Below, in pieces: positions 1 to 64,000 of a stretch of 64,000 bases of DNA. Source of the DNA: an uncultured delta proteobacterium (lineage in GTDB: Bacteria; Desulfobacterota; Binatia; Binatales; Binataceae); contig CAWJET010000002.1 in the NCBI GenBank assembly GCA_963842085.1, forward strand, positions 320,001 through 384,000, written 5' to 3'. Position 1 is the stretch's first letter, and the number at the start of each line of letters is the position of its first letter. Under the pieces are notes generated by a model. It did not search any database. It was given only the letters and a program-made list of their open reading frames with translations, and was not told the origin of the DNA. The position numbers were made by a program, and so were the translations under genes.

Positions 1-410
1 GACTTGACCCCGAACGCGTGCGCGATTTCCGCGGTGACGCGGCTGAGCGACACGCCGCGGCGCATCCGCTCGGTGCGATACAGATGAGTGGCGAGATCGC
101 GATCGCCAAGTCCGAACCACGGCTTTCCGTAGAAACGCTCGAGCGCCGGCAGCACGTTGAACGATTCGCCGTCGAGTCCCCAGCCTTGCGCGCGATTCAC
201 CACGCCGGCGAGCGTATAGGTGACCGTGTCGATATCGGGTGAGACGTGAAGCCCGTAAAAGGTTTCGTCGTCGCCGGTGTTAACGACGACGGTCAGCCGT
301 GCGGGATCGATACGCCGAACCAGTCCCCGGATGAACTTAGCCGCACCCACTCCCCCCGCAAGCGTGGTTATCTGCCGGGGCGGGAGAGGTCGCGATTGGC
401 CGCGCGCCAT
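1..410 (-). CDS. cofD: 2-phospho-L-lactate transferase CofD/FbiA (5' part; runs off the window start)
   Basis: Not in the ORF track. Manual translation from ATG at 410: MARGQSRPLPPRQITTLAGGVGAAKFIRGL...VVVNTGDDETFYGLHVSPDIDTVTYTLAG...GWG...WFGLGDRDLATHLYRT, which are hallmark CofD motifs. Lies directly downstream of cofGH. Confidence 0.93.
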   Translation of the reverse strand, partial: MARGQSRPLPPRQITTLAGGVGAAKFIRGLVRRIDPARLTVVVNTGDDETFYGLHVSPDIDTVTYTLAGVVNRAQGWGLDGESFNVLPALERFYGKPWFGLGDRDLATHLYRTERMRRGVSLSRVTAEIAHAFGVK

Positions 411-1590
411 TGGGTGCCTTTCTTCCGTAGAGCTTCTTGTAGAGCGTGGTGCGTTCGACCGCGACGCGGCCCATCTCGCGCGCTTTTTCCTCGAACAGAT
501 CGACCGGCACGAACTCGCCCGAGTCGCCGCCGGCCTGCGCAGTGATGCTTTCCTCCATCAGTGTGCCCGACAGATCGTTGCATCCGGCCTTGAGCGTAAG
601 CGCCGCGAGATCGACGCCGCACTTCACCCACGAGGTCTGGATATTGTCGATCTGCCCGCGCAGGAACAGGCGCGAGAACGCGTACATCTGGAAATCCAGT
701 TGGCCGCGCTCGACCGGCGACACCAGGCCCTTGCGATAGAGCATCGTGTTCTGATGGATGAACCTAAGCGGCACGAACTCGGTGAAGCCATGTGTCTGTT
801 TCTGGATCGTGCGGATCAAATCGAGATGATTCACGACATGGTGCGGACTTTCGACGTGGCCGTACATCACAGTTGAGGTTGTCGGCACGCCGACCGCGTG
901 CGCGGTGGTGATTATCTCGACCCACGCGGCGACGTCGACTTTCTTGTGACTCAGGATCTCGCGCACGCCGTCGTCAAGGATTTCCGCGGCGGTGCCCGGA
1001 ATCGAGCCGAGTCCGTGCTCCTTGAGCATCGTGATGTATTCCGGGTAGTCCATCCGCACACGCTTGGCGCCGTACATTATTTCCATCGGCGAGAACGCGT
1101 GGATGTGGATCTCGGGGAACGCACCCTTCATCGCGTCGAGCAGGTCGCGATACTTGAACGGCGGCATATCGGGGTTGATTCCGCCCTGCATGCAGATCTC
1201 GGTCGCACCGCGCGCGACCGCGTCTGCCACTTTGCGCACGATCGTTTCGTCGGAATGGTCGTAGGCGTCGGCCTCCCAGCGCTGACGCTTGAAGCCGCAG
1301 AACTGGCATCCCACGAAACAGATATTGGTGAAGTTGATATTGCGATTGACGACGTAGGTAACTTCGTCGCCGATGTCCTCGGCGCGCGCGAGGTCCGCGC
1401 ATTTGATTGTCGCGCGCAGGTCGTCACCCTCGGCGGTGTAGAGCAGCAGCCCTTCGTCGGGCGTCAGCTCTCTTTTCAGAAGAGCGTGTTCAAGCGCGGT
1501 GCGCACTGCGGGCGACGCCTTGCCGAGCAGGGCATCGACGGGAGTCGCCTCGATTTCGTCGACGTAAGTGCGCCAGTACTCCAGGTTCAT
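337..1590 (-). CDS. cofH: FO synthase subunit CofH (radical SAM)
   Basis: NRNINFTNICFVGCQFC radical SAM motif, PGTAAEILDD, TSTVMYGHVE, FTEFVPLRF. ATG at 1590 overlaps the cofG stop (ATGA). Sits between cofG and cofD. Confidence 0.9.
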   Translation of the reverse strand: MNLEYWRTYVDEIEATPVDALLGKASPAVRTALEHALLKRELTPDEGLLLYTAEGDDLRATIKCADLARAEDIGDEVTYVVNRNINFTNICFVGCQFCGFKRQRWEADAYDHSDETIVRKVADAVARGATEICMQGGINPDMPPFKYRDLLDAMKGAFPEIHIHAFSPMEIMYGAKRVRMDYPEYITMLKEHGLGSIPGTAAEILDDGVREILSHKKVDVAAWVEIITTAHAVGVPTTSTVMYGHVESPHHVVNHLDLIRTIQKQTHGFTEFVPLRFIHQNTMLYRKGLVSPVERGQLDFQMYAFSRLFLRGQIDNIQTSWVKCGVDLAALTLKAGCNDLSGTLMEESITAQAGGDSGEFVPVDLFEEKAREMGRVAVERTTLYKKLYGRKAPNGARPIATSPAPADNHACGGSGCG

Positions 1591-2786
1591 GATTGGCCTC
1601 CGACAGGTCGATCCCATATCGCGCGCACTTTAGTCGCGACCGCCGGGTCGAGCCATTCATCATTGATGTATTCGTTATAAATTGCGAGCCTTTCACCAAG
1701 CGCGAAACCGGCTCGCGCGCATTGCTCGCCGAGCCTTTCGATATGCGGCCACGGCGCCTCGGGGTTCACGTAGTCCTTGCTGAGCGGCGAAATCCCGCCC
1801 CAGTCGTTGATTCCGGCGTTGAGGAACAACTCGATCTGACGCGGCGACAAGTTGGGCGGCGCCTGCACGTTCATCGACGGGCCGAGCACCAACCGCGCAG
1901 TCGCGATCGCACGCGCCATGTCGTAAGCGTCAGGCTCCGGCGCGTCGGCCATCGCGATTTCAGGCTTGGCGCGGAAGTTCTGGATGATCACTTCCTGGAT
2001 GTGACCGTGACGCTCATGCGTATCGCGAATCGCCGTCAGGCTCAGCGCGCGCTCAGCCGGAGTCTCGCCGATTCCGAGCAGGATTCCGGTGGTGAACGGA
2101 ATCCGCAGCGCGCCTGCCTCTTCGATCATCTTGATACGCAGCGCGGGATCCTTGTCCGGCGCGGCCTGATGCACTCCGCCGCGCGCGCGCAATCGCTTCG
2201 AGATATTCTCGAGCATCAGACCCATGCTCGCGTTGAGCGGACGCAGCGCGCGCATCTCGTCGGACGTCATCAGGCCGGCGTTGGTATGCGGCAGCAGTCT
2301 CTCGGTTAGCGCGATTTCGCACGCGCGTCCGACGTATTCGATCGTCGTGCGGACGCCGAGCGTCGCCAAAGTCTCGCGATACTCCTTGAACGCGACCTCG
2401 GGCTTGTCGCCGAGGCACATCAGCGCCTCTTTGCATCCGAGCTCGGCGCCGCGGCGCGACCACTGGGCGACCTCGTCGGGCATCATCGTCCACGCGCCGG
2501 GGTCGCCGGGGTCCTTGCGGAACGTGCAGTAAGTACAACGATCGTGACAAAGATTGGTTATCGGTAAAAAGACTTTGCGCGAGTAGGTCACGGCGCGCCC
2601 CTTGCCGCGATCGCGGAGTTCGGCCGCCGCGGAGAGCATCGCGTCGAGGTCGCTGTCGGGACATTCGATTAGCGCGATCGCGTCGGCGTCGCTAAGCCGC
2701 GCGCCCGCCAGGGCTCGATCGAGGATTTCGCGAATCGGGGCGTCTTCGCGGTGGTCGGGAGCGAGCGATGAATGTAGCGACGGCAT
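1587..2786 (-). CDS. cofG: FO synthase subunit CofG (radical SAM)
   Basis: TYSRKVFLPITNLCHDRCTYC, ASMGLMLE, PDKDP, FTTGILLGIGE, IQEVIIQNF, QAPPNL, GINDWGGISP, DYVNPEAPWP. Confidence 0.93.
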   Translation of the reverse strand: MPSLHSSLAPDHREDAPIREILDRALAGARLSDADAIALIECPDSDLDAMLSAAAELRDRGKGRAVTYSRKVFLPITNLCHDRCTYCTFRKDPGDPGAWTMMPDEVAQWSRRGAELGCKEALMCLGDKPEVAFKEYRETLATLGVRTTIEYVGRACEIALTERLLPHTNAGLMTSDEMRALRPLNASMGLMLENISKRLRARGGVHQAAPDKDPALRIKMIEEAGALRIPFTTGILLGIGETPAERALSLTAIRDTHERHGHIQEVIIQNFRAKPEIAMADAPEPDAYDMARAIATARLVLGPSMNVQAPPNLSPRQIELFLNAGINDWGGISPLSKDYVNPEAPWPHIERLGEQCARAGFALGERLAIYNEYINDEWLDPAVATKVRAIWDRPVGGQS

Positions 2787-2876
2787 CAATCGCGTTTATA
2801 AGCCATCAGGTACGAGGAGGCAACCTAGTTGCAAAAGAAAACTGCCAACATTGCCTTTGGCGGCAAACGCAGGCTC

Positions 2877-2999
2877 CTAGATTCCAGAAAAGTAAATCAG
2901 CACCGCCGCCAGGGCGAGCGCGATTACTATGATCGGCACGTAGTGACTCTCCTCGACCTTCGGCCACCACGGGAACCACGGGAACGGGTTCGTCTTCAT
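2877..2999 (-). CDS. Putative 40-aa single-pass membrane protein
   Basis: Manual translation MKTNPFPWFPWWPKVEESHYVPIIVIALALAAVLIYFSGI*; AAGG upstream; below the ORF-track length cutoff. Confidence 0.55.
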   Translation of the reverse strand: MKTNPFPWFPWWPKVEESHYVPIIVIALALAAVLIYFSGI

Positions 3000-3096
3000 T
3001 CTTCAACCTTACGCTTGCGCAGGTTGATGCGCGAATTCCGGTGGCGATTTCGCGGACGCGATATCACAATCATTTCGACTCGCAGGAGGACACGAG

Positions 3097-4023
3097 ATGA
3101 ACCCGACCGCCGATCCGCTCGTTCATACTTACTCGATCGTCGCGCGCGATCCCGACACCGGACAGCTCGGCGTCGCCGTGCAGTCGCATTACTTCTCCGT
3201 CGGCTCGGTGGTCACTTGGGCCGAAGCGGGCGTCGGCGCCGTCGCGTCGCAAGCGTTCTCCGATCCCGCGTATGGGAAGCTCGGACTCGACTTGATGCGT
3301 GCCCGGAAGAGCGCGCCTCGCGCGCTCGCAGGTCTGGTGGCCTCGGATCCGATGAAGGAAGTTCGGCAGGTGGCGATGGTCGATGCGCTGGGCCGGGTCG
3401 CGGCGCATACCGGTTCGTCGACGATTGCCGAAGCGGGGCACATCGTCGGCGAGGGATTTTCGGTGCAGGCCAACATGATGCTCAAGAACTCGGTGTGGCC
3501 CGCGATGGCGGAGGCATACCGCGGCGCCAAGGGTACCCTGGTCGATAGATTCCTCGCGGTGCTCGACGCGGCCGAGGCTGAAGGCGGCGACATCCGTGGT
3601 CGGCAATCGGCGGCGATATTGATTGTCGAGGCGAAGAGCACCGGCCGTCCGTGGTACGACACCATCTTCGATCTTCGCGTTGACGATGCGCCGGAGCCGC
3701 TCGTCGAGATTCGTCGCCTCGTCGCGGTCCGCCGCGCGTACATTCATATGCGGCTTGGCGACGAAGCGGCGTCGCGCGGCGATCTGGATGCCACCGAGCG
3801 CGAGTTCGCGGAGGCCGAGCGGCTGATCGGCGACAATCCCGAAATGCGCTACTGGCACGCGATTGCGTTGCTCGGTCTTGGCAAGATCGACGACGGTCTT
3901 GCGATATTGCGGGACGTCGGGCGCCGCGATCGCAACTGGATCGAGCTTACGCTGCGACTGCCTGCGGCCATGCTGCCGCGCGATGTTTCGCTCACTGAAA
4001 AAATTCGGAAACTGCTGGAGTGA
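3097..4023 (+). CDS. DUF1028-family Ntn-hydrolase-like protein with C-terminal TPR-like region
   Basis: TYSIVARDPDTGQLGVAVQS, GVGAVASQ, GGDIRGRQSAA, DLRVDD; AGGAGG RBS. Confidence 0.85.
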   Translation: MNPTADPLVHTYSIVARDPDTGQLGVAVQSHYFSVGSVVTWAEAGVGAVASQAFSDPAYGKLGLDLMRARKSAPRALAGLVASDPMKEVRQVAMVDALGRVAAHTGSSTIAEAGHIVGEGFSVQANMMLKNSVWPAMAEAYRGAKGTLVDRFLAVLDAAEAEGGDIRGRQSAAILIVEAKSTGRPWYDTIFDLRVDDAPEPLVEIRRLVAVRRAYIHMRLGDEAASRGDLDATEREFAEAERLIGDNPEMRYWHAIALLGLGKIDDGLAILRDVGRRDRNWIELTLRLPAAMLPRDVSLTEKIRKLLE

Positions 4024-4107
4024 CTGTCGCATCGGAGACAAAAGCGTTTTGCCCCGCCCATCCGCAGGAGTTAGTGTGAGTTGTATAGGCAAAGCCGGAG
4101 TACCCAG

Positions 4108-5160
4108 ATGCCCGAAACCAATGTTGCGCGCGGTTCTGTCGAGCCCGCCCCACGCGTCGAGTACGAGTTGCAGCTCTACTACTGGATGAAGCTGATTCGC
4201 GCGTTCGAGGAGCGCGTCTCGCGCCTGCATCGGCAGAACAAAATCCTCGGCGGCGTATACTCCGGCGCCGGCCAGGAGGCGATCGTCACCGGGATTTGCG
4301 CACCGCTGCACGACGGCGACTTCGTCGCGCCGCTCCATCGCGACATGGGCGTGTTCATCATGCGCGGCGTCGAGCCGGGCCGCCTGATGGCGCAGTTGAT
4401 GGGCAAGGAGACGGGCCTGTCGCGCGGCAAGGACTCGTTTCTGCACGGCGGCGACCTGGAGCACGGCGTTTTCGGATCGACCTCGATGCTTGGTTCGTCG
4501 CTGCCCGTCGCAGTCGGCGCGGCGCTCAAATTCAAAATGAAAAAGAACCCTAACGTCGCGGTTGCGTTCTTCGGCGAGGGCGCGTCCTCGCGCGGCGACG
4601 TGCATGAGGCGATGAACTTTGCCGGCGTGCACAAGCTGCCGGTCGTGTTCGTGTGCGAAAACAACCGTTACGCGTATTCGACGCCGCTCGAAAAGCAAAT
4701 GGCGATCGAAGACGTCGCGGACCGCGCGCTGGCCTACGGCTTCAAGGGTTACACCTGCTCGGGCAACGATCTGCTGTTGGTGCTCGAGCTGAGCGAGCGC
4801 CTGATCGCGCGCACCCGCGCGGGCGAAGGTCCGGTGCTGATCGAATGCAAGACGTATCGCTACCGCGGGCATAGCGAGCACGACGCGGCGCTCTACCGCG
4901 ACCAGGAAGAGCTGATCGAGTGGCAAAGCCGCGATCCGATCCCGCGCTTCGAGTTTTACCTCGAAAAGAAAGGCCACGACATCAAGCGCATCCGCGAGCA
5001 GATCGACGAGCGGGCGAACAAGACGGTGCAGGCCGCGGTGGATTTCGCCGAAAGCAGCCCGCTGCCAGAACCTAAAGAAGCACTTGAAGATATTTACGCG
5101 CCTTCCGGCGCGCCGACTTCGACCAGTTCGCCAAACCCTTCGTCCAACGGCAACCGCTAA
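4108..5160 (+). CDS. 2-oxoacid dehydrogenase E1 alpha subunit (probably branched-chain type)
   Basis: GQEA, TPP motif GEGASSRG...ENN, TYRYRGHS. Confidence 0.88.
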   Translation: MPETNVARGSVEPAPRVEYELQLYYWMKLIRAFEERVSRLHRQNKILGGVYSGAGQEAIVTGICAPLHDGDFVAPLHRDMGVFIMRGVEPGRLMAQLMGKETGLSRGKDSFLHGGDLEHGVFGSTSMLGSSLPVAVGAALKFKMKKNPNVAVAFFGEGASSRGDVHEAMNFAGVHKLPVVFVCENNRYAYSTPLEKQMAIEDVADRALAYGFKGYTCSGNDLLLVLELSERLIARTRAGEGPVLIECKTYRYRGHSEHDAALYRDQEELIEWQSRDPIPRFEFYLEKKGHDIKRIREQIDERANKTVQAAVDFAESSPLPEPKEALEDIYAPSGAPTSTSSPNPSSNGNR

Positions 5161-6141
5161 ATGGAAGTCACCTACATCAAGGCGATCAATTCCGCGCTGC
5201 ACGAAGAGATGCGCCGCGACGAGAACGTCTTTGTCATGGGCGAGGACGTCGCGGAGCTGGGCGGCGCGTTCAAGGCCACCGAAGGGTTGCTCGACGCGTT
5301 CGGCGAGGAGCGCGTCATCGACACGCCCATCTCGGAGGCGTTGATCGTCGGCGCGGGAATCGGCGCGGCGGTGCTCGGGATGCGCCCGGTGGTCGAAATG
5401 CAGTTCGCGGATTTTATCTCGTGCGGCTTCGATCAGATCGTCAACACCGCCGCGACGCTGCGCTACCGTCACGGCGGCAAGGCCGCGTGTCCGCTGGTGA
5501 TACGCGCGCCGTCGGGCGCGGGCGTTCACGGCGCGCTGTTCCATTCGCAAAATCCCGAGGCGTGGTTCACGCGCGTGCCCGGACTCAAGGTGGTCGCACC
5601 CGCAACACCGTACGACGCGAAGGGAATTTTGAAGAGCGCGATTCGCGACGGCAATCCGGTCGTCTACTTCGAGCACAAGCGGCTCTATCGCAGCATCAAG
5701 GAAGACCTGCCTGAGGGCGATTTCACCGTGCCGATCGGAGTCGCGGAGCTTCGCAAGGAAGGGGGCGACGTTTCGATAATCACTTACGGCGGCACGCTCG
5801 GGCAGTCGCTCGATGCGGCGCGAATCGTCGAGAAGGAAGACGGGCTCTCGGTCGAGGTGCTCGACTTGCGCACGCTGCTGCCGCTGGATCGCGAGGCGAT
5901 ACTCGCGACCGCGCGCAAGACCGGCAAAGTGCTGGTGGTGCACGAGGATCGCCTCACCGGCGGAATCGGCGGCGAGGTTTCCGCGATCATAATGGAGAAC
6001 GCGTTCGAATATCTCGACGGTCCGGTTCGCCGGGTCGCGGCCGCCGACGCGCACGTCGCGTTCAGCCCGCCGCTCGAGGATTTCATCCTGCCGAGCACCA
6101 ACAAAATCGTCAACGCGATCCGCAGCCTGGCGGCTTACTGA
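5161..6141 (+). CDS. 2-oxoacid dehydrogenase E1 beta subunit
   Basis: GEDV..GGAF, DTPISE, EMQFADF, HGALFHSQ, FEHKRLY; abuts E1 alpha. Confidence 0.92.
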   Translation: MEVTYIKAINSALHEEMRRDENVFVMGEDVAELGGAFKATEGLLDAFGEERVIDTPISEALIVGAGIGAAVLGMRPVVEMQFADFISCGFDQIVNTAATLRYRHGGKAACPLVIRAPSGAGVHGALFHSQNPEAWFTRVPGLKVVAPATPYDAKGILKSAIRDGNPVVYFEHKRLYRSIKEDLPEGDFTVPIGVAELRKEGGDVSIITYGGTLGQSLDAARIVEKEDGLSVEVLDLRTLLPLDREAILATARKTGKVLVVHEDRLTGGIGGEVSAIIMENAFEYLDGPVRRVAAADAHVAFSPPLEDFILPSTNKIVNAIRSLAAY

Positions 6142-6142
6142 A

Positions 6143-7528
6143 ATGGCGATCGACGTAACGATGCCGCAGATGGGCGAGAGTGTCGTCGAAGGCACGATCG
6201 CAAAGTGGCTGGTCAAGGAAGGCGACGTCGTCACAGAAGATCAGCCGCTCGTCGAGATTTCAACCGACAAGGTAGACACCGAGATTCCGTCGCCCGGCGC
6301 GGGACGAATCGCGAAGATTGTCGCCGCGGAGGGACAGACGCTGCCGGTTGGCGCGACGCTCGCCGTCATCGAACCGGCCGGCGCCGAGGCTCCGGCAAAA
6401 CTGCAAGTCGTCGCGCCCAAAGCCGCGTCGAAGCCGGAACCAGCGCCGGCGCAGGTGAAGCCTGCACCGCTGCCGCGGCCCGCGCCGTCACCACAGCCGA
6501 TGCAAGCGGCGGGCGCTGGCCTTCGTGAAGCAGAACCCGAAGCGGGAGGTCCGCGGCGCTTCTCTCCAGTCGTGCTGAAAATCGCGGCGGAAGAGGGCAT
6601 CGATCTGAGCCGCGTGCCGGGAACCGGAATCGGCGGACGAGTGAGCAAGCGCGACCTGCAGCGTTACCTCGATACGCTGCGCAAAGGCGGAGCACCCGGC
6701 GCCGCGCCGCAGCCGCAGACCAACGGAGCGGCGCAGAGCAGCGCGCGTCCGGCGACGACTGCTCCCACGACAACGCAACCGCAGCAATTGGGCACGGTCT
6801 TTCGGCCGCCCGTCTATCAGCCTGTCGAGGGCGACGTCGTCGAGCCGTTCACGCGCCGGCGCAAACTTATCGCCGAGCACATGGTGTACTCGAAGACGCA
6901 TTCGCCGCACGTAGGCACCGTCGCGGAAGTCGACGTCACCAAGGCGATGCGGCTGCGCGAAGCGCACAAAGACGAGTTCGCGCGGCGCGAAGGATTCAGT
7001 CTCACCTTTCTGCCGATTGCAGCGGCGGCGACCGTTCGAGCGCTCAAGGAATTTCCGCGAATGAACGCGTCGGTGGTGGGCGACTCCGTCGTGACGCGCC
7101 GCGAAATCAATCTTGGCATCGCGATGGATACCGACGAAGGCCTGCTGGTCCCCGTGATCAAGGCGGCGGAAGGGATGTCGCTGGTTGGAATTGCGCGCGC
7201 GATCGAAAGTCTGCGGCGCAAAGTCGCCGAGAAGAAGATCACCGCCGACGACCTCGCGGGCGGCAGCTTTACCGTCTCCAATCCGGGGAGAGAGGGGAAT
7301 CTGTACGGATTTGCGATCATCAATCAGCCGCAGGTCGGCATCCTGCGGATGGGCGAGGTGAAGAAGCGGCCGGTGGTCGTCGAAGTTGACGGCGCCGACG
7401 CGATCGCGATTCGCACCATGATGTATCTCGCGCTGTCGTACGACCATCGCGTCGTCGACGGCGTGCTGGGCAACAGCTTCCTCTACCGCACCGCGCGCAT
7501 CCTCGAAGAAGCCGAGTTCGAACTCTGA
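6143..7528 (+). CDS. Dihydrolipoamide acyltransferase E2 (one lipoyl domain)
   Basis: MPQMGESVVEG, lipoyl motif STDKVDTE, E3-binding GTGIGGRVSKRD, catalytic SYDHRVVDG. Confidence 0.92.
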   Translation: MAIDVTMPQMGESVVEGTIAKWLVKEGDVVTEDQPLVEISTDKVDTEIPSPGAGRIAKIVAAEGQTLPVGATLAVIEPAGAEAPAKLQVVAPKAASKPEPAPAQVKPAPLPRPAPSPQPMQAAGAGLREAEPEAGGPRRFSPVVLKIAAEEGIDLSRVPGTGIGGRVSKRDLQRYLDTLRKGGAPGAAPQPQTNGAAQSSARPATTAPTTTQPQQLGTVFRPPVYQPVEGDVVEPFTRRRKLIAEHMVYSKTHSPHVGTVAEVDVTKAMRLREAHKDEFARREGFSLTFLPIAAAATVRALKEFPRMNASVVGDSVVTRREINLGIAMDTDEGLLVPVIKAAEGMSLVGIARAIESLRRKVAEKKITADDLAGGSFTVSNPGREGNLYGFAIINQPQVGILRMGEVKKRPVVVEVDGADAIAIRTMMYLALSYDHRVVDGVLGNSFLYRTARILEEAEFEL

Positions 7529-7555
7529 GCCGCTCCGCTCCAACATCGTCAGCTA

Positions 7556-7646
7556 AGCGAAGAATCTCGCGCATAGCGCGCCTTGTAGAGCCTGGCGCAC
7601 GGCCTCGGGCGAGATTTTTCGCTGCCGCGGCCTTCGCTCAGAATGA
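7556..7646. repeat. Degenerate inverted pair of TGTCAT-type REP-like repeats between convergent genes
   Basis: AGCGAAGAATCTCGC (7556-7570) against GCGAGATTTTTCGCT (7609-7623), then TTCGCTCAGAATGA (7633-7646), the reverse complement of the TGTCATTCxGAGCGAAG motif. Confidence 0.6.
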
Positions 7647-7674
7647 TGGAGTGGTTCGGTCCCTACGGCCAGCG

Positions 7675-8340
7675 TCAGGCTGGGTGCGCGGGTTGTTGCG
7701 CGCGGAGTTGTTGCAGCATGTTTGCGATCTGGCCGCTCAGGTCGCCGATGGTGCGGCTTAGCGCTGCGGCGGCGTCGGTTTCGTCGCCGGGTTTGGAGGG
7801 TTGGGTCAGATTGGATTCGACGGTGTAGAGGATGTTCTTGCCGGTTGAGTCGAGGATCGTCCATTTCGCCGACAGCGTCGCGGTGCCCTGGCCGTCGGTC
7901 TCGAAGCGATAGACGTCGATCTCGACCTGCAAATCGATATGCGTGGTGTTGTACCACGGGAAGACGATGATGCGCCCGGGGCCGGCTTGTGCGGCGAGGT
8001 CGCGCTCCATCGCGCTGGTGAAACCGTTCTGCAGCGACTCGCCCCATCGATCCTCTTTCGAGAGCTCGAGACGATTGGGCGCCATGCGCGTCACTATTTC
8101 CGGGCGATCGAGGTACGGGGGCAGTTTGATCGGCCCAAGTCCGATCGTGAAATCACCGCCGGCGCTCTTGGCTGCCGCCGATGCCGGCGCCGCGGTGTCC
8201 GCAGTTGGCGTGAGGAGATAAAACTTCGAGATATCTTTCTGCGGGGCGAGAATCGCTTTGGCGAGGTATGAACAGCCCGCGAGGGAGATCGCGAGCGCGC
8301 CAGCCACGCAGGTTTTCAGGAGCACTCTGGTCAAGGTCAT
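7675..8340 (-). CDS. pqiC: PqiC-family ABC-transport auxiliary lipoprotein
   Basis: Lipobox LAGC; FYLL; GLGPIKLPPYLDRPEIV; RWGESL; last gene of the MCE operon. Confidence 0.82.
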   Translation of the reverse strand: MTLTRVLLKTCVAGALAISLAGCSYLAKAILAPQKDISKFYLLTPTADTAAPASAAAKSAGGDFTIGLGPIKLPPYLDRPEIVTRMAPNRLELSKEDRWGESLQNGFTSAMERDLAAQAGPGRIIVFPWYNTTHIDLQVEIDVYRFETDGQGTATLSAKWTILDSTGKNILYTVESNLTQPSKPGDETDAAAALSRTIGDLSGQIANMLQQLRAQQPAHPA

Positions 8341-8343
8341 CGA

Positions 8344-9321
8344 TTAGTCCTGGCTGAAATCGCGCCCGCGAACGATCGCGCTTGGGTTACGCTGCAGGTA
8401 GTCCGCCAGCTCCTTGATCGAGTGCGCGGCGGCGGAGACGTCCTGCAGCGTCTGCAGCGCCTGGTAGTTGATCGGAGAGTTCGGCTCGATCGTCGTTTGC
8501 ACGGTGCCGAGCGTCACCCGCGCCTGCCTGGCGGCGGCGTCCGCCGAATTTGAGGTTTTCTGCAAGGAGTTCGAGAGCGGGGGCACCTGGCTGTTCACTG
8601 TACTGAGCGTCTGCTGCGCTCCGGCCAGCGCATGGTCGAGTTGCTCGCGGGTTTTCTCGGAATTGGCCACCACCTGCTTGATCGCGGGCGAGGTGGTGAT
8701 TTGCCTGATGGACTCCAGCATCGCGGTCATCTCGGTGAACACGGCGTTGAAGTCCACCTTGTCGAGCCTTTCGAAAATCCGCACGGCCACGGCCTGGGCC
8801 TGTTCGAGGGTGTTGGGAACGGCGGGGATTTCCTGGAGCGGAGAGCCGGGCGCCGCGACCATTGTAATCGGCGTATTCGGTAGGATGTCCAGCGCCACGT
8901 ACAACAGGCCGGTCACGAAGCTGTCCAGGCCCAGTTGCGCGCGCATGCCTTCGCGAATCAGGTTGGGAACCGTGTGCGGGTCGCTCAGGTCGATGGCGGT
9001 GCCGCCGTGGGAAACGATCTTTTCCTCATCGAGCTCGATGATCACCGGAATGCGCACGTCGGCCCGCAGCCGGCCGGTCTGGGAGTTCACCTCCTGCCCC
9101 AGGCGCAGCATAATCCGCTTGACCTGGCCTATCTCGACGCCCTTGAACTTGACCGGCGCGCCGGTCCTCAGGCCGTTGATGTCGCCGGGGAAGTAAATGA
9201 CGAATTCGTGCGTTTTGCGGAACAGGTTGCCCGAGCCGAAGACCACTATCGCGGCCAGGATCAGGCCAATCGCGCCCAGAACGAACGCACCCACGGTCGC
9301 CGGATTGATTCGCTTACCCAT
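8344..9321 (-). CDS. MlaD/MCE-family protein
   Basis: N-terminal TM segment, GLRTGAPVKFKGVEIGQV, helical C-terminus ending LQRNPSAIVRG. Confidence 0.9.
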   Translation of the reverse strand: MGKRINPATVGAFVLGAIGLILAAIVVFGSGNLFRKTHEFVIYFPGDINGLRTGAPVKFKGVEIGQVKRIMLRLGQEVNSQTGRLRADVRIPVIIELDEEKIVSHGGTAIDLSDPHTVPNLIREGMRAQLGLDSFVTGLLYVALDILPNTPITMVAAPGSPLQEIPAVPNTLEQAQAVAVRIFERLDKVDFNAVFTEMTAMLESIRQITTSPAIKQVVANSEKTREQLDHALAGAQQTLSTVNSQVPPLSNSLQKTSNSADAAARQARVTLGTVQTTIEPNSPINYQALQTLQDVSAAAHSIKELADYLQRNPSAIVRGRDFSQD

Positions 9322-10168
9322 GATCCCTCGCTGATTTTTCCGATTTGTTGTCTTCCGCGCCGCGCGTCAGGAAAGTGCGCACGCGCTCGTCGGTGCAATG
9401 CGCCAGCAGGTCCTTGGGGTCGCCGTGCGCGATCATCGTCCTGCTCTCCGCGTCGAGAAAGACGCTGTTGTTGCCGATTGCAAAAATGCTGGCCAGCTCG
9501 TGAGTCACGACGACTACCGTGGCGCCGAGGTTGTCGCGCAGCTCCAGGATCAGGTCGTCGAGCAGCCGCGAACTGATCGGATCGAGGCCGGCCGACGGCT
9601 CGTCGAAGAAAAGTATTTCCGGGTCCAGCGCGATCGCGCGCGCCAGGCCCGCCCGCTTCTGCATCCCGCCGCTGATCTGGCTGGGGTAATAGCCCTCGAA
9701 GCCCTTGAGCCCGACCAGAGCCAGCTTCAGCGCCGCGACCTCTTGAATTTCTTCGTCCGACAGATCGGTGAATTCGCCGAGCGGCAGTCCCACGTTTTCC
9801 GCCAGCGTCATCGAGCTCCAGAGCGCGCCGCCCTGGTACAAGACGCCGAAATGACGGAGCATCTCCTCGCGCTCGAGCGGCTCAGCCCCGGTGAAATTGA
9901 AATCGCCGTACCAGACCTCGCCCTTGGCGGGCTCGATCAATCCGAGCATGTGGCGGAGCAGGGTGCTTTTGCCGCTGCCGCTGCCGCCCATGATTACGAA
10001 AATATCGCCGTGATTGACGGTGAAGTTTATGTCCTTCATCAGCACGAAGGTTCCGTACGCCATCGTGAGATTCTTGACTGTGATTGGCGGAGGACCGTCC
10101 TTGGGAAACCTCGTCACAGAGACCGGTTTGCCGTCGGCAGGCTTGAGCGATGAGTGCGTGGTGGCCAT
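9314..10168 (-). CDS. MlaF/Mkl-type ABC ATP-binding protein
   Basis: Walker A GGSGSGKS, ISGGMQKR, FFDEPSAGLDP, VTHE. Confidence 0.92.
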   Translation of the reverse strand: MATTHSSLKPADGKPVSVTRFPKDGPPPITVKNLTMAYGTFVLMKDINFTVNHGDIFVIMGGSGSGKSTLLRHMLGLIEPAKGEVWYGDFNFTGAEPLEREEMLRHFGVLYQGGALWSSMTLAENVGLPLGEFTDLSDEEIQEVAALKLALVGLKGFEGYYPSQISGGMQKRAGLARAIALDPEILFFDEPSAGLDPISSRLLDDLILELRDNLGATVVVVTHELASIFAIGNNSVFLDAESRTMIAHGDPKDLLAHCTDERVRTFLTRGAEDNKSEKSARDHG

Positions 10169-10224
10169 TTCAGTGATTCACTGCGCCGGGCTGTCCGGTT
10201 TGATTCTCACTCGCGGTCAAAAAG

Positions 10225-11376
10225 CTAAATTCCAATCACGTTGAAGACGAAGGCGAAGATTCCGCACGCGACGATCACGTAAACGATTCCCGTAACCACC
10301 GCCTCGGTCGCCGCATCGCCGACCGCCGACGAGCTGTCGCCGCACTGAAACCCGCGCAGGCATCCGGCGACCGCGATAATTATGCCGTAAACAGCGGCCT
10401 TGAATACGCCGCCGAAGATGTCGGTAAGTGTGACCGCTGCCTGGGTTTCGCGAAGATACGAGGCGAGCGGGATATGCAGCATCGTCGCGCTGACGAACGC
10501 GCCCCCAGCCACACCCAGGCAATCGGCGTAAACGCATAGCAGCGGGATCATCAGGAACAGCGCCAGCACGCGCGGCAACACCAGGAATTCGAGCGGCGAG
10601 ATTCCCATCGTGGTCAGCGCGTCGATTTCCTGGGTCACTTTCATCGAGCCAAGCTGAGCGGCGAACGCGGCGCCGGTGCGGCCCGCCATGATGATCGCGG
10701 CCATCATCGCGCCCATGTCGCGGCTCATCGCGATTCCAACCAGGTCGGCGACGAAGATTGACGCGCCGAACTGTTGCAGCTGTACCGCGCCCTCGAACGC
10801 GAGGATCACGCCGACCAGGAATGTGACCAACGTGACAATGCCGAACGCGCGGGCGCCGCAATCCTGGATCACGATCATCAGATCGACCTTGCGAAAACGC
10901 GCCTTGCCCACAGCCAGCTTGGCGAACGCGATCGCAACTTCGCCCAAGAAGCGCAGAAAATCATCCAATGCCTGCGCATACGATATCGCTTCGCGGCCAA
11001 GCTGTTCGATGAACGAAGAATGCGAGACCTCGGCGCGGGCGCCGGTCTTCTCCGGCACCGCCTCCGCCAGTTGAATCAGGCCCCGCGCGCCCTCGGGGAG
11101 CGGGACCCAATCCGCGGGCAGCTTGCGCTTGTGGCAGATCTCGCTGACGCCTATCAGGAACGTGAGCAGGCCGCTGTCCCAGTCACCGAGCTCAGCGGCG
11201 TCAAAGGTCAGGCTGGTGGGCTTCGGCGCGGTGTCGAGCTGTTGCTCCACGAGCTGGGGCGAAGGCAGGCCGTGACGGAGATGCCAATCGCCGGCGAGCC
11301 GGACAACCAGCGTAGTCTTATCGGCGCGCGCAAACGAAAGTTCGCCCGACTGTTCGGATTGTTTGTGCGCCTGCAT
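10225..11376 (-). CDS. MlaE-family permease with N-terminal STAS-like domain
   Basis: WDSGLL, GRTGAAFAAQLGSMKVTQEIDALTTMGI..LVLPR, VGDAATEAVV. Confidence 0.9.
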   Translation of the reverse strand: MQAHKQSEQSGELSFARADKTTLVVRLAGDWHLRHGLPSPQLVEQQLDTAPKPTSLTFDAAELGDWDSGLLTFLIGVSEICHKRKLPADWVPLPEGARGLIQLAEAVPEKTGARAEVSHSSFIEQLGREAISYAQALDDFLRFLGEVAIAFAKLAVGKARFRKVDLMIVIQDCGARAFGIVTLVTFLVGVILAFEGAVQLQQFGASIFVADLVGIAMSRDMGAMMAAIIMAGRTGAAFAAQLGSMKVTQEIDALTTMGISPLEFLVLPRVLALFLMIPLLCVYADCLGVAGGAFVSATMLHIPLASYLRETQAAVTLTDIFGGVFKAAVYGIIIAVAGCLRGFQCGDSSSAVGDAATEAVVTGIVYVIVACGIFAFVFNVIGI

Positions 11377-11486
11377 CCGTGCGGCTCAATAGAGCACGCC
11401 GATAAACGCTAGCACAATTCTTCGCCGTTATGGTTTAAGGGTCTTTGCGCAAGCCAATCGCCGGCCCACGACATATAATATCTTGA

Positions 11487-12488
11487 ATGAAGGCGATGGT
11501 GGTCGAAAAACCCGCGCCGATCGAGTCGGAGCCGCTGCACGCTATCGACGTGCCGGTTCCCGAGGCGGGGCCGGGCGAAATTCTCGTGCGCGTGCGCACT
11601 TGCGGCGTGTGCCGGACCGATCTTCACGTTGCCGAGGGCGACCTGTCGCCGCGCCATCCGCGAATCATTCCGGGTCATGAAGTAGTAGGCGTCGTGGACA
11701 AGCGCGGCGTCGGTGCGGCGCGCTTCAAGCAGGGCGAGCGGGTCGGGATCGCGTGGCTGCGCGAGACCTGCGGCGTATGCGTCTATTGCCGCCGCGGGCG
11801 CGAAAATCTCTGCCCGAACGCGCGCTTCACCGGCTACGACCACGACGGCGGCTACTGCGAATGGGCCGTCGTGCGAGAGGATTTCGCCTATGCTCTCCCC
11901 GACTCGCTCGGCGATGAGGAAGCGGCGCCGTTGTTGTGTGCGGGAATTATAGGGTTCCGCGCAATCAAGCGCGCCGAGGTCAGGCCCGGCGCGACGGTCG
12001 GACTCTACGGCTTCGGCGGTTCGGCTCATCTTGCCATCCAGGTGCTGCGCCACTGGGGATGCCGTGTGTTTGTCATGAGCCGTGGTGGGCCGCATCGCGA
12101 TCTGGCGAAGGACCTCGGCGCCGAATGGATCGGCAATGCGGAAGATGCGCCGCCCGCGCCGCTCGATGCGGCGATTCTGTTTGCCCCGGCGGGAAATCTG
12201 GTGCCGCCGGCTCTGCAAGCGCTCGATCGCGGTGGCATCCTGGCGGTCGCGGGAATTTATCTAAGTCCAGTCCCGGTCCTCGACTACGAGAAACATTTGT
12301 TCTACGAAAAAGAACTTCGCAGTGTGACCGCAAACACCCGCGCCGATGGCGAGGAGTTCCTGAAGCTCGCGGGCGAGATACCGATTCGCACGAGCACGGT
12401 GGCTTTCGGCCTGGCCGAGGCCAACGTGGCGCTCAAGATGCTTAAGCACGACGAGATCAAAGGCGCCGGCGTGCTCAGGATTTCGTGA
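11487..12488 (+). CDS. Zinc-dependent alcohol dehydrogenase family protein
   Basis: CGVCRTDLH, GHEVVG, CGVCVYC...ENLC, GFGGSAH. Confidence 0.92.
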   Translation: MKAMVVEKPAPIESEPLHAIDVPVPEAGPGEILVRVRTCGVCRTDLHVAEGDLSPRHPRIIPGHEVVGVVDKRGVGAARFKQGERVGIAWLRETCGVCVYCRRGRENLCPNARFTGYDHDGGYCEWAVVREDFAYALPDSLGDEEAAPLLCAGIIGFRAIKRAEVRPGATVGLYGFGGSAHLAIQVLRHWGCRVFVMSRGGPHRDLAKDLGAEWIGNAEDAPPAPLDAAILFAPAGNLVPPALQALDRGGILAVAGIYLSPVPVLDYEKHLFYEKELRSVTANTRADGEEFLKLAGEIPIRTSTVAFGLAEANVALKMLKHDEIKGAGVLRIS

Positions 12489-12555
12489 GCACGGTTGACC
12501 CCTGCACCCGGTGTTAAGGGTCGGGGCGCCGAGGCGCGGGACTGTTCCGTTTTTG

Positions 12556-12583
12556 TGTCATTCAGAGCGAAGCGAAGAATCCC
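12556..12583 (+). repeat. TGTCAT-type REP-like unit
   Basis: TGTCATTCAGAGCGAAGCGAAGAATCCC; related to the copies at 7556-7646, 16219 and 31283-31558. Confidence 0.65.
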
Positions 12584-12724
12584 GGCCGCATCCTGGCCGC
12601 CGCAGTGCAAGTTTTGCTTCACTCAGAGCGCTTGTTTCATTAGTCTTCGTTGACGCGCCGGCGCGATGCTTGCTACCCTTCAAGTGTAACGATCTAACGT
12701 ATATATCAACCGCCAGAGGCAACA

Positions 12725-13258
12725 ATGGCATTAGCTAAAAGCGGACTCGAATCTTCCAAGGGCGATGAGATTCTGCTCGGCGACACCGCCGTTCTGACCC
12801 GGCTCGACAAGGCGCTCGGCTGGGCGCGAAAATTTTCGATCTTTCCCTATCCGTTCGCGACCGCGTGCTGCGCGATGGAATATATGTCGCTCTCGATGAC
12901 CCCCTACGACATCGACCGGTTCGGCGCGCTGCTGCCGCGTTTCACTCCGCGCCAGGCAGACCTGCTGATGGTCATCGGCACCGTGACAGTTCGACAGGGG
13001 CCGATTCTGCGCCGCGTTTACGATCAGATGGCCGAGCCGAAGTGGGTGATGGCGTTTGGCGCGTGCGCCTCGACCGGCGGCTTCTACGACAATTATGCGA
13101 CCTTGCCCGGCATCGACAGGATCGTCCCGGTTGATGTCTACGTTCCCGGATGCCCGCCGCGGCCCGAAGGCGTGCTCGACGGGCTGATGGCGCTGCAGCG
13201 TAAAATCCAGGGCCAGAAGCAGAAACTGATGGCGCTCAGCGAAAAGCATCCCGCCTGA
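12725..13258 (+). CDS. nuoB: NADH-quinone oxidoreductase subunit B
   Basis: TACCAME, TPRQADL, YDQMAEPKWVMAFGACASTGG, DVYVPGCPPRPE. Confidence 0.93.
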   Translation: MALAKSGLESSKGDEILLGDTAVLTRLDKALGWARKFSIFPYPFATACCAMEYMSLSMTPYDIDRFGALLPRFTPRQADLLMVIGTVTVRQGPILRRVYDQMAEPKWVMAFGACASTGGFYDNYATLPGIDRIVPVDVYVPGCPPRPEGVLDGLMALQRKIQGQKQKLMALSEKHPA

Positions 13259-13286
13259 ACCACACGACGAACGCACCGGGATTCAC

Positions 13287-14576
<1,290 letters not shown>

Positions 14577-14577
14577 C

Positions 14578-16164
14578 ATGCCGAAGCTCACCATCGACGG
14601 CAAGGAAGTTGAGGCTGGCGCCAACCTGAATGTGATCCAGGCTGCTGAGCTGGTTGGCATCGAGATACCGCATTACTGCTTCCATCCCGGCTTGTCGATC
14701 CCCGGCAACTGCCGCATGTGCCTGGTCGAGATCGAAAAAGCGCCGAAGCTGCAAATTGCCTGCAACACGCGCGTCGCCGACGGGATGGTCGTGCACACCA
14801 CAAGCGACAAGGCCAAGGCCGCGCAGAAGGCGGTGCTCGAATTCCTGCTCATCAACCATCCGATCGATTGTCCCGTTTGCGATCAGGCCGGCGAGTGCAA
14901 GCTGCAAGACTACTACATGGATTACGATCAGCAGCCGTCGCGCTTTCCGCTGCCCGAGAAAAATCACAAGGGCAAGGCGATTGACATCGGCTTGGGCGTG
15001 ATGCTCGACCAGGAGCGATGCATCCTGTGCGCGCGCTGCACGCGCTTCTTCGACGAAGTGACAAAGACCTCCGAGCTCGCGATTTTCGGGCGCGGCGACC
15101 ACAACCGCATCGACATCAATCCCGGCCAGCCGGTCAACAACAAATACGCCGGCAACGTCGTGGACATCTGCCCGGTCGGCGCGCTCACCGAAAAGGAATT
15201 TCGCTTCAGGATGCGCGTCTGGTACCTGCATCGCACGGCGTCGGTGTGCGGCGGATGCGAGCGCGGATGCACGATCGACATCCATCACCATCGCGGCCGC
15301 ATCTACCGCTTCAAGCCGCGCTTCAACCCCGGCGTCAACAGCTACTGGATGTGCGACGAGGGCCGGCACGGTTTTCCCGCGCTGCAGACCGAGAATCGGC
15401 TCACCTCGCCGCTCGTGCAATCGAAGGATCAGCTCGTGGTCGAGCCCTGGGGCGAAGGCGTCAGGCGCGCAGCGTCGATCATCGCCGACTACAAACGCAC
15501 GTACGGCCCCAATTCGATCGCGGCGGTCGTCGACGCGACCGCTACCAACGAAGAAGCGTTCGCGCTTAAGCAATTGATGAAGACCGCGATCGGCTCGGAT
15601 CGAATCGCGACGCTCAACTGGTCGCCGCCAGGCGCCAGCGGCGACGACGACTTGCTGATCCGCGCCAATAAGAATCCCAACACGCGCGGACTCGCGGCGC
15701 TGGCACTCTCGCCCGACGGCCTCGACGGGCTTGCAGCGGCAGTCGCGTCGGGCGAACTCAAGATGCTCATCGTTGTGCGCGCCGACATGGTTCGCGCACT
15801 CGGTGAAGAGGAGTTCGTCAGGCGCTTCGGCGCGCTCGACTACATGCTGGTGCTATCGACGGATGCCAACGAGACCTGCCAGATGGCCAACCAGGTCTGG
15901 CCGATCGCCGCGTATCCCGAAATCGACGGCAGCTTTACCAACTTCCAGGGCCGTGTGCAGCGAATCAACGCGGCGTTCCCGCCGCCTGGAAACGCAATCG
16001 CGGGCGTCGAGGCAATCGCGCGCCTCGGCCACGCGCTCGACGGCATCGATCGTCCGCACACGGCGGACGCGGTGTTTGCCGCGATGGCCGACGCGGAGCC
16101 GGCCTTCAAGGGCCTCAGCCTCGCGACCCTCGGCGAGCACGGCGCCGACCTCGTCACAAGCTGA
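14578..16164 (+). CDS. nuoG: NADH-quinone oxidoreductase subunit G (short, 528 aa)
   Basis: IPHYCFH..GNCRMCLVE..QIAC, NHPIDCPVCDQAGECKLQD, RCILCARC..DICPVGAL, CGGCERGC..MCDEGR. Confidence 0.88.
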   Translation: MPKLTIDGKEVEAGANLNVIQAAELVGIEIPHYCFHPGLSIPGNCRMCLVEIEKAPKLQIACNTRVADGMVVHTTSDKAKAAQKAVLEFLLINHPIDCPVCDQAGECKLQDYYMDYDQQPSRFPLPEKNHKGKAIDIGLGVMLDQERCILCARCTRFFDEVTKTSELAIFGRGDHNRIDINPGQPVNNKYAGNVVDICPVGALTEKEFRFRMRVWYLHRTASVCGGCERGCTIDIHHHRGRIYRFKPRFNPGVNSYWMCDEGRHGFPALQTENRLTSPLVQSKDQLVVEPWGEGVRRAASIIADYKRTYGPNSIAAVVDATATNEEAFALKQLMKTAIGSDRIATLNWSPPGASGDDDLLIRANKNPNTRGLAALALSPDGLDGLAAAVASGELKMLIVVRADMVRALGEEEFVRRFGALDYMLVLSTDANETCQMANQVWPIAAYPEIDGSFTNFQGRVQRINAAFPPPGNAIAGVEAIARLGHALDGIDRPHTADAVFAAMADAEPAFKGLSLATLGEHGADLVTS

Positions 16165-16218
16165 GCTCGCCGCTCCCGGCTGGCATACTTTCCTTTCTGT
16201 TTCTCCCGTCTGTCTTTG

Positions 16219-16247
16219 TGTCATCCCGAGCGAAGCCGAGGGACCCC
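16219..16247 (+). repeat. TGTCAT-type REP-like unit
   Basis: TGTCATCCCGAGCGAAGCCGAGGGACCCC between convergent genes. Confidence 0.6.
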
Positions 16248-16257
16248 GGATCCGGGA

Positions 16258-16968
16258 TCAGCCGTGGCAGTTGAAGCGGAAGCTCGACTCGCCGCTGTGA
16301 ATCTGCGCGATTCGAGTTTTGATCTTCGGCGTGATTGGCAAGTCCGGGAACGCATCGGCGAACGCCAGCAGTCCCGCCGCGGTTTTTTCCGCGTTCTCGC
16401 AGGTGCAGATTCCCGAGAGCAGTTCCGACTCGAGGCTGTCGATTTCGCCTTGCGCCTCTGAGGCGTAGTCGTCGGGGTACATGGTGCGGAATGTGATCCA
16501 TCCGCGGTAGAGAGCGACCATCAGCTTTCCGTCGAAACGCGTGCATCCCGTTTCATCGCTCTGCTGCCGGATATAGGCGGGGAACGGGCCGTTGCCGTCG
16601 GGTTCCGTGCGGGCGTAGATGGCGAAAAATGCGCGGTCCGCCTTGCTGCCCTGTTTGCGCGCGAGGCTTTTGAAGTAGTCGACGCTCGGACGCACGATTG
16701 TCTTCTCGTGCCGCACCACGATGAACCCCTGCATCTGGCGTTGGAGTTCTTGATACTGCGATTCGCTGAGATCGGGCAGGAGTGCTTGCAGCTCAGGACT
16801 GGCCTTCATGCCAGCCTCGAAGACCGGCTCGATCGGATGCTTGCCGCGCGAGCTGCGCAAGTCGTCCATCGCCGACGCATAAGCGCCCACCGAGGCCGGT
16901 ATCTCGACGCCTGCGGCGCTTACCTGGATGGCGAAGCACGAAATGAAAATCGCGGCGGCAAGTCGCAC
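16258..16968 (-). CDS. Hypothetical secreted protein (Cys-containing)
   Basis: C-terminal part of ORF 16258..17424. Likely GTG start at 16968, followed by signal-like RLAAAIFISCFAIQVSAA. Start is uncertain. Confidence 0.65.
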   Translation of the reverse strand: MRLAAAIFISCFAIQVSAAGVEIPASVGAYASAMDDLRSSRGKHPIEPVFEAGMKASPELQALLPDLSESQYQELQRQMQGFIVVRHEKTIVRPSVDYFKSLARKQGSKADRAFFAIYARTEPDGNGPFPAYIRQQSDETGCTRFDGKLMVALYRGWITFRTMYPDDYASEAQGEIDSLESELLSGICTCENAEKTAAGLLAFADAFPDLPITPKIKTRIAQIHSGESSFRFNCHG

Positions 16969-17075
16969 GCGGAAGAGGGCGGGAGATGGATTGATCGACG
17001 TGAACAAGCGGTCTCGATCGCTAGCATCGCGATCGCTCCGTGCGCAAGCACGGCTGCGCCGATGACGCGGCCGCG

Positions 17076-17390
17076 CTAGTCCTTGGACGGATGGAAGACG
17101 ATCTCGATACGGTCCAGGTAGTCGAGCAGTTGGCGCGCGAGCGTGGTGACGGCGCCGTCGTCGCGGGTCGCCGCCGCATGCTCGAGCGAGCGGCCCATCT
17201 CCGTCATCGAATCGAATCCGTAACTGGCGCCTTCGCCCTTGATCCGATGCGCGATGCGGCTGATTGCCGCGTAGTCGCGGCGCGCGACCGCCTCGAAAAT
17301 CGACATGACATCGGCACGCTTGTGCGTCAGAAAACCCGGGATCAGGTCGCTCAGATCCTCGTCCACTTCCACGATTACTCGGTCCGGCAT
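17076..17390 (-). CDS. Stand-alone Hpt (histidine phosphotransfer) domain protein
   Basis: IAHRIKGEGASYGFD..GRSLE; strong AGGAGG RBS before ATG at 17390. Confidence 0.88.
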   Translation of the reverse strand: MPDRVIVEVDEDLSDLIPGFLTHKRADVMSIFEAVARRDYAAISRIAHRIKGEGASYGFDSMTEMGRSLEHAAATRDDGAVTTLARQLLDYLDRIEIVFHPSKD

Positions 17391-17466
17391 GTTTCCTCCT
17401 CGAGTTCGGTGGCATGCGCCGCACTCAACCGCGACAACGGCGTAATGCTCGCGTCCACACCCCAAT

Positions 17467-17482
17467 AGCAAGTCCAATGCCC
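17467..17482 (-). promoter_or_regulatory. Possible sigma-54 promoter for the Hpt gene
   Basis: Minus strand GGGCAT-TGGAC-TTGCT matches the TGGCAC-N5-TTGCW spacing, about 80 nt upstream of the ATG. Confidence 0.45.
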
Positions 17483-17651
17483 TCATCGGGGCACAATTAC
17501 GATTTGCTATTGCAGGCTGAGATGGCTTTCTGTCGGCGAATTTCTATGGTGTCGCGGCGGGTGTCCCGAAATGCGTTGGTCGCGGCCAGAAATCGCGCGG
17601 CCGCAGCGGACTCAGGGGAGTCGAGCGCGGCCGCGCCCGGTCAATGCACTG

Positions 17652-18995
17652 TTACGGTGCAGCTCTGACCATTGAATCGGTGGTAAAGAAGTTACGATCG
17701 ACTGCGCCCATATTGATGTACCAGCATTCGCGCTCGGGCGTATTCTGTCCCGGCAAATAACACATTGTGCTCATGCCCGATTGCACGTCGGTCGCAGCAG
17801 CGCCGACGACGAACTCGCGTTTGAACGGATAGATCGCGACCCGCGCGTCCGGCACCGGCCGGTCCCTGTAGGTCAGCCAGTAGATATGGTTCTGCCACAG
17901 CTCGCCGTTGGCGTCATATTCGTCGACGTACGGCTCGAACCACATCTCGTTATCGATGTACAAAATCGACTTGGCGTGCAGCGCCTGCGTATTGACGGAG
18001 TTCCATCGCGGCTTGGTCTGCACGATGTACATCGAACGCAGCTCCCAGTTCTCGGGACATGCGCTCGCACCGCCGTCGGTGGCGCAGGTTATCTCCGGCG
18101 AGTGTTTGGCGTGAACCGACGCCAGCATCGTCTTCTGTCCGAGCAGCTTGTAGTCGTATTCCTCGACCTTGGCGTTGAAGCCTGAATAGTGATCGGGATC
18201 GAACGCGGTCGGATTGCCGCCGCCCACCACTGCGTCGCTCATGATGCCCTCGTCGAGCCGGCGCAGCCGGCGCGTGCCCGGCGTCCACTGCCAGATGTCG
18301 TCGCCCTTGGTGGGATTGGCATAGCGATACCGGATGAAGCCGCCACCGCGCAGATTCTCAGGCGCCAGGATCGGATACAGCGCGAACATCCAGTAGCGGT
18401 TGGTCTTCTTGAAGTCCGGATCGATCGGTATCGGATCGACCTCGGTCCGCCCGACCTCGTCGTAACCCGCGTAGTGGCCGATCTGGAAATAGTCAATTAC
18501 GTGGTACGGCTTATTCAGTCCGGTATACTCATCGTCGCAATCGTAGTAGCGCAGATCGTAGTCATCGGACGTGATCGGGCGGAAGGCAGCATCCCACATT
18601 ATCTTGGTCGCGACGCGCGGGTCGTTCGGATCGAGAAACGGAAACGGCTGTCCCGCTACGTAGTCGATCATCGTGCGGCCGTCAGGCGAAAGCCGCACTT
18701 GTTCGCCGTACTTTTCAGTGGCGTCGCGGTACGGCGGCGGCCACTGAATCATCGACGTCGGCACGATGTCCATCGTCATCCCGTGCAATACCTTGTAGTA
18801 GACGCCAGGCGATACCAGGTTCTTTACCTTGTAGGCATTCTGCACGGTAATGAAGTCGCCCGGTTTCACAGTCGGGGGTGGCGCCGTCGCCGCATCCGCT
18901 GAGGGCGGCGCCAGTGCAAATGCAATAGCAACTCCCATCAGGATCGCGAGCATTGGCGCCACGCGACGACTAGTCACACGACCTCCACTAGGCAT
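17652..18995 (-). CDS. DUF1329-family periplasmic protein
   Basis: Signal peptide, YVAGQPFP, DDIWQWTPGTRRLRRL, YDYKLLGQKTML, WELR, YDANGELW; GAGGAGG RBS. Confidence 0.8.
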   Translation of the reverse strand: MPSGGRVTSRRVAPMLAILMGVAIAFALAPPSADAATAPPPTVKPGDFITVQNAYKVKNLVSPGVYYKVLHGMTMDIVPTSMIQWPPPYRDATEKYGEQVRLSPDGRTMIDYVAGQPFPFLDPNDPRVATKIMWDAAFRPITSDDYDLRYYDCDDEYTGLNKPYHVIDYFQIGHYAGYDEVGRTEVDPIPIDPDFKKTNRYWMFALYPILAPENLRGGGFIRYRYANPTKGDDIWQWTPGTRRLRRLDEGIMSDAVVGGGNPTAFDPDHYSGFNAKVEEYDYKLLGQKTMLASVHAKHSPEITCATDGGASACPENWELRSMYIVQTKPRWNSVNTQALHAKSILYIDNEMWFEPYVDEYDANGELWQNHIYWLTYRDRPVPDARVAIYPFKREFVVGAAATDVQSGMSTMCYLPGQNTPERECWYINMGAVDRNFFTTDSMVRAAP

Positions 18996-19229
18996 GGTAT
19001 CCTCCTCTTGATGAAGCCGAGCTTCGTCTTGGTTATGATGCCCCAAGCGAGCCACCACGGGTCGCTCCGGAAGGGGAGTGATCAGCAGAGCGCGACTCGT
19101 CGCGAACTCTGCGTGGGCATCTTACTCTTGGACGCGGTATTTGTGCGGTATATTCAGCCGCAGCGAACTAGCGCCGATAAGAAAATCTAAAATCGATAAG
19201 CGTGCATCTAATCGACGCGTCCTGAAGAA

Positions 19230-20390
19230 TCATCCGTCAGCCAGCGCCGTCTCAAAATCCTCGAGCAGATCGTCGCTCGACTCCAGCCCGACCGACACGC
19301 GCACGAGCCCGTCGCCAATTCCCGCCCGCGCGCGCTCGGCGGCCGACATTCCCGAATGCGAAGTCGTCGCCGGTCGCGTGATCAAACTCTCGACGCCGCC
19401 CAGGCTCGGCGCGCTGATCGGTATCGTCACGCGATTCATGAAACGCCGCGCCGCCTCGACGCCACCCTCGAGCTCGAAACTCAGAACGCCGCCGAAGCCG
19501 TCGAACAGCTCGCACGCGCGCAGGTGATTCGAATGGCTTTCGAGCCCGGGGTAATTCACCCGCGCGACCGCGCGATGCTGCTCCAGCCAGCGCGCGATCT
19601 TGAGTGCGCTCTCGTTCTGATGGCGCACGCGCACCGCCAGCGTCTTGATTCCGCGATGCAGCAGGAAGCACGCGTGCGGATCGAGGATCCCGCCAAGATG
19701 GTTCAGGGTATGCGTCACGCTCGCGACCAGTTCCGCCCGCCCGATCACCGCGCCCGCCACAATGTCCGTGTGCCCGTTGAGATACTTGGTGCCGCTATGC
19801 AGCGAGAGGTCGAAGCCGATTTCCGCGGGCCTAAAATTGATCGGGCTCGCGAAGGTATTGTCGATTATCGACACCAGCCCGTTCTCGGCTGCGAAATCCA
19901 CCGCTGCCTGCAAGTCGCTCACCTGCAGCAACGGATTCGACATTGCCTCCACGTAGATGGCCTTGGTGTTCGGGCGAAGCGCCTCGCGCCAGGTCGCCGG
20001 CTCGTCGCCATCGACGAAGTCCACCTCCATCCCGTAGCGCGGGAAATCCTCGACGAACAGGTCATGGGTGCCGCCGTACACGCAGTCCTGCGCAATCAGA
20101 TGCCCTCCGCCGGCCAGTACCGTGAAGAGCGCTGTCGAAATCGCCGCCATCCCGCTGCCCGCGACCAGCGCCGCCTCAGCGTTCTCCAGCGCCGCCAGCT
20201 TGGCGTGCAGCACCGCATGATTCGGGGTGTTGCTCAGCCGGATGTAACGCAGGTCGTGGTAACTGGTCTGCCCGGCATATTCAAACGTCGACGACTGAAA
20301 GATCGGCATCGTCACCGCCCCGCCGATAAGCGGCTCCGGCTCGCCGGCGTGAACCAGCTTGGTGTCGAGCCCTTTGATAAGTCGCGCCAT
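19230..20390 (-). CDS. PLP-dependent Cys/Met metabolism enzyme (cystathionine gamma-synthase/lyase family)
   Basis: PIFQSSTF, YIRLSNTP, SGMAA, DNTFASP, PLP-lysine HSGTKYLNGH, SLGGVESL, RVSVGLE. Confidence 0.92.
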   Translation of the reverse strand: MARLIKGLDTKLVHAGEPEPLIGGAVTMPIFQSSTFEYAGQTSYHDLRYIRLSNTPNHAVLHAKLAALENAEAALVAGSGMAAISTALFTVLAGGGHLIAQDCVYGGTHDLFVEDFPRYGMEVDFVDGDEPATWREALRPNTKAIYVEAMSNPLLQVSDLQAAVDFAAENGLVSIIDNTFASPINFRPAEIGFDLSLHSGTKYLNGHTDIVAGAVIGRAELVASVTHTLNHLGGILDPHACFLLHRGIKTLAVRVRHQNESALKIARWLEQHRAVARVNYPGLESHSNHLRACELFDGFGGVLSFELEGGVEAARRFMNRVTIPISAPSLGGVESLITRPATTSHSGMSAAERARAGIGDGLVRVSVGLESSDDLLEDFETALADG

Positions 20391-20427
20391 GCGGCCTCCA
20401 TCGACACGACATTTATCACCCGGCGCG

Positions 20428-22002
20428 TCAGGGAAAATAGGTGTCTGCGACTTTGCCGTTGCTGCCAGCCACGTTGCCGACCACGGGTCCCTCGCCGGGC
20501 AACGCGTTGCGCCCGAAGAGCGCCGCGGTTTGATCGCTGTACAGCAGATGCCAGCGCGGGTCCTGCCGGACGATATCGGCGCCCTTGGTATGCACGCCCA
20601 TCAGCACGTAGTCATGCGGATAAGCGTCGAGCAGGCGAGCCGCGCCGTCTTGTCCGTTGAAAAAAATCGCGTAATCGCGCTCCTGCTTGTCCGTATAGAC
20701 GAGCTCGCCGCGTGGGTCGATATAAACTTTGAACGCATCCCTCATGTGCCAGAGCAGATACGAGCCCCATTCGAACTCACAAAGCACGTTCCCGTGAAGT
20801 CCGTGCTGCTTCATGAATGCGAGCGCACCGGTCGGCATCGGCTTCCAGGTTATGAGGCGATTGGAAAAAGTTCCACCCACCAGCACCAGCGCCAACGCGC
20901 AAATCGCCACCATCGCCGCCGGCGGTTCGTCGCTGACCGCAGGCTGCACGCCCATCTTGATCTCGGCGCTGCGTTCCAATGCCAAGCTCGCATGGCGCGC
21001 CAGCGGAATCGCGACCGCGATCACCCCGACCGCTACGTTGCGTGTTGCGTAGAAGGCCGCGCCGATAAAGATCGTGGCGACGGCGAGCAGGGCTGCATCC
21101 TCGAGGTCCGGGGCTATCGCAACCGCCGCGACAAACCCGGCAAACATCAACAGCGGCGCCACATCCTGCAGCAATTGCACCTTGGATTCCCGCCACATGT
21201 GCAGCATCATCGTCGGCAGTGGCACCCAGTCGGCGATTACCTGCCGAATCACCGGATCGCCGACCGAATGGGCCACTCCCGTCCACAGGCCCACTCCGAA
21301 CGGATTGATAATCGTGGCCGCCGCGCATCCGAAGGTCACCAGTGCCAGCCGCCACGCCGACGCGATGCGGCCCGCGTCGCCAAACCATCCTTGGACGAAC
21401 ATGACCGCCGACGCGACGCCCATAGCGCCAAGTCCGACGATGTAGCCGCCGTGAAAATTGGCCCACAGCGCGAACATCGGGATCAGCGGCCACCACGTCG
21501 CATCGCGCCGGTAAACCTCGAGCGCGAGCGACATCATCACCACGCTGATCATCATGAAGGTGAAGAGTTGCGGCCGAAATTGCATCTGGGTCGAGATCGC
21601 AACGGCGCTGAGAATCAGGGTCAGCCTTTGTACTCGGGCGGCGGCACCGGTCGCGGAAATCCCGATCGCCAACGCGACTATCAAGATGGTCGAGACGGCA
21701 AGTTTCAGGAGCTTGAGGCCGAATACTCCGAGGTGCGCGTAGCAGAAGGCCAGGGCCACCTGGGACAGCCATTCGTGATTGTGCCACGGCATTCCCGCCG
21801 CGCTGTAGGAGTAGGTATCAAACCGCGGAATATGGCCGGTACGGAGCGTCGTCTGACCGGTCAGCATGTGTATCCACAGATCCGGCTCGGCGAAGTTGTC
21901 AGCCGTCGCTATCGCTATCGAAAGGATCACCGTCCATCGCGACGCGGACAGTAGCGAATAGCGTGGCAGCTCAAACTCCTTCGGGTCACGCTCGGAGGAC
22001 AA
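20428..22002 (-). CDS. Multi-pass membrane protein, GT-C glycosyltransferase-like (paralog 1)
   Basis: EPDLWIHMLTG, YSYSAAGMPWHNHEWL, FRPQLF, LWANFHGG, INPFG, EWGSYLLW, YIDPRGELVY; many TM segments; start uncertain. Confidence 0.75.
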   Translation of the reverse strand: MSSERDPKEFELPRYSLLSASRWTVILSIAIATADNFAEPDLWIHMLTGQTTLRTGHIPRFDTYSYSAAGMPWHNHEWLSQVALAFCYAHLGVFGLKLLKLAVSTILIVALAIGISATGAAARVQRLTLILSAVAISTQMQFRPQLFTFMMISVVMMSLALEVYRRDATWWPLIPMFALWANFHGGYIVGLGAMGVASAVMFVQGWFGDAGRIASAWRLALVTFGCAAATIINPFGVGLWTGVAHSVGDPVIRQVIADWVPLPTMMLHMWRESKVQLLQDVAPLLMFAGFVAAVAIAPDLEDAALLAVATIFIGAAFYATRNVAVGVIAVAIPLARHASLALERSAEIKMGVQPAVSDEPPAAMVAICALALVLVGGTFSNRLITWKPMPTGALAFMKQHGLHGNVLCEFEWGSYLLWHMRDAFKVYIDPRGELVYTDKQERDYAIFFNGQDGAARLLDAYPHDYVLMGVHTKGADIVRQDPRWHLLYSDQTAALFGRNALPGEGPVVGNVAGSNGKVADTYFP

Positions 22003-22337
22003 AATCCGCCAACCTCAACATCGGTCCCGACCTCCGCCTTCCCCAAGTCTTTTGCGCTAAGCCGGATGGAGCGCCCGTGCGCGACTCCGCGGCCGCATCT
22101 TTGCACGATCGCGATAGAGACAGCTGCAAACCACGGCGCTACTATACATCGACTAAGTAATGATGTCCTGCAAATGGAATAGCTACTAGCATCAGTGCAT
22201 TCAAAATCGCAATCGGCACAAAGCTTCGCAACGGTGGACGGCCGACTTATGGCGGAGCCCGAATTGCCGCCGTCTAACTGATGAAACGAAGCCGCGGCTC
22301 GGCTAAGTTGGGGCGCATTGCGAGGCGGGATGACAGC

Positions 22338-23954
22338 ATGACGGGGTGGGGGAAACCCGCATTGGCGAGCATGGGGCAACGTCCGGACGCCGAGCCGGGC
22401 GAGCGGTCAGCGAGCGCCGCGCAGGCGCCCGACACGCGCTCACTCCTCAGGTATGCACCGGTCTTCGTGCTGCTTGCGGCGGTCGTGGCGGACAGCATTC
22501 AGCAGGCCGATCCTGATCTGTGGATGCATGTCCGTTTCGGTCAAATCGCGCTCCACACCGGCCGCCTGCTGCGCTGCGATATCTTTTCCTACTCGGCGCC
22601 CGGGGCGCCGTGGTTTAACCACGAGTGGCTCGCGGACGTCGTGATGGCGCTATTCTACGAAGCCGGGGGCGTGGTCGGGCTCAAGCTGATGAAGTTCTTG
22701 TGCGCGGCGGCGATCATGGTGCTGCTCGCGCTGGGCACGGCCGAAACCGGCGCGGAGTATCGGGCGCAGTTTGCCGCTCTTCTGCTGGCGGCGCTGGGAC
22801 TGCGGCTCCAGATTCAGTTCCGGCCGCAGTTGTTCGATTACATCTTCCTGAGTGCGCTACTCGTGATGCTCGCCCGCGAAAGCCGCGGCCGCCGAGCGCA
22901 CTTGTGGCTGGCGGTCCCGATGATGGCCTTATGGGTGAATCTGCACGGCGGATTTTTCATAGGGCTGGCCGTGCTCGGCCTTTACGCCGCGGTGGCGGGC
23001 GCGCAGGACCGGCTGGCCGGGCGCGGATGGCGGCGCGCAATTAAGCTTGCCGCGCTAACCTTGGCCGCGCTGATCGCGACGCTGGTCAACCCCTTCGGCA
23101 TCCGCGAATGGTATGTCGTGGTTGGCAAGTTCAGCGAACCGATCGTGGCCCTGAATCGGAACGTCGAGTTCCAGAGCCTTTTTCATCAACTGGCGACGGG
23201 CGGCAGCAGGATCGGCATGTTCTATCTCTGCGTCTTTCCCTTCGCGATAACGGCGGCTGCTGTGATCGCCTTTGCGCTCGCGCCGCGCCGCGAGGATTTC
23301 GCGCTGATGGCGGTGGCCGTGCTGATGATCTGCGCATGGCTCTATGCCATGCGCAACATGGCGTTCGCCGTGATCGCCTGCACCGCGCCGCTGGCGCGCC
23401 CTCCGGCGCTCGTCATTGCCTCGGCGAAAGGCGCGCCCGAGCGGCCGCCGCAGGATGCGGCTGCGCGCGCTCCGGGCGGGGTCCGGCTGCTCGTGTTGGT
23501 GGCGGTCGTATTCATCGCCGCGTTCGGGAAAATTTTTTCCCCGCCGCTGCCGATCTACATGGATTATCCGGTAGGGGCAGTCGCGTTCATGCAACGCAAC
23601 CGCCTGTACGGCAACATCCTGTCCACCTACGAGTGGGGCGGTTACATCGTCTGGCACGAGGTGCCGCCCTCGAAGGTGTTTTTCGACAGTTTCGACGAGC
23701 GCTATCCGCAAAGCGTGCAGTACGACTACCTGCACTTCATATCGGGCGGCTCTGCCGCCGCGCAAGTGCTCGAGCGCTATCCTCACGACTACGTGCTCGT
23801 CCCCGGCTCTTCCGGTCTGTACCTCTTGATGGCGAAGCGCAACGACTGGGCGCTCATTTACCGCGATTCGGTATGCGCGCTGTTCGCGCGCGCCGGTTCG
23901 GCGCCGGCGCCCATGCCGGTCACGGCGCCCGCCCCACCGAGCGATTTCCCATAA
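22338..23954 (+). CDS. Multi-pass membrane protein, GT-C glycosyltransferase-like (paralog 2)
   Basis: DPDLWMHVRFG, FSYSAPGAPWFNHEWL, FRPQLF, LWVNLHGG, VNPFG, EWGGYIVW; start uncertain (22281/22338/22371). Confidence 0.75.
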   Translation: MTGWGKPALASMGQRPDAEPGERSASAAQAPDTRSLLRYAPVFVLLAAVVADSIQQADPDLWMHVRFGQIALHTGRLLRCDIFSYSAPGAPWFNHEWLADVVMALFYEAGGVVGLKLMKFLCAAAIMVLLALGTAETGAEYRAQFAALLLAALGLRLQIQFRPQLFDYIFLSALLVMLARESRGRRAHLWLAVPMMALWVNLHGGFFIGLAVLGLYAAVAGAQDRLAGRGWRRAIKLAALTLAALIATLVNPFGIREWYVVVGKFSEPIVALNRNVEFQSLFHQLATGGSRIGMFYLCVFPFAITAAAVIAFALAPRREDFALMAVAVLMICAWLYAMRNMAFAVIACTAPLARPPALVIASAKGAPERPPQDAAARAPGGVRLLVLVAVVFIAAFGKIFSPPLPIYMDYPVGAVAFMQRNRLYGNILSTYEWGGYIVWHEVPPSKVFFDSFDERYPQSVQYDYLHFISGGSAAAQVLERYPHDYVLVPGSSGLYLLMAKRNDWALIYRDSVCALFARAGSAPAPMPVTAPAPPSDFP

Positions 23955-24289
23955 ACGCGGCGCTGCCGCCGGCGAGGATCTTCGGCGTCCGTTTCGGACG
24001 CGCGGAAGAATCACCGCGCTTGCCGCGCAGACTCGTGTGCCAGTGGCACCTTCTCGGACAAGGAGAGGGTATTAGATTTGAGCGGCTTCGATTTATATCC
24101 TCAGTAACAGCGGGTTGGCGCAAACCTAAGCCCTGACTCCTTCCAATGAGTCCGCGCCTGAGCTCTCCATCACTTCGCCATCGGCGATTTCGAAGCGTAT
24201 CAATTGACTGCCGGGTTGCATCGACCGCAACAAACTCTGCTGGCTCGCCCGCGCTTTCGCCGCCTCCGACGCGCCGGTAATCTGGTTGC

Positions 24290-25432
24290 GTGAAAGCTCT
24301 CGTAATCGGCGGCGGCATAATCGGCAGCTCGGTCGCATGGCGCCTCGCGTCCGACGGCGTCGCGGTCTCCGTCTTCGAGCGCGGCCGGCTCGGGCTTGAA
24401 GCCTCATGGGCGGCGGCCGGACTCATCGGCCCGCAGGCCGAGGCGCACGAACCCGGCGCCTTCTTCGACCTGGCGCTCGCCGGCAAGCGCTCCTTCGACG
24501 CCATCGTCGAGCGCCTCGCTGCCGAGAGCGGCGTCGATCCCGAGTACGATCCTCACGGCGTTCTCTACGTCGCCTTCGACGATGCCGCCCGCGCCGAGCT
24601 GCAGTCGCGCGCGCGATGGCAGCGCGCGGCCGGCGGCGAGGTCGAGGAATTGTCCCCGCGCGAAGCCTTCAAGCTCGCGCCCGTACTCTCGGAAAAAATC
24701 ATCTTCGCGCTCCACCTGCCCAATAACCGGCGCGTCGAGAATCGCAAGCTCACCCTGGCCTACATCAACGCCGCGACTCACGCCGGCGCCGATTTCCACG
24801 AGGGCGCCCGCGTCTATTCCATCGCGGTCGAGGGCGGGCGCGCCACCGGTCTGCGGCTGGCAGACGGCTCGGTCGAGACCGGCGACATCATCATCAACGC
24901 AGCCGGCGCGTGGGCCGGCGACATCCGCGGCCTCGAGGACGATCGCATCCATTTCTACCCGGTGCGCGGGCAGATTCTATGCTTCGACGCGCGCCCCGGC
25001 CTGGTCGGCCCTTCGATTTTCTCAGGCACTGGAATCTTGGTGCCGCGGCGCGACGGCCGCATCCTGGCCGGCTCGATCTTCGAGGACGCTGGCTTCAACA
25101 AGTCCGTCACCCTCGACGGGATGGAACGAATCCTGCGCGCGGTGCGCGCGATGGTTCCCTCGATCGCCTCGGTTCCCTTTCGGGAAGCATGGGCCGGCCT
25201 GCGCCCCGCCAGCGACGACTTGCTCCCCGTGCTCGGCCCGTCGCCGACGGTCGCAAACGTGCTCTACGCCGCCGGCCACTTCCGCAGCGGCATCCTGCTC
25301 TCCGCCATCACCGGCGAAGTGATCGCCGACATGGTCAAAGGCCGCCGGCCTCCGATCGACCTTGCGCCGTTTTCCCCATCCCGCTTCCGCAACGGCACCG
25401 CCCGCTTGGTAAAACTCGCCGACATGATATGA
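24290..25432 (+). CDS. thiO: Glycine oxidase ThiO / DAO-family FAD oxidoreductase
   Basis: IGGGIIG, ASWAAAG, NAAGAW, PVRGQ, WAGLRP, GHFRSGILLS. Confidence 0.8.
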   Translation: MKALVIGGGIIGSSVAWRLASDGVAVSVFERGRLGLEASWAAAGLIGPQAEAHEPGAFFDLALAGKRSFDAIVERLAAESGVDPEYDPHGVLYVAFDDAARAELQSRARWQRAAGGEVEELSPREAFKLAPVLSEKIIFALHLPNNRRVENRKLTLAYINAATHAGADFHEGARVYSIAVEGGRATGLRLADGSVETGDIIINAAGAWAGDIRGLEDDRIHFYPVRGQILCFDARPGLVGPSIFSGTGILVPRRDGRILAGSIFEDAGFNKSVTLDGMERILRAVRAMVPSIASVPFREAWAGLRPASDDLLPVLGPSPTVANVLYAAGHFRSGILLSAITGEVIADMVKGRRPPIDLAPFSPSRFRNGTARLVKLADMI

Positions 25433-25791
25433 GCAGGACAATCGCACTCGGATTAATCCGCGACTTGTTCTTCCGCGCGAAGATCGACGCGGTCGCCCAC
25501 GCCGTCGGCGCCGAGGTTGAGTACGCGTCGTCGCTCGACGCCGTAGCCTCGCGATGCGCCGCGATGCAACCCTCGATTGTTTTTACGGATCTCTCCGACG
25601 CCGCGTTCCCAGCGCTCGACACGCTGAAAAAAATCCGCGCCGCTGCCCCAAGCGCTCGCGTGATAGGCTTCGCCTCGCACGTAGATCTGAAACCGCTGAA
25701 AGCGGCGCGCGAAGCAGGCTACGAGCGAACGCTCTCGCGCAGCGAGTTCACCGCCCAACTTCCCGACTTGCTACGTCGATCGCCGCGCTGA
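25429..25791 (+). CDS. Single-domain receiver-like (atypical) protein
   Basis: MSRTIALGLIRDLFFRAKI..FTDLSD..IGFASHVD..AREAG; ATG overlaps the thiO stop (ATGA). Confidence 0.75.
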   Translation: MSRTIALGLIRDLFFRAKIDAVAHAVGAEVEYASSLDAVASRCAAMQPSIVFTDLSDAAFPALDTLKKIRAAAPSARVIGFASHVDLKPLKAAREAGYERTLSRSEFTAQLPDLLRRSPR

Positions 25792-25809
25792 CTGAACACC
25801 CTTCGCGCT

Positions 25810-26310
25810 TCAGCCGCGGACGCGCTCGCGGGCGAAGATGGCGCGCTCTTCGGCCGTCATCTTCTCGCGGATGCGCGAGCCCTTGCCGAGATGCCGATAC
25901 AGTCCGCCTTCCGAGAAATATTCCTCGTAGGGCTGCGCCGGGATCGGCTCCGGCGGAGCCGTGTCGGTGATCTTCACGCCCAACACCTCCTCGACCAGGT
26001 TGCTGTCGTACATCCTGACGGCATCGTAGTCCGTCAGCAGCGCGCATACTTCGACGCAGATATAACACCCGATACATTCCTGGAAGCGGTCCTGCACCGG
26101 CTGCACGCCGCGCCCCGGAACCGAGCCGGGCGCCAGGTACTCGATGCACTGAACGGGGCAGAACTCGGGGCATTTGCCGCACGGGAAGCACAGGTTCACG
26201 TCCATAAACGCGACTTCGCGCGGGCGCTTCTTCTTTTGTCCGACTTCTTCGGGAGTCTCGGGGATGCGGTCTTCCTTCAGACGGCGCTTGATGATGTCGA
26301 TGGCGCTCAT
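25810..26310 (-). CDS. 2x[4Fe-4S] ferredoxin-like protein
   Basis: CFPCGKCPEFCP and CIGCYICVEVC. Confidence 0.85.
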   Translation of the reverse strand: MSAIDIIKRRLKEDRIPETPEEVGQKKKRPREVAFMDVNLCFPCGKCPEFCPVQCIEYLAPGSVPGRGVQPVQDRFQECIGCYICVEVCALLTDYDAVRMYDSNLVEEVLGVKITDTAPPEPIPAQPYEEYFSEGGLYRHLGKGSRIREKMTAEERAIFARERVRG

Positions 26311-26364
26311 GCTTATATAGTCACGCTATTTGAGCGCGGCTGGTCAAGCGGCTGGGAATCGCTG

Positions 26365-27957
26365 CTACCTGACTGCGAAGATGCGGCCGGTTGAGGTGCC
26401 GACGTAGAGCATCCCCGACCGTGACGATGCGGCGGTTGTGATCTTGCCGAAGCTGCGCGTCGTCCAGACGTAACTGCCGTCGCCCGTGATTACCGCGCCC
26501 ACGTCTCCCGTCGCGGCGTCGAACACGCCGTCGTAGCCGAGCGCAGTCAGTCCGGCCTCGCCCGGTTTGAGCGTCGGATCTTTCCATCGGAGCTGTCCCT
26601 CGACGGAGACGCCGTAGATCGTGTCGGCGCCGGCGAAGATGGTTCCCGATGGAGCGACCGCCGGTCCCGCGGTTACCGCATGCGCGGCGTTGACGTGCCA
26701 GATCGGATTGCCGGTGCGCAAATCGATCGCATACAAGCCGCCGGCGGCCGAGCCTGCGTAAACGACGTCGTCCGCATAGGCAACGGCTCCCGTAAATCCG
26801 CCGTCAGGCTGGAAGGTCCAAACCACGGAGCCGTCCGACGCAAGCGCCGCGACCGCGCCGTGCGCCGTCGCCACTACGATTCCGTCCGGCGTCGTCGCAA
26901 CGGTAGTCACCGGTCCGGCATTCACACGCCAGTTGAGAGATCCGGAGGGGCTGACCGAGACGAGGTCGTCACCCGCCGATGCGTAAATCGCGCGATCGGT
27001 CGCGGCGAGCGGTCCCACGCTCTGGCCAATCTCGAGATGCCAGAGAATTGCGCCATCGGGAGCAAAGGCCGCCAACTCCGACTTCGACGACATCGCGACC
27101 ACGGTCCCGTCGGGCAATACTGCCGGCGACGAGCCGTCGGCCTCGCGGCGCATCACTTCCTTGCCCGCGGAATTCAGCTCGTGCAGCACGCCGTCACGCG
27201 TGATGAAGGATATCGAGCCGTCGTCGCCGGCCGCGATTCGCCCGCGCAGCTCCGCGCCAGGATCGAAGGTCCACATCAGAACTCCGGCACTCCGTGCCGA
27301 CGCGGCGGGCGTACTCAACGCGCCGGGCACTAAGGCGCCTTTCGGCGTCGATGTCGGAGTAGGGAGGGGCGTCGGGCATAAGAAGGCCGTATTGCTGGGC
27401 CCGCAGGTGTTGACGTCCATGTAGACGCCGACGCCAACCGGCTGACTGATCACTCCCGAACTGCTGGCGTTGACGCAGACGCATCCGGCAAATCCCGTCG
27501 TGTACATGCCGCCCTGGGGCCCGGGCGGAGGCGCTTGCAGCACGGTGTTGTCGGTCGAGGTCCAAAGTGTAGACGAGGCCGTCGTAATGTCCTGATACTC
27601 ACTCCTAGATTTCTTCTGGAGTGTACCGATTGCATTGAACGCGACCGTCCCGCCGGTCGGCACGGCGTCCGGGCCGGTGCTCGACAAGGTCGTGCTGGTT
27701 GCGGCGGGCCGCGGCGTCAGCGTGGGCGTCGGTGTCTTGGCGGGCTTCGGCGTCTTGGTCGAGGGCGGCGTCGGGGTGAACGTGGGCGAGGGCGGTGCGC
27801 CGGTTGAGATCGTGATCGAATCGAGCGAAAAGCCCGGACCGGGGGTTGCCGCGGGTGTTCCGCCGCCGCTGCCGCCGCAACTGCTCAGCAAAATCGCTCC
27901 GAAGACGAACATTACAACCGGCGCGACCACCAGCCATCTGAGCCACCGCGACAACAT
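26365..27957 (-). CDS. Lipoprotein with Pro/Thr linkers and PQQ-like beta-propeller repeats
   Basis: Lipobox LLSSC; PT-rich linkers; repeated G..LW/VW blade motifs (LYAIDLRTGNPIW, LYVGTSTGRIFAV). Confidence 0.8.
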   Translation of the reverse strand: MLSRWLRWLVVAPVVMFVFGAILLSSCGGSGGGTPAATPGPGFSLDSITISTGAPPSPTFTPTPPSTKTPKPAKTPTPTLTPRPAATSTTLSSTGPDAVPTGGTVAFNAIGTLQKKSRSEYQDITTASSTLWTSTDNTVLQAPPPGPQGGMYTTGFAGCVCVNASSSGVISQPVGVGVYMDVNTCGPSNTAFLCPTPLPTPTSTPKGALVPGALSTPAASARSAGVLMWTFDPGAELRGRIAAGDDGSISFITRDGVLHELNSAGKEVMRREADGSSPAVLPDGTVVAMSSKSELAAFAPDGAILWHLEIGQSVGPLAATDRAIYASAGDDLVSVSPSGSLNWRVNAGPVTTVATTPDGIVVATAHGAVAALASDGSVVWTFQPDGGFTGAVAYADDVVYAGSAAGGLYAIDLRTGNPIWHVNAAHAVTAGPAVAPSGTIFAGADTIYGVSVEGQLRWKDPTLKPGEAGLTALGYDGVFDAATGDVGAVITGDGSYVWTTRSFGKITTAASSRSGMLYVGTSTGRIFAVR

Positions 27958-28086
27958 CGAGTGATGAGCTATGACGATGCCAGCGCGCGGTGTCAAGTTG
28001 AGGCGCGAGCTGCGTGCTAAATTTACGAGTCGCTCTCAGCTCGCTCGGGTGCGGTCCCGGATATTCTCGACGATGGAGATTTGTGA

Positions 28087-28230
28087 AATAAAAAAATGGC
28101 GGGCATCTGAAGAGGGGGGGACTCTCCAATGCCCGCCTGTTCGTAGCGGCCGTCCGCGTACGCTGCGGACGGAACCCGGTTAGTTGGGAGGAACTAACTA
28201 ACCGGGAGGGTGCCAGAGCCGTTTGCACCC
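28087..28230 (-). ncRNA. Candidate sRNA or leader: four consecutive hairpins ending in an intrinsic terminator
   Basis: Stems 28208-13/28225-30, 28175-85/28196-206, 28150-57/28165-72, 28098-106/28129-37, followed by a U-tract on the minus strand; C-rich loops. Confidence 0.55.
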
Positions 28231-28335
28231 AAATATTGAGACGATTCATCTCAGCGATTATTCAAAGTCGAAAAGTTTTCATTTGCACGCGCTGAGCGTC
28301 TGGCTAAACTTGCCTGTGGAGGATTCGAAAAAGCC

Positions 28336-29343
28336 ATGGAATATCGGCGATTAGGTAGAACCGGACTGAAAGTTTCGGAACTTTGCCTTGGATGCATGAC
28401 CTTTGGCCGCGAAACCGATGAAGCAACGGCGGGAAAGATTTTCGACCGGTTCATCGAGGTCGGCGGCAATTTCATTGATACTGCGAACGTTTATGCGGCG
28501 GGAGCGTCGGAGGAAATTCTCGGAAGAATTGTCGGCCAGCGGCGAAAAGACCTGATTGTCGCAACAAAAGTCCGCTTCAACGCGAACATTTTCATGGGCA
28601 AGCCGGTGGGGCCCAATCAAATTGGCCTCTCGCGCGGGCATATCATGTCGGAGGTCGAGGCCAGTTTGCGGCGGCTGAAGATGGATTACATCGATCTTTA
28701 CCAGGTGCATTCGTGGGACTTCGAGACGCCGATAGAGGAGACGATGCGTGCGCTCGACGACCTCGTGCGTCACGGCAAAGTCAGATATATCGGCGCGTCC
28801 AATTTTACGGCCTGGCAACTGATGAAGAGTCTGTGGGTCAGCGATAAACATGATTTCGCGCATTTTGACAGCCTGCAGCCGCAATACAGCCTGATCTCGC
28901 GCGAGATCGAGCGCGAGATTCTGCCGCTGTGCCGCTACGAGAGCGTCGGCGTGATTCCGTGGAGTCCGCTCGGTGGCGGCTTCCTGACCGGCAAGTATCG
29001 CTCGGGTCAGCGCCCGCCCGAGGACAGCCGCCTGGCCAGGATGGATATGTGGAATCGGCTGGCTGACGAGCGGAACTACTCGACGCTCGAAGCCGTCGAG
29101 CAAGTCGCAAAAGAACGGGGTCGTGCGATCTCGCAGGTCGCGCTCGCATGGGTGAATCAGCAGCCCGGTGTCAGCTCGGTGATTTACGGCGCCCGAACCG
29201 AAGAACAGAATGAGCAGAACCTCGGCGCTATCGGATTTCGGCTCGAGGCAGCGGAGCTCGCGGCACTCGACAAGGCAAGCGCATTGCCGGTCGAGTATCC
29301 CAACGCGATGCAGGCGCGGCTGCCCGGCTATTCGCGGCAGTAA
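28336..29343 (+). CDS. Aldo/keto reductase
   Basis: LGRTGLKVSELCLGCMTFG, DTANVY, ATK, DYIDLYQVH, GKVRYIGASN, PWSPLGGG. Confidence 0.95.
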   Translation: MEYRRLGRTGLKVSELCLGCMTFGRETDEATAGKIFDRFIEVGGNFIDTANVYAAGASEEILGRIVGQRRKDLIVATKVRFNANIFMGKPVGPNQIGLSRGHIMSEVEASLRRLKMDYIDLYQVHSWDFETPIEETMRALDDLVRHGKVRYIGASNFTAWQLMKSLWVSDKHDFAHFDSLQPQYSLISREIEREILPLCRYESVGVIPWSPLGGGFLTGKYRSGQRPPEDSRLARMDMWNRLADERNYSTLEAVEQVAKERGRAISQVALAWVNQQPGVSSVIYGARTEEQNEQNLGAIGFRLEAAELAALDKASALPVEYPNAMQARLPGYSRQ

Positions 29344-29391
29344 TGCAGAGAGCCTAAGCGAGGCGCGCCCGGTCGGACGCGCATCGTTCTC

Positions 29392-30237
29392 TCATCCTTG
29401 AAATGACGGTCCGATGAAGCCGCGGGGCGCTATCGCCGACGGCGACGAACTCTCGCCGTCGCGGGGCGAGAACTGGCTGCCGACGGTCAGTCCGCCGTCC
29501 ACGATCATCGCCTGCCCGGTAACGAATTCCGAATCGTCGCTGGCAAGATACAGCGCCATCCCGGCGATGTCCTCGGGATGGCCCGCGCGCGGAATCGGTT
29601 GAACCTTCGCCATCCATTGTTCCATCGCTTCTTTCACGCCGGGCTGATTGCGATGCAGGATCGGCGTGTTGATTCCGCCGGGGCAGATGCAATTGACGCG
29701 GATTTTATCCTTGGCGAATTCCAGCGCGGCCGAACGTGTCAGGTTGACCACGCCGGCCTTGGCCGCGCAGTAGGCATGCAGTCCGTTGAAGCCGCGGATA
29801 CCGGCGACGGACGCGGTCGAGATTATCGAGCCGCCGCCCGCTTTGCGCATCTCGGGTACGGCGTGTTTCATTCCGAGGAAGACTCCGCGCAGCAAAACTG
29901 CCTGGCTTCTGTCCCAATCCTCGACCGAGATTTGTTCGAGCGGTCCGACCGCGCCGCCGATGCCGGCATTGTTATAGATGACGTCGAGACGGCCGAATTC
30001 CTTAATCGCGCGCGCGATGAGCGCTTTGATTTCGGCTTCGGCGGAGACGTCGGTCTTCTGGAATACCGCGCGCCCGGCGTTCTCCTTGCAATCGCGGACG
30101 GCCGATTCGCCGCCTTCGACGTTGAGGTCTGCGATCACAACCGCCGCGCCTTCGCCCGCGAACTTGATTGCGGTCGCGCGTCCGATTCCGCTCGCCGCGC
30201 CCGTGATGACCGCCACTTTGCCCTTGAGCCTGTCCAT
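29392..30237 (-). CDS. SDR-family oxidoreductase (paralog B)
   Basis: TGAASGIG, NNAG, STAS, YCAAK, IRVNCICPG. Confidence 0.93.
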   Translation of the reverse strand: MDRLKGKVAVITGAASGIGRATAIKFAGEGAAVVIADLNVEGGESAVRDCKENAGRAVFQKTDVSAEAEIKALIARAIKEFGRLDVIYNNAGIGGAVGPLEQISVEDWDRSQAVLLRGVFLGMKHAVPEMRKAGGGSIISTASVAGIRGFNGLHAYCAAKAGVVNLTRSAALEFAKDKIRVNCICPGGINTPILHRNQPGVKEAMEQWMAKVQPIPRAGHPEDIAGMALYLASDDSEFVTGQAMIVDGGLTVGSQFSPRDGESSSPSAIAPRGFIGPSFQG

Positions 30238-30338
30238 TTCAGATTTCCCTCTGCATGAAAGATTGCGGTGGTACGCATCGCGCGCGACCGCATCGAACTA
30301 AGTAGCAGACTGCGACTTGAAGCGGATAGCGCCGCCGA

Positions 30339-31163
30339 TCACATCTCGAATGACGGGCCGGAGAAGCCGCTGTCGGGCAGGCCCGCCAGGCGAAAGCGCG
30401 CGTTGCCGGTGTTGATGCCGCCGTCGACGACCATCGCGCTGCCGGTGATCCACTCGGCTTCGTCGCTGGCCAGGAACAGCGCCATCGCGGCGATGTCGTC
30501 GGGTTTGCCCGCGCGCGGAATTGGCTGCATTCTCGCCATCGACTTCTCCGAGCGTTCCTCGCCGCCGGGAATCCCGCGATGTATCAGCGGCGTGTTGACA
30601 CCGCCGGGGCAGATGCAGTTGACGCGAATCCGGTCGTGGCCGACTTCGATCGCGACCGCCTGCGTCAGGTTGACGATCGCAGCCTTGGCCGCGCTGTACG
30701 CGGCCAGATAGCCGACGCCGCGGAGGCCGGCGACCGACGCGGTCGAGATAATTGAGCCGCCGCCCGCCTTGCGCATCTCGGGGATCGAGTACTTCATCCC
30801 CAGGAACGCCGCGCGCAGCAGCACTGCGATGGTGCGGTCCCAGTCGGCGGATTCCACCTTCTCGATCGGCCCGACCGCGCCCGCGACGCCCGCGTTGTTG
30901 AAGATGATATCGAGGCGGCCGTATTCTTTGACCGCGCGCGCGACCGCGGCCTTGATGTCCTGCTCGCTGGTGACGTCGGTGCGCTGAAAGACTGCGCGTC
31001 CGCCGGCGGCGGCGCATTCGGCGACCGCGGTCTCTCCGCCCTGCGCGTTCAAATCGGTAAGGACCACGCTCGCGCCTTCTTTGGCGAAGCGGAGCGCCGT
31101 CGCCCGGCCCATCCCGCTGGCGGCGCCGGTAATCACTGCGACTTTTCCCTGGATTCTGCCCAT
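30339..31163 (-). CDS. SDR-family oxidoreductase (paralog A)
   Basis: TGAASGMG, NNAG, STAS, YSAAK, IRVNCICPG. Confidence 0.93.
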   Translation of the reverse strand: MGRIQGKVAVITGAASGMGRATALRFAKEGASVVLTDLNAQGGETAVAECAAAGGRAVFQRTDVTSEQDIKAAVARAVKEYGRLDIIFNNAGVAGAVGPIEKVESADWDRTIAVLLRAAFLGMKYSIPEMRKAGGGSIISTASVAGLRGVGYLAAYSAAKAAIVNLTQAVAIEVGHDRIRVNCICPGGVNTPLIHRGIPGGEERSEKSMARMQPIPRAGKPDDIAAMALFLASDEAEWITGSAMVVDGGINTGNARFRLAGLPDSGFSGPSFEM

Positions 31164-31282
31164 TGCTGTTCTCCTGCGCGCATCGGTCGCGCGGTGTTCT
31201 TATGTGAATCGCAAAGTGTCAATAGCAATGATTCAGGCAAGTCGGGTAGCCCGCGCATGAGGGACGGCAACGCAAGCACGGT

Positions 31283-31558
31283 CTCTGTCACCCTGACCGA
31301 AGCGATCATTGCGAGCACAGCCTCGGTCATCCTGACGAAGCGAGCGACAGCGAGCGGATGGAAGGATCTCGGACAGCTTCGCCTCAGCGAAGCCGGTACC
31401 GCTTTCGAGTCGCTGCGTCCCCTCTGTAATCCTGACCGAAGCGATCATTGCGAGCACAGCCTCTGTCATCCTGACGAAGCGAGCAACGCGAGCGGCAGGA
31501 AGGATCTCGGACAGCTTCGCGCCAGCGAAGCCGGTACCGGTTTCGAGTCTCCGCGTCC
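31283..31558. repeat. Tandem duplication of a ~138-bp composite REP-like unit
   Basis: 31283-31420 and 31422-31558 align with few mismatches. Each unit has two (T/G)GT(C/A)A(T/C)CCTGA..GAAGCGA heads plus GGAAGGATCTCGGACAGCTTCGC..GCGAAGC. Confidence 0.9.
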
Positions 31559-31584
31559 AACGTTTTTCCGCTCCGAGTCGGGGA

Positions 31585-31775
31585 TGAACTATTCAGCCTG
31601 ACCCCGGCGGATTTTCTGTGCTACGCATACCGCATGACGAATAAGTCAGGCTCTCCGACGGTCGCCGCCTTCAATCCAAACATCGAGCGACGCACGCCGC
31701 CGGAAAAGCTTAATTTTGACGGAACGAAGCCAGCCCTAGTGGGCAACAGTCTCAAAACCACCACATATGGTATGA
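31585..31775 (+). other. Conserved dispersed element, copy A (four blocks plus small ORF start)
   Basis: Blocks TGAACTATTCAGCCTGACC, TGCTACGCATACCG, TTTTGACGGAACGAA and CAAAACCACCACATATGGTATGA are all repeated in reverse complement at 47040-47221. Confidence 0.85.
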
Positions 31776-31831
31776 ATTGCCATTTCCCGTCCCCAGCACT
31801 AGCAGGGAAACGGATCCCAGCGGCGCGATGA
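31634..31831 (+). CDS. Putative leaderless small ORF of element copy A (65 aa)
   Basis: Contains FDGTKPALVGNSLKTTTYGM, shared in frame with the ORF of copy B. Translation unproven. Confidence 0.4.
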   Translation: MTNKSGSPTVAAFNPNIERRTPPEKLNFDGTKPALVGNSLKTTTYGMNCHFPSPALAGKRIPAAR

Positions 31832-31847
31832 TATAATACATGTGGCG

Positions 31848-33971
31848 ATGTTTCCTGAAGATCCCAACGAAAAACACGGTACGGACGAGACTCCGCCAGA
31901 ACCAGCCGCCAGCGAGCCTACCGGCCCTCAGTATGGCTCTTTGATCGACTATCCCAAGGGCGCGCCCGCGTACAGCGACGCTAGTCCCGAGGCGCTTGTG
32001 CTGGACGACGAGTCGGCGTCCGTCGATCAGAAGTTGGCCGCTACTTCGACCGACCCGGGCATCTACCTGCTGCGCGACCGCGCGGGCAAGGTGCTTTATG
32101 TCGGCAAGGCCAAGTCTCTGCGCTCGCGCGTGCGCGCCTACTTCCGCGAGGGGGGAGACGGGCGCTTCCAGGTGCGGTTCCTGATGAAGCGGGTGCGCGA
32201 CTTCGACACGATCGTTACCGCGAGCGAAAAGGAGGCGCTGATCCTCGAGAACAACCTGATCAAGCAGTACAAGCCCAGGTACAACATCCGTCTCAAGGAC
32301 GACAAATCTTACCTGAGCGCGAAGATCACCAATCACGCGTGGCCGCGAATCACCGTCACGCGCAAAATTGTAAAAGATGGCGGCCGCTACTTCGGCCCGT
32401 TCGGCTCGGCCGACGGTCTGCGCGAGACGATCGACGTTATCCGCAAAGTCTTTCCGCTGCGCACCTGCACCGACGCGGTGTTTCGCAATCGCTCGCGGCC
32501 GTGCCTCGAATATCAGATCAAGCGATGCCTCGGGCCGTGCTGCTTGCCGGTCGATCGCGACGAGTACGGGCGCCATCTGCACGCGGCGCAGATGCTGCTC
32601 GAAGGGAAAAACCTCGAGTTGCTGCGCGAGATGCGCGATCAGATGAAGGAGCATGCGTCGCGGCTCGAGTTCGAGCAGGCCGCGCGGATTCGCGACCGCG
32701 TGCGCGCGATCGAAAAAACCGTCGAGCGGCAGACCGTCCTGCATCATTGGGGAATCGACGAGGACGTGTTCGGAATCTACCGCGAGGGCGGCTTTATCGA
32801 GGCGATCGTGCTGATCGTGCGCGGCGGCAAGCTGACCAGCACACAAGGATGGAGCTTCCAGGACCTGGAATTTCCGGTGCACGAAATTCTGTCCGACCTG
32901 CTCACCCAGTACTACTCGGGCGCGCGCAATATTCCCGACGAAGTGATCGTGCCGGTCGAGCTGGAGGACGCCGCCGTGCGCGCGGAGCTGCTCTCGGAGC
33001 GGCGCGGAAAGAAATGCGAAATGTTCCAGCCGCAGCGCGGCGAGAAGCTGCGCCTGCTCGAAATGGCGATGGACAACGCGCGCCAGAGCTTTGCCTCGCG
33101 CCGCGACAACGAAAAGACCCGCGAGCGGATGCTCGAGGATCTGCGCGTCAAGCTCGGCCTGCGTAACACGCCCAAGCGGATGGAGTGCTACGACATCTCG
33201 AATCTGCAAGGCTCGATGGTGGTCGGCTCGCAGGTGACGTTCGACGAAGGCGAGCCGCAAAAGAATCTCTACCGCCGCTACCGGATTCGCAGCTTCGAGG
33301 GCCAGGATGATTTCGCCAGCATGTACGAAGTCCTCAAACGGCGCCTCGAACGCGCGGTGCGCGAGCACGAGTATCCGGATTTGTGGGTGATTGACGGCGG
33401 CAAGGGACAACTGAACGTCGCGCTCGCGGTGCTGCGCGAGTTCAGGCTGCTCGATCAGATCGATTGCGTGTCGCTCGCCAAGCAGCACGTGCTGAACGAC
33501 CGGCGCGAGAAGGAAGTGACCAAATCCGAGGAGCGCGTCTTCATTCCGCGGCGCAAGGATCCGCTCGTGCTGCCGAAGAATTCGACGGCGCTGTTCCTGC
33601 TGGTGCGGATTCGCGACGAGGCGCATCGATTCGCGATCACCTACAACCGCGAACTGAGGCGTCGCGCACGGCTGCGTTCGGTGCTGGACGATATCGAGGG
33701 CGTCGGCCCGGTGCGCCGGCGCGCGATGCTCCGTCATTTCGGGAGTCTCAAGCGGATTCGCGAGGCGACCGTCGATGAGATCGCGGCGGTTAAGGGACTC
33801 AACCGCGAACTCGCCGCCGAAATTCGCCGGCATCTCGACGAAATGACGGCGCTGCTCGACGTCGAAGAATCCGCCGACTCCGCGGATCAGCTGGCTCTTC
33901 CGCTCGATTCATCGGCGGTTCCCGCCGACAACGCCGGCGCGAGAGTCAATGACACGCCCGCACGTGATTGA
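31848..33971 (+). CDS. uvrC: Excinuclease ABC subunit C
   Basis: PGIYL..YVGKAKSLRSRV..EKEALILENNLIK..PRYN, UVR domain LEFEQAARIRD, ECYDISN, DGGKGQ, RDEAHRFA, HhH IEGVGP. Confidence 0.96.
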   Translation: MFPEDPNEKHGTDETPPEPAASEPTGPQYGSLIDYPKGAPAYSDASPEALVLDDESASVDQKLAATSTDPGIYLLRDRAGKVLYVGKAKSLRSRVRAYFREGGDGRFQVRFLMKRVRDFDTIVTASEKEALILENNLIKQYKPRYNIRLKDDKSYLSAKITNHAWPRITVTRKIVKDGGRYFGPFGSADGLRETIDVIRKVFPLRTCTDAVFRNRSRPCLEYQIKRCLGPCCLPVDRDEYGRHLHAAQMLLEGKNLELLREMRDQMKEHASRLEFEQAARIRDRVRAIEKTVERQTVLHHWGIDEDVFGIYREGGFIEAIVLIVRGGKLTSTQGWSFQDLEFPVHEILSDLLTQYYSGARNIPDEVIVPVELEDAAVRAELLSERRGKKCEMFQPQRGEKLRLLEMAMDNARQSFASRRDNEKTRERMLEDLRVKLGLRNTPKRMECYDISNLQGSMVVGSQVTFDEGEPQKNLYRRYRIRSFEGQDDFASMYEVLKRRLERAVREHEYPDLWVIDGGKGQLNVALAVLREFRLLDQIDCVSLAKQHVLNDRREKEVTKSEERVFIPRRKDPLVLPKNSTALFLLVRIRDEAHRFAITYNRELRRRARLRSVLDDIEGVGPVRRRAMLRHFGSLKRIREATVDEIAAVKGLNRELAAEIRRHLDEMTALLDVEESADSADQLALPLDSSAVPADNAGARVNDTPARD

Positions 33972-34123
33972 CGCTAGAGTTCCCTGGAGCACATATCATT
34001 CGTCGCGTTATCTGCCTGTGTCAGCGCATAATCTTTCAGTCAACATTGACCGCACGCCGCCATTGACGCTCACAGGAGGGCGTACCTATCGCCGCGGGAG
34101 CACTTTCCGTAAGACGCGCCGTC

Positions 34124-36742
34124 TTGCGACCGGTCGGGCGCGAGCCGGGCAGGTCCCGCGATATCCTGCCTCCGCTCCCGGCGGTCAGCCTGGTCGAACG
34201 GTTTGCGCCGATCTACGTGGTCGCGTTGGCGGTGGCCGGCGGAGACGCGCTTGGCAATTTTCACGTCGCGATTCCGCTGTGGCTCGCGTCGACGCTTGCC
34301 CTGATCGCGCTCGGCGCGTTTCTCAACTCTCGAAGGACGCTAGGTCTCGGGGCCGCATACCTGGCGATCGCGATGACCGCGAACGTTGCTGCGGCGAACG
34401 TACTCCAGAAGCCGCACGAGCCTCATGGCGTTGCGACGATGGCGGACGGCTCGCGCGTCACCATCGGAGGACGCCTGTATCGCGAGACCGAGCACGAGCC
34501 CTACGGCGAGCGGCTGTACGTTGCGGTCGAACGAGCCGCCAAGCAGGGCGGCACGATGTCGGCGTCGAGCGGCAACGTCCGAGTCGCGGTGGTCGGTGGC
34601 GGTGAGTTCAAGCTGGGTGACGAGATCAGGCTGACTGCGCGGATTCGCTTTCCGCGCAACTACGGCAATCCCGGCGAGTTCGATTACGCGGGCCTGATGG
34701 CGCGCGACGGCATCGACGCGACGATGACCGCGCCGAAGGACTCGCTCGGTTCACCGAGGTTTCAGATTATCGGGCATCGTTCGAGCTTTCCTGCAAGCCA
34801 GATTGAATCGATACGAACCCACATCGGCGAGTTCTTCGATCGGAACCTCGCTTATCCTGAAAACGCCGAAATGCGCGCGCTCGTGATCGGCGATCAGGGC
34901 GAAATCGGCGAGCCGCTTCGGCAGACGTTCGCGCGCACCGGGATGGCGCATCTGCTAGTCATCTCCGGACTGCACCTGAGCATCGTGGCGGCCGCGATGT
35001 TTGCGGTAACGCGGCTTGCGATGATGCTGTTGCCGGGGTTCGCGAACCGCGGTTACGCGAACAAGGTCGCCGCGCTTGCCGCGATGCTCGCGGTAGGCGC
35101 GTACGCCTTGATCGCCGGGCATCGCGTGTCGACGGTGCGCGCGCTGGTGATGGTGCTCGCGTACATGCTGGCCGTGGCAATCGATAGATCGCGCGAGGCG
35201 ATCGCGTCGCTGGCGCTCGCCGCAATCGTGATTTGCATCGCGCTTCCCGGTTCGACCGCCGACATCGGGTTTCAGCTTTCGTTCGCGTCGGTGATTGCGA
35301 TCGTGCTCGGCATGCGCCGGTTTGCCGCGTGGTTCGCGCGCCGCAAGCGCCTGGGCAGGCTTCGCGGCGAACCCGCTTCGTCACGGTGGCGGTTTATTGA
35401 AGTTCCAGCCGGCTACCTCGCGGTCTCGTTCTGGGCGATGGTCGGGACGGCGCCCCTCACCGCGTACCACTTCAACCAGTTTGCTGTGGTCGGCGTGGTC
35501 GCCAACGCCGTAGTGGTGCCGATCATGGCGTTTGGCGCGACGGTCAGCGGACTCGTTGCCGCCGCGATGAGTTTCTTGTCGGAGCCGTTCGCGCGCCGGA
35601 TACTGCTGTTGGGCGCGAACGCGCTCGCAGCCGGCAACTGGCTGGCGGCATGGTTTGTCGATTGGCCGTTGGCGTGGTTCCGTATCTTCACCCCGACAAT
35701 TCTCGAACTCGGAATCGCCTATGCGTTGCTGATGATCTGGTTGCTCGCCCCGCTCGCCGCCGCGATAACCGCGAACCGAACGCGCGACGAGATCGCGGAC
35801 GACACGACAAGCGCGCTCAGATTCGGATGGCGTGCGCGATGCGCCGGTGCGCTGGCTGTCGTGCTGACGGTTGACGCTGGATACTGGACCTACGACCGGT
35901 TCTTCAATCCCGACGTGCGCGTAACGTTCCTGTCGGTCGGGGAGGGCGACGGCGCGGTGGTGCGATTTCCCGGCTCGCGCGTGATGGTGATCGATGCCGG
36001 TGGCTCCTATGGAGGCTTCGACGCGGGCGAGCGAATTGTCGCACCGTATTTGTGGTCGCAAAAAATCATCCGCGTCGACTATCTCGCGCTGAGTCATCCC
36101 GACCTCGACCATTTCGGCGGCCTCGATTTTATCGCGATGAACTTCGCGCCCCGGGCGTTCTGGACTACCGGCGTGCCGAGCCTCGACGTCAGCTACGCAC
36201 GCTTTGTGGGCGACCTCGAGCGCGCCCGGATTCCGATGGTGCAGGTGCGCGATGCGGCTCCGGTCGCGTCGATCGGCGGCGTTGCAATCGCGTCGCTCAA
36301 CGGCGACACCGGCATCGCGAGGACGCACAACAACAGCTCGATGGTGTTGCGATTCAGTTTCGGCAGCGCGTCATTGCTGTTCACCGGCGATATCGAGTCG
36401 GCCGGCGAGCGCGCGATGATCGGGAACCGCGGCGATCTTCGTGCGACGATACTCAAGGTGCCGCATCACGGCAGCGCTACTTCCTCAACGGCGGCGTTCA
36501 TTGCGGCGGTGCATCCGGAGGCCGCGGTAATCTCGGACGGATATTTGAATAAATTTCATTTTCCCGCCGATGCTGTCGTCGAGCGTTACGCCGACGAGGG
36601 CGCATTCTTGTTGCGCACCGACCTCGACGGCGCCGTGACGGTGGATGCCACGCCCGAGCGGATGACGGTGCGGACGTTTCGAGGGCGCCGCGGCGGTTCA
36701 ATTTTCCTGATGCCGGCAGCTGTTGCCGCTGCCCGGCGCTAG
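34124..36742 (+). CDS. comEC: DNA internalization competence protein ComEC/Rec2
   Basis: NPGEFDY, GMAHLLVISGLH, GFQLSF, metallo-beta-lactamase SHPDLDHFGG, NNSS, LKVPHHGS, RTDLDGAV; start uncertain. Confidence 0.92.
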   Translation: MRPVGREPGRSRDILPPLPAVSLVERFAPIYVVALAVAGGDALGNFHVAIPLWLASTLALIALGAFLNSRRTLGLGAAYLAIAMTANVAAANVLQKPHEPHGVATMADGSRVTIGGRLYRETEHEPYGERLYVAVERAAKQGGTMSASSGNVRVAVVGGGEFKLGDEIRLTARIRFPRNYGNPGEFDYAGLMARDGIDATMTAPKDSLGSPRFQIIGHRSSFPASQIESIRTHIGEFFDRNLAYPENAEMRALVIGDQGEIGEPLRQTFARTGMAHLLVISGLHLSIVAAAMFAVTRLAMMLLPGFANRGYANKVAALAAMLAVGAYALIAGHRVSTVRALVMVLAYMLAVAIDRSREAIASLALAAIVICIALPGSTADIGFQLSFASVIAIVLGMRRFAAWFARRKRLGRLRGEPASSRWRFIEVPAGYLAVSFWAMVGTAPLTAYHFNQFAVVGVVANAVVVPIMAFGATVSGLVAAAMSFLSEPFARRILLLGANALAAGNWLAAWFVDWPLAWFRIFTPTILELGIAYALLMIWLLAPLAAAITANRTRDEIADDTTSALRFGWRARCAGALAVVLTVDAGYWTYDRFFNPDVRVTFLSVGEGDGAVVRFPGSRVMVIDAGGSYGGFDAGERIVAPYLWSQKIIRVDYLALSHPDLDHFGGLDFIAMNFAPRAFWTTGVPSLDVSYARFVGDLERARIPMVQVRDAAPVASIGGVAIASLNGDTGIARTHNNSSMVLRFSFGSASLLFTGDIESAGERAMIGNRGDLRATILKVPHHGSATSSTAAFIAAVHPEAAVISDGYLNKFHFPADAVVERYADEGAFLLRTDLDGAVTVDATPERMTVRTFRGRRGGSIFLMPAAVAAARR

Positions 36743-36831
36743 CTGCTGGAGCGCTTAGTCAGAGCGCGGTGTAAAATCAGCGCGCGTTTCTATCGACCCC
36801 GCCCATCACTCTAAGCTACATATGGAGCGAG

Positions 36832-37977
<1,146 letters not shown>

Positions 37978-38002
37978 GGCAAAAATCGGTGAGGACTGTA
38001 CT

Positions 38003-39637
38003 GTGAGCAAGAAGGAGAAATGGCTTGCGACGACCTACAAGCAGGCAAGCGAGCGCCCGGTCCGCTTCTCGACCGTGTCCGACATGGAGCTCGCCCCGCT
38101 CTACACGCCCGACGACCTAACCGGCTCGTACGACGCCGCGCTCGGTAACCCGGGCGAGTTTCCGTACACGCGCGGTGTGTACGGCTCGATGTATCGCGGA
38201 CGCTTGTGGACGATGCGCCAGTTCGCCGGGTTCGGGCTCGCCGAAGACACCAACGCGCGCTTTCACTTCCTGCTCGGCCAGGGCCAGGACGGACTCTCCA
38301 CCGCGTTCGACATGCCGACGCTGATGGGCTACGACGCGGACCACGAACGCGCGCTCGGCGAAGTGGGACGCGAGGGCGTGTCGGTCTCGACGGTCCACGA
38401 CATGGCGGCGCTGTTCGATCGAATCCCGCTCGACCGGGTCACCACCTCGATGACGGTGAACTGCTCGGCGTCGATCCTGCTCGCGATGTACCTGGTGGTG
38501 GCCGAGCGCAACGGAATTCCGTGGGAGCGCGTCGGTGGCACCATTCAGAACGACATGCTCAAGGAGTACATCGCGCAGAAGGAATGGATTTGCCCGCCGC
38601 GCCCGGCGCTGAGAATCGTCACCGACATGATCGAGTTCTGCGCGCGCAAAGTCCCGCGCTGGCACGCGGTGTCGATCTCCGGCTACCACATCCGCGAGGC
38701 CGGCTCGACCGCCGTGCAGGAGCTCGCCTTCACGATTGCCGACGGCATCTGCTACGTCGATGAAGCGGTCAAGCGCGGGATCGCCGTCGACGACTTCGCT
38801 CAGCGGCTCTCGTTTTTCTGGAATCTGCACAACGATTTTCTCGAAGAGGTCGCCAAGCTCCGCGCCGCGCGCCGGATGTGGGCGCGAATCATAAAGGTTC
38901 GTTTTGGCGCGAAGAATCCGAAATCGATGATGCTGCGCACGCATGCGCAAACCGCCGGCGCGTCGCTGACGGCGCAGCAGCCGATCAACAACGTGGTTCG
39001 CGTGGCGATCCAGGCGCTGGCGGGTGTGCTCGGCGGAATCCAGTCGTTGCACACCAATTCGATGGACGAGACGCTCGCGCTACCGACCGAGCAGTCCGTC
39101 ATGGTCGCGCTGCGCACCCAGCAAATCATCGCGGAAGAAACCGGCGTCACGAACACGATCGATCCGTTCGGCGGCAGCTACGCGGTCGAAGCGCTGACGG
39201 ACAGGATGGAACGCGAGGCGAACGACTATATCCGGCGCATCGACGAGATGGGCGGGATGGTCAAGGCAATCGAGACCGGCTATCCACAGCGCGAGATCGC
39301 CGAGGCCGCGTTTCACTTTCAGCGCCAACTCGAGCAGCGAATCAAGACAGTGGTCGGCGTCAACAAGTATTCAATCCCCGAAGAGATTCCGATCGCGACG
39401 CTCAGGATCGATCCGGCGATCGAAGAGCGGCAGATTCAGCGCGTGCGCAAGGTCAAGCGCGAGCGCAATTCCGTCGCGGTCAAGGAAGCGCTCGCGCGAG
39501 TCGCCGAGGCGTGCCGCTCCGGCGAAAACCTGATGGAACCGATTTGCGAGGCGGTGCGCCGCGACGCGACCGTGGGCGAAGTTTCGGATATCTTTCGTGC
39601 CGAGTTCGGTGTGTACACGGACCCGGGCTGGATTTAG
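38003..39637 (+). CDS. icmA: Acyl-CoA mutase large subunit, isobutyryl-CoA mutase type
   Basis: [16 protein letters not shown] (Phe, not Tyr), [14 protein letters not shown] (Gln, not Arg), [13 protein letters not shown]. Confidence 0.78.
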
Positions 39638-39640
39638 GCG

Positions 39641-40045
39641 ATGGCGGAAAAGAGACTCAGAATTCTGGTCGCAAAGCCCGGACTCGACGGTCACGATCGC
39701 GGCGCTAAAATTATTGCGCGCGCGCTACGCGACGGCGGTTTCGAGGTCATCTACACCGGGCTGCATCAGACGCCCGAAATGATCGCCGAGGCTGCCGTGC
39801 AGGAAGACGCCGATGCGGTCGGGCTCAGCGTGCTGTCGGGCGCGCACATGACGCTGTTTCCCGAGGTGATGCGCCTGCTGAAGGAGCGCGGCGCCGGCGA
39901 CGTCGCGGTTTTCGGCGGCGGGATCATTCCCGACGACGACGCGGTCAAGCTCAAGGAGATGGGCGTGCGGCAAATCTTCACCCCCGGCGCATCGACGGAA
40001 GACATCGTCAAATGGGTGCGCGAGAATGTCGCGGCCCGCACTTAG
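39641..40045 (+). CDS. icmB: Cobalamin-binding small subunit of the acyl-CoA mutase
   Basis: [26 protein letters not shown]. Confidence 0.85.
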
Positions 40046-40051
40046 GTTCAA

Positions 40052-41209
40052 ATGAACTTCGATCTGACCGAAGAGCAGCGCCGCATCCGCGAAACGCTGA
40101 CCGACTTCGCCGAGCGCGAGATCAAGCCGCACTCGACAAAGTGGGACAAGGAGGAGACCTTCCCGCGGCATATCGTCGAGCAGCTCGGCCAGCTCGGCTT
40201 TCTCGGGGTCGCGTTTCCGGAAAAATTCGGCGGCGGCGGCGCGGACACCCTGTCACAGGTGCTTGTCGTCGAGGGGCTCTCGCGCTACGACGCGTCGATC
40301 GGGCTGACCTGCGCGGCGCACATGTCGCTCTCGACCGGGCATATCGCGGGGTTCGCATCCGACGAGCAGCGCGAACACTACGTTCCCGCCATGCTCCAGG
40401 CGAAGAAGCTCGGCGCGTGGTGCCTGACCGAGCCGAGCTCCGGTTCGGATGCGGCCGCGATGCGCACGAAGGCGACGCGGGTCGGCGACAACTATTCGAT
40501 CACCGGCTCCAAAATGTTTATCACCAACGGCACGGTCGCCGATGTGTACGTCGTGATGGCGATCACCGATCAGGCGCGCGGGCGCGACGGCGTGTCAGCA
40601 TTCATCGTGGATCGCGGCACGGCGGGACTCTCGAACGGAAAGAAAATCGAGAAGCTGGGGCTGCGCGCGTCCGACACCGCCGAAGTTATCTTCGAAAACG
40701 TCACGGTCCCGGCGCGCAACCTGGTCGGCGAGCTGGGCGCGGGATACAGGCAGACGCTCAAGGTGCTCGAAGCGGGGCGAATCGGAATCGCTGGGTTCGC
40801 GGCGGGAATCGCGCGCGGCGGCTTCGAGGAAGCGCGCGCATACGCGCTCGAACGCGCGCAGTTCGGCAAGAAGATTGCCGAGTTCCAGGCGATTCAATGG
40901 ATGTTCGCCGACATGGCGACTCGAATCGACGCGGCATGGGTACTCATCTGCCGGGCCGCCGCGCTCAGAGATGCGGGCAAGCCGTTCGCGCGCGAGGCGG
41001 CGATGGCGAAGCTGTTCGCGTCCGAGACCGCGATGTGGTCGACGATCAAAGCTGTGCAGATTCACGGCGGCTACGGCTACGTCACCGACTTCCCCGTCGA
41101 GCGCTACATGCGCGACGCCAAGCTCTCCGAAATCGGCGAGGGCACCAGCGAAGTGCAGCGGATGATCATTGCCAAGTCGCTGCTGCGCGACGGCTACCTG
41201 CCCGCTTGA
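40052..41209 (+). CDS. Acyl-CoA dehydrogenase
   Basis: [41 protein letters not shown]. Confidence 0.93.
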
Positions 41210-41213
41210 TTGG

Positions 41214-41933
41214 TCAATCTTCCAGAAGATCTTCGCGTATGATCGCCAGCTCGGCGGCGTTGAGGCCGATCACTTCGCGCATGAAGCCTTCGATGCCGCC
41301 GTTTTCGTCGATTAGTTCGAAGACTGGATCGAGTTGCTCCGCCGCCAGCGGGATCTTGCTGAAGACCACGTTGCTTTCGAGGAAATCGGCGACGATTCGA
41401 TCGCGTTCGACCCCGAGCATCGACAGCAGCATCGCGGCGCCGACTCCGGTGCGGTCGCGGCCGGCGGAACAGTGAAAAAGCAGGGGGTAAACGTCGCGCT
41501 CGGCGAGCAGCTTGAAGAAGCGGCGCCAGTCGTGCCGGAAGTGCATCACGAGCGCCAGGTGTTCGCGGCCGGGTTCCGGGGCTACGCGCGTGTAGCCCTG
41601 GTCGTTGAACCATTCGTCGCCCATCGGAATGTGTTCCCATCGCACGCCGCGGCGCGCGGCCGGCTGGGGCGCGCCAAGGTGTTTGACTTCGGCGCGGCTC
41701 TGGAGGGTGACGAGGGTGCGAAGTCTGAGCTGGCTGATGGGACTCTCGGGCGGTACTTCGGCGAGATGCGACGAGCGGAATACCAACCCGCTGCGGACAC
41801 GGCGGCGATTGGCGACGGGATGTCCTCCGAGGTCGCGGAAATTTTGCGCGGCGAAACTGCGGAGCAGCTCGAAGTCGACGACGACCCGCGGCTTTTCGGG
41901 TGCGTCTTCGGTCCTGTTCCTATTCTTCGGCAA
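41214..41933 (-). CDS. Protein tyrosine/serine phosphatase (Y_phosphatase3-like)
   Basis: NFRDLGG, FRS, P-loop HCSAGRDRTG, DFLESN; start uncertain. Confidence 0.88.
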   Translation of the reverse strand: MPKNRNRTEDAPEKPRVVVDFELLRSFAAQNFRDLGGHPVANRRRVRSGLVFRSSHLAEVPPESPISQLRLRTLVTLQSRAEVKHLGAPQPAARRGVRWEHIPMGDEWFNDQGYTRVAPEPGREHLALVMHFRHDWRRFFKLLAERDVYPLLFHCSAGRDRTGVGAAMLLSMLGVERDRIVADFLESNVVFSKIPLAAEQLDPVFELIDENGGIEGFMREVIGLNAAELAIIREDLLED

Positions 41934-42034
41934 GAGAGTTTCAGTTTAACAGGGCTCGCGGCCTCGACCAAAAGAAAGCCGCGTGAGGTTCCACGGCTTT
42001 GCTCGCGCTGACGAAAGAGGTAGGAACGAATTTA

Positions 42035-43450
42035 ATGACGGCGAACACTCATGCGATTGTTATTGGCGGGAGCATGGCGGGGCTTTGCGCTGCGCGCGTC
42101 CTCAGCAAGTTTTACGACAAAGTCACCGTGATCGATCGCGATGCTTATCCGGCCGGGGCGCATGAGCGGCCCGGCGTTCCGCAGAGCAGGCATGTTCATG
42201 CGCTGCTGATGCGCGGGCGGCTCGAGCTCGACCGCCTGTTCCCGGGTTTCGAGAAGACGATGCTGGAGCGCGGCGCGCTCGAGATAAATTTTGGCCGCGA
42301 CTTCGCTGCGCTCAGACCGGACGGATGGGCCGAGCGGCGTCCGAACTCGATAACGACGCTGTTCGCGAGCCGCGTGCTGATCGAGGCGACGGTGCGCGAG
42401 CTGATTCGCCGAATTCCAAACGTCGAGCTGATCGAACGGGCCGAAGCGGTCGGCTTCGAGACGGTGCGCGGCGATTCGATTCGGGTCAGCGGAGTAAAGG
42501 TGAATCCGCGCGACGGCGGCGCAGCGTTCACGCTGAGCGGCGACCTGGTCGTCGATGCGAGCGGGCGCGCAACCAAAATTCCGTCGTGGATCGACGCGAT
42601 GGGCTTGCCGACGCCGCCCGAGACCGTGGTCGATTCGCATACCGGGTACGCGTCGCGATGGTACAAGGTGAATCCCGAGCGGCGCCCGAAGGATTGGTGG
42701 TGGAAAGGAATCTGGATCGATCCGATCGCGGAGGATTTCCTGACCGCCGGCGTGGTGTTTCCGGTCGAGCACAATCGAATGATCGTGACGATGGCGGGAA
42801 TCGGCGGCCATTATCCGCCGAGCGACGAGGACGGGTTCACCGCGCAACTCGCGCAACTGCGCTCGCCGATTATCGCCGAGGAAGTCGCGCTGGCGGAACC
42901 GATGTCGCAGGTTTATTCGTACCGGCAGATGGCGAACCGCTGGCGGCATTACGAGAAATGGGGCGCGCGGCTCGACGGCTTCGTCGCGCTCGGCGACTCG
43001 TCGTGCGCGTTCAATCCCGTTTACGGCCAGGGGATGACGTCGGGCGCGTTGTCGGCACTGATACTCGGCGAGTGCCTCGAAAACAACGGCATCAACGACG
43101 CCGAGTTCCCGCGAAAATTCTTCACGGCGCAGGCGCGCTTCCAGGCCGAGCCATGGGGACTCGCGACGGGCTCCGACTTCAGAGTTCCGGGCACCGAAGG
43201 CAAACGTCCAATGATCAGCCGCGTGACGGCTCCGCTGCTGGGAAAAATGTTCGAGGTGGCCGGCGACGATCCCGCGATCGGCGACCGGATCGGCGAAGTG
43301 ATCAACATGGTGAAGCCGCCGTCGGCGCTGTTCGAGCCGTCGTTGCTGATGCTGATCGCGAAGGCGTGGTCGCGGCGGCTGATCAAGGGGCGAAGGCGGG
43401 AGAAGGAGGCGACGGCGATGCCGCCGCTGGCGCTGGGGGCCGAGGGGTAG
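42035..43450 (+). CDS. FAD-dependent oxidoreductase/monooxygenase
   Basis: IGGSMAGL, RPGVPQSRHVH, DLVVDASGR, LGDSSCAFNPVYGQGMT. Confidence 0.88.
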   Translation: MTANTHAIVIGGSMAGLCAARVLSKFYDKVTVIDRDAYPAGAHERPGVPQSRHVHALLMRGRLELDRLFPGFEKTMLERGALEINFGRDFAALRPDGWAERRPNSITTLFASRVLIEATVRELIRRIPNVELIERAEAVGFETVRGDSIRVSGVKVNPRDGGAAFTLSGDLVVDASGRATKIPSWIDAMGLPTPPETVVDSHTGYASRWYKVNPERRPKDWWWKGIWIDPIAEDFLTAGVVFPVEHNRMIVTMAGIGGHYPPSDEDGFTAQLAQLRSPIIAEEVALAEPMSQVYSYRQMANRWRHYEKWGARLDGFVALGDSSCAFNPVYGQGMTSGALSALILGECLENNGINDAEFPRKFFTAQARFQAEPWGLATGSDFRVPGTEGKRPMISRVTAPLLGKMFEVAGDDPAIGDRIGEVINMVKPPSALFEPSLLMLIAKAWSRRLIKGRRREKEATAMPPLALGAEG

Positions 43451-43472
43451 GAAAGGGGAAGGGTAGATCACT

Positions 43473-43538
43473 TTATTTAACGGGAGTGTACGCTTTTGGA
43501 CTTGATACAGTCCAAAAGCGTACACTTCCGTTATTTAA
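43473..43538. mobile_element. MITE-like 50-bp palindrome flanked by 8-bp direct repeats
   Basis: TTATTTAA | CGGGAGTGTACGCTTTTGGACT-TGATAC-AGTCCAAAAGCGTACACTTCCG | TTATTTAA. Confidence 0.6.
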
Positions 43539-43763
43539 TGTGAAACCCATCCCGGGTTTCACGCTTCCTTGGGCAGGGTGACCCCTGCACCCGGTGTAAA
43601 GAAAGAATAGATACGGGACTTCGTCCTGTTAAAACCAGGATGAGCTTCGTGCGATTGTGGTTGCTCCAACAAGAGCTCAACTCGACCCACCGCGGATTTC
43701 GGCGGATAGTGACTCGGTGAAGCAGTAGACTGTCGAGGCGCTAGCGCCGTGGAGATATAAGTC

Positions 43764-44021
43764 GTGCAAGAGAAAATTAAAGTTGGATTCCAGGCTTTCA
43801 CTTCCGACGGAGGCGAGGAGTTCGGCGCCGTTCGGCAGGTTGCTCCGGGCGGACGGCCCGAGCTGGTGATCTACGTCGAGAATGCCGGCGATTTCACGGT
43901 CCCGCTCAGCGCGGTGGAAGCGGTGCATTCGGAGAAAGTTGTGTTCAACTGCGCGAAGCTCGATCGCATGCTACGGCAGGCGATCGGGCATGCGCATGAC
44001 GCGGAAAAGCCGGGCGCTTAA
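43764..44021 (+). CDS. Small hypothetical protein (PRC-barrel/DUF2171-like)
   Basis: GGAG RBS; IKVGFQAFTSDGGEEFGAV..VPLSAVEAVHSEKVV. Confidence 0.7.
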   Translation: MQEKIKVGFQAFTSDGGEEFGAVRQVAPGGRPELVIYVENAGDFTVPLSAVEAVHSEKVVFNCAKLDRMLRQAIGHAHDAEKPGA

Positions 44022-44035
44022 AAACCTGGGGCCAT

Positions 44036-45694
44036 TTAGGCGCGGCGGCGGGAGGTGCGGCTTTCGACGAGGCGGCGGGCGGCTTCGCCGATTGCGCCTG
44101 CGCGATGCCATCGCGAGTACTCTTCGACCGTCAGGCCGTGGGCCAGTTCCAGGGCGACCGACAGTCCCGCGAGCACGAAGACTTCGCCGAGAACGCTGAT
44201 GCGCGGTGCGAGCCCCAAGCCGCCGCCCTCGTTGCGGACCGGGACGTGGATGACGAGGTCGGCGAGCTGGGCGAGGCTCGAATCCTTGTTGCCGGTGATT
44301 GCGATCAGTTGCGCGCCCTGCTCGCGAATGGCGGTCGCGGTGGAGAGCAATTCGTCGGTGCTGCCGCTGTTGGAGATCGCGATTACGACGTCGCGCGGAT
44401 GCACCTGGCCGAGGCTGCCGTGCAGTGTTTCAGTCGCGTGCAGAAAAGTCGCGGGCGTGCCGACCGAGCAGAACACGCTCGCGGCGTAGCGGGCGACGTG
44501 CTCGGGCTTGCCGACTCCCGTCACGTGGACGCGCCCGCCGCGGCCAAGGGCGGTGCGGATAGTCTCGACGGCGCGCGAGATGGCGGCGATGTTCAAGCCG
44601 CCGCGCAGCGCGGCAAGCTCGGCGAGGGCGAGGTCGAAAAATTTTTCGACTTCGCTGGTCGAGTCGCCAATCGCGGCCTCGCGCGGCTCGGCGTCGAGCC
44701 GCGGCGTCGGCAGCGCGAGCGGTTCGGCATAAAGGTCGAGAATTTCCTCGCGCACTTCGAAGCCCGATGGGAACGCGCCCAGGCGCGTGACCGCGACCGC
44801 GCCGGCCGCATTTGCGAGCCGCCCGATCTTGTCCCACGGCATCCCGAGGCGAAGGCCGGCAAAGACGCCGGCGAGGAACGCGTCGCCTGCGCCGGTGGAG
44901 TCGACCTGCTTGACCTTGAAGGCGGGCACGCGAACGGAAGTGTCGCGGGCCGCGATCGAGCATCCCTTGTCGCCCTCGGTAATGATGACGGCGCGATTGC
45001 CGTAGCGGGCGCGAATCGCCTCCGCCATCTTCAGCGTGTCGCGGCCGTTGCCCGTGACGATTTGTCGAGCGGCTGCTTTCGAGGGCCTGAGCCAGGTCGC
45101 GAGTTTCAACGCGCGCTCGAGTTCGGCGCGCGTGCCGAGCGATCCGATAGCGTCGGAGGGCGGCACGTCAACGTCGAGAATCGTCGGGATGGAATGGGTG
45201 CGCGCGAAAAGCAGAATCGCGAGCACGGTGCGCAGCGGGAGCTGCGAAATTTCAGTCGAGACGAGGTTGGCGCGGCGGATGAACGCGCCGTGGCGGCTGC
45301 GGACCTCGGCGGGAGTGAGCTCGCCGGTCGCGCCGCGCGCCATGTAGATGGCGCGGTCGCCGGCGGCGTCGACGAAGATGGTCGCGAACGCGCTGGCGGT
45401 GCCGTCGAAGGTCAGGTGATGGCGGATGCCGAGGCGATCCATGCCGTCGCGGAGGAACTCGCCGTTGCGATCGTCGCCCATCTTGCCGAAGATGCCGGTC
45501 TTGAGGCCGAGGATTCGGCCCCATCCGAGATGGTTCAGGACGAGGCCGCCGACCTGGGTGCGTTCGATGGCGGCGCTGGCGGTATGCGGGCGGAGCAGGA
45601 TTTTTTCGTCGGCGCGGATAATCCGCGGCGTGCGGTAGAACAGGTCGACGACCATGCTGCCGCATCCGACGACGTCGAGTTTTTCTTCAGCCAT
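44036..45694 (-). CDS. PfkB-family carbohydrate kinase fused to a KdsD/GutQ-like SIS sugar-phosphate isomerase
   Basis: PfkB signature VDSTGAGDAF and GKMGDDRNG; SIS GVGKPEHVA..GTPATFLH..HGSLG, ISNSGST; ATG overlaps the upstream stop. Confidence 0.88.
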   Translation of the reverse strand: MAEEKLDVVGCGSMVVDLFYRTPRIIRADEKILLRPHTASAAIERTQVGGLVLNHLGWGRILGLKTGIFGKMGDDRNGEFLRDGMDRLGIRHHLTFDGTASAFATIFVDAAGDRAIYMARGATGELTPAEVRSRHGAFIRRANLVSTEISQLPLRTVLAILLFARTHSIPTILDVDVPPSDAIGSLGTRAELERALKLATWLRPSKAAARQIVTGNGRDTLKMAEAIRARYGNRAVIITEGDKGCSIAARDTSVRVPAFKVKQVDSTGAGDAFLAGVFAGLRLGMPWDKIGRLANAAGAVAVTRLGAFPSGFEVREEILDLYAEPLALPTPRLDAEPREAAIGDSTSEVEKFFDLALAELAALRGGLNIAAISRAVETIRTALGRGGRVHVTGVGKPEHVARYAASVFCSVGTPATFLHATETLHGSLGQVHPRDVVIAISNSGSTDELLSTATAIREQGAQLIAITGNKDSSLAQLADLVIHVPVRNEGGGLGLAPRISVLGEVFVLAGLSVALELAHGLTVEEYSRWHRAGAIGEAARRLVESRTSRRRA

Positions 45695-46829
45695 TGCGCC
45701 CCGCAGATTGTCGTTCCGCTGCCGGCGCGCGTCCGGCGGGCGAATCGTATTCGCTGACCCATCCGCGCTCAAGCATCTCGGCGTTGCGCTCGCGCAGCGC
45801 GGCGAACCGTGTAGAGAATTCGCGGCGCTCGAAGTCGCTCAGCGGCGGCGTGCCCGCCGCTACTGCGTCGCTGTCGATGACGCCGAGTTCCTTGAGCGAC
45901 GCCTTGAGCGTTGCGATGGTCGGCCGATAGGCCTTAGCACCGCGCTTGAACGTGCACGCGATGCGAAATTCCTCGATCGCGCCGGCGTACAAGCGCATCA
46001 ACTCGACGTCGCCCGAGCGGCAGACCTGCCATGCGCGCTGCCATTCGCGGGGCATCGCGTTGGCCGGCCCGGCGACGACGCCGTAGGGGCGCGTGCGCTG
46101 AGTGAGGTAGCGGTTCCAATAATGGCGCATGCGATCGCCGACGCCTTCAGGCGGGGCGAACAAGTCGAAGATGAGGTAGGCGTTGCCGGCGTAGATGGCG
46201 AATTCGTGGCCCGCCTTGAAGTGCGACGCGGCGCGCGTGTAGTTGCCGATGACGGTTTTGCTCGCAGTGACTTTTATTCCGCGCACGTACGGCAGCCGGG
46301 CCATCGCCTTGACGTCGCGCGTGTGCAGGTGCGGTGCCTTGCCGGGCGCGGCGATGTCGGCGTTGTCGTAGAGGAACAGCGGGAGCATGCGGCCCGCGCG
46401 GTTGAAGACGGCGCCGATATCGCGCTCGACGAATTCGGCGGGATGCTCGACGTCGTTAATCGAGAGCGGCGCGAGGACGGCCGCGTCGGCGCCGGCGTGG
46501 AGCGCGTGAGTGAGATTGTCGAGCGTGTCGGCGCGCGTGTGGGCGGTAATGCCGGCCCATGCTTCGATTTTTTTGGCGGCGGACGCGCGCGCGCGGCGGC
46601 ATTCCTCGATCGCGATGCGTGCGACCGCCTGGCGGCGCGGGTTGTCGATGCGATCCCATTCGCCGGTGGTGCCGGCCGCAAAGATGATGTCGGCGCCGGC
46701 TCCGTCCTGGAGCGCATAGCGAACGACGGCGCGCTGCTGGTCTTCGAGGATGCGGCCGCGAGCGTCGAGAATCGCGACGATCGGGACCGAAAGCCCCGGG
46801 CGCGGGATGTAGTCGTCGAGCGAATTCAC
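45687..46829 (-). CDS. DHDPS/NAL-family class I aldolase-like protein
   Basis: AGTTGE, GADAAVLAP, LFLYDN (catalytic Tyr), GIKVT (Schiff-base Lys); probable GTG start at 46829. Confidence 0.8.
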   Translation of the reverse strand: MNSLDDYIPRPGLSVPIVAILDARGRILEDQQRAVVRYALQDGAGADIIFAAGTTGEWDRIDNPRRQAVARIAIEECRRARASAAKKIEAWAGITAHTRADTLDNLTHALHAGADAAVLAPLSINDVEHPAEFVERDIGAVFNRAGRMLPLFLYDNADIAAPGKAPHLHTRDVKAMARLPYVRGIKVTASKTVIGNYTRAASHFKAGHEFAIYAGNAYLIFDLFAPPEGVGDRMRHYWNRYLTQRTRPYGVVAGPANAMPREWQRAWQVCRSGDVELMRLYAGAIEEFRIACTFKRGAKAYRPTIATLKASLKELGVIDSDAVAAGTPPLSDFERREFSTRFAALRERNAEMLERGWVSEYDSPAGRAPAAERQSAGRNG

Positions 46830-46839
46830 GGCGGCGATC

Positions 46840-47172
46840 CTAGCAGAAGCGGCGGAGGGCTGCTGCCCGCATGGTTCGCGGTACCGGCTGTTTGCCAAGC
46901 TGACAAACTGAGCTGGTGGTGAACATCACGCAATTGGTTTCCGTCGGCATGCGGCCAGCGAAAGTCGATAGAAACGCGCTCCGGCCGGGTTCCGCCGCGG
47001 GCGCGATTGTGACTGATCGAAAAGACCGAAACAGGAAAATCATACCATATGTGGTGGTTTTGGGGCGGCACCCTACCATCGGTGGGTTCGTTCCGTCAAA
47101 AAATATTCTTGTCGGAGCCGGGAGCCGCCCGATTTCTGGCGAGCGCGGCGCGTATGGAACATCATTACCCAT
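46840..47172 (-). CDS. Putative leaderless small ORF of element copy B (110 aa)
   Basis: From ATG at 47172: MGNDVPY..FDGTNPPMVGCRPKTTTYGM.., sharing the motif with 31634..31831. Translation unproven. Confidence 0.35.
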   Translation of the reverse strand: MGNDVPYAPRSPEIGRLPAPTRIFFDGTNPPMVGCRPKTTTYGMIFLFRSFRSVTIAPAAEPGRSAFLSTFAGRMPTETNCVMFTTSSVCQLGKQPVPRTMRAAALRRFC

Positions 47173-47221
47173 ACGGTATGCGTAGCATATAAGGTCCGAC
47201 CCGGTCAGGCTGAATAGTTCA
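47040..47221 (-). other. Conserved dispersed element, copy B
   Basis: Reverse complements of the four blocks at 47203-47221, 47174-47187, 47087-47101 and 47040-47062. Confidence 0.85.
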
Positions 47222-47260
47222 GCCCTCCCCAAATAGGGTGCCGGTCTGGGCGCGGCGCGG

Positions 47261-47965
47261 CTAGCCGATGCCGAGGCCGAGATCGGTGATGAAGCTCCAA
47301 TGACGCTCGTCGAGCGAGGCGAAGTTCTCGAGCTTCAGCTTGATCGTCAGCTTGTAAGTACCGTCGTCGGAAAGGGCGCCGGTGGGAGGATTCTCGTACC
47401 AGATGCTCTTTTTGCAGACGTCGAGCATCATCTGATCGATTTTAGCCTTGCCGGAGTGCTGCTCGAGGATGAGTTCGGTGAGCTTGCCGCTTTTGTCCAT
47501 GATGGCGGTGATGACGACGGCTTTGAGTTCGGTGGGCAGCCTGGTTCGCGAGATTTCCTCGCTCCTCTCGGCGACAATGAGTCGCGCATATATGCGATCG
47601 AGAATTACGGCGGCAAAATTGCCGAACTTGGCCGCCTTCTCGTTCAGCAGCCGCACGGTGGCGGGATTTCGTTCGGTGCCGACTTCGCGCGAGATGCCGG
47701 GTTCGGCCTCGAAAGTGCGGGGCCCGGCCGAGACGTCGCCGGAATCGTGCAGCAGTCCTTCGCCGCGGGCGGGAACCGCATTGACGGCGGCCAACGAATC
47801 GACGGGGGCGTCGGAGACGGTTGACAAATCGCTCAGCAATTTCGGCTGCGGGCCGGCGCCGGGGGCAGCGGGCGGCGGCTGGTCATTGGCCGCGCATCCG
47901 GCGGCGAGAATTGCGACGGCCAGGAGCAGTGCCGTGAAAAACCGTTTCCGCGGTGGGTATCTCAT
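47261..47965 (-). CDS. Hypothetical lipoprotein with a TonB/TolA-C-like region
   Basis: Lipobox LAAGC; VITAIMDKSGKLTELILEQHSGKAKIDQ resembles a TonB C-terminal fold. Confidence 0.7.
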   Translation of the reverse strand: MRYPPRKRFFTALLLAVAILAAGCAANDQPPPAAPGAGPQPKLLSDLSTVSDAPVDSLAAVNAVPARGEGLLHDSGDVSAGPRTFEAEPGISREVGTERNPATVRLLNEKAAKFGNFAAVILDRIYARLIVAERSEEISRTRLPTELKAVVITAIMDKSGKLTELILEQHSGKAKIDQMMLDVCKKSIWYENPPTGALSDDGTYKLTIKLKLENFASLDERHWSFITDLGLGIG

Positions 47966-49569
47966 TTGGATTTATCCCGCTGACGATCCTTAGCTGAATC
48001 CAAAGCGATGATCGCCGGACGCGCATCATTGTAGTCGGCGACGAAAGCGTCGAAAAGTTCCTCGCCGAATGCGCGCTCCTCGGCGCGAACCTTGTCGTTG
48101 TGTTCCTGCGCGATCGCGTCGCCGATGCGCGCGAGCAGCTCGAGCGTGGGCGAGTAATTCAACCGGGCCGTCACACCGCCGGCGAATTCGTAAGTGCCGT
48201 TGGGCAGCTGGCGCGAGCTGAGCTTTGCGTTCATGCCGCCATTGCCGGTCGCCAGCACGCGCAGAAACTCGCCCGCAATCAGGTCCAGCATCTGATGTAC
48301 TCCGGGCGGCGCGATGAGTTGCGGGACCGCGTCCATCCGGTTGACGAACGTGACGGTGCCGGAATCGCGGCGGTAGTCAGTGGCGAAACCCACGTTGGCC
48401 AGGCCGAAATTCATCTTGAGACTGGTGATATGCCCCGAGGCGAGAGTGCGGTAGCTGCCGTGCGAGATTTCATTGAGCGCGATGCTGTCGCCCGCAGGTT
48501 GCATCGCGGAGTTGAAAGGGGTGAGCAGGCCGTTGCGCAGCATGATGATGAAGTGGATGTGGCCGCGGTCGAACGCCTCGCGCATCCAGTAATTTCCGTG
48601 CGAATCGAGAATCTCGGAGGTCGCCGTCACGGCGGGCACGAGCTTGCGGTAGAAGTCGTAGAGCAGCGGATATTTTTTGAGCGCGTCCTGGCGAACCTCC
48701 GCATCGACATTGAACAGCACGATTGGACCCGCACTCGAGGAGAATTCGTCGAGCAGGTTGTTGAATTTGAAATAGTGATCGAACTTCGCCGCCAGATGCG
48801 GCATCTGGCGATGGAACCGGTCGAGCGCGGCGCGGTCATGATGGTTGAACGCGCCGGGCGCGGAATCCCACGGCGGTTTCAGATCGCCGTGAACCTCGCG
48901 CAACGCTTCGGATGACGCGTCGACCAGCGCGCCGATGCCGTAGGTGTCGATCAACAACTCGCCCGCGAGCGTGCCGGTCACGCTGGAAATGTTGTCGGGA
49001 GTCGAACCGGGCGCGGGCTTCAGGCCGAAGACGCCCGAGAAACGGTCAGGCTCCTCGGGACTGCGCCACTCTTTGACGAGCGTGTACAAATAGTCGGCGT
49101 CGTCGGGCCGTCCCGTGACGCAAATCTCGTGCGTGCCGTCGGGCTGATCGTGCCACGGGATTTCAGGCTTCGAGTAGAGAGCGGCGGCGCGGATCATTGT
49201 CGATTGGCGCGGCGGAAGCTGATCGACGACATCCTGGAGCGAGGGGCCGAGCTTGGGATGGAACGAGATCTTGCGCTGGAAGTCGAGCTGGCGATCGAGG
49301 ATGGCGATCGCACGCGACGCGCGTGCGGGACCGGGCGGTGCGAGATAGATGATTGGCGCGAAGAGGGTTTGACTGTCGGGCGCGAAGCCCTCGCCGGCGG
49401 GAACTTTGGGAGAGGTCAACGCCGGCGGAGGCTTGGCAGGTTGAGAGTTTCGAGCTGGTGCCGGCGCAGAGCCGGACGCGACGGAGGTGGCAATCGCGCA
49501 GATCGTGATTAAAATTGCTGCGAACAAGGTGGCGATAGCGATCCGAAAAGCCCGAAACGGCGGTTGCAG
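47962..49569 (-). CDS. Hypothetical secreted protein
   Basis: C-terminal ~535 aa of ORF 47962..50031; signal-like [18 protein letters not shown]; stop overlaps the next ATG; start unresolved. Confidence 0.7.
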
Positions 49570-49641
49570 CGGGCGAATTGTGCGAGATACCTTGCGATGG
49601 TATCCTGCAACGCAATAGGCAAAAGAGTTCGAGAAGTAAAA

Positions 49642-49881
49642 ATGAAACTTGGAATCCATCCCGAATACCGTCGCTGCACCGTTATCTGCGCGTGCGGCAA
49701 CACCTTCGAAACGCGCTCGACGCTCAAGGAGCTTCACGTCGAGGTCTGCTCGAAATGCCATCCTTTTTACACTGGCACGCAACGCCTGGTCGATACCGCG
49801 GGGCGGGTCGAGCGGTTCAATCGCAAGTACGGCATCAAGAAGCCGGCGGAAAAGACGGCGGAAACCGCCGCCGAGAAGTAG
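49642..49881 (+). CDS. rpmE: 50S ribosomal protein L31 (Zn-binding type)
   Basis: [33 protein letters not shown]. Confidence 0.97.
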
Positions 49882-50009
49882 CATAGCAACTCCCGCCGCC
49901 TGCGGTGCTCGATGCACCCGGGTGCGCGGGGGAGAATCGATCGGCACGGCCATCGCGGCCGCGCCGTTTTTGTTTCCGGGCGAATTTTCGGAGCCGTGCA
50001 CGAAGGGCG

Positions 50010-51071
50010 ATGCTGGATAAGGCAAGTGCAATAGAAGAGCGGGTCGCGGAACTCGAGCGCAAGCTCAGCGATCCGGCCACGCTCGGCAATCAGCGCGAAT
50101 ATGCGCGGCTCGCCAAGGAGCGCTCGCAGCTGTCCGAAGCGGCGCATTGCGCGCGCGAATATATACGCGTTGCGGACGAGATCGCGGGGCACAAGGCGAT
50201 ACTCGACGGCGACGACGCCGAGCTGCGCGAACTTGCCAAGGCCGAGATGCCGGCGCTGCAGAAAAATCTCGCCGCGCTCGAAGACAAGCTCAAGGAACTG
50301 CTGACGCCGCGCGATCCCAACGACGAGAAGAACGTGATTCTCGAAATCCGCGCCGGCACCGGCGGCGAAGAGGCGTCGCTGTTTGCCGGCGACCTGTACC
50401 GGATGTACACGCGCTACGCCGAGCGGCATGGATTCAAGATCGAGGCGCTCAGCCTGAGCGAGACCGGGCTTGGCGGAATCAAGGAAGTTATCGCGCTCGT
50501 CAGCGGCCGCGGGGCATACTCGCGGCTCAAGTACGAAGGCGGGGTGCATCGCGTGCAGCGGGTGCCCGAGACCGAAGGGTCGGGGCGCATCCACACCTCG
50601 GCCGTCACGGTGGCGGTGATGCCGGAAGCCGACGACGTCGAAGTCAACATCAACGAGGCCAAGGACCTCCGGATCGATGTAATGCGCGCGTCGGGACCGG
50701 GCGGGCAGAGCGTCAACACGACGGACTCGGCGGTGCGAATCACGCATATTCCGAGCGGGATGGTGATAATCTGCCGCGACGAAAAATCGCAGCACAAGAA
50801 CAAGGCGCGCGCGCTGAAGATCCTCCGCGCGCGGCTGCTGGAGCAGGCGCAGGCCGAGCAGCAGGCGAAAATCGCGCAGACGCGGCGCTCGATGGTCGGG
50901 ACGGGTGACCGCTCGGAGCGCATCCGCACCTACAATTTTCCGCAATCGCGGGTGACCGACCATCGCGTCAACCTGACGATTCATCAGCTCGACAGTTTTC
51001 TCGACGGCGATATCGATCCGATCATCAACGCGCTGGCGGCCTACGACCAGGAGCAGGCGCTCAGCGCGTGA
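50010..51071 (+). CDS. prfA: Peptide chain release factor 1
   Basis: EIRAGTGGEEA, HRVQRVPETE (PxT), GPGGQSVNTTDS, ERIRTYNFPQ. Confidence 0.97.
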   Translation: MLDKASAIEERVAELERKLSDPATLGNQREYARLAKERSQLSEAAHCAREYIRVADEIAGHKAILDGDDAELRELAKAEMPALQKNLAALEDKLKELLTPRDPNDEKNVILEIRAGTGGEEASLFAGDLYRMYTRYAERHGFKIEALSLSETGLGGIKEVIALVSGRGAYSRLKYEGGVHRVQRVPETEGSGRIHTSAVTVAVMPEADDVEVNINEAKDLRIDVMRASGPGGQSVNTTDSAVRITHIPSGMVIICRDEKSQHKNKARALKILRARLLEQAQAEQQAKIAQTRRSMVGTGDRSERIRTYNFPQSRVTDHRVNLTIHQLDSFLDGDIDPIINALAAYDQEQALSA

Positions 51072-51099
51072 GCGCGGTCATGAAGCGCGTAGCACGGTT

Positions 51100-51975
51100 A
51101 TGAGAGAAGTGCTCGCGCGGCGCGCGTTGGAGGCGATCGACAAGGCGTCGCGCCGGCTCGCCGACGCCGGCATCGAATCGTCGCGGCTGGACGCGGAGCT
51201 CCTGATGGCGGCGGCGGCGGGGGTCACGCGCGAAGCGGCTGTCACGGGTTCGATCGATCTCTCACCCACCGCGCTGAACGACTTCGACGCGCTGATCGCG
51301 CGGCGCGAAAAACGCGAACCGGTCGCGTACATCGTCGGTCACAAGGAATTCTATTCGCTCGATTTCGAGGTGAGTCCGGCGGTACTGATTCCGCGGCCGG
51401 AGAGCGAGCTCGTCGTTGCCGCGGCGCTCGAGTTTATCGCGCGGCGGCCGGCGGCGCGCGTACTCGACATCGGCACCGGTTCCGGCGCGATTGCGATCGC
51501 GATTGCGGTCAACGCGCCGCACACTCGGGTGACCGGCGTGGACATTTCCGCCGCCGCGATTGCGGTGGCGTCGCGCAACGCCCGTCGTCATCGAATCGAG
51601 GAGCGAGTCACGCTGCGGCGCGCCGACTGCTTTGAGGTTCTGGATGGAGGACCGGCGCTTGGAATTTTTGAAGTGATAGCCTCCAACCCGCCTTATCTGG
51701 ATGATGCAGAGATCGCCGCGCTGGAGCCCGAGGTGCGTGCGTACGAGCCGCGCGCCGCGATGAGCGCCGGAGCGGGAGGGCTCGATATCCTGCGCAGGAT
51801 TGCGGCGGGGGCGGCGCAGCATCTCGAGCGCAACGGCGAGCTGATGGTGGAAGTGGCGGCGGGACAGGCGGCGGCGGTCGCGAAACTTGTGGAGGAGACG
51901 GGCTTGCAGGTTGTCACTGTGATAAACGATTTCGCGGGGCATCCGCGCGTCGTGTGCGCGCGAAGAAGCGGGTAG
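51100..51975 (+). CDS. prmC: Release factor glutamine methyltransferase
   Basis: EPVAYIVG, VLIPRPESE, LDIGTGSG, SNPPY; follows prfA. Confidence 0.95.
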   Translation: MREVLARRALEAIDKASRRLADAGIESSRLDAELLMAAAAGVTREAAVTGSIDLSPTALNDFDALIARREKREPVAYIVGHKEFYSLDFEVSPAVLIPRPESELVVAAALEFIARRPAARVLDIGTGSGAIAIAIAVNAPHTRVTGVDISAAAIAVASRNARRHRIEERVTLRRADCFEVLDGGPALGIFEVIASNPPYLDDAEIAALEPEVRAYEPRAAMSAGAGGLDILRRIAAGAAQHLERNGELMVEVAAGQAAAVAKLVEETGLQVVTVINDFAGHPRVVCARRSG

Positions 51976-51977
51976 CG

Positions 51978-53234
51978 ATGGAAAAAATGATAATTCATGG
52001 CGGGACTCCGCTGCGCGGCACCGTCACGCTCAGCGGCAGCAAGAACGCCGCGCTACCGATCATGATGGCGTCGCTGCTGACGCCGGAGCCGCTGCGACTC
52101 AGCAACGTGCCGCGCCTTCGCGACGTGAAAACCGCGATGGATTTGCTCACCCAGCTCGGGGTGCACGCGCGCTGGACCGACGAGCATTGCGTCGAGCTGC
52201 GCGCCGCCAACGTTACCTCGCACGAGGCGTCGTACGAACTGGTCAAGACCATGCGCGCATCGTTCGTCGTGCTCGGGCCGCTGCTGGCGCGGACGGGTCG
52301 CGCCCGCGTCTCGACTCCGGGAGGATGCGCGATCGGCGCGCGCCCGGTGAATCTGCATATCGCGGGGATTCGCGCGCTCGGCAGCAAGATCCAGTTTCGT
52401 CACGGTTACGTCGAAGCGCATGCCGAGAAATTGACCGGCGGGCGGATCTGGCTCGATTCTCCATCAGTCGGAGCAACCGAGAACATTCTGATGGCGGCGG
52501 CGACGGCGCGTGGACGTACCGTGATCGAAAACGCCGCACGCGAGCCCGAGGTGCAGGACTTGGCGCGAGTGCTGGTCAAGATGGGCGCGAAGATCAACGG
52601 CGCCGGCACGCACGTGCTGGAAATCGAGGGCGTCGAGCGGCTGCATGGCGCGGAGCACGAAGTGATACCCGACCGAATCGAGGCTGGGTCCATGATGGCG
52701 GCGGCGGCGATCACCGGCGGCGACATTACGATTACGAACGCGCCGATGGAGCATCTCGACGCGGTTGCGGCCAAGCTGCGCGAGTCGGGTGTCGTGGTCG
52801 AGGCTAACGGCAAGGGCATCCGCGTCGCGCGCGCCAACGGACTCAGGTCGGTCGAGCTGCGCACGCTGCCGTACCCGGGGTTTCCGACCGACCTGCAGGC
52901 GCAGATGATGGCGATGCTGACGCAGGCCGACGGCACCTCGGTCATCACCGAGACGATATTCGAAAACCGGTTCATGCATGCGCAGGAACTGGCGCGGATG
53001 GGCGCCGACATCCTGATGAAGGGTCCCACCGCCGTGGTGCGCGGGCCGTCGAAGCTGTGCGGCGCGCCGGTGATGGCGACCGACCTGCGCGCCAGCATGG
53101 GCTTGATAATCGCCGGCCTTGCCGCCGAAAACACGACCGAGCTCAGCCGCATCTACCATCTGGATCGCGGCTACGAGGCGCTCGACGCGAAGCTGTCGGG
53201 TCTCGGCGCGCGAATCGAGCGCGCGCAAGAATAA
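51978..53234 (+). CDS. murA: UDP-N-acetylglucosamine 1-carboxyvinyltransferase
   Basis: GSKNAALP, PGGCAIGARP, SVGATEN, PYPGFPTDLQ, TDLRA, HLDRGYE. Confidence 0.97.
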   Translation: MEKMIIHGGTPLRGTVTLSGSKNAALPIMMASLLTPEPLRLSNVPRLRDVKTAMDLLTQLGVHARWTDEHCVELRAANVTSHEASYELVKTMRASFVVLGPLLARTGRARVSTPGGCAIGARPVNLHIAGIRALGSKIQFRHGYVEAHAEKLTGGRIWLDSPSVGATENILMAAATARGRTVIENAAREPEVQDLARVLVKMGAKINGAGTHVLEIEGVERLHGAEHEVIPDRIEAGSMMAAAAITGGDITITNAPMEHLDAVAAKLRESGVVVEANGKGIRVARANGLRSVELRTLPYPGFPTDLQAQMMAMLTQADGTSVITETIFENRFMHAQELARMGADILMKGPTAVVRGPSKLCGAPVMATDLRASMGLIIAGLAAENTTELSRIYHLDRGYEALDAKLSGLGARIERAQE

Positions 53235-54598
53235 TGAGGCCCCGGGTTCTCAGGTCGCGGACGCCGGAGTTCAGAAAATTTCTGGCCGCGATACTCGCGC
53301 GGCCCGGCGGCGACAGCACGGCCGTGGATCGGGCGGTGTCGAAGATTATCGCCGACGTGCGAAAGCGCGGCGATCGGGCGCTGATCGAGCTGACGGCCAG
53401 GTTTGACGGCGTGAAACTCACTCCAGCCACGCTCCGCGTGACGCCTGCCGAGCGCCATTCGGCGATCAACCGAATCCCGGCCGACGATCGCCGTGCGCTG
53501 GAGCTGGCGGCCGAGCGAATCGCGGAGTTCCATCGCCGCACGATGGACAAGTCGTTCATCTATCGCGACAAGTCCGGGATGCGGCTCGGCCAGATGGTCC
53601 AGCCGATGCGTCGCGTGGGGATATACGTGCCCGGCGGGCTCGGCGCGTATCCGTCGTCGCTGCTGATGAACGCGATTCCGGCCAAGGTCGCCGGCGTCGC
53701 CGAAATCGTGATGGTTTCGCCGCCGTCGGCGGAAGGTGAGCGGCTCGCCGTGCTGGCGGCCGCGGAAATCGCCGGCGTCGACGAGTTCTACCGCGTCGGC
53801 GGAGCGCAGGCGGTCGCCGCGCTTGCCTACGGCACGGAAACAATCAGGCCGGTGGACAAGATCGTCGGTCCCGGCAACGCGTTCGTGCAGGCCGCCAAGC
53901 GGATGGTCTATGGCGTCGTCGATATCGACAAGATGGCGGGGCCGAGTGAGGTGCTGGTGATAGCAGACGACCGCGCGCGTCCCGAATGGATCGCTGCCGA
54001 CCTGATCGCGCAGGCCGAGCACGGCTCCGGTGACGAGGCGGCCGTGCTGCTGACGACTTCGGCGAGCGTTGCGAATCGAGCGGCGGCGGCGGTGGAAATC
54101 GCGCTGAAGAGCCTGCCGCGCGCCCGCCAGGTCGAGGCGGTATTGGTCAAGCGCGGCGCGGTGGTCATCGTCAACGATTTGAACGAGGCGTTCGAGCTGG
54201 CCAATGAGATCGGGCCGGAGCATCTAGAGCTCGACGTGCGCAATCCGTCGCGGTGGCTGGCGCAGGTAAAGGCTGCGGGCGCGGTCTTTCTGGGGCCGCT
54301 CACTCCCGCGCCGCTTGGCGACTACCTTGCGGGTCCGAATCACGTTCTGCCGACCGGGGGCGCCGCGCGCTTTGCGTCGCCTCTGGGTGCATACGATTTC
54401 CTGAAACGAACCAGTATAATCGAGGCATCGACGGGTGCGATTGCGGCGCTCGGACCGGCAGTGGCGCATCTGGCGCGGATGGAAGGGTTCGAGGGGCACG
54501 CGCGCGCGATGGAACTTCGGGCCGCGACGGCAGGGGTGACCGCTGCACCCAGCATTAAGAAAAAGATGCGGGCCGCGCGCGTTAGAAATTGCGAGTGA
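53234..54598 (+). CDS. hisD: Histidinol dehydrogenase
   Basis: GIYVPGG, GGAQAVAALAYGT, GPGN, AGPSE, QAEH, PEHL, GDYLAGPNHVLPT; ATG overlaps the murA TAA. Confidence 0.95.
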   Translation: MRPRVLRSRTPEFRKFLAAILARPGGDSTAVDRAVSKIIADVRKRGDRALIELTARFDGVKLTPATLRVTPAERHSAINRIPADDRRALELAAERIAEFHRRTMDKSFIYRDKSGMRLGQMVQPMRRVGIYVPGGLGAYPSSLLMNAIPAKVAGVAEIVMVSPPSAEGERLAVLAAAEIAGVDEFYRVGGAQAVAALAYGTETIRPVDKIVGPGNAFVQAAKRMVYGVVDIDKMAGPSEVLVIADDRARPEWIAADLIAQAEHGSGDEAAVLLTTSASVANRAAAAVEIALKSLPRARQVEAVLVKRGAVVIVNDLNEAFELANEIGPEHLELDVRNPSRWLAQVKAAGAVFLGPLTPAPLGDYLAGPNHVLPTGGAARFASPLGAYDFLKRTSIIEASTGAIAALGPAVAHLARMEGFEGHARAMELRAATAGVTAAPSIKKKMRAARVRNCE

Positions 54599-54618
54599 AG
54601 GGTGAAGGGGCAGGCGGA

Positions 54619-55287
54619 ATGCAAAACAGACGCAAAGTCAGTGTGCAAAACAAAGGCAAGACCACGGGGCCGGTCGCGCGGCTGGCGCCGGCCAAGGCGA
54701 AGCGCAGCGCCGAAGTCGAGCGCAAGACGCGCGAGACTTCCGTCACGGTCGCGCTCAAGCTCGATGGCGCAGGGCGCGGCGAGGCAAAGACCGGCGTTCC
54801 GTTCCTCGATCACATGCTCGAAAGCTTCGCCCGCCACGGATTCTTCGATCTGAAGGTCGAGGCCACCGGCGACTTGCATATAGATGACCATCACACGGTC
54901 GAAGACGTCGGAATCGTCGTGGGCCGAGCGTTTCGCGAAGCGCTCGGCGATCGCGCAGGAATCAAGCGCTTTGGCGAGGCGACGGTGCCGCTGGACGAGG
55001 CGGTCTGCACGGCGATTGTCGATATCAGCGGTCGCGCATACCTGGGTTACAACGTCCCGATCAGCCAGGAGCGCGTCGGCAACTTCCAGACCGAGCTGGT
55101 GCACGATTTCATGAAGGCGCTGACGGACGAGGTCGGGATGAACCTCCACCTCAACCTGGTTAGCGGTCGCAACCCGCATCACATCATCGAGGCGACGTTC
55201 AAGGCGTTGGCGCGCGCGATGGATCATGCGACGACGCGCGAGCCGCGGCTGTCCGGCGTGCTTTCGACCAAGGGCACGCTCAGCTAG
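54619..55287 (+). CDS. hisB: Imidazoleglycerol-phosphate dehydratase
   Basis: RKTRET, FLDHML, DDHHTVED, PLDEA, NPHHIIE, STKG. Confidence 0.96.
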   Translation: MQNRRKVSVQNKGKTTGPVARLAPAKAKRSAEVERKTRETSVTVALKLDGAGRGEAKTGVPFLDHMLESFARHGFFDLKVEATGDLHIDDHHTVEDVGIVVGRAFREALGDRAGIKRFGEATVPLDEAVCTAIVDISGRAYLGYNVPISQERVGNFQTELVHDFMKALTDEVGMNLHLNLVSGRNPHHIIEATFKALARAMDHATTREPRLSGVLSTKGTLS

Positions 55288-55309
55288 ATCGCTGATTAGA
55301 ATAGTTCGC

Positions 55310-56047
55310 TTGTTCGAGAAGTTCACCGTTATTCCCGCAATTGACCTGAAGGGCGGCCGGGTCGTGCGCCTGCTCCGCGGCGACATGAACCGGGCGACCG
55401 TCTACGGCGGCGAGCCCGGAGATGCGGCGCGTCGCTTCGAGGATGAGGGTGCGGAGCTGATTCACGTCGTCGATCTGGACGGCGCGATCGCGGGGGAGCC
55501 ACGAAATGTCGCGGCGATCGCGCAAATTCGAGCCGCCGTGAAATGTGCTATCGACGTGAGCGGCGGGCTGCGCACGATCGAAGCGGTACGCGCGACGTTC
55601 GCGGCCGGTGCGGACCGGGTCTCGATTGGTTCGGCCGCATTGCTCAATCCAGAGCTGGTTCAGCGCGCCTGCGCCGAGTTCCCCGGCCGGGTGTTCGGGT
55701 CGATCGACATTCGAGACGGCCGGCTCGCCGTCAAGGGATGGGTCGAGACCAGCCAACTCACGCTCGCCGAAGCAGCGGAACGGTTTCGCGTCGCGGGAGT
55801 TGCCGCCGCAATCGTGACCGACATCGCCCGCGATGGGGCGCAGGTCGGCGTAGATGCGGTCGGAATGGAAGAAGTCGCGCGCGCGGTTCGCATCCCGGTC
55901 ATTGCGTCGGGTGGTGTCGCGAGCCTCGATGACATTCGCGGTCTTCGAAGGCTGTTCGGCACCGGGGTGGTGGGAGTGGTCGTCGGACGGGCGCTTTATT
56001 CAGGGAATTTCGGCTTGAAAGACGCGTTGGCAGCGGCTATCAGCTAA
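55310..56047 (+). CDS. hisA: ProFAR isomerase HisA
   Basis: IPAIDLKGGRVVRL, HVVDLDGA, GGLRT, TDIARDG, IASGGV, GRALY; TTG start assumed. Confidence 0.93.
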   Translation: MFEKFTVIPAIDLKGGRVVRLLRGDMNRATVYGGEPGDAARRFEDEGAELIHVVDLDGAIAGEPRNVAAIAQIRAAVKCAIDVSGGLRTIEAVRATFAAGADRVSIGSAALLNPELVQRACAEFPGRVFGSIDIRDGRLAVKGWVETSQLTLAEAAERFRVAGVAAAIVTDIARDGAQVGVDAVGMEEVARAVRIPVIASGGVASLDDIRGLRRLFGTGVVGVVVGRALYSGNFGLKDALAAAIS

Positions 56048-56070
56048 ACAACATCCGGTCGCTCACCCGG

Positions 56071-57093
56071 TCAGCTTGCGTCAGACCGCAGCCTCACCTG
56101 TGGATTCGCGCAGCATCGCGGCACGCGCCCGGCGAACACGTCGATAATATTGTCCACCGCTATCGCGCTCATCCGCGCCCGCGTCGCAATGCTGGCGCTG
56201 CCGATGTGCGGCGTGATTACGACATTGGCGAGTCGAAGGATTGGATCACGCGGCGCAATCGGCTCGGGATCGGTTACGTCGAGGCCTGCGCCGGCCAAGC
56301 GCCCTGATTTCAGCGCCGCGAGCATCGCGGTTTGATCGACGATCGCTCCGCGCGCGGTATTGATTAGAATCGCGCCGCGCTTCATCAGCGCGAACTCGCG
56401 CGCCCCTATCATGTGACGTGTCTTTGGTGTCAGCGGTACGTGAATCGACACAAAATCTGACTGTGCCAGCAGGCGGGGCAGGCTGACACCGACGGCGCCC
56501 ATGAGGCGCGCGTCGTTTCGAGGCAGCTTTCGCCTGCTCGACGGATGGTTGAGATAGAGCACGCGCATCCCGAAGCCCGTCGCGCGGCGCGCCATTGCCC
56601 GGCCAATTGCGCCGAATCCAACCAGCCCGAGCGTGCTCGAGTGCACGTCGCGGCCGAGCATCGTCATCGGCCCCCACGTGCGCCACTTGCCCGCGCGCAC
56701 GTGACGGTCGGCCTCGGCGATTCGCCGCGCCGCGGCCATCAGCAGGCCGAAGGCAAGGTCGGCGGTGGCCTCGGTCAGGACTCCGGGGGTGTGACCGACG
56801 GCGATTCCGGCGCGGGTGGCGGCGTCGAGGTCGATATTGTCGACGCCGACGGCCAGGTTGCTGATGACGCGAAGCCGCGGCGCGCTCACGATCGCGCGCT
56901 CGTCGATCTTGTCGGTGAGCATCGAGAGCACTGCGTCGGCGTCCGCCAGTGCGGATCTCAGAGCCGGCGCCGGCGGCGGTGTCTCGCCTTGCCACACCGT
57001 AACCGCGGCGGCGGCGCGGAGACGGTCGAGCGCGGCGCGCTCGATCGCGCGGGTGACGAAGACTTTTCTGCGTCGGCGTGCCGGACGCGGCAT
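56071..57093 (-). CDS. D-glycerate dehydrogenase / glyoxylate reductase family
   Basis: AVGVDNID, TPGVLTEATAD, GFGAIG, INTARG, GLDV..PEP, PHIGSA. Confidence 0.92.
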   Translation of the reverse strand: MPRPARRRRKVFVTRAIERAALDRLRAAAAVTVWQGETPPPAPALRSALADADAVLSMLTDKIDERAIVSAPRLRVISNLAVGVDNIDLDAATRAGIAVGHTPGVLTEATADLAFGLLMAAARRIAEADRHVRAGKWRTWGPMTMLGRDVHSSTLGLVGFGAIGRAMARRATGFGMRVLYLNHPSSRRKLPRNDARLMGAVGVSLPRLLAQSDFVSIHVPLTPKTRHMIGAREFALMKRGAILINTARGAIVDQTAMLAALKSGRLAGAGLDVTDPEPIAPRDPILRLANVVITPHIGSASIATRARMSAIAVDNIIDVFAGRVPRCCANPQVRLRSDAS

Positions 57094-57149
57094 GCGGCTA
57101 AGCTCCCGGTGGTTCAAATAGTTCTTTGGCTCTGCTATACGCGACAAGC

Positions 57150-59321
57150 GTGGCTGACTCCATCGTTTCATCGGTAATATCGTCGGCTCGTTCGAGTGGA
57201 CGGTCGGTTCTCACGGAAATCGAGAGCAAGCGAATCATGCATTCGCTCGGCCTGCCGGTCGTGGTGCCGGAGGCTGCGTCAACGGCTGACGACGCCGTCC
57301 GGGCGGCGGCCCGGATCGGATTCCCGGTGGTGCTGAAAGTGCTGTCACTGCAGGTGAGTCACAAGAGCGACGTCGGCGGCGTCGCGCTGAATCTCGACAA
57401 TGAAGCCGCTGTGCGCGATGCGTTCGAGCGAATCCGCAGCAATCTGGCCGCAGGCGCCGCCGACGCGCGCTTCGAAGGGGTTGCGGTGCAGCCGATGGCG
57501 AAGCCGGGCGTTGAGCTGCTCGCCGGGACGTTCCACGACGATCGATTCGGCGCGATGGTGATGGTGGGGCTGGGCGGCGTGTTCGTCGAGGTGCTGAAAG
57601 ACACCGCGCTGGCGCTTGCGCCGATTGGCGGGCGCGAAGCGTCGGCGATGCTCGCGCGGCTTCGCGGCGCGCAGATTCTGCGCGGCGTCCGCGGTCAGCC
57701 TGGCGTTGATATCGACGCGCTCGTTTCGCTGCTCGAGACCGTCTCGGGAATCGCCGCGACGCATCCGGATATTGCCGAGATGGATCTCAATCCGGTCGTT
57801 GCGTACGAGGACGGTCTCGCGATCCTGGATGCGCGAATCGTGCTCGCGGCGGCCAAGACCGAGACACCGCCGCCGGACCCGCATCGCGCGGCGCGGCTCA
57901 AAAATCTCGCGCGCGCTTTCAACCCGCGCACGGTTGCCGTCATCGGCGACAAGCGGATGAGCGGGTACATGTGGATCCGCGCGATGGCGCATCTCAAGGG
58001 CAAGCTCTACTCGGTGCAAATCGATCCCAACGAGATACCGGGCATCGAAGCGATGGGCGTGGAGAACCGCAAGAGCCTGGCCGAAATCACGGAGCCGGTC
58101 GATTACGCGGTCAGCGCCGTGCCGCGCCAGATCGCACCGCGAATTTTGAAGGATTGCGTCGCCAACCACGTCGGCTCGATCGGATTTTTCACGTCGGGAT
58201 TTTCGGAGACCTCGGAGGAGCTGGGAATCCGGCTCGAAGCCGAGCTGCGCGACATCGCGCTCAACTCGGAGATCGCGCTGGTCGGTCCCAATTGCATGGG
58301 GCTGTACAGCCCGGCGGCGGGCCTCTGCAATTTTCCCGAAGAAAATGTGGGAGACGGCGGCGACGTCTGCTTCATCTCGCAAAGCGGCACGCACACCATC
58401 AACTTTTGCCTGCAGGCGCCCACCCACGGCAACAAGGTCAACAAGGCGGCGTCGATCGGCAACGTGCTGGTGCTCGAGGCGGCGGACTATATCGACCTGA
58501 TGACGGCCGATCCGGCGACCCGCGTGATTGGGATGTATATCGAAGGCGTGCGCGACGGGCGCCGGTTCTTTGACAGCGTCCGGCACGCGGCCGAGCGTCA
58601 TCCGGTGGTCATCTGGAAGGGCGGGGTGACCGAGGCGGGCGCGCGCGCCACATTCTCGCATACCGGGTCGCTCGCGACTGCCGAGGCGACCTGGCGCGCC
58701 GTGGTGCGGCAGAGTGGCGCGGTCGAAGTGGCGAGCCTCGATGCGATGCTCGACGCGGTCGAGCTGTTCGCGCGCGCCAAGCGTATCGGCGGCAAGCGGA
58801 TGGGTCTGGTTGCGATGACCGGCGGCCAGTCCGTGGTGATCACCGACACGTTTGCGACGGCGGGGCTCGAAATTCCCGCGCTATCGGAGTCGTCGTACGA
58901 CGAGCTGAAGACGTTTTTTAATATAATCGGAGGCAGCTACCGCAATCCGCTCGATGCGGGCGGTACGATCGGCGCGGCGCACCATCAGGGCAATCTCGAT
59001 CGCATCCTCGAGATTCTCGAACGCGACCCGGTCATCGACGCGATCGTGCTGGAGGTCGGCACCGGATTGCGTGCGGCACGATGGGCCACGCACGAGGATG
59101 AGATCACGGGCCTGCTCGACAAGCTGGCGGATTTTGCCGGGCGCTCGACCAAGCCGTTCGCTATCGTGATGCATCCTGCGCACGTCGAGGCGATCGTCGC
59201 GCGGGGCAAGGAGCTTGCGCGAGCGCGCGGGGTGGTCGTGTTCGACAGTTTCGAGCGCGCCGCCGCCGCATTCAGGACCGCGTCGGACTACTGGGCAAAT
59301 CGCTCGCGGCTGGGCAGCTAG
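57150..59321 (+). CDS. ADP-forming acyl-CoA synthetase (ATP-grasp domain first, then CoA-binding domains)
   Basis: GFPVVLK..HKSDVGGV..DLNPV..DAR, then FNPRTVAVIG, GPNCMG, SQSG, SHTGSLA, NPLD. Confidence 0.88.
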   Translation: MADSIVSSVISSARSSGRSVLTEIESKRIMHSLGLPVVVPEAASTADDAVRAAARIGFPVVLKVLSLQVSHKSDVGGVALNLDNEAAVRDAFERIRSNLAAGAADARFEGVAVQPMAKPGVELLAGTFHDDRFGAMVMVGLGGVFVEVLKDTALALAPIGGREASAMLARLRGAQILRGVRGQPGVDIDALVSLLETVSGIAATHPDIAEMDLNPVVAYEDGLAILDARIVLAAAKTETPPPDPHRAARLKNLARAFNPRTVAVIGDKRMSGYMWIRAMAHLKGKLYSVQIDPNEIPGIEAMGVENRKSLAEITEPVDYAVSAVPRQIAPRILKDCVANHVGSIGFFTSGFSETSEELGIRLEAELRDIALNSEIALVGPNCMGLYSPAAGLCNFPEENVGDGGDVCFISQSGTHTINFCLQAPTHGNKVNKAASIGNVLVLEAADYIDLMTADPATRVIGMYIEGVRDGRRFFDSVRHAAERHPVVIWKGGVTEAGARATFSHTGSLATAEATWRAVVRQSGAVEVASLDAMLDAVELFARAKRIGGKRMGLVAMTGGQSVVITDTFATAGLEIPALSESSYDELKTFFNIIGGSYRNPLDAGGTIGAAHHQGNLDRILEILERDPVIDAIVLEVGTGLRAARWATHEDEITGLLDKLADFAGRSTKPFAIVMHPAHVEAIVARGKELARARGVVVFDSFERAAAAFRTASDYWANRSRLGS

Positions 59322-59387
59322 AGTCAAGCAGTCCAGGTTGACTCAGCGGCGTTCGGCTCTGAGACTCAACTTCTGGAGGTGCTGAAT

Positions 59388-60566
59388 ATGGAGCAGCTCG
59401 TATCGGAACAAGCCCGACCTTATTTCGAGAAGGTGCAGAAGATTGCAGCGATAATTCGCGAGCATGCCGATCGCGCCGAGTGCGAGGCGCAGATGCCGCG
59501 CGAGGTTGCCGATGCGTTCCACGAGACCGGGCTGTTTAAGGTTTTCCTGCCGCGCAATATGGGCGGCGGCGAGCTGACGATTCCCGATTCGCTGCGGCTA
59601 TGCGAGGAAATTTCGCGCATCGACGCGTCCACGGGCTGGAACTTCGCGATCTGTTCCGGCGGCCCACTGTTCGGACACAACCTCTCGCGTGCGGCGTTCG
59701 AAAAGATCTACGGCGATCCGCGAGGCGTCAGCGCCGGATCGCTGAATCCGATGACCACGCAGGCGGTTTCGGTGGAGGGCGGATGGCGACTCAGCGGGAA
59801 GGCCCAATATGCCAGCGGTTCAGGGCACGCGACCTATCTGTTGGCGGCCGGACTTGTTTTGCGCGATGGTGCGCCGCAATTCGTCAACGAGGTTCCTGTG
59901 CTGCGTGCGGGGCTGTTTCCGATCGAGCATGCGAAAATCCTGAACACCTGGTCGACCGCTGGAATGAGAGGCACCGGCAGCAACGATTGCGTGTTCGAAA
60001 ATGTTTTTGTGCCGGATGAATTCACTTTCGATTGGCTGGACGCGAAATCGCCGTGGCAGCGCGGTCCGTTCGGCAACATTCCATTACACGTGCAAATCTC
60101 GGGCGGCCTCGCGCCTGTGATCCTTGGCGCCGCACGCCACGCGCTCGATACGCTGAATGAGCTTGCACGCGCCAAGGTGCCGGCAGCAACTCGGGCTACG
60201 TTGCGCGAGCGCCCGATCGCACAAATCCAGTTCGCGCAGGCGGAGGGTCTGCTGCAGGCGGCGCGCTCCTACCTGTACAGTTCGCAAGATGAGGTGTGGC
60301 GCAAGGGCGAGGCGGGCGAGAGCTTCACCGTTCAGGATCTGGCGCATATTCGGCTCGCAATCGTCACCGCTATGAAGCTGGGGCTGCAGGCGGTCGATCT
60401 GGTCGCGGACGCGGCCGGGATGAACTCGGCGCAGAAGTCGTGTCCGATCGAGCGATGCTGGCGCGATGCGCATACGGCATCGCAGCACGTGTTGGTAAAC
60501 ACGGCGCGCTTCGAGGTGGTAGGCCGCGTGCTGTTCGGACTGGATCCAGGCTCGCCGGTAATCTGA
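59388..60566 (+). CDS. Acyl-CoA-dehydrogenase-fold flavin-dependent monooxygenase (HsaA/HpaH-like oxygenase component)
   Basis: DASTGW, YASGS, TWSTAGMRGTGS, IERCWRDAHTASQH. Confidence 0.82.
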   Translation: MEQLVSEQARPYFEKVQKIAAIIREHADRAECEAQMPREVADAFHETGLFKVFLPRNMGGGELTIPDSLRLCEEISRIDASTGWNFAICSGGPLFGHNLSRAAFEKIYGDPRGVSAGSLNPMTTQAVSVEGGWRLSGKAQYASGSGHATYLLAAGLVLRDGAPQFVNEVPVLRAGLFPIEHAKILNTWSTAGMRGTGSNDCVFENVFVPDEFTFDWLDAKSPWQRGPFGNIPLHVQISGGLAPVILGAARHALDTLNELARAKVPAATRATLRERPIAQIQFAQAEGLLQAARSYLYSSQDEVWRKGEAGESFTVQDLAHIRLAIVTAMKLGLQAVDLVADAAGMNSAQKSCPIERCWRDAHTASQHVLVNTARFEVVGRVLFGLDPGSPVI

Positions 60567-60577
60567 AACGATGATAT

Positions 60578-61969
60578 CTACCGCGGCGGTTCGATTACCG
60601 TCATCACCGTGCCTGCCGTTGCGTCGCCGTCGAGAAACGCCAGCCATCGGCCCCTCAGCGACCAGCTCATCGTAACGGTGCCGCGGGCCGGACCTTCGGC
60701 GAGCAGAAACGCGCTATCGTAGTGGAGAGAATAGGTGACGATCTTCCGCCACGGCACCGGCAGACTCGGCGCATAGATTTGCATCGCCGCCTCGTCCGCA
60801 TCTTTCGAATACTCCATCGTGCTGCGCGCCAGCATCTCAGGCACGCTCTGGAAGCCCAGCGATTTCACATCAACCTGGCCCTGTTCGGATTGCGCTACCG
60901 CGATTTGCGCGAGCACCGGCGCTTCGGGATGCTCGATCGCTCGCGCGAAAGTAAGCCCCTGGTTGCCAAGCGTGACGGTGTCGCCACCGGCGGCAAAGGA
61001 CGCGGCGCCCGTCGATACCCCCATCAAACGTTCCGCGCCGGTCGCAATGTCGTACTTGAATACGCCGATCGTGCGGTGTGTGGGGTCGGGCCCGACATAC
61101 AGGAACGACCCTTCGTCATCCTTGTCCCAGTCGAGCACGTGAATCGGCTCGCGTACGTGAAACCTGGTGCAGGTGGAGTTGCGCCGATCGAGGATGACCG
61201 GGGGCGCGGCCGCGTCGCCCTGGCCGACCGCATAGACGCCGTGTGCGCTCCAACTGAGCGCCGACATCGGGCATGAGAACTTCAGCGGCAGGACCGAACC
61301 AGCGCCAGTGACGACGATCATCTGCAAGCCGTCGGCGGGATTTGGCGGTGGCTCGGCGGAAGACTCGGTCGAATCGGGCGGCGGTGATTCGACGCCGGCG
61401 CCGGATTCCTCGGGCGGTTCGGGATGCCGTCGCAGCGCAAGCGCGATCGTCGCGTCGTTGAGCCAGCTCATCGAGATGGAGTCGAACCGGCCATTGAAGC
61501 TCGCGAGCACGTTGCCCGCGCCGCTGGCGATCAGGTCGCGAATGATCACATCGACCCGGTTGCCGCCCGGCGCGACCATCGCGGTCGCGAGCGTCAGCCC
61601 GTTGGGACTCGCGGCGACGTCAGCGATGGTTCCCTCCTCGGCTGCGTCCGGTCCCGTCTCCGCCGCGAGGATACGGCCGGTCCGCCACCCGGCGCCGCTG
61701 AGGCCATACATGATCGTGTGCCCAGTCTGAGTCCCGACGACACCGATTTCCGCGCTGTTCTGCAGCCAGATGGGAGAACGCGCGGCAATCGGCGCGAAGC
61801 CTTGCGGCATCGCGACGTTGGTCAGCACCTTGATGCCGTTGGTGACCTCCAGGGTGGTGGAATGGCCGACAAACGGCGGCGGCCCGGGCTTGGGCGCCTT
61901 GGCAGTCGAGCATGACGCAACGCTCACGGCAGTCAGAGCAAGGATCAAGATGAGGACAGACCTGGGCAT
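60578..61969 (-). CDS. Hypothetical lipoprotein (beta-propeller-like)
   Basis: Lipobox VASC; SPNG and WSxxG repeats. Confidence 0.72.
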   Translation of the reverse strand: MPRSVLILILALTAVSVASCSTAKAPKPGPPPFVGHSTTLEVTNGIKVLTNVAMPQGFAPIAARSPIWLQNSAEIGVVGTQTGHTIMYGLSGAGWRTGRILAAETGPDAAEEGTIADVAASPNGLTLATAMVAPGGNRVDVIIRDLIASGAGNVLASFNGRFDSISMSWLNDATIALALRRHPEPPEESGAGVESPPPDSTESSAEPPPNPADGLQMIVVTGAGSVLPLKFSCPMSALSWSAHGVYAVGQGDAAAPPVILDRRNSTCTRFHVREPIHVLDWDKDDEGSFLYVGPDPTHRTIGVFKYDIATGAERLMGVSTGAASFAAGGDTVTLGNQGLTFARAIEHPEAPVLAQIAVAQSEQGQVDVKSLGFQSVPEMLARSTMEYSKDADEAAMQIYAPSLPVPWRKIVTYSLHYDSAFLLAEGPARGTVTMSWSLRGRWLAFLDGDATAGTVMTVIEPPR

Positions 61970-62021
61970 CGAAAAGCGGTAGTGTATTTGGACCGATCAA
62001 AAAAGGCGACCGATTCAGAGA

Positions 62022-63839
62022 ATGAAGAACCCGTTTATTGAACGACTGTGGATAAGCCGCGAGGTTCGACTCGCAATCATTGTCGCGATTTTGTGCGCCA
62101 TCGGCGCGGTTGCCTGCGCCGCCGGCGACTGGAAGGCGGGAATAACCGCTCTTGGAGTCGCGGCGGCGATGGTGGCGGCATTCTATTTCGCTGTGGTCAG
62201 GCCCGCGCGAATCCCGCGAGACGCCGTCCTGATGGTTCGACTGGCGGGTCCGATCGAAGAAGACGTGACACGCTCGCCACTCGATCAGCTCATGCGCCGC
62301 GGCGCGCTGAGCCTCGACCATCTGCGCTATGCGCTCGAGTCGGCAGCAATTGACGACGACGTTCGCGCGATCGTGGTGGAGGTCGCGGGATTAGGCGCCG
62401 GCCTGGCGACCGCGCACGAAGTCCATCGCCTGATGCGCGCTGCGCAGGCGGGCGGCAAGCGCGTGATCGCGCTGCTGCGCGGCGACAGCGCGGGGTTGCG
62501 CGAATACCTGGTCGCGGCAGGCGCGGGCGAGATCGTCGCCAATCCGGACACGATGCTGACGATGCTCGGCGTCGCGACCGGCGGCGTTTTTCTGAAGAAC
62601 GCGCTCGACAAGCTGAAGATCCAGGCGCAAACCCTGCAGTGGAAAGAGTACAAGGGCGCCGCCGAGACGCTCGGCCGCGACACGATGTCGCCGGCGGTGC
62701 GCGAGAGCATGGAGGCGATCGTCGCGGACTGGGAGAAAATCCTCGTCGAAGCGATCGCGTCGGCGCGGAAGATGACCCCGGAACGCGCGCGCGAGCTGAT
62801 CGCGGCGGGCTTCGTCAGCGCGAAGTTCGCCGTCGAGAATCATCTGATCGATCGCGAAGGCTACATCGAGGACATCCGCGCTGAACTCGATCCCAATGCG
62901 AAGCGCAAAGCGTTCGTCAGCCTCGCGCGATACCGGCGTCACGCAATCTTCACCCGCGAGCGCGGGCGGCGCGCGCGGATCGCACTCGTGCACGCCAGCG
63001 GACCGGTAGTCTCCGGCGAGGCGCCGCCGACCGGCGAATTTATCAGCGGCGTCGCGACGGCCGCGCAAATCGATCGCGCGTCGCGCGACGAGCGCGTCAG
63101 CGCAATCGTATTTCGCGTGAATTCACCCGGCGGCTCCGCGGTCGGCTCCGACCTGGTGTGGCGCGCCGTGCGCGAGGCGCAGGGACGTGGCAAGCCGGTC
63201 GTTGTCTCGATGGGCGACGTGGCGGGCTCGGGCGGCTATTACGTCGCGGCGGGCGCCGACGCTATCGTCGCGGAGCCGGCGACGATTACCGGTTCCATCG
63301 GCGTCGTGTACGCCAAGTTCAATCTCGGCAATCTGCTCGGCGAGCTCGGCGTCCATTTCGATTTCGTGAAAAGCGCGCCCATCAGCGATGCGATGTCTTT
63401 TGCGCGCGCGATGACCGACGACGAGCTCGCACAGCTCAACGAAACAGTCGGGCATCTGTACTCGGCGTTCACCGCGAAGGTTGCGCAAGGCCGGCGGCTA
63501 AGTCCCGAGCAGGCTGAAGCCGTCGCCAAGGGGCGCATCTGGAGCGGTCTCGCGGCGAAGGAGCGTGGACTCATCGACGAAGTCGGCGGACTGTCAACCG
63601 CGGTGGCAATCGCGCGGGACCGAGCGCGCATCGCCGAGCATCGGCGCCATCAGCTCGTGACCTACCGCGCCGAGCGCCGATGGCTGGATCTTCGCGGCGG
63701 CAGCGCGGAAGTCTCAACGCCGTGGGCGATTCGCGCAGCAGCGGGCGTGCTCGGCATTCCCAGCCGTTGGGCGCCCGCGATGCTCGAGATGCACGTGCGC
63801 GGCGGCGTGATGCTGCTCTGTCCGTTCATCGAGCTGTAG
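62022..63839 (+). CDS. sppA: Signal peptide peptidase SppA (67K type)
   Basis: EYKGAAE, RVNSPGGS, KPVVVSMGDVAGSGGY, ITGSIGV, AKGRIWSG. Confidence 0.93.
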   Translation: MKNPFIERLWISREVRLAIIVAILCAIGAVACAAGDWKAGITALGVAAAMVAAFYFAVVRPARIPRDAVLMVRLAGPIEEDVTRSPLDQLMRRGALSLDHLRYALESAAIDDDVRAIVVEVAGLGAGLATAHEVHRLMRAAQAGGKRVIALLRGDSAGLREYLVAAGAGEIVANPDTMLTMLGVATGGVFLKNALDKLKIQAQTLQWKEYKGAAETLGRDTMSPAVRESMEAIVADWEKILVEAIASARKMTPERARELIAAGFVSAKFAVENHLIDREGYIEDIRAELDPNAKRKAFVSLARYRRHAIFTRERGRRARIALVHASGPVVSGEAPPTGEFISGVATAAQIDRASRDERVSAIVFRVNSPGGSAVGSDLVWRAVREAQGRGKPVVVSMGDVAGSGGYYVAAGADAIVAEPATITGSIGVVYAKFNLGNLLGELGVHFDFVKSAPISDAMSFARAMTDDELAQLNETVGHLYSAFTAKVAQGRRLSPEQAEAVAKGRIWSGLAAKERGLIDEVGGLSTAVAIARDRARIAEHRRHQLVTYRAERRWLDLRGGSAEVSTPWAIRAAAGVLGIPSRWAPAMLEMHVRGGVMLLCPFIEL

Positions 63840-63847
63840 CGACGACC

Positions 63848-64000
63848 CTAGAGCGGCGAGCGCTCCAGTTCCTCGCGGATCGAGTACATCTTCTGGCGCG
63901 CTTCGGTGATGTAGGCGTCGAGGTTGCGGCGATGGTTCGCGAAAAGTCCGTCGGGCGAACCGTTCATGACAATTAACGGCTTCATGACGGCGGCCTTGCC
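63848..64000 (-). CDS. C-terminal end of an unidentified protein (truncated by the window)
   Basis: Open frame ...GKAAVMKPLIVMNGSPDGLFANHRRNLDAYITEARQKMYSIREELERSPL*, converging on sppA. Confidence 0.6.
   Translation of the reverse strand, partial: GKAAVMKPLIVMNGSPDGLFANHRRNLDAYITEARQKMYSIREELERSPL

Follow-up and report, generated by a model that had tools for sequence, protein, structure and literature searches.

Dispersed four-block elements of Binatus-like genomes as probable internal-deletion derivatives of a single-gene unit

The genome of a Binatus-like soil MAG (G000) carries a dispersed family of short, four-block elements. The way in which the two ends of these elements align with the two ends of a longer, protein-coding unit indicates that they are very probably internal-deletion derivatives of that unit. 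The explanation that we favour, with a probability of about 0.6, goes further: the elements would be non-autonomous offshoots, shortened by internal deletion, of a mobile gene cassette that has not been described before, the conserved blocks would be recognition sites, and copies would be retained for their local effects. The analysis began from two copies in a 64,000-nt stretch, referred to here as the window, which corresponds to C2:320001-384000 of a 4.93-Mb, two-contig genome with a G+C content of 61%.

Results

Two copies of a four-block element in the window

Copy 1 of the short element lies on the forward strand at 31575..31786, with a profile match at 31580-31786 (C2:351580-351786, E 3e-45); a 3′ extension is not recognisable in this copy. 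Copy 2 lies on the reverse strand at 46999..47225 and comprises a profile match at 47225-47029 plus a 3′ extension, GTTTCGGTCTTTTCGATCAGTCACAATCGCGCC, at 47031-46999 (-). Block 1, TGAACTATTCAGCCTGACC, is identical at 19/19 positions between the copies (31585..31603, +; 47203..47221, -). It consists of an imperfect palindrome, TGAAC-N-TTCA, in a region that reads GTTCAGGGATGAACTGTTCAG, followed by a −35-like CTGACC. Block 2 is TGCTACGCATACCG-Y-ATG in both copies (31619..31636, +; 47170..47187, -). In copy 1, it contains TGCTAC, an extended −10-like motif of the TGnTA type, and 12 nt further on the ATG at 31634-31636; the ATG of copy 2 is at 47172-47170. Block 3 is TTTTGACGGAACGAA-S-CCA in both copies (31714..31732, +, where it reads TTTTGACGGAACGAAGCCA; 47083..47101, -), and block 4, CAAAACCACCACATATGGTATGA, is identical at 23/23 positions (31753..31775, +; 47040..47062, -). 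Within block 4, TGGTATGAA is extended −10-like and faces the downstream gene.

Blocks 1 and 2 are separated by 15 nt, and blocks 3 and 4 by 20 nt, in both copies. The variable middle, at 31637..31713 (+) in copy 1, differs in length by 9 nt between the copies, which a MAFFT alignment resolved into gaps of 7 and 2 nt. When rechecked on the sequence, the positions of both copies, the blocks, the spacings and the 9-nt difference were all as given in a preliminary description of this DNA. The blocks were correctly placed there, but the element had been ended too early: it runs past 31775, extending ∼45 nt further 3′ in most copies and ∼8 nt further 5′. The 3′ extension shared by most copies, ...TTTCGGC..ATTCGGTCAGTCAGAATCGCGC, reaches ∼45 nt past block 4. 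An inverted repeat joining the two ends was not found in either window copy, and the aligned ends were unrelated to each other, in agreement with the earlier statement that terminal inverted repeats are lacking.

Copy 1 is directly preceded by a copy of a second repeat, R2 (31469..31570, +), which belongs to a family unrelated to the short element. It is followed by uvrC (31829..33971, +), which encodes UvrC domains, has a likely start at ATG 31848 and possesses its own conserved promoter-like sequence, GATGATATAAT, at 31829-31839 (+). The site of copy 2 (46871..47263, -) extends from the stop codon of a 234-aa gene (47263-47261) to the start of a DHDPS-family gene (∼46871).

Size and distribution of the family

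A profile built from the two window copies yielded 41 matches in the genome, and 42 after four iterations; the similarity of the blocks is therefore not due to chance. Thirty-three of the 42 matches are full length, spanning profile positions ≤10 to ≥190, the others being either fragments or copies split into two halves. Blocks 1, 3 and 4 are nearly restricted to family matches: GACGGAACGAA, for example, occurs at 39 sites in the 4.93 Mb, only 2 of which lie outside the family. The suspicion that two copies in the window imply many more genome-wide was thus well founded, and with ∼40 copies the element is a family and not a two-copy repeat.

Of 18 other species in the genus, 13 gave DNA matches to the family, and none of 12 genomes from nine other families of the class did; matches in these searches are not copy numbers, and several of the genomes searched are incomplete. 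When public genome contigs were scanned for the block-3 pattern, at least 106 stretches were retrieved. Among 80 loci that were fetched, 71 are from MAGs titled Candidatus Binatus, Binataceae or 'uncultured delta proteobacterium', the element being present in them in whole or for the most part.

A full-length unit containing a 227-aa gene

One genomic copy, at C1:343351-342547 (-), is split at profile positions 88/91 by ∼600 bp. In this copy, an uninterrupted ORF of 227 aa runs from the block 2 ATG to the TGA inside block 3, TTTTGACGG; the corresponding TGA of copy 1 is at 31717-31719. The full-length unit is ∼0.8 kb long, and the short copies are ∼200-250 bp. The 5′ part of the short element corresponds to ∼55 nt of upstream sequence and the first ∼12 codons of the 227-aa gene, and its 3′ part begins with the last ∼15 codons and continues through the stop codon into ∼70-115 nt of downstream sequence. 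The same arrangement, in which the 5′ half of the element precedes the ORF and the 3′ half follows it, was seen in 12/12 full-length loci, which were taken from 12 genomes of the genus. As in MITEs, an internal deletion has left the two ends of a longer coding element in place. From these alignments, we consider the derivation of the short elements from the gene unit by internal deletion to be very likely. The variable middle, previously taken for a variable short transcript, has to be reinterpreted: it represents the ancestral gene's first ∼12 and last ∼15 codons in a decayed state, and not a designed variable region. The earlier placement of the ATG at about +1 fits the full-length unit, where the 227-aa ORF starts with this ATG, 12-13 nt after TGnTA.

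Alignment of the 12 full-length loci revealed conservation of GTTCAGGGATGAACTGTTCAGCCT, of the TGnTA motif 12-13 nt ahead of the ATG, and of TT(T/C)TGACGGAAC(G/A)AA, with TGA as the stop codon in 12/12. Block 1 is preceded by GTTCAGGGA in 10/12 loci. In block 4, ACC(A/G/C)CAA is present in 12/12 and is followed by (A/G/T)GT(A/G)nnA in 11/12, one locus (L157) being deleted there. The spacing between blocks 3 and 4 differs by 1-2 nt among orthologous loci, so that no reading frame is conserved after the TGA.

A TonB-like gene follows the full-length unit in 11/11 loci for which a downstream flank was available; in G000, the unit and this gene are separated by a cobalamin riboswitch. Most upstream flanks show no relationship to one another (7/66 pairs similar). 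The TonB-like gene was absent from the fetched stretch for the second full-length copies in G009, G001, G039 and G043, and for the sole full-length copy in G002; full-length units are thus found in different genomic settings. The main full-length unit is syntenic across genomes, as an ordinary gene would be, an observation that counts against a mobile reading.

The 227-aa protein family

The 227-aa protein is arginine-rich and all-helical in an AlphaFold2 model of moderate confidence (pLDDT 65). It had no match in Pfam, NCBIfam or PHROG, and none to Y1_Tnp in Pfam at E ≤ 1. No PDB relative was found by sequence, nor by Foldseek with the model against PDB, and the ESM Atlas returned only 'hypothetical' clusters. 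The absence of a transposase asserted in the preliminary description thus holds for known families, but a cognate, protein-coding master unit does exist.

Relatives of the protein numbered 197 at E ≤ 0.001, the best 120 of which were 63-100% identical. A profile search returned 38,040 clusters (50% identity) at E ≤ 1e-3 and 20,645 at E ≤ 1e-10; ten clusters that were looked up were unnamed or 'hypothetical'. The conserved core of the family is an N-terminal motif of the type ANRxNAxxSTGPRTxEGKxxSxxNAxxHG. Judging by this conservation, the 227-aa protein is encoded by a real, conserved gene. The genome that holds the window contains four to five diverged paralogues, two of which adjoin S24-type repressor-like genes. 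We considered an operator common to the paralogues and rejected it: the intergenic regions of the two S24-adjoining paralogues bear no likeness to block 1.

The occurrence of the gene parallels that of the element. In G001-G018, a close copy of the 227-aa gene was present in 7/9 genomes with ≥9 element matches, the two exceptions being 85% and 82% complete, versus 0/9 genomes with ≤4 matches, a count that ignores kinship and is confounded by relatedness. The search for a co-occurring gene family, suggested at the outset, thus had a positive outcome with this qualification.

Age of the copies and constraint on the blocks

The 34 full copies in G000 share an average identity of 61% and a maximum of 78.5%. 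In four other genomes, the maximum pairwise identity was 66-81% among copies with an exact block 3; recent copies were found neither there nor in G000. Divergence is unevenly distributed: across the 34 copies, the 65 best-conserved columns are 92% identical, compared with 47% elsewhere. Copies at the same locus in different species behaved similarly, with 91% identity in block columns (defined on G000 alone) and 58-60% in the remainder, at both loci. This contrast within loci indicates that the blocks are maintained copy by copy. Together, the 92% versus 47% difference, the lack of any pair above 78.5% and the similar contrast between species bear out the proposal that the blocks reflect selection and not recent duplication. 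As far as can be read from these patterns, the blocks are under maintenance, which a dead or purely selfish, inactive element does not predict.

Occupancy of orthologous sites

Both filled and empty states, the comparison of which had been recommended, were found at both window sites. For the copy 2 site, 30 loci were fetched and 27 were evaluable. The site is empty in 18 of these related genomes, with the flanking genes 11 nt apart (stop to ATG), and filled in six (G000, G001, G011, G032, G035 and G038), or five without the unpublished G035. One genome has a block-1 remnant and two have a different repeat. At the uvrC site, the element is present in 6/30 loci (G000, G001, G011, G032, G039 and G043), block 4 alone is left in three more genomes, and G035 is empty. 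Filled and empty sites were compared between species whose divergence blurs the junctions and any target-site duplication.

Genomic context

In tandem gene contexts, 15 copies are co-oriented with the neighbouring genes versus 2 opposed; of the 33 full copies, 11 lie in divergent and 5 in convergent regions. Although these assignments were made with a crude ORF finder covering ∼80% of the genome, they extend to the family the earlier observation that each window copy is co-oriented upstream of a gene. No replication-strand bias was detected: orientation was unrelated to contig position, and GC skew and gene-strand bias were weak. The 23 downstream genes scanned are heterogeneous, encoding methylmalonyl-CoA mutase, carboxyltransferase, LigD, UvrC, P450, MFS and a sigma-54 activator, among others. 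Three are DNA-repair genes (UvrC, LigD, and an RNase_T plus GIY-YIG protein), too few to weigh. An SOS/LexA operator was also considered for block 1 and rejected, there being no block-1-like site upstream of the two lexA genes.

R2, which has ∼90 BLAST matches in the genome, lies within 66 nt upstream of 13/36 element 5′ ends, always in the same orientation. The chance expectation for this adjacency is estimated at ∼0.1; R2 and the element are therefore linked in some way.

A parallel in other phyla

Nine of the 80 fetched loci carry the block-3 motif alone and are from MAGs labelled Terriglobia (6), Bryobacteraceae (1) and Tepidisphaeraceae (2). By our estimate, ∼1 chance match to block 3 is expected in the whole collection. 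In each of four such genomes, the motif occurs 2-7 times with ≤1 mismatch, and the reversed control occurs 0 times. One Terriglobia genome has 31 matches to the N-terminal domain of the protein. In that genome, nine ∼1.4-kb units are near-identical from a run of short repeats on the upstream side through to the 3′ end of a 422-aa ORF; they include a promoter-like CTCTTGACA-N17-TGTGATAGCCTA, and their flanks are unrelated. These nine units bear the signature expected of a recently amplified single-gene unit.

Two Terriglobia genomes additionally contain a ∼300-bp dispersed family (22 and 40 matches) with the block-3 motif. This family shares the CTCTTGACA-N17-TGTGATAGCCTA promoter type, and in its 3′ part it shows homology to the region of a family gene that encodes the C-terminus. 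Thus, a long unit with end-keeping derivatives is found around the protein family in two phyla.

Alternative explanations

That the elements are structured small RNAs or riboswitch-like leaders, with blocks 1-2 as the promoter and blocks 3-4 as a folded scaffold, we consider very unlikely. Both window copies show complementarity between blocks 2 and 4 (11 nt, 82% and 91%), and many copies contain a local CCACC-GAT-GGTGG palindrome. Across the family, however, block 2-block 4 pairing is 6.3/11 within copies versus 6.0/11 between copies. With RNAalifold, 111 block 3-4 segments gave no consensus structure and 34 whole copies gave nothing beyond weak, local hairpins, and the putative transcript folded no better than shuffled sequence (z-score −0.06 forward and −0.48 reverse, n = 33). 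Rfam had no match at the gathering threshold in the whole window, gave only noise over the element at E ≤ 10 and had no match at related loci. As no RNA fold is supported, the blocks look like linear recognition sequences, and they may be binding or recognition sites. Nor does the family behave like a set of small leaderless protein genes (∼30-100 aa) in which block 3 would encode an FDGTNPP-type motif, a reading that we regard as improbable. The ATG is kept in 30/33 short copies, 17/33 hold one common frame, with FDGT, through block 3, and the copies often differ in aligned length by a number divisible by three; the Terriglobia copies read ...YYFDGTNLPI-stop, and the motif translates as FD(G/E)TNPP in two family ORFs from Tepidisphaeraceae. 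Yet the frame is lost in 16/33 copies, ORF lengths range from 18 to 188 aa with no conserved stop, and the full-length gene reads the motif in another frame, as F-stop. Moreover, CGGAACGAA in block 3 has no synonymous variation across 111 distinct block 3-4 segments, which points to nucleotide constraint rather than peptide constraint. A 47-aa ORF on the reverse strand opposite each window copy was rejected as a candidate because block 3 is read in different frames in the two copies. Block 3 might instead be a recoding signal at the UGA of the 227-aa gene, acting through read-through, selenocysteine insertion or a +1 shift on UUU UGA C, which the short copies would merely have inherited. The TGA is followed by CGG in 12/12 full-length loci, the genome has tRNA-Sec, and a Terriglobia homologue has sense codons at the aligned position, where its ORF runs on. 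The aligned residue in that homologue is nevertheless Arg, not Cys; the sequence is TTC TGA in one orthologue, unsuitable for +1 slippage; no hairpin is supported; and the 1-2-nt variation in block 3-4 spacing leaves no downstream frame conserved. Recoding is accordingly a highly improbable explanation.

A weightier alternative, though still a tentative one, is that the element is primarily a host regulatory module. Each copy would provide the adjacent gene with a promoter/operator cassette, and the mobile origin would be secondary: blocks 1-2 would serve as a promoter under regulation, an extended −10 in block 4 would face outward, and a common regulator, possibly the 227-aa protein, would use blocks 1 and 3 as its operators. 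Block-specific conservation in old copies and between species is consistent with this proposal, as are the orientation bias of 15 versus 2, the block-4-only remnants upstream of uvrC in three genomes and the resemblance of the TGnTA motifs to the conserved promoter-like TGATATAAT of uvrC. Copy 2, moreover, parts genes that are otherwise 11 nt apart, so that the downstream gene needs a new promoter. The promoter evidence is nonetheless mixed. Blocks 1-2, described earlier as resembling a promoter, do contain TGnTA with a −35-like CTGACC; a strict sigma-70 scan (TTGACA-16..18-TATAAT, requiring −10 A2 and T6), however, detected no promoter in either window copy, and the T at the last −10 position is not conserved. 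Furthermore, uvrC and the TonB-like gene have promoter-like sequences or a riboswitch of their own downstream of the element. In the case of uvrC, GATGATATAAT lies ∼10 nt before the ATG in filled and empty genomes alike, indicating that the element is not the uvrC promoter. The functional heterogeneity of the downstream genes likewise counts against this module. Such a module would still be compatible, as a present-day function, with the mobile-cassette explanation.

Discussion

The mobile-cassette explanation that we prefer can be set out as follows. The ∼200-250-bp elements would have arisen by one ∼600-bp internal deletion from a ∼0.8-kb single-gene unit. The 5′ region of this unit comprises the palindrome, the −35-like CTGACC, the extended −10-like TGCTAC and an ATG placed where a leaderless transcript would begin; its middle is the 227-aa ORF for the all-helical, arginine-rich protein; and its 3′ region extends from the stop codon inside TTTTGACGGAACGAA to ∼45 nt past ACCACnACnnnTGGTATGA. 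The deleted form would have kept both ends and spread to ∼40 intergenic sites, mostly co-oriented with their neighbours. Blocks 1-2 may be the unit's own promoter with a leaderless start, the TGnTA spacing being as in the promoter-like site of uvrC, and an outward extended −10 may reside in block 4 (TGGTATGAA or TGGTATAAA). In addition to RNA polymerase, the blocks would be recognised by a sequence-specific protein, most plausibly the unit's own, with its sites in block 3 and perhaps in the block-1 palindrome. Spread of the short form could have occurred by transposition-like mobilisation in trans, and the surviving copies may persist for a local effect, for example as outward or insulating promoter modules.

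A broader version of this reading seems to us possible but doubtful when its parts are taken jointly. The 227-aa family would be the sole protein of new, compact, self-propagating DNA units in Binatota, Acidobacteriota and Planctomycetota, units that would lack a DDE, HUH, serine or tyrosine recombinase fold. The ∼21-nt TTTGACGGAACGAASCYACCG, the nucleotides of which are conserved across phyla, would serve the 227-aa protein as its recognition site, and the deleted derivatives would be retained by the host as promoter or operator modules.

Several known systems resemble the element in part. Like MITEs, it is ∼0.2 kb long, non-coding, multi-copy and intergenic, retains both ends of its parent with one deletion junction, and is present or absent at orthologous sites. 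It differs from MITEs in having no terminal inverted repeats, in that its parent protein is without a known transposase domain, and in that its copies are old and the parent is mostly syntenic. IS200/IS605 elements and their PATE derivatives are very small units without inverted ends that have short non-autonomous forms. The element resembles them in these respects but is without a Y1_Tnp or TnpB domain, supported subterminal hairpins or a replication-strand bias. Correia elements are promoter-bearing repeats with inverted repeats, and inverted repeats of that type are lacking here.

In REPIN-RAYT systems, as presented in the portions of the sources available to us, a low-copy, largely vertical gene is flanked by repeats that are dispersed in tens (PMC3116915, PMC3337134, bioRxiv 10.1101/2021.07.10.451892). 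Compared with that account, the present system shares a one- or two-copy gene flanked by dispersed short repeats that co-occur with it and are long-lived in the lineage, but its repeats do not form palindromic REP pairs, its protein does not belong to the Y1/HUH transposases, and the short copies include the gene's putative promoter and its start and stop codons. Reused or mobile promoters, in the available part of their description, are near-identical promoter-like sequences upstream of unrelated genes (PMC3575422). Relative to that part, the likeness lies in a co-oriented promoter-like sequence before unrelated genes, with promoter activity that is putative in our case; the element additionally has a conserved 3′ module and derives from a gene. 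By analogy, the logic would be that of an autonomous/non-autonomous pair, as in IS and MITE, or of a low-copy gene with its repeats, as in RAYT and REPIN. The defining features of MITEs and of REPIN-RAYT are absent from the element: it has neither inverted ends nor REP palindromes, and a recognised transposase is lacking. The accessible portions of the literature, including that on Binatota repeats, contained no description of the element or of the protein family, which does not prove absence.

If the mobile-cassette explanation is correct, an unannotated protein family of tens of thousands of clusters would gain its first biological context: its members would be encoded by small multi-copy units from which non-autonomous derivatives arise, in uncultured soil bacteria of at least two phyla. 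The protein could prove to be a new type of mobilising enzyme. Block 3, conserved at the nucleotide level across three phyla, is a concrete candidate for its binding target. For annotation, ∼40 loci per genome should not be called small ORFs. Finally, the old, block-conserved and co-oriented copies are candidates for the domestication of a repeat into regulatory DNA, in a phylum without genetics.

Repeats beside the short element

To the left of the short-element copy upstream of uvrC, the window contains a second repeat family (31400-31570), which recurs at 13 other places in the source genome, G000; by BLAST, its core, ...GAAGGATCTCGGACAGCTTCGCGCCAGCGAAGCCGGTACCGGTTTCGAGTC..., has about 90 matches in G000. 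In this genome, 13 of the 36 short-element 5' ends have the second repeat family at most 66 nt upstream, in the same orientation in every case. Among the hairpins of this family are GCTTCGC-GCCA-GCGAAGC and CCGGTACCGG, the latter followed by TTT. A further short copy (G000:C2:781588-781100, minus strand) is interrupted by a ~326-bp insertion that carries the second repeat family, a case of one repeat nested inside the other. The second family could be a terminator-like insulator or could reflect a nested insertion preference.

A third repeat, GGTTCCCCTTCCC...GGGAAGGGGTTAGGGGTTAGGT, was found in several species at the same intergenic sites, namely the one upstream of uvrC and the one that holds the second short-element copy of the window (relatives' loci L171, L186, L170, L179, L238, L241 and L216). 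These two intergenic regions may be general repeat hot spots. Solitary blocks of the short element also occur in G000: a block-3 motif immediately 3' of a stop codon (C1:29227) and a block 1 (CTGAACTGTTCAGCCTTATG) outside every profile hit (C2:120762). Both are probably the final remnants of decayed copies.

Start-site geometry and flanking features

Almost every genome of the genus has a conserved GATGATATAAT upstream of uvrC (window 31829-31850; orthologous loci L165-L194). Because it lies only ~10 nt ahead of the ATG, the sequence suggests that the uvrC mRNA is leaderless or near-leaderless. The gene for the 227-aa protein of the full-length unit has the same geometry. Its downstream flank, which contains a TonB-like gene, is syntenic with it in 11 of 11 genomes. 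In G000, a cobalamin riboswitch (L031:4364-4484, on C1, minus strand; Rfam RF00174, 50 bits versus a threshold of 31.5) has the full-length unit on one side and a TonB_C-domain gene on the other.

In the Terriglobia genome G054, the multi-copy 1.4-kb units open with short direct repeats (CATTGATTCATTGA..., AATGACCCGATGAC...), which vary in number and precede the units' promoter-like site (L209:1250-1370; columns ~810-990 of alignment A2). They could serve as iteron-like binding sites, or they could form the unit's left end.

A second lexA-like gene in G000 is preceded (L285, C2 about 5380-5420) by a perfect palindrome, TACCACTCA-AT-TGAGTGGTA, that overlaps a promoter-like site, TTGACT-N17-TAACTAT. 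The palindrome is likely a LexA-type operator. Its half-site is similar to ACCAC/GTGGTA of block 4, with a different spacing.

Finally, ARAGORN predicts a tRNA-Sec with anticodon TCA in G000 (C1:2126874-2126969), so the organism probably makes selenoproteins.
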